Source of the DNA: Ignicoccus pacificus DSM 13166
GTDB lineage: Archaea; Thermoproteota; Thermoprotei_A; Sulfolobales; Ignicoccaceae
Direction of reading: 5' to 3'
NCBI GenBank assembly: GCA_025340205.1
Contig: CP006868.1
Span: 810,001 to 842,000 of the forward strand
DNA length: 32,000 nucleotides
The notes under the pieces were generated by a model that made no database searches, was not told the DNA's origin, and was given only the letters and a program-made list of their open reading frames with translations. Shown here in pieces: positions 1-32,000 of the stretch. Numbering within the stretch: position 1 is the stretch's first letter; every line of letters begins with the position of its first letter. The position numbers were made by a program, and so were the translations under genes.

Positions 1-1
1 G

Positions 2-751
2 GGGGCGTCCCTTGGAGTGGATGAAGTAAGGCTTTACACAGACGTTGATGGCATAAAGACTGCCAACCCTAAGGAATTCCCAAACGCCATAACGATTCGT
101 GAACTCAGTGTATACGAAGCTATTGAAATGGCAAGGCTTGGAGCCAAGAAACTACACCCAAGGACGTTTGAGCCCGTTCTAAGAAGGCCTGTTGACGTGA
201 GAGTTCTTTCACTCTACGATCCACAAGGAAATAGTACGTTAATATCATATGGTAAAAAGGGTCCGAAACTGAAGTCAGTGGCAATGATAAATGAAATGAC
301 AATAATCACAGTGAAAGGCGTTGGTATGGTTGGGATGAGAGGTACCGCAGCAAAGGTCATGGAGGCCGCGGCTAAAATCGGAGCCAACATTTACGCGATC
401 TCACAACCTATATCGGAGACTTCAATTTCCATAGTAGTCAAGGAGGAGAAGGCTGAGGCGGCGGCTAAAGCCATCAAGGCATCCTTAGAGGGAAGTGGGA
501 TAAACGTGGAGGTCGAACTACGGAAGAACATCTCTACTGTATCCGTCGTTGGTAAGGGCCTCGAAAATCCCTCATTTGTAGGTGATGTGCTCTCGATGCT
601 CGAGGACATGCCAGTATTAATGATAGCCAAGGGTCCACTTGATCTCAGCCTAAGCGTAATCACGCCCACAAAGTATGCAAAGGAGGTCGCCTCAAGGTAT
701 CACGAAGAGATATTGAGGGAGATGAAGGAATATTATGGGGAAGCCAAGTAA
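2..751 (+). CDS. aspartate kinase, C-terminal part (5' end lies outside the window)
   Basis: The frame is open from the window edge. The translation ...GASLGVDEVRLYTDVDGIKTANPK...AIEMARLGAKKLHPRT matches the conserved end of the amino-acid-kinase catalytic domain of aspartokinases. Two ACT-like regulatory repeats follow (ITVKGVGMVGMRGTAAKV..., VSVVGKGLENPSFVGDV...). The GTG at 17 in the ORF track is internal, not the start. Confidence 0.85.
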   Translation, partial: GASLGVDEVRLYTDVDGIKTANPKEFPNAITIRELSVYEAIEMARLGAKKLHPRTFEPVLRRPVDVRVLSLYDPQGNSTLISYGKKGPKLKSVAMINEMTIITVKGVGMVGMRGTAAKVMEAAAKIGANIYAISQPISETSISIVVKEEKAEAAAKAIKASLEGSGINVEVELRKNISTVSVVGKGLENPSFVGDVLSMLEDMPVLMIAKGPLDLSLSVITPTKYAKEVASRYHEEILREMKEYYGEAK

Positions 752-1761
752 ATATTGTCCTTGTTTTCTCTTACCTTTACCACAACTCTCCTACCAACCT
801 CCCCACGTACCTTAACGACTGTCATGACTACGTCCTTACGAGGTAGGGGTACTGCCAACCACTCTCCTTTGAGCAACCCCCTTCCTATTATCTCTACTTT
901 TACTCTTTCTCCCTTCTTATAGATCTCCGGGATCTTAGGAGCTTGGTGCATGCCCCATTCTTCCATACTCCATTTCAATCGAACCCCTAGCTCCTTCTCC
1001 GTTTTCTCTATCCATTTCCAAAATTCCTCCCAGCTCATTTCCTTTACACCTTTAACTTTCCTTCCTCTTTTGTGTACAACATACTTCTGTACTGTGAACG
1101 GTGGCCATCTCTTGCCTACTCCTATCTCTTTGCCCCATAATATTACCTCCTTCACATCTTCTTCGTTTATTCCAGGTAACAACACTGGTGTTAGATGAAC
1201 ATCTACGTCAGTTTCTTTAACTAGTTTTTCGATAACCTCGATGACCTTCTTCACATCAAAGTCTTGTCTACCGGCTAAGTACTTCGCCTTTACTGGATCT
1301 AATGTGTCTATGCTTAGATTTATTCTATCTAGGCCGGCCTCCGCTAATTCAAACGCTATCTCCTCGTTCAGTCTAACTCCGTGTGTTTCCAATGCCACGC
1401 TTTTAACACCATCGATCTCCTTCATACTCTTTACGACATTAGTAATGTGGGGATGTTCTAGGGGATCCCCGACGCCATCGAGCAATATTTCCACGTCTCC
1501 ACCCTTGAACTTTACAACGTCCGCTACCCACCTCTTAAGCCATTCTAAGTCATCGACAATGTAATCAACCCATCTCTTTCTTGAACAAGGGCCGGCGTCC
1601 ACGCTACAGAAGATACAACAAAGAGCACAGATGCTGGTTACCCTAACCTGAAGTACGTTCGTTCCCCTATCTATTATACCGAACGCTGTAGTACCTATTA
1701 GAGGCCATGGTTCTCTGACGCTTAACGTTACTCTGGGATGCTCAAATGCTCTCGGCATCAT
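733..1761 (-). CDS. radical SAM domain protein with a beta-rich C-terminal (TRAM/PRC-like) extension
   Basis: 342-aa ORF. A CX3CX2C cluster motif sits in ...VTSICALCCIFCSVD..., followed by a GGDVEILLDGVGDPL glycine-rich segment typical of the radical SAM core. The C-terminal region ERVKVEIIGRG...VVKVRENKDNIYLASP looks like a small beta-barrel. Its 3' end overlaps the convergent aspartate kinase gene by 19 nt. Confidence 0.75.
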   Translation of the reverse strand: MMPRAFEHPRVTLSVREPWPLIGTTAFGIIDRGTNVLQVRVTSICALCCIFCSVDAGPCSRKRWVDYIVDDLEWLKRWVADVVKFKGGDVEILLDGVGDPLEHPHITNVVKSMKEIDGVKSVALETHGVRLNEEIAFELAEAGLDRINLSIDTLDPVKAKYLAGRQDFDVKKVIEVIEKLVKETDVDVHLTPVLLPGINEEDVKEVILWGKEIGVGKRWPPFTVQKYVVHKRGRKVKGVKEMSWEEFWKWIEKTEKELGVRLKWSMEEWGMHQAPKIPEIYKKGERVKVEIIGRGLLKGEWLAVPLPRKDVVMTVVKVRGEVGRRVVVKVRENKDNIYLASP

Positions 1762-1800
1762 TTATTCCCCTCCCATCTCATGAAAGCTGGGAAATATTGG

Positions 1801-3279
1801 ATGAGGACGTCTATAGCGTTAGCCTTACTCGTCGGACTCGTGTTCGCTCAAACAAATCCCATAGTGACGATAATAAGGACGAACATCCAACAACAAGTAC
1901 TATATGCCCTAGCACAGAATTACTGTGGCGTAAAGGTTAGGTGGGAAAGTTTTTACTATACCGTAACGAACATGAAGAGCGCCCTAGATCAAGCGAAATC
2001 ATCTTACGATAACTTAGTCAAGCTCCTAAAGCCAGGAGGTGCCTTATATAATACTATAATGGCATGGAACCAGAACTATATAAATGGCTTTAATGGTATG
2101 AAGAATTACGTAACGACTTATTTGATAAACTTGCGCGGCTTGGTTTCATCCCTTAACGCAGCTTCCGCTTACTTACAAGGCGTATACGGCCAAACTACCA
2201 GAACCCAATTGATTAGTAGCTACGCCAATCAACTACTCGGAATCTACAACAACGTCTGGAATTACCTCCAATCTTACAAGGCTCGGGAACTCATGGTCGA
2301 CTTAACGCGAGCCACACAATTGATTCACTATAAGGAGACTTTAGCTGTCCTGAACAAGACTTCTATAACGCCAGCCATACTATCTTTGATTACATCTAAG
2401 GACATACTTTCCGTAAACCCTTCCGCGAGTAATGCTTGGCTCAGTTTCGCCGTTTGTAGTACAGACTACGCTAACAATACCTACAAAGAATGTTTCGCAA
2501 ACCTTAATGGTACTTCAACATATGGACCTATTTATGTGGGTTTCAATAGTAATGTAAATTACAATCTATATAAACTATATTACGCACCTAATCTAGGAGC
2601 CTCATGCCCCATAAACGTTGGTCAAATTCACACATACATGGTGAACCTCTACAACAACTACGCCACTATATACAACTACTATACAACCAATGTAATGCCG
2701 TGGGAAGTCAGACTCGAGCAAGCGCAAAACTTACTTCAAGGTATAATCTCAACTATGCTTAATGATCTCTTATCTCCCATAACGTCATCAATAAACATAC
2801 TAAAGGGAAGCACTACCTCCAATATCGTTAACAGCTGCTTAAGTTTGACTAAAACAACGCCTTCGGTAAACATCCAACAATTAGACTTGAGGAACCCCAC
2901 CCAAGTGGCTAGCTTCTTGAACTCCGTAGCCAACAACTTGAATAACGCGTATGACAACCTTTACAACGCGATCAACTGTATAGAATTCTACTTACCATCC
3001 CTACAGAACAGCGCCCAGATCTATCTTAACGCGTTAGCGAATAGATTCAAACAACTCAGCGGGGGGGTAGATATAGAAACGTGGGCCCAAGAGCATGGAA
3101 TTCAATGCACATATAACCCTACCACCTCACCGGTCACAGTCCTGAAAACAATTATCAACACCTACTATTCTCTCCTTGATCCTAACAGCCCCACTAGTTT
3201 CGTAAGGAACATCAACGTAACGACTCCGGCCGGCGTTCTGTCCCCTAGAGCTTTAAGCGAAGGAGGTCTTTGTGGCTAG
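1801..3279 (+). CDS. secreted Asn/Tyr/Thr-rich protein of unknown function (probable glycosylated cell-surface protein)
   Basis: Long ORF 1738-3279. The ATG at 1801 gives a classical signal peptide, MRTSIALALLVGLVFAQTNP. Upstream in-frame ATGs at 1738 and 1780 would overlap or crowd the divergent radical SAM start at 1761. A TTTATT box at 1761-1766 lies about 35 nt upstream of 1801. The protein has many N-x-S/T sequons, no internal TM segment, and no recognisable catalytic motif. Confidence 0.65.
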   Translation: MRTSIALALLVGLVFAQTNPIVTIIRTNIQQQVLYALAQNYCGVKVRWESFYYTVTNMKSALDQAKSSYDNLVKLLKPGGALYNTIMAWNQNYINGFNGMKNYVTTYLINLRGLVSSLNAASAYLQGVYGQTTRTQLISSYANQLLGIYNNVWNYLQSYKARELMVDLTRATQLIHYKETLAVLNKTSITPAILSLITSKDILSVNPSASNAWLSFAVCSTDYANNTYKECFANLNGTSTYGPIYVGFNSNVNYNLYKLYYAPNLGASCPINVGQIHTYMVNLYNNYATIYNYYTTNVMPWEVRLEQAQNLLQGIISTMLNDLLSPITSSINILKGSTTSNIVNSCLSLTKTTPSVNIQQLDLRNPTQVASFLNSVANNLNNAYDNLYNAINCIEFYLPSLQNSAQIYLNALANRFKQLSGGVDIETWAQEHGIQCTYNPTTSPVTVLKTIINTYYSLLDPNSPTSFVRNINVTTPAGVLSPRALSEGGLCG

Positions 3280-3642
3280 CCGGGGACAGACCCGGGGTAG
3301 GGCCGGAGGGTCGCCCCTCCTCCCCCCGAGGGATCTCGGGGCCCGAAACGGGGCACTAACGCGGGGGCCAGTAACTCCCCGGAGGCTTCGCCCGGAGACC
3401 CCTCGGGGGACCGGGGGGTTCCGATGATCCTCGCCCCACGGGGCCCACGGTGGCGGAGCCTCCGCCGGAGGGCGGAGGTTAACCGCCTTAACCGGGGGAA
3501 CCAGGTCAGGCCCGGAAGGGAGCAGCCTAACCCCGGCCGTGGGCGTTCGTGGGTCAACGGGGTGAGGGACCTCCCGGAGAACCCCCGAGGGGGAGCCCTC
3601 ACGGGGCACCGGGCGAGGTCCCGGGGAGGTCCCGGGGTCCAC
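3280..3642 (+). ncRNA. signal recognition particle RNA (archaeal 7S / SRP RNA)
   Basis: This is a very G+C-rich island in an A+T-leaning region. The + strand carries the universal helix-8 motif ACCAGGTCAGGCCCGGAAGGGAGCAGCC (about 3500-3527; compare E. coli 4.5S ACCAGGUCAGGUCCGGAAGGAAGCAGCC). A helix-6-like hairpin, CCTCCGCC-GGAG-GGCGGAGG, has a GNAR loop (about 3459-3478). Two small 5' hairpins (CCCCGAG-GGAT-CTCGGGG and CCCG-AAA-CGGG) are consistent with Alu-domain helices 3/4. Long-range helix-5 complementarity is visible by eye (GCCCACGG/CCGTGGGC, CTTCGCCCGG/CCGGGCGAGG), and the 5' CCGGGGAC pairs with the 3' GTCCCGG. A T-run (CGTTTTATC, 3648-3656) follows. The ends are approximate, +/-10 nt. 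Confidence 0.88.
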
Positions 3643-3689
3643 ACCATCTCGTTTTATCTCCTCCCCCTATTACTAACCTCGAAGGAAGG

Positions 3690-4484
3690 ATGCTGGATCT
3701 ATTGGATGGATTAATCAAAATAACGCAGACCTCAAGCTTGGTCTTGGGTGGTGCGATAGCATGCTTTATAGCTCCTAACTGTAAGAATTTGTTCTTACTT
3801 ACTATCGCCCTCTTCCTAGACATAGCTGGAACGACTATTCTTAATATGGTTATAGATAAAGACATTGACTCGTTAATGAAGCGCACACAGAGTAGACCCA
3901 TACCTTCTAGAAGAGTTTCGTCGACAATAGCACTAGTGATAGGTATTATTATGACCCTTTCTGGTATTCTCGTCGCATTTGAGATAAATACGCTAACGGG
4001 GGTCGCAGCTTTCTTAGGGGCATTCATCGATGCTGTTCTCTATTCTATGCTACTAAAGAGAAGAACTTGGTTGAGTCCTCTAATAGGTGGAATAGCGGGT
4101 GCGATGCCATTCTATGGAGGTTGGGTAGCTGGGGGTGGAGATCCTATCCTAGGCTTAGTTTATATACCGATAATAACCTTTTGGTCTTGCTCTCATATAT
4201 GGGCACTTAACGCGTCCTTCTACGACGATTACATGAGAGCGAGGATTCCGACTCTTGTGAGTGAATTTAAGGGTTCGTTCAAGTACATCTCTGCCTCGGT
4301 TCTACTTATAGCCTCTGTACTTACCTCGTTTTTCATTGGTGGCCTATCCTTATTGTTAATTGCAATAACTGGACTGTACTTGTATTTTATGTTAAAGAAT
4401 AACTTTAAGCATTCTTTTAAAATAGCAACGATATGGTTAGTTTTGTTCTATATACTTTTACTACTTCATAAACTATATCTCTAA
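3690..4484 (+). CDS. ctaB: protoheme IX farnesyltransferase (heme O synthase), UbiA prenyltransferase family
   Basis: The motif NMVIDKDIDSLMKRTQSRPIPSRRVS matches the heme O synthase signature N-x3-D-x-D-I-D-x2-M-x-R-T-x2-RP. The protein is polytopic, with about 8-9 hydrophobic helices. I moved the start to the ATG at 3690 (MLDLLDGLIKITQ...), because the first 47 codons of the tracked ORF (3549) lie inside the SRP RNA and are Pro/Gly/Arg junk. Confidence 0.8.
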   Translation: MLDLLDGLIKITQTSSLVLGGAIACFIAPNCKNLFLLTIALFLDIAGTTILNMVIDKDIDSLMKRTQSRPIPSRRVSSTIALVIGIIMTLSGILVAFEINTLTGVAAFLGAFIDAVLYSMLLKRRTWLSPLIGGIAGAMPFYGGWVAGGGDPILGLVYIPIITFWSCSHIWALNASFYDDYMRARIPTLVSEFKGSFKYISASVLLIASVLTSFFIGGLSLLLIAITGLYLYFMLKNNFKHSFKIATIWLVLFYILLLLHKLYL

Positions 4485-5010
4485 GTAGAAGCGGACAAGG
4501 AAGCATCAGTATGAATATACCAGGATGTACCAAATACCTCACCACATCTCTGTCACCTTGTCTAATATACTCGTAGAAGAAGCGTTTAGATACTTCACAA
4601 TTGGGCCAATTAGCTAAAATAAAGAAAGTCATTGCAACAATGAGATCAGCCACTCTATGTTTGCTTTCACAGCTTCGTATTGCTTGTTCGGCATCGATAA
4701 TGATTATTCTACCGCTTTTATCCACGATGAAATTATCGTATTTCGTATCTCCTAGACACCAGCACATTTTATGTAAGTCAACTATAATCTTAACCACTTC
4801 CTTATAGTCTTTTTCCGAGAGAGCTTTTCCCTCAACGTACTCTCTAATTATAACACCTGGTGCCCACGCTATTACCTCTGGTGAATTATCATATTCTGTC
4901 ATAAACACTACTTCTCTTGCGGTTCTTTCCAAAGGATCTAGGGAGTAAGGATAGATTCCAAATAGAAGAATTCTTGCTGGCAACCATTTTAAGGAACGTA
5001 TCCCCTTCAT
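4417..5010 (-). CDS. small atypical protein-kinase-like protein (RIO/Bud32/Kdo-kinase-like fold)
   Basis: LGDTKYDNFIVDKSGRIIIIDAEQA resembles a kinase catalytic loop (xGD-x4-N) plus a metal-binding D of a DFG-like motif. IIREYVEGKAL resembles the hinge. The start is uncertain. ATG 5010 is the conservative choice. In-frame TTGs at 5085 and 5139 would add a segment containing VIVKS (a possible VAIK-type lysine strand) but would overlap the nuoN 3' end. The 3' end overlaps convergent ctaB by 68 nt. Confidence 0.5.
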   Translation of the reverse strand: MKGIRSLKWLPARILLFGIYPYSLDPLERTAREVVFMTEYDNSPEVIAWAPGVIIREYVEGKALSEKDYKEVVKIIVDLHKMCWCLGDTKYDNFIVDKSGRIIIIDAEQAIRSCESKHRVADLIVAMTFFILANWPNCEVSKRFFYEYIRQGDRDVVRYLVHPGIFILMLPCPLLLRDIVYEVVKVYRTKLTISLLF

Positions 5011-5077
5011 GGACTTTACTATAACACGAGATACTTTCTTAGATTGATATAAGCTCTTTAAAAAGAATGTTAATATT

Positions 5078-6394
5078 TTACCCAAGCGTGGGCACCGGCC
5101 ACAGAGGATAGAAGTATAATATAATAAGCATGGCGGCAAGGACCCAGAGCAACATCTCGAGGGAGGGTAGCGAGATCACTTGGTCCTTCTCTGGCTTCTT
5201 GGTGACTGCCGCAACTATCTTAATGTACCCATATCCTGAAGCTGCTGTAAACACCAACGAGACCACGGCTACTCCTATAAGTAAGGCTGGCGGTAAACTT
5301 TTTGCGTTGAAGAGATTTATCAATGCCATCAGCTTGGCACTAAAGCCCGCTGTCGGCGGGATTCCCAGTAAGCTAAGTGCAGCTATGGCAACTGCCAGAG
5401 CAGTCAAGGGTCTTTTGTATAGTACCTTTAGATCCATTATCTCGCTCTCCCCCTCGCCCTTTACCAATAATACGGAGCTGAAGGCTATGGTATTTGCTAT
5501 TGAGTATACCAGCGCATAGTACGCTATTACCGCTGCAGAGAGTTGGCCTGGATAGGCTAGAGCTAGTGCTACGAAGCCGGCATGTGCGATACTTGAGAAC
5601 GAAAGCATCCTCTTCATCTTATTAGTAGTCACCATACCCGCCGCTCCTACTATGTTAGAGAGAGCTGCAAGGAGAAGGGCTGGTATCAGTATTTGCCAAT
5701 AGCTCACGCTATAAGCTAACCTTAGGGGTCCCACGCTCAGTATAGCGAGCGCTAGCATTGCACCAACCTTCACAGCACTTGATAGGTATATCGAAGCGCT
5801 AGTACTGCTCTCAGAATACACATCGACAGCCCAAGTATGCATAGGACTAATTGCTAGTTTCACCATAATCGAAGCCAGCATCAATACTATTCCTACTATC
5901 GCCGTACTGGTCTGCGTGAAGTGCACCAAGTCAGTAGTGTGACTGCCAGCGAAGTAGAAGGCCAAACCTAAGAACAGCATGGCAGCAGCAAACACGCTGA
6001 AGATCAAGTACGTGACCACAACCTTGATCTTTTCCTTGGCTCCTGGATAGAACGCGACTGCTGCTGCAGTAAGTGACATTGCCTCTAGTGATATAGCCAA
6101 CGTAGCTAGGTTCCTTGAGGCAGCTACCAAGTAGCCGCTTAGCGTGAGTATGGTCACTAGCAAGACGAAATGCCGTTGTGGTTTCTTGTGAAACATGAGT
6201 GTTATAACTGCTGGTATTGCTATCGCTAACATTCCCAGCCTCGTGAAATCATCCCCCACCAAACTTCCAAACTTTCCATGAGCGAAGAATATCGATGCCA
6301 CTAGGAGTATTGAGGAGAGGTATCTGCTCAACCCTACCGGGAAGACCAGAGCTTGTGCTATAGCTATGAAGCTTAGAAGCAGAGCCCAGATCAC
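5078..6394 (-). CDS. nuoN: NADH-quinone oxidoreductase (complex I) subunit N, antiporter-like
   Basis: 438-aa polytopic membrane protein with about 14 hydrophobic helices and an LSFSSIAHAGF motif typical of NuoN/ND2-type subunits. It has a GTG start in a GTGA overlap with the nuoK stop. Confidence 0.8.
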   Translation of the reverse strand: MIWALLLSFIAIAQALVFPVGLSRYLSSILLVASIFFAHGKFGSLVGDDFTRLGMLAIAIPAVITLMFHKKPQRHFVLLVTILTLSGYLVAASRNLATLAISLEAMSLTAAAVAFYPGAKEKIKVVVTYLIFSVFAAAMLFLGLAFYFAGSHTTDLVHFTQTSTAIVGIVLMLASIMVKLAISPMHTWAVDVYSESSTSASIYLSSAVKVGAMLALAILSVGPLRLAYSVSYWQILIPALLLAALSNIVGAAGMVTTNKMKRMLSFSSIAHAGFVALALAYPGQLSAAVIAYYALVYSIANTIAFSSVLLVKGEGESEIMDLKVLYKRPLTALAVAIAALSLLGIPPTAGFSAKLMALINLFNAKSLPPALLIGVAVVSLVFTAASGYGYIKIVAAVTKKPEKDQVISLPSLEMLLWVLAAMLIILYFYPLWPVPTLG

Positions 6395-6708
6395 TTCTCC
6401 TCACCCCCTTCATCTTTTTTCTTAAACACAATCACATCGAACGTTCCTAAGGTTCTAGTCATGAGAGTAGCCGTAGCAATTAGGAGGGCGCCTTCAATAC
6501 CTATAGCGATAAGCGCGAGCAGACCGAGAACCTCACCCATACTCTTCCAAAGCGCAACTGCAGCCGCACCCATTATGGTTACAGTAGCCGCACCAACTAT
6601 TTCTAAGGATATCATTATCCTTACCAAGTTTCTTCTAGCTACGAGACCATACAATCCAATGACGAATAGAGGTACAGTTGCCCATATTGCCGGACCGAGT
6701 TCACTCAT
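6391..6708 (-). CDS. nuoK: NADH-quinone oxidoreductase subunit K
   Basis: 105 aa with three TM helices. GLYGLVARRNLVRIMISLEIVGAA matches the NuoK/ND4L signature (R-x-N...S-x-E). It is translationally coupled to nuoJ (8-nt overlap) and to nuoN (4-nt overlap). Confidence 0.85.
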   Translation of the reverse strand: MSELGPAIWATVPLFVIGLYGLVARRNLVRIMISLEIVGAATVTIMGAAAVALWKSMGEVLGLLALIAIGIEGALLIATATLMTRTLGTFDVIVFKKKDEGGEEK

Positions 6709-7192
6709 GTTCCTTCACCTCCTGTATTGATACGTATCTAATAACATAGGCTGAAGCAATTAGCGCCACTAATAGCAATACGCTTAACGCGGCCATCAAA
6801 CCCAAATCAGAGAACAACACCTTAGCAATACTCTTTGCGGTAGAAGAATAGAACGTAATCATTCCAGGGGTGGATATAGTTAGGAAGCCAATGCTAAACC
6901 CCAATATGGCCAAGGTAACTGCTGCTATCTTACCGGCCTCCGGTGCCTTGAGTACTTCTCTCCTCTGACTAGCTGTCACTGCTGCGTAGATAGCTAGAAT
7001 GGCCACCGCTCCAGCACCGAGAAGAACTTGCATGGCCCCAATGAACCAAGCACCTATTGAAAGGAGGGCCAGCCCACTTAACAAGAAGACCGCTACCAAA
7101 GCAGCTGCAGCTCTCACCAAGTCCTCGTCCCAAAGTGTAGCGGCTGCGAAGAGTGTGGCTGCTCCCATCAGCAGTATGAAGACCTCTATCAT
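6701..7192 (-). CDS. nuoJ: NADH-quinone oxidoreductase subunit J
   Basis: 163-aa hydrophobic protein in the position and of the size expected for NuoJ/ND6, between nuoI and nuoK. It has an ATGA overlap with nuoI. Confidence 0.7.
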   Translation of the reverse strand: MIEVFILLMGAATLFAAATLWDEDLVRAAAALVAVFLLSGLALLSIGAWFIGAMQVLLGAGAVAILAIYAAVTASQRREVLKAPEAGKIAAVTLAILGFSIGFLTISTPGMITFYSSTAKSIAKVLFSDLGLMAALSVLLLVALIASAYVIRYVSIQEVKEHE

Positions 7193-7761
7193 TTCTTACC
7201 CCCCGTGCTTTTCTCCTCTAGTCTCTTTTTGATTTCTTCAGCCTTTCTCTTTATTAATGGCTCTACTCTATCATAGTCTACCGCGTCATACTCCCAGCCC
7301 TTTTCCTTGATCAATTCAGTGAAGGCTGCCCACTCCCATGGCTCCCACATCACCTTTTTCTTTGAACTAACGATGCTTATCACTGATGAATGAGAAAGGG
7401 CACCGGAGACCGGTGGACATGCATCAACGCAGAGACCACAGAAGAGACAATGCGTTGGCTCGAACGCTATGTAAACTCCTGGTTTATTCTTGTCTGTCTT
7501 TGGACCACTACGACGGTACAGACAATTGTTAGGGCACGCTAGTATACAAGCTCCACATCCGATACACTTCTCTATATCATAGGTAAGCACACCCCTGAAC
7601 GCCTCTGGGAGCTTGTTCTTTTCATAAGGATAGAGTGTGGTTGGTCTACTCTTGAAGAAGTATTCGGCGGTCGCCAGTAACGACCTCACTAATCCGCTAG
7701 CACCTTTGCTGAGACGCCACCTACCTCTAACTTCTACGAACTTCTCAGTCTTGGTGCTCAT
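7189..7761 (-). CDS. nuoI: NADH-quinone oxidoreductase subunit I (2x[4Fe-4S] ferredoxin-type)
   Basis: Two CxxCxxCxxxCP motifs are present: CIGCGACILACP and CLFCGLCVDACP. It is 190 aa and has an ATGA overlap with nuoH. Confidence 0.85.
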   Translation of the reverse strand: MSTKTEKFVEVRGRWRLSKGASGLVRSLLATAEYFFKSRPTTLYPYEKNKLPEAFRGVLTYDIEKCIGCGACILACPNNCLYRRSGPKTDKNKPGVYIAFEPTHCLFCGLCVDACPPVSGALSHSSVISIVSSKKKVMWEPWEWAAFTELIKEKGWEYDAVDYDRVEPLIKRKAEEIKKRLEEKSTGGKK

Positions 7762-8828
7762 GCTACAACACCTCCTGCTCTAAGCGCTATTGATATTACA
7801 AGGGCTATTATGCTAAGTATTAGAAGCTTGAACCACCCGAACTCGAGTATTTGGTCAACTCTGGGTCTGGCTACGCTAGCCCTGACCCAGATGAATACGA
7901 GGAACACTGCTACCAACTTTATCGTGAACCATATTGCATTACTCAAGCTTATAGGTATACCAGGTATAGCTGGCCCTAGCCAGCCGCCTAATAGTAATAG
8001 GGTCACCAATCCAGCAGCGTATATAGCTTTGCTATACAAGTACAGACCGTAGAGTAGTATGAACTCGCCCGCTCCGTATTCTATATTCCATCCATGTACT
8101 ATCTCTTGTTCGGCTTCTGGGTGATCAAAAGGTGGTCTCTCACTTTCCGCTAGGAGAGCTATAAATAGCACTAATGCGAGAACTGGATTAACGAATATGA
8201 ACCATCCTGATGCTTGCTTCTGGACGATCCCGTAGATGCTTACTCCTCCTAGTATGGCGGCAGCAGCTATCGCTATGAGGAATGGAATTTCATACGTGAC
8301 CAACATCAATACCGTTCTAAAAGCAGCAAGAGCGCTATACTTGTTAGATTGCGCCCAAGCTAGGACGTACATCAAAGGCATACTGAGAGCTACTATAGCT
8401 ACGTATCCTAGAAGTCCTATTCCAGGAGCATAGTGATCCATAAGCAGTGAAATGCTATACTTCGTTAAGTCTACCTTTATTCCTATTAACTTCAAGATAC
8501 CATCTAGTCCCGATATTGCTACGTAATCGAAGGGCAGCAGTATCAAAGGTACCGTTATTATGGCAATTACTACCAATGGTATCGCATAATAGAATACCTT
8601 CATTACTCTGCGTGGTGAGAATAGTTCTTTTGATAGATACTTCAGGAAATCCGATATTAGCTGTAGCAATCCAGCGTAACCCACATGCGCTGGTCCATAT
8701 CTTTGCATTATCCTTCCCCATACCTTTCTCTCTAAATATATCGTAATGAAATCAAGTAAACCAGCGTAGGCGAAGGCTAAGATGACTGATCCCAGCGCCG
8801 CTGCCAGTATGATGACCGCGTTCAACAT
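7758..8828 (-). CDS. nuoH: NADH-quinone oxidoreductase subunit H
   Basis: AESERPPFDHPEAEQEIVHGWNIEYGAGEF is the NuoH/ND1 signature (E-x-E-R-x-PFD-x2-E-x-E-x-E-L-V-x-G-x3-EY). The protein is polytopic. I chose the ATG at 8828 (MLNAVIIL...). The tracked start at 8846 is a TTG six codons upstream and cannot be excluded. Confidence 0.88.
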   Translation of the reverse strand: MLNAVIILAAALGSVILAFAYAGLLDFITIYLERKVWGRIMQRYGPAHVGYAGLLQLISDFLKYLSKELFSPRRVMKVFYYAIPLVVIAIITVPLILLPFDYVAISGLDGILKLIGIKVDLTKYSISLLMDHYAPGIGLLGYVAIVALSMPLMYVLAWAQSNKYSALAAFRTVLMLVTYEIPFLIAIAAAAILGGVSIYGIVQKQASGWFIFVNPVLALVLFIALLAESERPPFDHPEAEQEIVHGWNIEYGAGEFILLYGLYLYSKAIYAAGLVTLLLLGGWLGPAIPGIPISLSNAIWFTIKLVAVFLVFIWVRASVARPRVDQILEFGWFKLLILSIIALVISIALRAGGVVA

Positions 8829-8909
8829 ATTAGCGAACCCACACAATTCCCATAGGCCTAGGTTATCAAAGTTGCTTCATAAAAATCCTAGCTAACCCAA
8901 AGAGTCGCG

Positions 8910-10631
8910 GTGATGGAACTGAATACGAATAAACTGAGAAAAGTAACACCATATTTCCTATTAATAATACTAAGTATAGCAAGCATGACGCTTGCTGTAT
9001 CGCTCTACAAACCTCCCGCCGGATGCTGGGGCTACGCTCCAGCAGTAATTAGTAAGACTGAAGGAGCTCTGTCGAACCTCTCAGCTACCGTTACCTTAGG
9101 TACTGGAAAGGTTTACGTTGGAGGTCCACTCCTAGGTAATGACTTCCAAGGCTCAATGGATGGCACCGCAGTGGCGTCCAGCATAGTTGCTGGTGTCCCG
9201 ATGACATTACATAACTTCTTGTTCTACCTTAATGACTTGGGCGCTAATGTCACTCTAAACGCCGCCGGACCCAGCGGAAGTGGATTAGCCGCTACTCTAG
9301 CGTTAGCCCAACTTCTCAACGGAACTTGCACCAAACACATTGCCATGACTGGAATGATTGGTTTAGGCGGCGAGATCTTACCTGTAGGAGGCGTCAAGGT
9401 CAAAGCTGAAGCGGTGAAGGCCTATGGTTTATCATTCTTCCTAGTACCTCAAAACGAAACGGTAAAGGTCAAAGGCCTCGAGGTAATACCGATCTCTACC
9501 ATCCTCGATAGCATAAGGTATATGGGAATAACTCCCCACTTCAAGGTCTGCGGAACTCCAAAGTCTCTTGAGGAATCTGCCACAGTCTTTAAGAGTCATT
9601 ATGAGAGATTGTATAACTTGACAGAAGAAGTAATAGCTAAACTTAAGGTTGTATCCCCCGACATCCAGAACCAACTCAGGTATGCCAAGTTAGTAGCTTC
9701 CGAAGGAAGATACTACGCGGCAGCCAGTTACGCCTTTACAGCACTCATAAAAGCATACACAGAGTACTATAAGGAAATCTTGTTGAACTTAACTAAGGGC
9801 AGTAACATCACGTCTACCGTAACTGTAACCGTACCCCTTAACAAGACTGGATCGAATATTACAAATATTCACAAAATCCATGGCATGCATCCTATAAAGA
9901 CAATAAAGCTACCGCCCAAAGCTGAGAAATTCATAAAAGATGAAATAACAAAAATCAAGAAATATACTCAAATAAAACCCAGCAATTGCTATGCTAATTA
10001 TTGGAGTCTTGAGGCTTGCGCTGCTGTGTATAACCGTGAATTCAGACTCTCTAGATATCTTGAAAGGTTATCAACTCCTCAATTCACTAATTCCAGTATA
10101 ACCAACATAGCTTCTCTCTTAGCTTTAGCGAAGGCAAGAGCCGTTAGCATAACCCTATGGAATTCTGCCGTACAGCAGTTGGCCGACATGGATGGTGCTC
10201 CCCCTATTTCGAATATAAAGAAGGTGAGCAAGGAGGCAGTGACTATAGGCCTAGCTGCAGCCAAATACGCGTTAAGCATGATTCCATTGAAGGTAGCATT
10301 CACATCACCCATAAACGATGCTGTGGATAAGATGTATCAAGCATATGTTAATGGTAATTATGCCAAAGCAATAGGTTTAGCTGCCTATACGTATGAGAAT
10401 GCCGCTGATACGCTGATGAGCATAGGTAACTCCACGGCAGTAGCCGAGAAGATTCTACCTATGGTTATGGAAAGATCATACTGTGGCACACCATCTTTCA
10501 TCGCATACAACTACTACGGATATGTGAACAGCCTCCTTAAGACAGATAAATTAAGCGCAGAAGCGTTATCCTACACTGCCCTCTTCTTCGCTCACTTAGC
10601 TGAGACGAACGCGTTCTTCCTACATAAGTGA
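8910..10631 (+). CDS. exported/membrane-anchored Lon-type (MEROPS S16) protease-domain protein lacking an AAA+ module, with a long alpha-helical C-terminal region
   Basis: An N-terminal signal anchor is present (YFLLIILSIASMTLAVSLY). The Lon proteolytic-domain motifs are retained: AAGPSGSGLAATLALAQLL (Ser122, nt 9273-9275; compare the Lon motif PKDGPSAG) and IAMTGMIGLGGEILPVGGVKVKAEAV (Lys163, nt 9396-9398; compare the Lon motif GGxKEK). The Ser-Lys spacing of 41 aa is close to the 43 in E. coli Lon. There is no Walker A/B anywhere. The start is GTG 8910 or the adjacent ATG 8913. Confidence 0.7.
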   Translation: MMELNTNKLRKVTPYFLLIILSIASMTLAVSLYKPPAGCWGYAPAVISKTEGALSNLSATVTLGTGKVYVGGPLLGNDFQGSMDGTAVASSIVAGVPMTLHNFLFYLNDLGANVTLNAAGPSGSGLAATLALAQLLNGTCTKHIAMTGMIGLGGEILPVGGVKVKAEAVKAYGLSFFLVPQNETVKVKGLEVIPISTILDSIRYMGITPHFKVCGTPKSLEESATVFKSHYERLYNLTEEVIAKLKVVSPDIQNQLRYAKLVASEGRYYAAASYAFTALIKAYTEYYKEILLNLTKGSNITSTVTVTVPLNKTGSNITNIHKIHGMHPIKTIKLPPKAEKFIKDEITKIKKYTQIKPSNCYANYWSLEACAAVYNREFRLSRYLERLSTPQFTNSSITNIASLLALAKARAVSITLWNSAVQQLADMDGAPPISNIKKVSKEAVTIGLAAAKYALSMIPLKVAFTSPINDAVDKMYQAYVNGNYAKAIGLAAYTYENAADTLMSIGNSTAVAEKILPMVMERSYCGTPSFIAYNYYGYVNSLLKTDKLSAEALSYTALFFAHLAETNAFFLHK

Positions 10632-10731
10632 CTTTTTGATACTTGATCAAGGCATAACTAATGATTGAGAAATCCCTTTCTTTAAAGAAGACTTTAAGTT
10701 TTCCGTATCCCCTCGGATAAGGGTACAAGTA

Positions 10732-13700
10732 GTGCCATTGAGAAAGATAGCATTAGCAACATTACTTATGTTAATTATCACATCGTTATACGTAGTCCAA
10801 GCATTGACGCTCAACATTTCAACTATTAAAAACACAGTTCCCATAAGCTCCCTCCTAAGCTCAGAGAAGCTATCCTTACCGTTTAAGGAGAAAGTAAACA
10901 TGGTGTTCAAGAGTAAGAATGATGTGTTCCTGCTTACCAACGATATGACGTTATATCGAGGTGTGGTCCAAGGCACTAATTACGTAGTTCTTGCATTTAC
11001 TAAACTTCCATCCACACCTATATGGATTAACGAATCTAGCAGCAAGATCTACATGCTCTTTGAGGATGGGAAATTCTCAGAATACAATATGGCATTAACC
11101 AACTGTTTGAAAACGCTCAACCTTGGTAAGCTCATCGAAGTAGTCGGTTCTGCTTGGAGGTCATTAATACTATTAAATTCCCAAGGGGACCTATTTATAG
11201 TAAAGAACAATGATGTAAAACAATTATCGTCTATAAGTAATAACACAATACCATTGATAAATAGAAACTTAAAGATAATTAAAGTTAATACAAATAACGT
11301 TTCGTTGGCTTGTGGGCTAGGGAAGCTGACTATAGTGGGTTTCAGGATAAATAACAACGTTACAAAAGTTCTCTTGAAGGACATTAACAAAAACGAGTAT
11401 GCACTGGTAGAGCTTGTCATTGATCAAAATAATGTAATAATGGACAAATGCAGTAAATTGAAGACCGTTAATGTAATCAAGGATATTAATAATATGTATA
11501 TAATCACAAGTAATAAAACTTCGTTGATGGCGATCTCGCTAAACTCGAGTATTCCTAATCTCCATATACTATTACCGAAATACAAGAAGTTTACCCTAAC
11601 AAGGTTGAGATTCCTCAGAAACTTTACAGACATTCTTAACTTAAAGGGCTCCCTATTCATGGTTAATAATTATCTGGTCTCAATAAGACCTAAAGATTCT
11701 TCAGTGCTACTTAGCGCTTCTAATATAAAGGACTGTTATTCAACGTTATGCACAGATAGAAAGGGCAACGTCTATATTCTTAGAGATCCCTCACAACCCC
11801 ATACCATACTCATGATCTCATTAACTAGAAAGTTCCTTACCTTAACGAAGGGTGTCATACTGTCATCCTATCTATCTTCACTTTCTAGCGAGAACAAGTA
11901 TCATCTCCCTCTAAGCACACGAGTACCGTCAGTAAAGGTAGAAGTACCAGCCGGACTCTACATTCTGTCTATTAACACTGAAGTTGGCAGAGTAGTTGAG
12001 TTCGTTCCAGCACCACCAGTCTCATGGGATTTCGATCCACTATTCGTACCCATAGAGATATCGCCGGAAATAATAGTTCCATATGTATACACAGTGACAA
12101 TAAAAGTAATCGACTCTCAGACGCATGAACCAATAGGTGGAGCGCTTGTTTACATCACTGGTACTACCGTTAGAGGCAAGACCGTAAATATAGGTCCTCT
12201 CATAACGCCAGCTGATGGTACTATAAAGATAAAGCTAGAAAAAGGTACGTACACAATAAGGATTACACATAACCTCTACAAAACATATGTTAAGAGAATA
12301 GTGCTTAGATCCAACCTTAACTTAGTTGCAAAGCTGATAATAAAGGGTACAAACGTATACTTCATTGTCAAGAGTAAAGGTGCTCCTCCCCTGATCAAAC
12401 CGGAGCCACTTAAGAATGCCACAATAAAGCTCGTAGGACCTCTAACGCTAACACTACATACTGATAATAGAGGCGTGGCCAAGGCAATACTCAGACCTGG
12501 TCTTTATACGATAAATGTAACGGCTCCACTTCATAGACCTTACAGTGGCACCCTCACAGTACCTCCGGGCGCTCCTACAATAAAGAAAACGATAGCCTTG
12601 GAACCAGTTCTAATAAACTTAGTCTTAACGGTCATAGATGCTGTGACTAAGAAGCCTGTAATTCCGAACTTAGTTAAGTTAACAGCACTCTCATTACCTA
12701 ATACACCATCGTTAACCATAACTAACCCGCCCTCAAATGTAATAAACGCTAAGATACCACCCGGAAGGTATCTAATACAAGTGATTGCGAAGAACTATAA
12801 CGAGTTTAAGAGGGTTTACACGCTCACTAAAGATACTCAATTGACTATAGCGTTACATTACAAGACGATAAAAGTCAGAATAATGGTCTATGATGAGTTG
12901 AGAAGACCGGTTGATCACTTTAACATAACATTATACAATGAGATCTTAGGCGTGAGGTTTAACTTCACACTAACAGCGCAATCAAACGTAGTGGAGTTAC
13001 CACCTGGTCTCTATAAAGTAAAAGTTACTGCTCCCGGCTTCGAACCATTAATAACTGAAATAAAGATAGACGAGAACACTCAAGTAATACAACTCACCAT
13101 AGCTCACAAGACATTCAACATAATAATAAGGGCTACCACTAACGATAAATTACTATATGACTTCATCAGTAAGTGTAAGGGCAATATACAAGGAGGTCCA
13201 TTGCTCAAACCTCTGCCATTACCAGTAATGACGAAGCCTAAGCTCGAAGCCTCAGTAAAGCTACCGAAGGGTACATACCAAGTTTCTCTACAATGCTTCT
13301 CGTATAATGGAAAACTGGCTGCTACTGGCTCGGCTTCATTCGCGGTACCCTTAAAGAGAACAGTATTGGTGAACCTCATACCGTCGAAGACTCCTGTAGA
13401 AGTCAGAGTGGTGGATGTCAGAAACAATAAACCAGTGACAAGAGCGCTCGTGAAGATCTACTACAATGGAAAGTTAATCGGTGAAGGTCAAACGAACTAT
13501 ATGGGAATAGCCAAAATCATGGTAAACACATACTACATAGGAAAACAAGTTACAATATCCATAACCGCACCGGGCTATCAGTCATACTCCTCCACCGTGA
13601 TTCTAACAGAGAGATTACCTACGATTTACCTAAAGCCGGCACCGACAATTATCGAGATCTTGCTAGGTAACCCGGTATTGCTAATAGTACTAGTGTTCGT

Positions 13701-13779
13701 AGCGGGTGCAGGAGCATACCTCATATCGACGTTCCTAGGAAGAGGCGAGGAGGAGGAGATCTTTGAGGAACTCGTCTGA
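10732..13779 (+). CDS. large cell-surface protein: signal peptide, propeller-like N-terminal region, six tandem beta-sandwich (CarboxypepD_reg/PEGA-like) repeats, C-terminal TM anchor and acidic tail
   Basis: 1015-aa ORF with a GTG start. The signal peptide is MPLRKIALATLLMLIITSLYVVQA. The N-terminal 430 aa carry recurring blade-like motifs (NDVFLLTNDMTLY, SKIYMLFEDGKFSEY, GDLFIVKNNDV, NNMYIITSNKTS, GSLFMVNNYLVSI, GNVYILRDPSQ). Six repeats of about 85-90 aa follow, each ending in a motif like PPGLYKVKVTAPGFEP, RPGLYTINVTAPLHRPY, EKGTYTIRITHNLYKTY, PPGRYLIQVIAKNYNEF, PKGTYQVSLQ or VTISITAPGYQSY. The C-terminus is PVLLIVLVFVAGAGAYLISTFL followed by GRGEEEEIFEELV. Confidence 0.7.
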   Translation: MPLRKIALATLLMLIITSLYVVQALTLNISTIKNTVPISSLLSSEKLSLPFKEKVNMVFKSKNDVFLLTNDMTLYRGVVQGTNYVVLAFTKLPSTPIWINESSSKIYMLFEDGKFSEYNMALTNCLKTLNLGKLIEVVGSAWRSLILLNSQGDLFIVKNNDVKQLSSISNNTIPLINRNLKIIKVNTNNVSLACGLGKLTIVGFRINNNVTKVLLKDINKNEYALVELVIDQNNVIMDKCSKLKTVNVIKDINNMYIITSNKTSLMAISLNSSIPNLHILLPKYKKFTLTRLRFLRNFTDILNLKGSLFMVNNYLVSIRPKDSSVLLSASNIKDCYSTLCTDRKGNVYILRDPSQPHTILMISLTRKFLTLTKGVILSSYLSSLSSENKYHLPLSTRVPSVKVEVPAGLYILSINTEVGRVVEFVPAPPVSWDFDPLFVPIEISPEIIVPYVYTVTIKVIDSQTHEPIGGALVYITGTTVRGKTVNIGPLITPADGTIKIKLEKGTYTIRITHNLYKTYVKRIVLRSNLNLVAKLIIKGTNVYFIVKSKGAPPLIKPEPLKNATIKLVGPLTLTLHTDNRGVAKAILRPGLYTINVTAPLHRPYSGTLTVPPGAPTIKKTIALEPVLINLVLTVIDAVTKKPVIPNLVKLTALSLPNTPSLTITNPPSNVINAKIPPGRYLIQVIAKNYNEFKRVYTLTKDTQLTIALHYKTIKVRIMVYDELRRPVDHFNITLYNEILGVRFNFTLTAQSNVVELPPGLYKVKVTAPGFEPLITEIKIDENTQVIQLTIAHKTFNIIIRATTNDKLLYDFISKCKGNIQGGPLLKPLPLPVMTKPKLEASVKLPKGTYQVSLQCFSYNGKLAATGSASFAVPLKRTVLVNLIPSKTPVEVRVVDVRNNKPVTRALVKIYYNGKLIGEGQTNYMGIAKIMVNTYYIGKQVTISITAPGYQSYSSTVILTERLPTIYLKPAPTIIEILLGNPVLLIVLVFVAGAGAYLISTFLGRGEEEEIFEELV
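12082..13644 (+). repeat. six tandem protein-level repeats (beta-sandwich, PEGA/carboxypeptidase-regulatory-like) inside the 1015-aa surface protein
   Basis: The repeats were read from the translation, aa 451-971. Each unit begins with an alternating hydrophobic strand (for example YTVTIKVID, KVRIMVYDE, VEVRVVDVRN) and ends with a (P)xG-x-Y-x-[IV]-x-[IV]-x-A-x-G/N-[YF] motif. They are diverged at the DNA level, and I saw no long exact nucleotide repeats. Confidence 0.6.
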
Positions 13780-14872
13780 ACTAGAAGTACCAGTAAACGA
13801 TAGTCATGTTTACAAGGTCATAATAGGAAGAGGTGTGCTCGAAAACTTAAACGGATTTATTTCACCACCTATTGAACCCAAGCTTTCCCTAATAGGAAGA
13901 GGAGTGCATGAACACGTACCATGGCTATACTATTCTCTTAGAAAGGTATTTGAGGAAGTGAAGATAGTTGAAGATGGTGAAGAGAGCAAAAACTTGGAAA
14001 CGGCGCTTAAGATCGTAGAAGATTTATGGAGGCTTGGCGCTACCCGGTGGAGCGCCCTGGCCGTCGCCTCTGGCGGAAGTTTAGGTGATACTGCAGCCTT
14101 CGCTGCATCGATATACATGAGAGGTATTCCATTTGTTCAAATACCAACGACGTTGTTAGCGATGATAGATAGCGCTCTCGGTGGAAAGACCGCTGTGAAC
14201 TATTCGGGCGTGAAGAATATCTTAGGGTCTTTCTATCATCCATGGTTGGTAGTGGACGATCTGAGGTTTCTAGATACGCTGCCAAATAGGGTGTTCAGAA
14301 GCAGTTTAGCAGAGGCCCTGAAATATGGATTCACGCTAGACAAAGGTTACTTGGATTTCATGATTCATAACAGAGATAACATCTTACGTAGAGATGACTT
14401 ACCGCTGATCGAATTGATCAAACAAGCTACTGAGCTAAAGTTGAGCGTAGTATCTCAAGATCCTAGGGAAAGGAAAGGAATTAGAGAAGTCTTGAACTTC
14501 GGTCATACCATAGGTCATGTGTTGGAATCCGCTTCAAACTTCAAGTTACTTCATGGTGAAGCGGTCGCTTTCGGTATGCTTGTAGAAAGCAAGATTAGCG
14601 AGGATGAAGGATGTAAGGACTGTTTTAATGTTATCTTATCTACAATATCGGATTATGCCATACTCGATGACGTAGTCGACATCATTCCAGAACTTGATTT
14701 CCAACAGTACAAGGAGTTATTATATAGGGATAAGAAGAGGGTCGGTGACAAGATTAGGTTACCGATGCTCAAGGAGATAGGGAAATGGGAATTAGTACTC
14801 TATCCCTTTGAGTCGTTCGCTGAAAAGAGCTACAAGGCCTATAGGGAGATACTAAAGAAGCTCAAGGGATAG
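13763..14872 (+). CDS. aroB: 3-dehydroquinate synthase
   Basis: ASGGSLGDTAAFAASIYMRGIPFVQIPTTLLAMIDSALGGKTAVNYSGVKNILGSFYHP is the AroB NAD/metal-site core. NFGHTIGHVLE...LHGEAVAFG carries the conserved His ligands. The TTG start at 13763 is preceded by GGAGGAGGAG (13750-13760) and overlaps the upstream gene by 17 nt. Confidence 0.85.
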   Translation: MRNSSELEVPVNDSHVYKVIIGRGVLENLNGFISPPIEPKLSLIGRGVHEHVPWLYYSLRKVFEEVKIVEDGEESKNLETALKIVEDLWRLGATRWSALAVASGGSLGDTAAFAASIYMRGIPFVQIPTTLLAMIDSALGGKTAVNYSGVKNILGSFYHPWLVVDDLRFLDTLPNRVFRSSLAEALKYGFTLDKGYLDFMIHNRDNILRRDDLPLIELIKQATELKLSVVSQDPRERKGIREVLNFGHTIGHVLESASNFKLLHGEAVAFGMLVESKISEDEGCKDCFNVILSTISDYAILDDVVDIIPELDFQQYKELLYRDKKRVGDKIRLPMLKEIGKWELVLYPFESFAEKSYKAYREILKKLKG

Positions 14873-15565
14873 AGCGACGACTGGTCCGGCGTTTAACCCG
14901 TAGTATCCTTCATAAACCTTTTCTGCTTCCTCTACACTAAATCCGGGCAAGACGCGCTCTGTTCCCTCATTCTCTAACATTTCTTTGAAGTTATTGTAAA
15001 TCACGTATCTCTTTACACGACAATAGATCTTCCTCTTGTTCTTTACGCTCTTAAATTCTATTATGTGTCCAACCCTTATCCTCCTTCTCTTTTCATCGTA
15101 AAGTCTTCCTTCAACCACCTTTTCCTCTTTCAATATCAATTCAAACCACTTATCATCTAATTTCATTTGATGGACTTGTTCCTTGGAATATGTGATGGCT
15201 AAGAATGGATCTATTATATCGCCCTCTTGTAGCGCCCTAATATCTTGGTATGGCTTATCCATCATCTCCTTCTTACTTACATTAGATATGATGAAGTCTA
15301 CATGTATAGCTGGAGGGAACTCCCAGAGCCCTATCGAGGTTTTCTCGTCGACGAATACTAAACCTTTAGGAGCTATTAACACAGAAACATGTTTCCAATT
15401 AACCCATCCTTCCACAGGATTCTTACATTTCAATCCTTTCGGACAAAAGGTATACTCGCCGTCCTTCAATCCTATGCTTATCTCACCATCTAGATGATTT
15501 ACTGCTATTTGCAGATCCTTGCTAGATATGACGAATTTATCATTGCCGAGGTACCTAACTATCAA
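14852..15565 (-). CDS. ASCH (PUA-like) domain protein with an uncharacterised N-terminal domain
   Basis: The C-terminal 100 aa (KLDDKWFELILKEEKVVEGRLYDEKRRRIRVGHIIEF...RVKRYVIYNNFKEMLE...VLPGF) fit the ASCH beta-barrel pattern. The N-terminal 130 aa begin like a metallo-beta-lactamase strand (MIVRYLGNDKFVIS) but lack the HxHxDH motif. Confidence 0.55.
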   Translation of the reverse strand: MIVRYLGNDKFVISSKDLQIAVNHLDGEISIGLKDGEYTFCPKGLKCKNPVEGWVNWKHVSVLIAPKGLVFVDEKTSIGLWEFPPAIHVDFIISNVSKKEMMDKPYQDIRALQEGDIIDPFLAITYSKEQVHQMKLDDKWFELILKEEKVVEGRLYDEKRRRIRVGHIIEFKSVKNKRKIYCRVKRYVIYNNFKEMLENEGTERVLPGFSVEEAEKVYEGYYGLNAGPVVALSLELL

Positions 15566-15622
15566 TTTTATCCTTCATTAACTTTAGAGAGGTAGCTTCT
15601 TAATCGATTCTGGTGAGTGACT

Positions 15623-16036
15623 ATGGCTGTTTACCATAAAGAGATTAGAATAAGGTCATCAAGTCGAAAGCAACTAATCGACATAACCGACGAGGTGGAG
15701 GCTGCCGTAAGAGAGAGTGGCATCAAAAACGGAATATGTCAAGTATTTGTGCCACACGCTACAGCAGCTATCATAGCGAATGAGCATGAAAGCGGTCTGA
15801 TGAGTGACATTCTTAGAGCTCTTGAAGAACTCGTTCCCCCTGATGGTAATTGGTTGCATAATAGGATAGATAATAATGCGGATGCCCATATCTTGGCATC
15901 TATAATAGGACCATCAAGATCCTTTCCGGTAGTTAATGGTACACTTGTTAGAGGGACATGGCAAAACATATTCGTAGTAGAGCTCGATGGTCCCCGGTAC
16001 TCTAGAAGAGTTATCGTAACGGTGATTGGAGAATGA
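15623..16036 (+). CDS. YjbQ/UPF0047 family protein (secondary thiamine-phosphate synthase-like)
   Basis: [11 protein letters not shown]...[22 protein letters not shown]...[14 protein letters not shown] matches the YjbQ family pattern. The ATG at 15623 is preceded by GGTGA (15612-15616). The tracked GTG at 15617 is two codons upstream. There is an ATGA overlap with the next gene. Confidence 0.75.
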
Positions 16037-17202
16037 GGTTGTACATAGCTAGAGAGAATGAGATACTCTCTGGAGAAGCCACTGATATCTACTTTAAAAG
16101 GACAGTTGATGTAATAAAAAAGTCGAATAAGGATAAGAGAGTTCGGATGGAATTTCATGCGTATTCATTACCGTACGATTGGGCGGTATTCGCCGGTCTC
16201 GAGGAGGCATTAACGATACTGGGAGGGAAGAACGTTGACGTTTACGCTGTGCCAGAGGGGACCATCTTTAGGCCCAAGCAGCCCCTTATGGTAATTGAAG
16301 GCGACTACACAGAATTTGGGGAGTTGGAAACTGCTATATTAGGTGTTCTGAGACACTCAACCTCTATAGCCACCAAGGCAGCTAGAATAAAGCTGGCTGC
16401 GGGAAACAAGAGCGTCTTGTTCTTCGGTCTAAGGGCGTTACACCCTGCCATTCAGCCAATGGCTGATAGAGCAGCTTACATAGGTGGTGTTGATGGCGTA
16501 GCTGGTAACTTAAGTGAGAAATACCTGGGAATAAAACCAGTAGGTACGATGCCACACGCGTTAATGTTAGTCTTCGGTGACCCTGAAGAGGCGTGGAAAG
16601 CGTTCGACGAATATGTTGAAGAGGAGGTACCACGGATAGTCCTCGTAGATACGTTTTGTGATGAGAGAATGGAGGCATTGAAGGCTGCCAAGCTACTAAG
16701 GGAAAAGCTGAGAGGAGTCAGATTAGATACGCCAGGATCCAGGAGAGGTAACATGAGAGCCATCGTGGAAGAGGTTCGCTGGACACTAGATCTCCACGGC
16801 TTCAAGAACGTACAAATCATAGTGAGTGGAGGTTTGAACGAAGAAAAGATAAGGGAGCTAAGGGACTTAGTCGACGCTTTCGGTGTAGGAACCTCAATAG
16901 CTTTTCCGAAGAGCGTTGACATAAGCGCCGACATAGTCGAGGTCTATGAAAATGGTAAATGGACTCCTCGCAGCAAAAGAGGTAAGTGGCCTGGCTTCAA
17001 GCAACTCTATCGTTGCAATGTAAACGAGGACTATGTAGTACCTTGGAACGATGAACCTCCGAAATGTAGAGACGGTACCAAACCGAAGGCCATGCTTCGA
17101 AAAGTCATGGAGAATGGTAGATTATTAATTGAACCTCCTTCAATAGAAGAAATAAGGAAATACGTATTGGAACAGCTTAACGAGATCGAGGACAAAGTTT
17201 GA
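16033..17202 (+). CDS. nicotinate phosphoribosyltransferase (archaeal type)
   Basis: 389 aa. The N-terminal [17 protein letters not shown], and a C-terminal barrel with [10 protein letters not shown]...DAFGVGTS are typical of the type II PRTase/NAPRTase family. Confidence 0.75.
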
Positions 17203-17668
17203 ATAATTCATCTCCTAGATGATGTATGTTCTTAATTACCTTCCCTCTCTTCATCTGGCTCATTTCTTGTAAGTCGTAAAGTGCTTCCCCTACCGCTATC
17301 GGAAAAGGCAGTTTCACTGTGTAAACCAATACTATATCACCTTTTTTGAAGTCTCCCTTAAAGTCAACTATTCCAGGTCTCATGACATCTGCTCCATTAG
17401 TTATGAACTTCACAGCACCCTCATCGACTACAACACCGGGTCCCTCTATTTGTTGTCCACAGAGTATTGGTACCATTTTACCCTTTACCATTGCTACTCG
17501 CGGTACATCGTTTACGTAATAAACGAGGTATTCCTTTTTCTTCTCATCAAATATTATTCGCGCCTCCTCCACTTTGTCGCTCACACTTATGTTAAGCCAA
17601 GGCAAGTTAAGTTCTGCGATTAGTTTTTTCTTCTCCTTCTTCGAAAGTTGCCTCTTCAACACGCGCAC
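17177..17668 (-). CDS. PUA-domain RNA-binding protein (Tma20/MCT-1-like, COG2016-type)
   Basis: [15 protein letters not shown] at the N-terminus and ...[36 protein letters not shown]... form a typical PUA fold signature. Family members start just before the R-x-LSKKE motif. I therefore prefer the GTG at 17668 (or GTG 17662 / TTG 17659) over the tracked ATG at 17722, whose extra 18 codons overlap a candidate C/D sRNA. The 3' end overlaps the convergent gene by 26 nt. Confidence 0.7.
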
Positions 17669-17708
17669 TTGATTACCCCCATTCTGAAGACTTGGATGAA
17701 GGTTTATG

Positions 17709-17769
17709 AGATGATGAACCATGTCGGGCGACTGAAGGAAAGATGATGTCCTTCCCCCGACTACTGATA
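17709..17769 (+). ncRNA. candidate C/D box sRNA (2'-O-methylation guide)
   Basis: The ordered boxes on the + strand are: C box ATGATGA (17711-17717), 14 nt, D' CTGA (17732-17735), 7-nt spacer, C' ATGATGT (17743-17749), 14 nt, D CTGA (17764-17767). The layout is symmetric, about 57 nt box to box, and both guides are G+C-rich (ACCATGTCGGGCGA and CCTTCCCCCGACTA). Caveats: the spacers are 14 nt rather than the canonical about 12, there is no clear terminal stem, and I identified no rRNA/tRNA target. Confidence 0.5.
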
Positions 17770-17838
17770 ATATCCAAATGTTACATCGTTTCCTTCTTAC
17801 TCATCCTTCTTCAACTATAGAGAGTTGGGGATTGTGAG

Positions 17839-18231
17839 ATGTGTGGACCTCTATACCCGGCAGAGGCTGTTGTGATAATACAGTCAAAACATGATGATCA
17901 CTTCTGGATGGTAACTTCTGGTGGCGAGGTCAAGAAGATGACATTTGATGACGTAATAAAGGAGGTCGAAGGATGCTATAATAGTCTAAAGGTATCGTTC
18001 TGTCCAGAAAAAGGGAAGATGTTAATATGGAGTAGAAACGGAAGGGCTGCAATAGGAGTCATCAACGCCGATCTATTCGACCCTCATCTATGGTGTAACT
18101 TGGAGAGATTTGCTGCATTGGTTAACTCAAGGCTACCAGAACCCATCTTACCCTCAGACATCGAGGCTGCGAAAGCTGAGATTGCTTGGAGTTTAGGCTC
18201 CAACAAACCCGAGATCCCTATCGAAGCTTGA
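17839..18231 (+). CDS. hypothetical protein (130 aa), possibly co-transcribed with the downstream AOR gene
   Basis: Clean ATG ORF with a 40-nt gap to the AOR gene on the same strand. I recognise no motif (MCGPLYPAEAVVIIQSKHDDHFWMVTSGGEVKK...). Confidence 0.5.
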   Translation: MCGPLYPAEAVVIIQSKHDDHFWMVTSGGEVKKMTFDDVIKEVEGCYNSLKVSFCPEKGKMLIWSRNGRAAIGVINADLFDPHLWCNLERFAALVNSRLPEPILPSDIEAAKAEIAWSLGSNKPEIPIEA

Positions 18232-18271
18232 CCTTTTTGACACCGTATTACATCCTTCATATGGGATTGAC

Positions 18272-20071
18272 ATGAATATTAAAGTTCTAAGGATAAATTT
18301 GAGTAAAGAGAAGTTTGACAAGATAACGCTTGATGAAAGGACTTCAAGACTCTTCATGGGAGGGAAAGGTATTTGTACATACTTGATCTATAAGTATTCT
18401 TCTCCACTAATAGATCCCTTCTCCAAGGATAACGTAGCGGTTATCGCTAGCGGAGCTCTTGCAGGCTATGCTCCGGGATCGGGAAAGACTTGTTTTGGTG
18501 CTGTCTCACCCTTAACGGGCCTTATTCACGACTCTTATGCCGGCGAAGTACTGGGTCCAAAGCTCAAAATGGCCGGCTTCGACGCGATAATGATAGAGGG
18601 TAAGGCATCTGAACCCAAGTATTTGTTAATAGAAAACGAAAACTATGAGTTATTAGATGCAACCGAACTATGGGGACGTAATATAAAGGAGACAACAGAT
18701 GTCCTTAAGGAACGTCATGGAAGAAAGGCCAGTGTGGCTGCCATAGGTCCCGCAGCTGAAAATAGAGTTAGATATGCCTCAATAATAGTGGATTACCATA
18801 GAGCTGCAGGAAGGGGTGGAGTAGGCGCCGTTTGGGGTTCAAAGGGCTTAAAGGCAATAGTGGTAAAGGGGTATTCACCCTTACCAGAACCCGCTAAAGG
18901 TAGGGAAGCGTGGAGGGAACTTGTGAAGAAACTTTACGATAGATTAGGTAGGACCTCTAAGTTCCGTAAATATGGGACGAACAACGGTCTTGTAACGGCT
19001 GATATGCTAGGTATGGCACCCCACTACAACTTCAGATTACCCCATCGCGGTGATGTAGGTGAGCTCAAAGGTGATATAATCATTCAGAAGGCCACTGATA
19101 TTCATAGCCTTGACCCTTCTACCTATGGTTACATGTGTCCCGTGAAGTGTCCCAAAGTAATAAACGGAATTAAGAGCGAATATGAACACTTAGGAATGCT
19201 TGGGGCAGCTGATGGAATATACAAGCTTGATGACGTCTTGAAGGCGATAGACCTTGTTGACAAACTAGGTATTGATAGCATTTCGGCTGGCAACGTAATT
19301 GGATGGTTAATGGAGTCTGTTGAGAAAGGTCTGATCGAAGGACCTAGGTGGGGTGATGGGGAGGCACAAAGAAGGCTCCTAGAAATGATAGCTAAGAGAC
19401 AAGGTATTGGGGCGATACTGGCGGAGGGCGTTAAGAGAGCTTCGGAGATCTTAAACTTTGGGAAGGAGTGGGCGGTTCATGTCAAAGGTCTTGAGGCCCC
19501 TGCTTGGGATCCCAGAGGCCTACTCGGATTCGGCTTAAGCTACGCTACTGCGGATGTAGGTGCTAGCCACTTGAGAGGTTGGCCATCGCCTCACAGACCA
19601 CCGAATAGACCTGTTGTGGAAGCTATCGACTCGCTAATAGCAGGAAGAGATCAAACAAGTGTGACGGATCATATGGGGACTTGTGTATTCCTACCTTATA
19701 CACTTGGAGATTACGCGGCATTGCTTAACATAGTGTATGCTTGGGAGGTCGACGTAGAAGAGCTCAAGATGCTCTCATGGAGGACGGAGAGCTTAGCGAG
19801 ACTTTGGACACTCAGAGCTGGATACAGAAGAGGTGACGATACCGTCCCGCCTAGATGGATGGAACCATCACCTTCTGGACCAGCTAAGGGCCTCAAAGCC
19901 TTCTTAGACTGGGATGATTTAGAGAGGGGCAAAACAGAATACTATAAGAGGAGAGGTTGGAGTCCCAGACATGGTATACCTCTACCTTCTACACTTAGGA
20001 AATTGGAACTGGATTTCGCTATGAAGGATGCAGAGTACTTGATCGAGCACCTTGAACCAGAACTACTTTGA
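18272..20071 (+). CDS. aor: aldehyde:ferredoxin oxidoreductase family (tungstopterin) enzyme
   Basis: 599 aa. The N-terminal domain (KVLRINLSKEKF...GGKGICTYLIY) and the core segments GRGGVGAVWGSKGLKAIVV, EAPAWDPRG and ATADVGASHLRG are characteristic of the AOR family. The Fe-S region reads GYMCPVKCPKV plus the distal MGTCVFL. Confidence 0.85.
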   Translation: MNIKVLRINLSKEKFDKITLDERTSRLFMGGKGICTYLIYKYSSPLIDPFSKDNVAVIASGALAGYAPGSGKTCFGAVSPLTGLIHDSYAGEVLGPKLKMAGFDAIMIEGKASEPKYLLIENENYELLDATELWGRNIKETTDVLKERHGRKASVAAIGPAAENRVRYASIIVDYHRAAGRGGVGAVWGSKGLKAIVVKGYSPLPEPAKGREAWRELVKKLYDRLGRTSKFRKYGTNNGLVTADMLGMAPHYNFRLPHRGDVGELKGDIIIQKATDIHSLDPSTYGYMCPVKCPKVINGIKSEYEHLGMLGAADGIYKLDDVLKAIDLVDKLGIDSISAGNVIGWLMESVEKGLIEGPRWGDGEAQRRLLEMIAKRQGIGAILAEGVKRASEILNFGKEWAVHVKGLEAPAWDPRGLLGFGLSYATADVGASHLRGWPSPHRPPNRPVVEAIDSLIAGRDQTSVTDHMGTCVFLPYTLGDYAALLNIVYAWEVDVEELKMLSWRTESLARLWTLRAGYRRGDDTVPPRWMEPSPSGPAKGLKAFLDWDDLERGKTEYYKRRGWSPRHGIPLPSTLRKLELDFAMKDAEYLIEHLEPELL

Positions 20072-20098
20072 TAACACCGACCCCGTGTCTTCCTGTGT

Positions 20099-20508
20099 AT
20101 CCCACTTCTTTCCCACACATGGAGGGTCCTCCTTAGTTACAACTCAGCTTGGAGTGGTATTACATTGATACTCTCACCAGGTTTGTTTCCTCTGGAAGGG
20201 CTCTGACTATGATACCCCTCTGAAGTTTTGTATAATTTAGTTTTTCAAGAGATGGTTTTCTAGAAATCAATACAAAAAGAAAGTTACAATTATCAACATT
20301 GGAATCTGGGTTAAGGAACTAAGATAAAGATAATTGAAAGAATCTAAGAGGCAGCATCAAGGATGAGAGGTCTTCTTGTTGGAGTTGAAAGAAGGTAGTG
20401 ATGATATTGTAATAATACATCTGAGAGGAGAGCCTCAGAAAAACATCTAACATCGCAATCACAAAGTTGAGTAGGAATAAAGTGGGAACCAGTGGAAATA
20501 AGGGGGTC
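20099..20508. other. candidate chromosomal replication origin (ORB-like inverted repeats flanking an A+T-rich core)
   Basis: This is the largest ORF-free gap in the window. The boxes are: + strand CCAGTGGAAATAAGGGGG (20489-20506); tandem degenerate copy GAGTAGGAATAAAGTGGG (20469-20486); inverted copy GTGTGGGAAAGAAGTGGG (reverse complement of 20101-20118, 14/18 identical to the 20469 copy); weaker copy GGAGTTGAAAGAAGG (20381-20395); and dyad TTCCAGAGGAAAC (reverse complement within 20185-20200). The stretch at about 20221-20345 between them is A+T-rich. Confidence 0.45.
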
Positions 20509-20573
20509 TATAATATTTGAGTAGCACATAGCCTTAAATGGCACATAATGAAGATATTTAATAGGTGGCGTAA

Positions 20574-21017
20574 GTGGACGAGGAAGTAAAGCGTGAAGTG
20601 GTTGAAGAGACCCAAGAGGAAGTCATCGAGCATCTTGAGAAACTCTATGAAGACGATGAGATAGTGGTCTTGGCAGCTCCTGACGATGCTGAGCTAGAGA
20701 GGCTAATACTGAATATTTTAAAAGAAAAGAGAATGAAGTTTAAGGAACTGAAAGAGGCATTTTCAGCGACTGCAGGTGAGGATAGGCTGAGAAGGGCTTT
20801 GTTGAAGCTTATGGAAGAGGGCAGAGTATACGAACTCCCTGATGGTTCATATACAGCAAACATCGAGGATCTAGAAGCTTTCAGAGAAGCTGCTTTACCC
20901 GAGGCCGTCGAAGCAGCTGATGAGTTCGAGGAGGCAATAGAAGAAATCGAAGAAGAAAACGAGGAGTTCGAAGATTTCGAGGATATAGAAGATATTGAAG
21001 ATTTAGATGAACTCTAA
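20574..21017 (+). CDS. small winged-helix-like protein with an extremely acidic C-terminal tail
   Basis: GTG start with a TATA-like ATATTTAATA at 20553-20562. The central segment LERLILNILKEKRMKFKELKEAFSATAGEDRLRRALLKLMEEGRVYELPDGSY has the helix-turn-helix plus beta-wing pattern of wH domains. The last 45 aa are almost entirely D/E/I/F (EFEEAIEEIEEENEEFEDFEDIEDIEDLDEL). Confidence 0.6.
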   Translation: MDEEVKREVVEETQEEVIEHLEKLYEDDEIVVLAAPDDAELERLILNILKEKRMKFKELKEAFSATAGEDRLRRALLKLMEEGRVYELPDGSYTANIEDLEAFREAALPEAVEAADEFEEAIEEIEEENEEFEDFEDIEDIEDLDEL

Positions 21018-21022
21018 AGTAC

Positions 21023-21418
21023 TCATTCTTCCATACTCTTAATTTCTTCAAGTCTCCTCTTGATAATCGATGCTAGCTCTTCTCCATAATATTTCTTTAT
21101 CTCCTCTATAAGGTCCTCAACGACTCTTTCGTGTTGTTTAAGTAACCGTAGAACTTCCCCGAACTCTTTACTTTCAAAGAACTTCTTCAAGTTCTCCGTA
21201 GGGTCTGGATTTTCAAATGAGCTGAACTTGAATTTATTTTCAGCTACCCAGACCATCTTCCTTAGTTCTGATACATTCCTTGGTTCTAATTCGTCTTGGT
21301 GTTTGGCTAAGATGACGTTGAATATTTGCCTCAAGAAGTCAGGCTTCCTAGTCATAGTCGTTCCCCATACAGGCCTCCTTTCATCCCTATTGAGGTCTAG
21401 CCCGGATTCTTCGGACAT
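21023..21418 (-). CDS. hypothetical protein (131 aa, predicted helical)
   Basis: ATG ORF, same strand as the small AbrB-like gene and 54 nt downstream of it. It has no recognisable motif and a charged helical C-terminus. Confidence 0.5.
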   Translation of the reverse strand: MSEESGLDLNRDERRPVWGTTMTRKPDFLRQIFNVILAKHQDELEPRNVSELRKMVWVAENKFKFSSFENPDPTENLKKFFESKEFGEVLRLLKQHERVVEDLIEEIKKYYGEELASIIKRRLEEIKSMEE

Positions 21419-21472
21419 CCTCAGGATATGGAAAAGAGAAAAACGTAATAATATATGAGATGAGAAACGTGA

Positions 21473-21709
21473 TTACTGTTGTTCCTCTTGCTTCTGCTCC
21501 TTCTGTTCAGCGAGCTTCTTGGGATAGGCCCTTATCTCCCCAGTTTCGGGATTTATCTCAAGAATGTAATCTCTATCATACCTCTCTACGATGTGTTTTG
21601 GTATATAGATGTTGAGAGGCAAAGTGTAGTAGGTATACTTGTACTCTTTGTTGTTCACGATTTTCCTACCAAGAACCTCTCTGACCTTCACTTGCCTCCT
21701 TCTTACCAT
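21473..21709 (-). CDS. small basic protein, possible AbrB/SpoVT-like swapped-hairpin DNA-binding domain
   Basis: 78 aa. YYTLPLNIYIPKHIVERYDRDYILEINPETGEIRAYP resembles the (x)-hIPk-x-h-x4-h-x3-D-x-h-x-h pattern of SpoVT/AbrB domains. The N-terminus is basic and the tail is Q/E/K-rich. A TATA-like TTATTTTTAAATC lies about 40 nt upstream on the - strand. Confidence 0.45.
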   Translation of the reverse strand: MVRRRQVKVREVLGRKIVNNKEYKYTYYTLPLNIYIPKHIVERYDRDYILEINPETGEIRAYPKKLAEQKEQKQEEQQ

Positions 21710-21811
21710 CCTTTCTACCCCTTAGTGCTACAAAAAAGAGATTTAAAAATAATGTGTGAAAACAACCACAAGTAATACGCGAGATCGCTCAACCCATATG
21801 AAATAGCACAT

Positions 21812-23182
21812 TTATTTAGAACGACGTTTGTACTGAAAAGTTTCATTAAGCTTTTTAGTCTGTAGCTCTTCTCTTAGTTTAGACATACAAGAGTATAGGA
21901 GTTTGAGCGCTTTGGGATGAGTGACTGGAGGTTTATGGGATTTCATCTCCTCATCGTATTCCTCTGGAGGAATGCAAGGTATGCATGAGAGACCGAGTTC
22001 CTTACATGCTTCCATAACGGCTTTGAAGCTTTCACTATCAGGTTTCAGATATACGGCAATTATCTTGTACTTATGAGCGTGCGCTTTCAAGAACCTTCTT
22101 ACTCTTTCTCTTATTACGTCTACGTAGAGTTTCTTTATCTCTTCAGTTTCTTCCCACTCGGGCCAATCATAGCTATTAAATGGATAATCGTTAGCGAATT
22201 CTTCCGGAATGACGCCAGGCGAACTAATGGCAACTAGGTGCGTTCTCCTCCTCATACCGACCCTTCTTAGAACATTGAGAATAGCTTTCCAAGTTTTGCT
22301 CTTATAATATGGTTTCCTGTAGGAGCAAGGAACGAAGAGCAAGACATCCTTTTTCGGAGGCTCATAGAAGTTAGTGAGGTATTCCATCCAGACTTCGTAA
22401 TAAGGATGTAAGAGGGTCTCCTCATTAGCTCCAATAATTTTCTTCCTTAGATATTTGGGAAACTTAGGTTTAAAGGCGAAGTTATTGAACTCTATTTGTA
22501 CTCTTGGGTCCCGAAGGTAGGGTGTGATTACTTCTATGAATTCGTTGTAAGGTAATGGGTGCCATTCACCTCTAATCCATTTTATGAAGAGTGGACTCTC
22601 GGAGTGAGGATAAGTATTTATTATGACTACCTCATCGGAGTACTTGAGTGCAATTTCCATAGTCTTTGGAAACAACTTTTTCCAATTGGGTACCGGAGGA
22701 TTTACGAGGACATATGTTTTCACCTTTACGCCTAGGTTACGTAGCATCAGCGTAATTGAGATAAACTTTTCTACAGTCATCGCGGGGTACTTACCCAACT
22801 CCTTTAACGCTTCGTTGTCAGCAACTTCCAGCCCTAACGCTACTATCAACTCATAGGATCTATTGAGAAATGGCTGAAGCCTCTCATATGTAATATAATC
22901 TGGTAGACTCTCTACCTGGAGCTCAACCGTGCACGTTCTATCAATTTTCTCAGCTAACCAAAGTTGAAAATACCTAGGAAACTGAGATTCATCAAATATG
23001 CTTCCTGAAGTATATATCTTCAACCTCTTTGGAGGTGGGGAGAGAGCCTTTTCTACCTTCCTCATAAGATTTTCTATACTATCCTTCCCGGTCCTCTTCC
23101 CCCATCCACACATAACACAACGTCCCCAGGAACACTTGCCTACGTTGGCGACGACACTCCTCTCTCTTACGTGCCAGCACAT
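21812..23182 (-). CDS. fusion protein: RaSEA-like radical SAM domain (N-terminal) plus ArcS-type DUF5591 domain (C-terminal); probable archaeosine biosynthesis enzyme
   Basis: The N-terminus has GKCSWGRCVMCGW (a Cys cluster of the TIGR01210/RaSEA type) and a TIM-barrel-like core. The C-terminal half contains VPCSYRKPYYKSKTW (nt 22289-22333), matching the ArcS motif PC-x3-KPY-x2-S-x2-H except for the last position (W). I chose the ATG at 23182 (MCWHVRERS...) because a TATA-like CTTTATTTCC lies about 30 nt upstream. The tracked start at 23269 adds 29 poorly plausible codons. Confidence 0.6.
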   Translation of the reverse strand: MCWHVRERSVVANVGKCSWGRCVMCGWGKRTGKDSIENLMRKVEKALSPPPKRLKIYTSGSIFDESQFPRYFQLWLAEKIDRTCTVELQVESLPDYITYERLQPFLNRSYELIVALGLEVADNEALKELGKYPAMTVEKFISITLMLRNLGVKVKTYVLVNPPVPNWKKLFPKTMEIALKYSDEVVIINTYPHSESPLFIKWIRGEWHPLPYNEFIEVITPYLRDPRVQIEFNNFAFKPKFPKYLRKKIIGANEETLLHPYYEVWMEYLTNFYEPPKKDVLLFVPCSYRKPYYKSKTWKAILNVLRRVGMRRRTHLVAISSPGVIPEEFANDYPFNSYDWPEWEETEEIKKLYVDVIRERVRRFLKAHAHKYKIIAVYLKPDSESFKAVMEACKELGLSCIPCIPPEEYDEEMKSHKPPVTHPKALKLLYSCMSKLREELQTKKLNETFQYKRRSK

Positions 23183-23236
23183 AATATTTTGCCCTAACCC
23201 CCTTTCCCCGGGGAAATAAAGGCTGAGGTGGGACGT

Positions 23237-23458
23237 ATGGACCCAAAGAAAATCCCATTGAAATCTCAAGATATTTTGATAATAATGATAGTGGTAATAG
23301 TGATACTATGGACGTTTGGGCTAAATGTTATACCGTATACAATTCTAACTTGGATAACCACGGCATTTATGGTATTCATGATGACACTAGCTTTGATAGC
23401 TCCTACGGGCGATGAGGAAGAAGAAAAAGCTGAAAAAGGCGAAGAGAAGGCCCCATAA
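23237..23458 (+). CDS. possible small membrane protein (two TM helices, acidic tail)
   Basis: MDPKKIPLKSQDILIIMIVVIVILWTFGLNVIPYTILTWITTAFMVFMMTLALIAP then GDEEEEKAEKGEEKAP. The hydrophobic pattern is plausible. However, the ORF ends 1 nt before tRNA-Pro and I recognise no family. The alternative start is GTG 23228. Confidence 0.3.
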   Translation: MDPKKIPLKSQDILIIMIVVIVILWTFGLNVIPYTILTWITTAFMVFMMTLALIAPTGDEEEEKAEKGEEKAP

Positions 23459-23459
23459 T

Positions 23460-23533
23460 GGGGCCGTCGTCTAGCTTGGTAGGATGCGGGGCTTGGGCCC
23501 CCGTGGTCCGGGGTTCAAATCCCCGCGGCCCCA
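23460..23533 (+). tRNA. tRNA-Pro (anticodon UGG)
   Basis: The cloverleaf was read by hand. Acceptor GGGGCCG/CGGCCCC. D arm GTCT-AGCTTGGT-AGGA. Anticodon stem CGGGG/CCCCG with loop CTTGGGC (anticodon TGG). Variable loop TGGTC. T arm CGGGG-TTCAAAT-CCCCG. Discriminator A. No intron, and CCA is not encoded. Confidence 0.93.
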
Positions 23534-23697
23534 CTAGATATTCGTAACTACCCTCTTCTGAGGTAATAGTAAAAACAGATAAGTAGAAAATTGGTTCGGT
23601 GAAATACATAGATGCTTGCAAAATTAAACTAGGAAACGACACATGCAGCAGATACTCTATACGTAGAAGTTTGAATCCTAGGTTCTAAAAACAAGAC

Positions 23698-23973
23698 TTA
23701 GTAGGACAATCTGTGAACAGTTTCTATCTCTACTTCACTAACTCCTTCAACGTTCTTCAGTATCTCCTCTAGTTTGCTAGTCCCGCCCTCAGTTTCCTCA
23801 GGCATGGTTATGTAGAGCTTGAGTAAGTTCAAACCGAAAGCCACAGGTATCCTTTCATGCTTGGCAACCTCGTATCCTTCCGGAAGAGCCTTCTTTATGT
23901 CCTCTAAGAGCTCATTTAGATCCTTCTCGACGCTTTCAGGGTATACCTTAGTAACGACCAATACTTTTACCAT
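23698..23973 (-). CDS. translation elongation factor aEF-1 beta
   Basis: MVKVLVVTKVYPESVEKDLNELLEDIKKALPEGYEV...PVAFGLNLLKLYITMPEETEGGTSKLEEILKNVEGVSEVEIETVHRLSY aligns along its length with crenarchaeal aEF-1beta as I remember it. The ATG at 23973 is preceded by GGTGA. The tracked ATG at 24003 would overlap the upstream Zn-ribbon gene. Confidence 0.88.
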   Translation of the reverse strand: MVKVLVVTKVYPESVEKDLNELLEDIKKALPEGYEVAKHERIPVAFGLNLLKLYITMPEETEGGTSKLEEILKNVEGVSEVEIETVHRLSY

Positions 23974-23983
23974 AGTACTCACC

Positions 23984-24160
23984 TCATGGTCCTTCGAATC
24001 CACACTTGGGGCATTTATAGGGCTTAGTCTGCTTCCTGCAGCTAGGGCACCTCCATATCACTACCTCGCCACAATTAGGACACTTGAAGCTTACGCCTAC
24101 CTCCTTACCCTTAGGTACCACAAGTCTGTTGCAACTGGTGCATATCGGCGGTCGCGCCAT
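23984..24160 (-). CDS. Zn-ribbon protein (COG2888-type, commonly encoded upstream of aEF-1 beta)
   Basis: These are the last 58 codons of the tracked 187-aa ORF: [58 protein letters not shown], with four CxxC pairs. The upstream 129 codons are Ser/Leu-rich, antisense to the CYTH gene, and not credible. Confidence 0.75.
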
Positions 24161-24218
24161 CTCCTCTTGTTCAACCCTCAAGCTCACGACTTCCGCACCC
24201 GCTGGCCTCCTTCGCTGA

Positions 24219-24809
24219 ATGGTTAATAATAAGTACTGTCCGAGCTTCACGGTGTCGAGCCTATTGGAGTTTGAAATTAAGCTGAGGATAGAGGATCCAC
24301 AAAGGATTGAAGAGACGCTACTCAAGCTTGGTGGGGAGTTTATGGGCACTAGAGTGGAGATAGACACGTACTTCAACTTTGACTGTAATGGTGGGTGTTG
24401 TAGAAACTTTGCCGAAACCGATGAGGCTATCAGACTTAGATTGAGGGATAGTAAGTGCATTCTGACGTACAAGGGACCTAGGATATCCAAGGAGGTAAAA
24501 GCTAGAGAAGAGATAGAAGTGGAAGTGGGTGACTGTAATGCAATCACGAAGATCTTGGAGAAGATGTGCTTGAAGCCGGTAGCTCAAGTCAAGAAAAAGA
24601 GAAGATATTGGAAATTAGGTAATGCCACAATAACTATAGATTACGTTGAAGAACTCGGTACATTTATGGAGATTGAAGTTGTCGGTGAGGATGCAAGTGA
24701 AGCGAGATCCATCATTGATGACTTAAGGAGGAGGATAGCTCCCTCATCTGAAGTGGTTGAGGAAACGTATCTCGAGATGTTACTGAAGAAGAGGGGAATA
24801 TCCCTCTAA
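24219..24809 (+). CDS. CYTH domain protein (class IV adenylate cyclase / triphosphate tunnel metalloenzyme family)
   Basis: The N-terminal ExExK signature is in [10 protein letters not shown], followed by alternating beta-strand patterns with conserved R/K/E ([39 protein letters not shown]). The true start may be GTG 24252 or TTG 24264, just before the ExExK strand. Confidence 0.75.
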
Positions 24810-24828
24810 GAGGGATCTCCGATTTTTT
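24800..24828 (+). terminator. hairpin plus oligo-T at the end of the CYTH gene; a mirror oligo-T for the convergent EF-1alpha gene lies at 24840-24845
   Basis: A perfect 7-bp stem, ATCCCTC/GAGGGAT (24800-24806 / 24810-24816), carries the TAA stop codon as its loop. T6 follows at 23 nt into the element (24823-24828). On the other strand, T6 (A-run 24840-24845) immediately follows the EF-1alpha stop (24848-24850). Archaeal termination is known to use oligo-T tracts. Confidence 0.5.
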
Positions 24829-24847
24829 ATGGAAGTGTTAAAAAAGC

Positions 24848-26176
24848 TTACTTCTTCAGCTTTAGCTCTACTTGCATGGGCTCGACGTCGGTGACTATTC
24901 CTATGCCGACAGTCTTACCCATGTCTCTCATGGCGAACCTTCCTAGCGGCGGTATGTCCTGGAACTTCTCGATAACCATGGGCTTTAGTGGCTTGAACTT
25001 CACTATAGCGGCGTCACCGACCTTCAAGAAGCTGGGGTTCTCCTCGACGACCTTACCGGTCCTGGGGTCTAGCTTCTGCTTGATCTCTATGATCCTACAA
25101 GCGACGCTGGCGGTGTGGGCGTGAACTACGGGAGTGTAGCCTATAGCCACAGCGCTAGGGTGCCAGATAATGAACACTCTGGCAGTGAAGGTGTTGGCCA
25201 CGGTCGGAGGCTTGTCAGGATGACCGGCGACGTCACCTCTCTTGATGTCGTTCTTGCTCACGCCTCTGACGTTGAATCCGATGTTGTCACCGGGCTTAGC
25301 CTCTTGTACCTTCTCGTGATGCATCTCAATGGATCTCACTTCTCCGCCGACGCCCGGAGGCATGAAGACTACCTTGTCGCCTACCCTTAGTACACCAGTC
25401 TCCACCCTTCCTACGGGTACGGTACCAACTCCGGTGATGCTGTATACATCCTGGATGGGTATCCTCAGAGGCAGCTTCATCCACTTCTCAACGCTCGGAG
25501 GCTGTAGTTGGTCTAGGGCCTCCACGAGGGTGGGTCCCTTGTACCAAGGCATGTTTTCGCTCCTCTTGATGATGTTGTCGCCGGTCCAAGCACTGACAGG
25601 GATGAAGGGTATCTGGTCGACCTTGTAGCCTAGTCCCTTCATGAACTTCTTTAGAGTCTCGACTATCTGCTTGTACCTCTTCTCGCTCCACGGAGGCTCA
25701 GTGGCATCCATCTTGTTCACGGCAACGATTATCTGATCGATACCCATAGTCTTGGCCAGCAGTATGTGCTCCCTGGTCTGCCCCTCGGCACTCATACCGC
25801 TCTCGAACTCACCTGGCCTAGCGCTTACGACTAGGATAGCAGCATCGGCTTGGCTGGCACCAGTGATCATGTTCTTGATGAAGTCTCTGTGACCAGGGGC
25901 GTCGATGATAGTGAAGTAATACTTCGGGGTCTCGAACTTCATGAAGGTTAGGTCTATGGTGACTCCTCTCTCCCTCTCCTCCTTCAGCTTGTCTAGTAGC
26001 CAAGCATACTTGAAGCTCTCCTTACCCCTCTTCTTAGCCTCCTCCTCTAGCATCTTTAGGGTCTTCTCGTCGACGAATCCTAGCTCGTACAGCAAGTGAC
26101 CCACTAGGGTGCTCTTACCGTGGTCTACGTGGCCTATCACTACCAAGTTCATGTGAGGCTTCTCCTTCTTGCTCAC
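24848..26176 (-). CDS. tuf: translation elongation factor aEF-1 alpha
   Basis: [19 protein letters not shown] (G1), DAPGHRDF (G3), NKMD (G4), SAW (G5), and full-length similarity to crenarchaeal EF-1alpha. The GTG start at 26176 is preceded by GGAGGG. The gene is noticeably more G+C-rich at third positions than its neighbours, which generates several antisense ORF artefacts. Confidence 0.97.
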
Positions 26177-26274
26177 TCTCTATCCCTCCGCATGGGGTGC
26201 GGGGAGTACGTCTATTAAATATTAAGCGTGTAAGGGTCCCCATGAGCATAGTACTTCGAACCAGGTGAGTGCTC

Positions 26275-27018
26275 ATGGTTACTATAGTCTACTATCCGGG
26301 AGATATAGCCGCTAAAGGGACGGCGGAGATATTGGAAAGAGAGTATTCAATAAAAGTGACTCCAATACCCAATGATTCACCCTTCCATGATTTCTCCGAT
26401 ATCGATGACGACGTCATAATAGTCTTGTCCAGGCATAAGAGCTCTAAGGAGATTAAGAGTTTCACCGTTCATCATACAGGCAACATTGGTCCAACTAATG
26501 AGCTAGGCGGAAAACCAAGAGAGGTAAGCATCGCCTTTCCATCAATAGCTTGTTCCTTACTTAGATCTCTTAAAGATGCGGCAAGGGATCGTGAAGATTA
26601 CGAGGTAGCATATGAAGCAACACACCATGGACCTACAGTAAATAAGGCGATAATATTCATTGAAATAGGGTCTAGCGAAAAGCAATGGGGTGACCCCAAG
26701 AACCATTATGTGCTGGCAAAAGCGGTGGCGCGTTACAAGGATTTTGGATGTAGTGGCATAAGGAGCATATGGATAGGAGGTCCTCATTATTCTTCGAGAG
26801 CATCTAAGAGATGTTTTAGCGATGAAGCGTGTTTCGGTCACATAGTAGCGAAATATAATGTTCCCTATCTTGATGATGAGATGCTGAAGAAGATCGTTGA
26901 GAAAAGTATGGAGAAGATAGAGAGGGCATATTTAGAGAAGAAGTCGATGAAATCAGAACAACGTAAGCATGTGAGGAACTTGTTAGAGGAATGGGGGATA
27001 GAAGTAGTTAGCGTCTAA
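26275..27018 (+). CDS. dtdA: D-aminoacyl-tRNA deacylase, archaeal type (DTD2)
   Basis: VLSRHKSSKEIKSFTVHHTGN and YEATHHGP match the tRNA_deacylase (DTD2) family signatures as I recall them. The ATG at 26275 is preceded by GGTGA (26264-26268). The tracked GTG at 26269 is two codons upstream. Confidence 0.7.
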   Translation: MVTIVYYPGDIAAKGTAEILEREYSIKVTPIPNDSPFHDFSDIDDDVIIVLSRHKSSKEIKSFTVHHTGNIGPTNELGGKPREVSIAFPSIACSLLRSLKDAARDREDYEVAYEATHHGPTVNKAIIFIEIGSSEKQWGDPKNHYVLAKAVARYKDFGCSGIRSIWIGGPHYSSRASKRCFSDEACFGHIVAKYNVPYLDDEMLKKIVEKSMEKIERAYLEKKSMKSEQRKHVRNLLEEWGIEVVSV

Positions 27019-28114
27019 GAACTCTTTCCACCATCCTTGTGTAATATGAAGGTAGATCCTCTCCGCGAGCAGCTCTAATATAAAGATGTTTTAAGACGTT
27101 AGGATTCATCATATCTAACTCAGAAGAGTTTTCTGCTATCATTAGGACGTCTAGAATGGCTTCGTGAAGTCTTGAAAGTGAGAGCTTCGGAAAGAGCCTT
27201 ACCTCTATCATGACCTTATCTAATGAATTAATGAATGAAGATATATCACCCTCTAAGAATGAGAATAACCAATCGGAGCGCGGTAGCGAAGACTTCCATC
27301 TAGCTATCGCCGGACCGAAGTTCCACCTTTGCATGCCTTCGAGTATCTCTATGTTGTTGGCCTTTACTACACCCATAGAAACATCTCTTGCTTTTACTTC
27401 ATTGAATTCCAAAAGCTCATGAGACAAACTTTCAAAGGTATGAAGCGAGAGATCCTTGCAAGGCTCGGCTTCTTGAGGTACGCCTGAGAATAATCTGCTA
27501 AGGACTTCATACCATGATGAATATGAATAAGGCGCCCAAGCATCTGGTATGGCTGCCCAAGAGTTAGAGGCGAAGTCGATCCAAGCCCTCACTCTATATT
27601 CCTTCCATCCACAACATGGTGAATTAGAATACTTCGAGATTAAGAAAGGAGAAGCAACGTTCAATGCATTTAGTACCATTGGTAAATCCTCCTTCCCGAC
27701 GTCTATCCATATCTGTGTTGATGCCATAGTTGCAATCTTATGGTGATTGTAACCGTACCATTGCAATAAACGATAGTGACCCCTTGGAGTAGCGTTCTTC
27801 AGATACCATCTAATTCCTGGAGGCGGGAGATAGGCGACGTCCAAGCTGGTATAACCCAACCCTTCTAGCCATAAATAGAAGTCTTCTGCTCTATTGAGTA
27901 TAGCTTCGAGAGGACCGGGTTCTATCGATACCTCGACAATTGCAGAGGTCGTGTCAGTCTTTACTATCCCAAAATCTTTCTTGAACCCTACAGGTTGTCT
28001 TGAGCAAGGATCTTTGATTATGCTATCTTCACTAGTTAACGTTTCTTCCCATATGCTTCGTGTAACTAAGTTACCATTCTTAGTAATTAATGTCTCTATT
28101 TCTAGGCCTAACAT
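27008..28114 (-). CDS. glutamate-cysteine ligase family 2 (GCS2/YbdK-like) carboxylate-amine ligase homologue
   Basis: 368 aa, which is YbdK-like in size. The N-terminal strand is LGLEIE (GxExE). MASTQIWIDV, ASPFLISKYSNSPCCGWKEYRVRAW (compare the family pattern SPF...G...S-x-R) and MIEVRLFP (compare the family pattern E-x-R-x-x-D/P) are arranged as in the GCS2 fold. The assignment rests on motif order only. Confidence 0.4.
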   Translation of the reverse strand: MLGLEIETLITKNGNLVTRSIWEETLTSEDSIIKDPCSRQPVGFKKDFGIVKTDTTSAIVEVSIEPGPLEAILNRAEDFYLWLEGLGYTSLDVAYLPPPGIRWYLKNATPRGHYRLLQWYGYNHHKIATMASTQIWIDVGKEDLPMVLNALNVASPFLISKYSNSPCCGWKEYRVRAWIDFASNSWAAIPDAWAPYSYSSWYEVLSRLFSGVPQEAEPCKDLSLHTFESLSHELLEFNEVKARDVSMGVVKANNIEILEGMQRWNFGPAIARWKSSLPRSDWLFSFLEGDISSFINSLDKVMIEVRLFPKLSLSRLHEAILDVLMIAENSSELDMMNPNVLKHLYIRAARGEDLPSYYTRMVERVLRR

Positions 28115-28143
28115 CCACTCGTCACCTGCTAAATGAAAGGTAT

Positions 28144-28719
28144 TTAATGAGGATAATATCTTTGATATAGATTGTGATCTATTCCTAATACGTCAAGTAT
28201 CTTGCCCACTATGAAGTCAATAATATCTGATATAGACTTGGGTTTTATGTAGAAAGCTAATGTAGGAAGAACTATATGGACGCCTATCTTGCTTAGTTTA
28301 AGCATGTTTTCTAATTCTAGTGGCCCTACAGGAGATTCCCGGGGAACTAACACGGTCTTCTTACCCATTCTTATTGCATTCAATGCTAGACGTGAAGGCA
28401 AAGTGGATCCGATACCATGTGCTATCATTCCGAGCGTTTTCATAGAACAAGGGACTACTACTACAGCATCCGGCACTCTCGAACTAGAGGCTAGATGAGA
28501 GGTCATTGAAATTTGAGGAGATAATCCCCTTTTCCTTATTTCATCCACAATGTTACATGATATGGGTGGATCCACAAAACATGGTTCTATTTTTGATACT
28601 TCGATGGCGTCTTTAGAAAGAGCTACTTCGACATTTATTTTCATATTGAGTAGGACATCTATCGTCCTTAGGGCAAGGGGTATGCCGGAGGCACCTGTTA
28701 TAGCTACCGCCACCCTCAA
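28144..28719 (-). CDS. ubiX: flavin prenyltransferase UbiX (prenyl-FMN synthase)
   Basis: RVAVAITGASGIPLALRTIDVL (flavoprotein N-terminal motif), VVVPCSMKTLGMIAHG and VLVPRESP are typical of UbiX/Pad1. It has a TTG start (an alternative GTG lies two codons in). Confidence 0.8.
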   Translation of the reverse strand: MRVAVAITGASGIPLALRTIDVLLNMKINVEVALSKDAIEVSKIEPCFVDPPISCNIVDEIRKRGLSPQISMTSHLASSSRVPDAVVVVPCSMKTLGMIAHGIGSTLPSRLALNAIRMGKKTVLVPRESPVGPLELENMLKLSKIGVHIVLPTLAFYIKPKSISDIIDFIVGKILDVLGIDHNLYQRYYPH

Positions 28720-28761
28720 CCACTTAACACCTTAACCATTACCAACCAGTACAAGTATAGC

Positions 28762-28802
28762 AATGCTATTAATGCTATTGTCCAGAATAAAATTAATGCT
28801 AT
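28762..28802. repeat. short direct repeats (AATGCTATT x2 in tandem, plus a third TAATGCTAT) in the ubiX upstream region
   Basis: AATGCTATT occurs at 28762-28770 and 28771-28779, and TTAATGCTAT at 28793-28802. These lie 43-83 nt upstream of the ubiX start on the - strand, overlapping where a BRE/TATA element would be expected. Confidence 0.4.
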
Positions 28803-28809
28803 GAACAGC

Positions 28810-29046
28810 TTACGCCTTCTCATTATGCTTTTCCAACCACTTTCTCAGAGTCTCGACGTTCCACTCGTGCTTGGTTTTCCTCCTCTTATCAATGGGGATT
28901 CCCATCTTTAGAGCTTGCTTGAATGTTAGACCAACTTCCTCTAGCTCGGCCTTGCTGAATCCTCTACCGACCTTCAACCTCGGCTTCTTTCCGGCGTCCT
29001 TCCTCAAGATAGGTGTTAGTACCTTAGCGACTGGCCTCTCTTCCAT
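28810..29046 (-). CDS. rpl13e: ribosomal protein L13e
   Basis: 78 aa. PRLKVGRGFSKAELEEVGLTFKQALKMGIPIDKRRKTKH matches the eukaryotic/crenarchaeal L13e core (GRGFS-x-EL...GI-x-D-x-RR). Confidence 0.8.
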   Translation of the reverse strand: MEERPVAKVLTPILRKDAGKKPRLKVGRGFSKAELEEVGLTFKQALKMGIPIDKRRKTKHEWNVETLRKWLEKHNEKA

Positions 29047-29170
29047 TGGATGATCCCCTCCGCTAGGGTTACCAGAAGGATTATAAACAATAATATGGTA
29101 CCATAACTGACATATTAAGATCGAGATTTATTAATTGTAACCGGTTTGGCTCCAAGATGGGTGTGGTATT

Positions 29171-29512
29171 GTGATATTGGTCCCCATACCATTACTGAGC
29201 ATAGGACCAAATGAGATGCTCATACTCCTAATTTTCGCTCTGTTACTGATACTGGGACCTTCAAAAATCCCCGAGTTGGCTAGGGGGTTAGGACAAGCGG
29301 TCAGAGAGTTCAAGAAGGCAGCCGAGGGTGAGTACTTTGAGGAAGCTACCACCTCTGGTGGAAGCTCCCAGCAATCTGGACTAACCGAGGAGCAGTTGAT
29401 TGAGCTTGCTAAGAAGATGGGAATAAATCCGGAGGGTAAGAGTAAGAGTCAACTAGAACAAGAAATACTACAAAAGGCCAAGGAAGAGGGCCTAACTGAA
29501 AAGAAGCAATAA
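29171..29512 (+). CDS. tatA: twin-arginine translocase subunit TatA/E
   Basis: SIGPNEMLILLIFALLLILGPSKIPELARGLGQAVREFKKA is the canonical TatA TM helix plus amphipathic helix (compare the canonical G-x-x-E...FGP-x-KLPE-x-x-R-x-x-G-x-x-x-x-x-FK). It has a GTG start and a TATA-like TTTATTAATT about 35 nt upstream. Confidence 0.85.
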   Translation: MILVPIPLLSIGPNEMLILLIFALLLILGPSKIPELARGLGQAVREFKKAAEGEYFEEATTSGGSSQQSGLTEEQLIELAKKMGINPEGKSKSQLEQEILQKAKEEGLTEKKQ

Positions 29513-29554
29513 ACGGAATAAAACCCTACCCATCTTTGTGGTGGGGCTAATTCG

Positions 29555-30550
29555 ATGTCTTTAGCGAAGGATCAAGAGAAAAAGCGCAAGAGGGAGTCCC
29601 GCTTTCTGAAATGGATCAAGAGCTTCTTTGAATGTGAGACTGAGACGGCGTACAGTGAGGAGATCAGCGTACATATAGAGGAGCTCCTTGTAAGACTGCG
29701 CAGGTCTATAGTAGCCTTCTTCATTGCATTGATGGTAGTAATATTCTTCCCTATAAACTGGATATCATGTCCACTATTCCATATCTATTGCTCATCCAAC
29801 GAATTGAGTCATGTAGTGGGTGCTGAGTACATTAGAGATTTACTGAAATGGTTGGGCTACATACCAGCTATGGTTGCTTTGCTTAGGCTGATAACGCTGG
29901 CAATTAACAGTATGGGAGTAACCGCCATAATATGCAACGCTGAAGGATTGATGAACGCGTACATAATGATAATAATATGGGGAGCCATACTCCTCTCCTT
30001 ACCCTACATAGCTTACCAGCTGCTGTGTTACATCTGGCCGGCTCTTGAAGAGCATGAGAAGAAGATGTTGAGGAATAGCATTCTAGCTGTAGTAGGGCTC
30101 TTCTTGTTAGGAGAAATATTCGCGTTCACCATAGTCGTGCCCTTTGGATTGAAGCTGGTCGTGATATTCGGACAAGTAGCTGGAGCTGAGGTGAGATGGT
30201 GTCTCTCTGACGTTATCAACTTCGTACTCTTCACGGCGATAGTTACTGGTGCTTCGTTCCTATTGCCTATAATAGTATACTACTTGGTCCTTATAGGACT
30301 TCTAAGGCCCGAACAACTCAAAGGAAGAAACATGAGGATAGCATTCCTAATAATAATGTTTATCGCTGCCGTGATAACTCCTGGAGGCACCGGAGTTAGC
30401 ATGATAGCGATAGGTATACCGATGTTCGTATTGTACTACTTAGCAGTAAGGATGGCAGAGAAAGCAGTAAAAGAGAGAGAAGAGAGGCAGAGAAAACAAC
30501 TTGGAGAGCTAGGTAAGGGAGGAGGTATAAAGTTTGAGAGTACCAAGTAA
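29555..30550 (+). CDS. tatC: twin-arginine translocase subunit TatC
   Basis: HIEELLVRLRRSIVAFFIALMV (the TatC N-terminal H-x-x-ELR-x-R motif), six hydrophobic helices, and a position directly downstream of tatA. It has N- and C-terminal charged extensions relative to bacterial TatC. Confidence 0.85.
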   Translation: MSLAKDQEKKRKRESRFLKWIKSFFECETETAYSEEISVHIEELLVRLRRSIVAFFIALMVVIFFPINWISCPLFHIYCSSNELSHVVGAEYIRDLLKWLGYIPAMVALLRLITLAINSMGVTAIICNAEGLMNAYIMIIIWGAILLSLPYIAYQLLCYIWPALEEHEKKMLRNSILAVVGLFLLGEIFAFTIVVPFGLKLVVIFGQVAGAEVRWCLSDVINFVLFTAIVTGASFLLPIIVYYLVLIGLLRPEQLKGRNMRIAFLIIMFIAAVITPGGTGVSMIAIGIPMFVLYYLAVRMAEKAVKEREERQRKQLGELGKGGGIKFESTK

Positions 30551-30609
30551 ATTGCGAAAAATAGATAACTTTTAATTAAAATAATCCATGGACCTCCTTG
30601 GAGAACAGT

Positions 30610-31050
30610 ATGAAGTGTTGTCCTGTCCTAACGGTAGATACCGTTGTAATAGATGGTGATAAGGTTCTCTTAGTGAAAAGAGGTGCTGAGCCGTTCAAGG
30701 GAAAATGGGCCCTTCCCGGAGGCCATGTAGAGTGTGGTGAGCGCGTTGAGGATGCTGCCTTAAGGGAGCTGAAGGAGGAAACTGGAATAGATGCTGAATT
30801 AGTCACCTTACTCTCCGTGTACTCGGATCCTCGTCGAGACCCCAGAGGTCACTACGTCTCAATAGCGTTCATTGCAGTCCCTAAAGAGAAAGGACAAGAG
30901 CCTAAGGCATCGACTGATGCAAAGGAGGCCAGATGGTTTAAGATAGGCGAAATTCCTTGGAATGATCTGGCTTTTGATCATGCTCAGATAATCAAAGATG
31001 CATTCCGTATGTTGTTACATCTAAAAAGAGAAGAGGGTTCAACATTTTAG
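30610..31050 (+). CDS. NUDIX hydrolase
   Basis: The Nudix box is GKWALPGGHVECGERVEDAALRELKEETG (Gx5Ex7REUxEExGU). I prefer the ATG at 30610, with TTTTAATTAAAATAA about 30 nt upstream. The tracked TTG at 30598 is four codons upstream. Confidence 0.85.
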   Translation: MKCCPVLTVDTVVIDGDKVLLVKRGAEPFKGKWALPGGHVECGERVEDAALRELKEETGIDAELVTLLSVYSDPRRDPRGHYVSIAFIAVPKEKGQEPKASTDAKEARWFKIGEIPWNDLAFDHAQIIKDAFRMLLHLKREEGSTF

Positions 31051-31085
31051 GTGAACCTAACTCGCAGGAAATACGGTGGTTTTAT

Positions 31086-31934
31086 ATGAAAAGCATGCTA
31101 ATCCTAACCTTGCTTTTGCCGTTCTTAGTGGCCAACACTTTGGTAGCTAGCGTAAGCAGCTTGGCTATGATAGCCTCTTCTGTACTTCCCCAATGGAAAG
31201 TCGTTTCTCTTATGCCACCGGGTGTAAATCCGCTCTTCTGGAAACCCTCTCCCTCCCAAATCACAGAGGCCCTCCGTGCTGACGTATACTTGCAGACAGG
31301 ACATTGGCCATACGAGATCCAAATAGCACAAATGAGAAAGGAAAAGGGATTAGTTACCGTTCCTCCAATTTATGAATTCAAAGATCCTGCCCTCGGTATA
31401 GCAGCATTAGGATTCGCTATATTGAGAATGCCTAACGGTGAACTGAATCCACATGGATGGTGGCTTTACGCTCCCAACGCTTTATCACTTATGAGATCTT
31501 TAGTTATACAATCTTGTCAACTTGAGCCTGCGCATTGTATGAGCTACTTAAAGAATTTCCAAGTTGAAATAGAGAAGGTTAGAGAGGTACTGAAGGAATG
31601 CGTTCCAATATACTATAAGAAGAAAGTTGTAGTTATGATGCCGGTCGAACAATATGCGCTAGCTAACTTCGAGATAAAGGTCCTAAAAGTAGTACAATCA
31701 AAAGGAGCTATACTCAGTGGTCGCGAACTCCGGGAAGCTGTAGATGCTTTAAAGAAGTCCGATGCCTTAGTGATATCAGAAGTCTCAAAAAATGTACCAG
31801 CTACCAAAATAATGGAAACATATGCAAGACGTCTCCATAAACCAGTAATAGAAATAAAGGTGATGTGGGGCAATTGGAAGAGTTATGACATCTACTTGAA
31901 GCAACTTTGTACGGAGCTGAGGGAACTAAGATGA
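31086..31934 (+). CDS. ABC transporter substrate-binding protein, ZnuA/TroA (cluster 9) type
   Basis: A signal peptide is present (MKSMLILTLLLPFLVANTLVA). The layout is V-x-SL-x-PPGVNP-x-x-W-x-PSPSQ...ADVYLQTG...LNPHGWW, as in metal-binding TroA-like proteins. However, the first DPH motif reads NPLFW, so that His is absent. Metal specificity is therefore uncertain. Confidence 0.5.
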   Translation: MKSMLILTLLLPFLVANTLVASVSSLAMIASSVLPQWKVVSLMPPGVNPLFWKPSPSQITEALRADVYLQTGHWPYEIQIAQMRKEKGLVTVPPIYEFKDPALGIAALGFAILRMPNGELNPHGWWLYAPNALSLMRSLVIQSCQLEPAHCMSYLKNFQVEIEKVREVLKECVPIYYKKKVVVMMPVEQYALANFEIKVLKVVQSKGAILSGRELREAVDALKKSDALVISEVSKNVPATKIMETYARRLHKPVIEIKVMWGNWKSYDIYLKQLCTELRELR

Positions 31935-32000
31935 TAGAGTACGTCATAGCATTAGTGACGTCGGCAATACCCCTCTTCTTGGGAGATGTGGGCGTTGCTT
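31931..32000 (+). CDS. start of a membrane protein gene (possibly the ABC permease), 3' end outside the window
   Basis: The ATG at 31931 forms an ATGA overlap with the upstream stop. The first 23 codons are hydrophobic (MIEYVIALVTSAIPLFLGDVGVA). Confidence 0.35.
   Translation, partial: MIEYVIALVTSAIPLFLGDVGVA

Follow-up and report, generated by a model that had tools for sequence, protein, structure and literature searches.

The genome of Ignicoccus pacificus DSM 13166 includes a long non-coding gap, which raises a simple question: Is this the replication origin of the chromosome? We have studied it in a window of 32,000 nt (the whole stretch of DNA analyzed, positions 810,001 to 842,000 of contig CP006868.1), and all window coordinates are counted from its first nucleotide. 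The gap (20072-20573) extends from the stop codon of a gene of the aldehyde:ferredoxin oxidoreductase (AOR) family, at 20071, to the GTG start of a downstream gene, at 20574. The original prediction described it as the longest non-coding gap, devoid of credible ORFs, and this description holds: ORFs within the gap reach 66 amino acids at most. Another apparent gap of about 450 bp (28720-29170) contains the gene for ribosomal protein L13e (28810-29046), so no other non-coding stretch in the window is as long as 20072-20573. A scan for sigma-70 promoters and terminators, a model not applicable to archaea, is uninformative. GC skew follows the local gene orientation over the 32 kb covered, with no interpretable inflection.

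To judge from its sequence, the gap is very probably a chromosomal replication origin of I. pacificus, of the Orc1-1/ORB type ("oriC1" kind) found in Sulfolobus and Aeropyrum. An origin was also the original prediction, which gains support from inverted origin recognition boxes (ORBs), an A+T-rich core, a ucm motif, conservation in syntenic gaps and the motif shared with Aeropyrum pernix Ori1. What we observe are the sequence elements, their layout and conservation, and the fact that they are identical to ORB and ucm motifs established by experiment. This is an already known type of element, to which the I. pacificus gap adds a fresh example. Its features are collected in Table 1.

Table 1. 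Features of the gap and its flanking genes, in window coordinates.
Feature	Sequence	Position	Strand	Support or remarks
Left flanking gene, AOR family, 599 aa		18272..20071	+	Pfam AFOR_N 2.8e-70, AFOR_C 1.2e-92
Left full ORB and outer flank	AGTGGGATACACAGGAAGACACGGGGTCGGTG	20075..20106	-	32.9 bits, matrix from other genomes only
Inner auxiliary G-box of left ORB	ATGTGTGGGAAAGA	20107..20120	-	16-arm consensus
Mini-ORB, dyad only, without G-tract	TTCCAGAGGAAAC	20185-20197	-	16.0 bits, dyad-only matrix
A+T-rich core, candidate duplex unwinding element (DUE)		20221..20345	.	Low GC
ucm-type motif, predicted site for the UBP nucleoid protein	GTTTTGTATAAT	20225-20236	+	Left end of the most A+T-rich stretch
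Inner auxiliary G-box of right ORB	TTGAGTAGGAATAA	20467..20480	+	Position and consensus as for 20107-20120
Right full ORB and outer flank	AGTGGGAACCAGTGGAAATAAGGGGGTCTATA	20481..20512	+	22.4 bits, leave-window-out matrix
Right flanking gene IPA_04780, small winged-helix protein with long acidic tail, 147 aa		20574..21017	+	Context; not claimed as part of the origin

Inverted ORBs at the edges of the gap

The left ORB proper (AGTGGGATACACAGGAAGACACGGGGT, 20080-20106, minus strand) consists of a GTGGGA box, a dyad core CACAGGAA, a G-tract GGGGT and GT(A/G). The AOR stop codon is 4 nt ahead of its outer flank. Its G-tract faces outward, to the AOR gene, and its motif is that of ORB1 and ORB4 in A. 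pernix. The right ORB proper (20481-20507, plus strand) also has its G-tract facing outward, to the downstream gene. The gap contains two consensus ORBs, with the features of the archaeal consensus (dyad TTCCAnnGGAAA, then about 4-5 nt of spacer and the G-tract GGGGT), and they are inverted around an A+T-rich stretch: The left one is on the minus strand, the right one on the plus strand, both with outward G-tracts. When compared by eye, positions 20486-20507 agree with a published Methanomassiliicoccales ORB, GTTCCAGTGGAAATAAAGGGGT, in 19 of 22 positions, and the boxes of the window are close to the published archaeal ORB consensus CTTCCAGTGGAAACGAAAGGGGT (PMC4153887 Table 2). The original prediction rightly likened these boxes to the conserved Orc1/Cdc6 core: They share the motif of the A. 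pernix Ori1 ORBs and come near the published consensus.

Most of the 16 ORB arms that we have aligned carry a further box, similar to GTGGGAA and situated about 11 nt upstream of GTGGGA. The inner G-box consensus over these arms is tGTGGgAaa.aaGTGGGa.

The boxes originally listed can be placed on this layout. The right-edge box CCAGTGGAAATAAGGGGG (20489-20506, plus strand) is confirmed in string and position. The "degenerate tandem copy" GAGTAGGAATAAAGTGGG is found at 20469-20486 (plus strand), as described, but it is not a tandem copy: It is the inner flank of the right ORB. In the same way, GTGTGGGAAAGAAGTGGG, the reverse complement of 20101-20118, is at the position given and does match the 20469 copy in 14 of 18 positions, but it is not the left box. 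Both sequences are inner flanks (GTGGGAA-n-AGTGGG) of the real ORBs, and the real left ORB (20080-20106, minus strand) had been overlooked. As for the "weaker copy" GGAGTTGAAAGAAGG, the string is present at 20381-20395, but our matrix does not pick it up; in a three-genome alignment it is partial in I. islandicus and unaligned in L004, a MAG or metagenome locus.

A generic repeat finder applied to the gap does not report the ORB pair, because the two arms of I. pacificus agree in only 19 of 27 positions; the pair surfaced only through cross-species alignment. The decisive weight matrix was built exclusively with boxes from other genomes, leaving the window out. It gives 32.9 bits at 20106 (minus strand) and 22.4 bits at 20481 (plus strand), while the next site in the window has 9.8 bits, so a profile scan of the kind originally suggested sets the two boxes of the gap far above the rest. 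In null sequences the maximum for 32 kb is 11.3 +/- 2.9, the top value in 200 nulls being 22.6. An 11-mer, CCAGTGGAAAT, had been considered unlikely to arise by chance. It is indeed found only once in the window, but its count alone is not significant: With one mismatch allowed, at least one match appears in 37 of 100 shuffles. The decisive evidence that the boxes exceed chance comes from the matrix instead.

We also built a second matrix of 22 nt with all 16 boxes of the Ignicoccus lineage, including the two in the window; it exceeds 14 bits at only 2 of 63,958 window positions. When applied to A. pernix, this matrix gives 32.0 bits for ORB1, 26.6 for ORB4, 14.1 for ORB3 and 7.9 for ORB2. The A. 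pernix Ori1 sequence was reconstructed from PMC8287685 Fig. S1, with about 6 of its 323 bases missing, so its coordinates are approximate.

Central elements and conservation in related genomes

Several elements are found between the two ORBs. The dyad TTCCAGAGGAAAC of the original prediction is confirmed on the minus strand and corresponds to a mini-ORB, oriented as the left ORB. It is kept in the three-genome alignment (GGTTTGTTTCCTCTGGAA), and counterparts are found in the loci L004 and L007.

The ucm of Sulfolobus is ATTATACAAAC, with reverse complement GTTTGTATAAT, as defined with wild-type and mutated oligonucleotides (PMC12141716), and oriC1 of S. solfataricus carries TTTTGTATAAT (PMC8287685 Fig. 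S1). Positions 20226-20236 of the window are identical to this S. solfataricus core, and the exact string TTTGTATAAT is found nowhere else in the window. Exact matches to TTTTGTATA or TTTGTATAA are present between the ORBs in eight of nine loci. The remaining one is I. hospitalis, with no exact ucm match between its ORBs and only degenerate candidates found by eye. A ucm within an A+T-rich stretch, as found here, is a feature of Sulfolobales and Desulfurococcales origins.

The A+T-rich region proposed at about 20221-20345 is evident in base composition. GC is 0.335 over 20200-20399 and 0.37 in the whole inter-ORB region, compared with 0.44 for the window, and the lowest value for 60 nt is 0.22, beginning at 20223. 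The same is found in related genomes: The 60-nt minimum between ORBs is 0.18-0.30 in every syntenic locus (eight related loci measured).

In fact, the whole architecture is found in eight other Ignicoccus-like genomes, in the same gap between the AOR gene and the IPA_04780 homologue (455-606 bp). They are I. islandicus (L001), I. hospitalis (L013) and the MAG or metagenome loci L004, L006, L007, L008, L010 and L012. The named genomes were reached through encoding contigs; a profile search of genome contigs with the winged-helix protein gave a single locus, L012, from a MAG. ORB counterparts are present at the left and right edges of every syntenic gap, that is, in nine of nine loci including the window; their absence from such gaps would have spoken against the original prediction. 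The AOR gene borders the gap in all nine. The sequence between the boxes is poorly conserved, with a mean column identity of 61% among three genomes, and invariant columns cluster in the boxes. ORB-to-ORB spacing is 322-428 bp in the Ignicoccus lineage; in I. hospitalis the inverted pair is found at about 26,819 and 27,234 of CP000816.1, and in I. islandicus the gap is near 614 kb of CP006867.1. In I. hospitalis, I. islandicus and L012, one arm repeats the other without a difference for more than 40 nt. Such co-evolving arms would fit a single protein reading both.

Flanking genes and alternative explanations

Neither the Orc1/Cdc6 nor the Cdt1/WhiP-type families are represented among 36 ORFs of the window (nearly all those of at least 90 amino acids outside larger ORFs), in agreement with the original statement that orc1/cdc6 and whiP are absent. 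Two sizeable ORFs have no family match of any kind: 1738-3279 (513 aa) and 27008-28114 (368 aa). No orc1/cdc6 gene adjoins the gap; such adjacency is usual, neither universal nor defining in this order. The absence of a nearby initiator gene removes one classical line of support, though the same is usual in A. pernix and I. hospitalis.

Two possibilities had been offered for this absence. An origin uncoupled from its initiator gene fits what we find, with no such gene in the window and two precedents. Cdc6/Orc1 genes lie away from both A. pernix origins (PMC5333045), and in I. hospitalis KIN4/I, of the same genus, they are not co-localised with the predicted origin, according to the genome report (Podar et al. 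2008, PMC2614490). Such uncoupling is therefore not new. The other possibility, an origin "served by something unrecognised", is unsupported: By sequence, the boxes are sites of the canonical kind for Orc1.

The ORF downstream of the gap and IPA_04780 of I. pacificus DSM 13166 share 100% identity. The protein has no Pfam or NCBIfam family and no sequence match in PDB. In the structure predicted by AlphaFold, the core (residues 38-95, block pLDDT 76-87) has a winged-helix topology; its best compact PDB match is the WH domain of P. abyssi Rpa2, with a TM of 0.85 on the target and a non-significant E of 8e-3. No adjacent whiP, as in a WhiP-dependent origin, is present: IPA_04780 combines one generic winged-helix domain with an acidic tail. 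It adjoins ORBs only inside the Ignicoccus lineage; in Pyrodictium and Ignisphaera, the 5 kb around its homologues are free of ORBs. We have rejected this protein as a hidden initiator or UBP, in view of its lack of family matches, its generic winged helix and its homologues situated away from ORBs. Comparison of the small nearby ORFs 17839-18231 and 21023-21418 with PDB gives nothing significant.

Could the boxes be genuine Orc1-family sites in a locus that does not fire? It would then be a dormant or relic origin, or a set of operators through which an Orc1 paralogue regulates the winged-helix gene or the AOR gene. Several facts lend this some weight, and still we consider it unlikely. About 65 nt separate the end of the right ORB from the GTG start downstream, a position from which a bound protein could act on the promoter, and orphan ORBs are found outside origins in Methanomassiliicoccales (PMC4153887 Table 2). 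Orc1 paralogues of a regulatory, non-initiator type are reported to exist, such as Orc1-2 of Sulfolobales (PMC9738581), and some ORB-bearing origins of other archaea are reported to be dispensable or dormant, as in Thermococcus kodakarensis (PMC5663688) and Haloferax mediterranei (PMC4595724). Nevertheless, an architecture of about 400 bp, with inverted ORBs, mini-ORB, ucm and A+T-rich core, is conserved as a whole among genomes with only about 60-76% identity in the flanking protein. A simple operator needs neither an A+T-rich core nor a ucm, and the left ORB, placed after the AOR stop codon, is not in a promoter position. Nor would a relic be expected to preserve two arms without a difference for more than 40 nt, which is the case in three genomes.

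The inverted boxes also suggest readings unrelated to Orc1. A structured ncRNA, or a long 5' leader of the downstream gene with its ends paired through the inverted repeat, is very improbable, even if folding of the gap gives z = -4.1 for the minus strand and -1.7 for the plus strand, with an end-to-end stem formed by the boxes in both. The co-variation of the arms between genomes could, taken alone, mimic compensatory change. But a stem conserves pairing rather than sequence, while here conservation extends to the sequence of the arms, which equals the pan-archaeal ORB; the I. pacificus arms agree in only 19 of 27 positions, which would disrupt a stem. In A. pernix Ori1 the two best copies, ORB1 and ORB4, are direct repeats on the same strand and cannot pair. 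Rfam scans give nothing in the gap at gathering thresholds (whole window scanned), and at E <= 10 (gap scanned) only chance-level hits of 17 bits or less, and the interior is poorly conserved save for short boxes. A MITE or other mobile-element remnant is scarcely credible: Inverted boxes of about 45 bp would be its terminal repeats around a non-coding A+T-rich body, and terminal inverted repeats of about 30-45 bp do enclose some 370 bp of such DNA. This would-be element is single-copy, with nothing above about 12 bits outside the syntenic gaps (27-nt matrix, 32-kb window and about 100 kb of related loci). In nine genomes it stays in one place, with the same gene on either side and an interior that has diverged. 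There is no evident target-site duplication beside 20075 or 20512, and its "repeats" are the ORB motif common to A. pernix, Pyrococcus and methanogens.

Comparison with known origins and proposed function

A replication origin, which we consider the best explanation of the gap, may be compared with those already described. The closest resemblance is with Ori1 (oriC1) of A. pernix, a fellow member of the Desulfurococcales, which depends on Orc1-1 (ORC1/Cdc6-1). The ORB motif is the same, the central pair is also inverted (ORB2 minus, ORB3 plus) with outward G-tracts and an A+T-rich region between them, a ucm-like GATACAAAAAC is present in this region, and Cdc6/Orc1 genes are not adjacent (PMC5333045). 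There are also differences: A. pernix Ori1 has four full ORBs in 323 bp, with a central pair about 130 bp apart, while Ignicoccus has two, 322-428 bp apart, and a mini-ORB reduced to the dyad. Flanking genes differ, so far as discernible. A. pernix Ori1 is an experimentally validated origin (Orc1 binding, sensitivity to P1 nuclease, 2D gels, marker-frequency analysis), while that of Ignicoccus is predicted from sequence.

In Sulfolobus/Saccharolobus, oriC1 (ORB1-3, DUE and ucm, with Orc1-1 and UBP) also has inverted ORBs around an A+T-rich DUE with a ucm. Inverted ORB2 and ORB3 flank the DUE in S. islandicus, and both ORBs and the ucm are individually essential, which offers a concrete model for the mechanism. 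On the other hand, Sulfolobus oriC1 directly adjoins orc1-1, while the Ignicoccus window has no initiator gene, and the ORB3-DUE-ORB2 unit of S. islandicus covers about 130 bp, compared with about 430 bp in I. pacificus, a spacing some three times larger which counts against the assignment. WhiP-dependent origins (Sulfolobus oriC3, A. pernix oriC2) are also crenarchaeal chromosomal origins with a ucm; they have an adjacent whiP and are recognized by WhiP, while the boxes of the Ignicoccus gap are ORBs of canonical type, and the 36 ORFs of the window compared with protein families include no WhiP/Cdt1-like gene.

By analogy with Sulfolobus and Aeropyrum, we infer protein binding, MCM loading and in vivo firing at the Ignicoccus gap. 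Monomers of Orc1-1, presumably encoded in another part of the chromosome, like those of A. pernix and I. hospitalis, would bind both full ORBs (20080-20106, minus; 20481-20507, plus) with a defined polarity, and probably also the mini-ORB at 20185-20197. Because the boxes are inverted with their G-tracts outward, the two bound initiators would face one another over the A+T-rich core. ATP-bound Orc1-1 would recruit MCM hexamers to this core, the UBP nucleoid protein on the ucm (20225-20236) may aid MCM activation or exit, and unwinding and bidirectional synthesis would begin in or beside the A+T-rich stretch.

A feature distinguishing Ignicoccus from A. pernix is the presence in each ORB of two extra inner G-boxes, phased by about one helical turn (GTGGGAA-n4-GTGGGA-n3-dyad-n5-GGGGT), in units about 400 bp apart. 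This expanded recognition unit might imply an origin organised by Orc1 in a higher-order assembly, or by some further factor specific to the lineage, an unlikely idea at present. One candidate for such a factor would be the acidic-tailed winged-helix protein, which is encoded beside the origin in every Ignicoccus genome. If true, the expanded unit would be a variant initiation architecture in the genus which hosts Nanoarchaeum.

We have found no description of any Ignicoccus origin in the literature searched. The origin predicted for I. hospitalis in PMC2614490, which is mentioned in its accessible text with neither coordinates nor a description of motifs, may be the locus at about 26.8-27.3 kb of CP000816.1. 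Nothing is overturned by our results, as initiator-unlinked origins were already known in this order. The most probable chromosomal origin of I. pacificus is located to the base pair and, by synteny, so are those of I. hospitalis (CP000816.1, about 26.8-27.3 kb) and I. islandicus. Oligonucleotides can thus be defined with which to assay the binding of Orc1 and UBP, and marker-frequency work on the Ignicoccus-Nanoarchaeum system gains a landmark. In summary, the ORB, ucm and DUE design of Sulfolobus and Aeropyrum would extend to a third crenarchaeal lineage, which supports the view that the ucm/UBP module is common to Desulfurococcales and Sulfolobales.

The intergenic gap and its boxes

Ignicoccus pacificus, a hyperthermophilic crenarchaeon, belongs to the order Desulfurococcales. 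The gap analyzed here has 502 bp and extends from the stop codon of a gene of the AOR family (18272-20071, with Pfam domains AFOR_N and AFOR_C) to the GTG at 20574, where an ORF (20574-21017) with 100% identity to IPA_04780 of I. pacificus DSM 13166 begins. The largest mechanical ORF in the gap has at most 66 amino acids. The only other apparent gap of similar size in the window (about 450 bp) is occupied by a ribosomal L13e gene, which leaves the present one as the longest non-coding stretch of the window, as the original prediction claimed. The A+T-rich core which it described is also real: the GC content is 0.335 across 20200-20399, with a 60-nt minimum of 0.22 from 20223, versus 0.44 in the window.

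In an alignment with the syntenic gaps of I. islandicus and of a MAG (L004), conservation is limited to short boxes, and the remainder is divergent. Motif and matrix scans over further loci established the sequence architecture shown in the table. The five strings quoted in the prediction are located exactly where it placed them, and its inverted match at 14 of 18 positions is correct. Nevertheless, the sequences which it took for a left box and a degenerate tandem copy are actually the inner flanks of two full origin recognition boxes (ORBs, Orc1/Cdc6 sites), of which the left one had been overlooked. A weaker copy proposed at 20381-20395 has no matrix support and, in the comparison with two other genomes, aligns partially in just one.

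Boxes of the gap, ORB arms in four loci and ucm-type motifs in other loci
Feature	Locus	Position	Strand	Sequence or remark
Left full ORB	window	20080-20106	-	AGTGGGATACACAGGAAGACACGGGGT; begins a few bases past the AOR stop codon
Inner G-boxes, left	window	20107-20120	-	
Mini-ORB, dyad only	window	20185-20197	-	TTCCAGAGGAAAC
ucm-type motif	window	20225-20236	+	GTTTTGTATAAT; at the edge of the most A+T-rich stretch
Inner G-boxes, right	window	20467-20480	+	
Right full ORB	window	20481-20507	+	AGTGGGAACCAGTGGAAATAAGGGGGT
Arm pair	window	20106/20481	-/+	
Arm pair	I. hospitalis (L013)	4487/4902	-/+	
Arm pair	I. islandicus (L001)	9450/9837	-/+	
Arm pair	L012	2452/2852	-/+	
ucm-type motif	I. islandicus (L001)	9561	+	
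ucm-type motif	L004	9593	+	
ucm-type motif	L007	3625	+	
ucm-type motif	L006	3805	-	
ucm-type motif	L008	3753	-	additional, weaker copy present
ucm-type motif	L010	3727	-	
ucm-type motif	L012	2710	-	

In the inner flanks of both full ORBs, the GTGGGA box is preceded, about 11 nt upstream, by a further conserved box, GTGGGAA. These inner G-boxes are found at equivalent positions in all loci, phased about one helical turn apart (GTGGGAA-n4-GTGGGA-n3-dyad-n5-GGGGT). The consensus of 16 arms (ORB plus inner flank) is tGTGGgAaa.aaGTGGGaT.CAcAGGAAa.g.aGGGGttaGTa. We have found no description of this extension of the ORB in the origin literature examined.

Significance and conservation of the ORB pair

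A weight matrix built from boxes of other genomes only, excluding those of the window, gives 32.9 bits at 20106(-) and 22.4 bits at 20481(+), while the next-best site in the entire window, both strands included, reaches 9.8 bits. In 200 first-order Markov sequences of 32 kb, the mean maximum is 11.3 +/- 2.9 bits and the highest single value is 22.6 bits. The two high-scoring boxes are inverted, about 375 bp apart and both within the sole long gap, so the pair is far beyond chance. The prediction had reached this conclusion from an exact 11-mer, which alone is a weaker argument than the matrix scan.

Eight other genomes have a gap of 455-606 bp between the AOR gene and the homologue of IPA_04780: I. 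islandicus (CP006867.1), I. hospitalis KIN4/I (CP000816.1) and six MAG or metagenome loci (L004, L006, L007, L008, L010 and L012). All eight keep a strong full ORB at the left edge (-) and another at the right edge (+), so the prediction withstands the refuting condition which it had named, absence of the boxes from orthologous intergenic regions. The distance between ORBs is 322-428 bp across loci, and the 60-nt GC minimum between them is 0.18-0.30 in the seven other loci with GC profiles. An exact TTTTGTATA or TTTGTATAA is present between the ORBs in eight of the nine loci, window included. In I. hospitalis no exact ucm (a crenarchaeal origin motif) was found between the ORBs, only degenerate candidates.

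In four loci the ucm is on the + strand, inward of the left ORB by about 110-120 bp; in four others it is on the - strand, inward of the right ORB by about 100-140 bp. This mirror-image placement suggests that the origin core has been inverted, or that the ucm can be carried by either half.

In I. hospitalis and L012, the two arms of one genome share an identical sequence of more than 40 nt, and those of I. islandicus one of about 32 nt; the arms of I. pacificus agree at only 19 of 27 positions. Judging from these sequences, the arms of one genome co-evolve. Their identity points to concerted evolution, perhaps by gene conversion, apparently relaxed in I. pacificus.

Genes around the gap

None of the 36 window ORFs tested with Pfam and NCBIfam (nearly all those of at least 90 amino acids outside larger ORFs) matches an Orc1/Cdc6 or Cdt1/WhiP-type family. 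Therefore, the initiator gene is not nearby, in agreement with the prediction. Such uncoupling is not new, it is already documented for Desulfurococcales: the Orc1/Cdc6 genes of I. hospitalis are not co-localized with its predicted origin, according to Podar et al. (PMC2614490), and neither Cdc6 gene of A. pernix adjoins its origins (review, PMC5333045). We have found no coordinates or motifs of any Ignicoccus origin in the literature searched.

Searches of Pfam, NCBIfam and PDB sequences gave no match for IPA_04780. Its family has a strongly conserved core followed by an acidic tail; the AlphaFold model shows a winged-helix core (block pLDDT 76-87) and a disordered tail. Foldseek gives generic winged-helix matches only, the best compact one being the WH domain of P. 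abyssi Rpa2 (E = 8e-3, not significant). A profile search detects 84 relatives across Desulfurococcales, including I. hospitalis, Pyrodictium delaneyi (Pyrde_1144) and an Ignisphaera MAG. All are small proteins of an unannotated family with a winged-helix core and an acidic tail, and none of the 84 has a Pfam domain. The homologue adjoins an ORB gap in Ignicoccus-like genomes only. Since no ORB or ucm is found within 5 kb of it in P. delaneyi and the Ignisphaera MAG, the adjacency is lineage-level synteny, and we have rejected it as evidence of an origin role.

Other features of the window are an archaeal SRP (7S) RNA gene at 3399-3592 (+) (Rfam RF01857, 130 bits, E = 1e-29, model positions 89-286 of 317) and a tRNA-Pro (anticodon TGG) at 23460-23534 (+), detected by both Rfam and ARAGORN. 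Mechanical ORFs overlapping the SRP RNA (3253-3642(-), 3276-3647(-), 3424-3714(+) and the first 45 nt or so of the UbiA-family ORF 3549-4484) are probably spurious or have a later start. In the 485 amino acid protein at 21812-23269 (-), a radical-SAM region (RaSEA-like, TIGR01210, 9.5e-25, below cut-off) is joined to a DUF5591/ArcS-like one; the protein may be a fusion for archaeosine synthesis. The AOR-family protein scores 170 bits with NCBIfam AOR (equivalog cut-off 868) and 59 with GAPOR (cut-off 1300), far under both, so we would place it only at the level of the tungsten oxidoreductase family, not of a substrate class. ORFs 1738-3279 (+, 513 amino acids) and 27008-28114 (-, 368 amino acids) have no Pfam or NCBIfam match; the latter is conserved in I. 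islandicus and L004.

Comparison with known origins

The published archaeal ORB consensus is CTTCCAGTGGAAACGAAAGGGGT (Pelve et al., as given in PMC4153887 Table 2). Window positions 20486-20507 match 19 of 22 nt of an ORB in the same table, GTTCCAGTGGAAATAAAGGGGT. We have reconstructed the 323 bp of A. pernix Ori1 from PMC8287685 Fig. S1, with about 6 of the 323 bases lost and approximate coordinates. Its four ORBs are bound by Orc1-1, and the A+T-rich ORB2-ORB3 interval becomes nuclease-sensitive. A 22-nt matrix of all 16 Ignicoccus-lineage boxes, including the two in the window, gives 32.0 bits for ORB1, 26.6 for ORB4, 14.1 for ORB3 and 7.9 for ORB2; in the window, just 2 of 63,958 positions score above 14 bits. 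ORB2 (-) and ORB3 (+) surround the A+T-rich region with their G-tracts outward, the same polarity as the window pair.

The Sulfolobus ucm is ATTATACAAAC (reverse complement GTTTGTATAAT), deduced from wild-type and mutated oligonucleotides (PMC12141716). S. solfataricus oriC1 contains TTTTGTATAAT (PMC8287685), identical to window 20226-20236, and the exact 10-mer TTTGTATAAT is unique in the window. On this likeness, we equate the ucm-type motif of the gap with the ucm. In S. islandicus, oriC1 firing requires each of the two flanking ORBs and also the ucm; there, the nucleoid protein UBP binds the ucm and contacts MCM. The ubp gene is reportedly restricted to Sulfolobales and Desulfurococcales. 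Compared with S. islandicus and A. pernix, the ORB spacing in the window is roughly threefold wider, and Ignicoccus has the extra phased inner G-boxes. Both differences may or may not be significant.

The ORB pair, the ucm, the A+T-rich core and their conservation in eight other genomes support the original prediction in silico: the gap is very probably an oriC1-type chromosomal replication origin. Orc1 binding sites without origin activity, in a dormant origin or an operator, would agree with the short distance, about 65 nt, from the right ORB to the next gene downstream. However, the left ORB sits behind a stop codon and the entire module of ORBs, mini-ORB, ucm and A+T-rich DNA is conserved, which makes this unlikely. 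A structured RNA appears very improbable. The folding z-scores of -4.1 and -1.7 arise from pairing of the inverted boxes, but it is the box sequence itself which is conserved and equal to the ORB. In fact, the best A. pernix copies are direct repeats, unable to pair, the arms of I. pacificus have 8 mismatches in 27 positions, and the gap has no Rfam match. Least credible of all is a MITE or transposon remnant: the element is single-copy in the window and the related loci, it is syntenic in nine genomes, and no target-site duplication was seen.

For the origin, S. islandicus and A. pernix serve as the models from which we infer the protein-DNA steps and firing in vivo. With a fixed polarity, Orc1-1 would bind the mini-ORB and the two ORBs, which point outward, and would load MCM onto the A+T-rich DNA between the ORBs. 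UBP at the ucm would aid MCM activation or exit, and bidirectional synthesis would start in this A+T-rich DNA.
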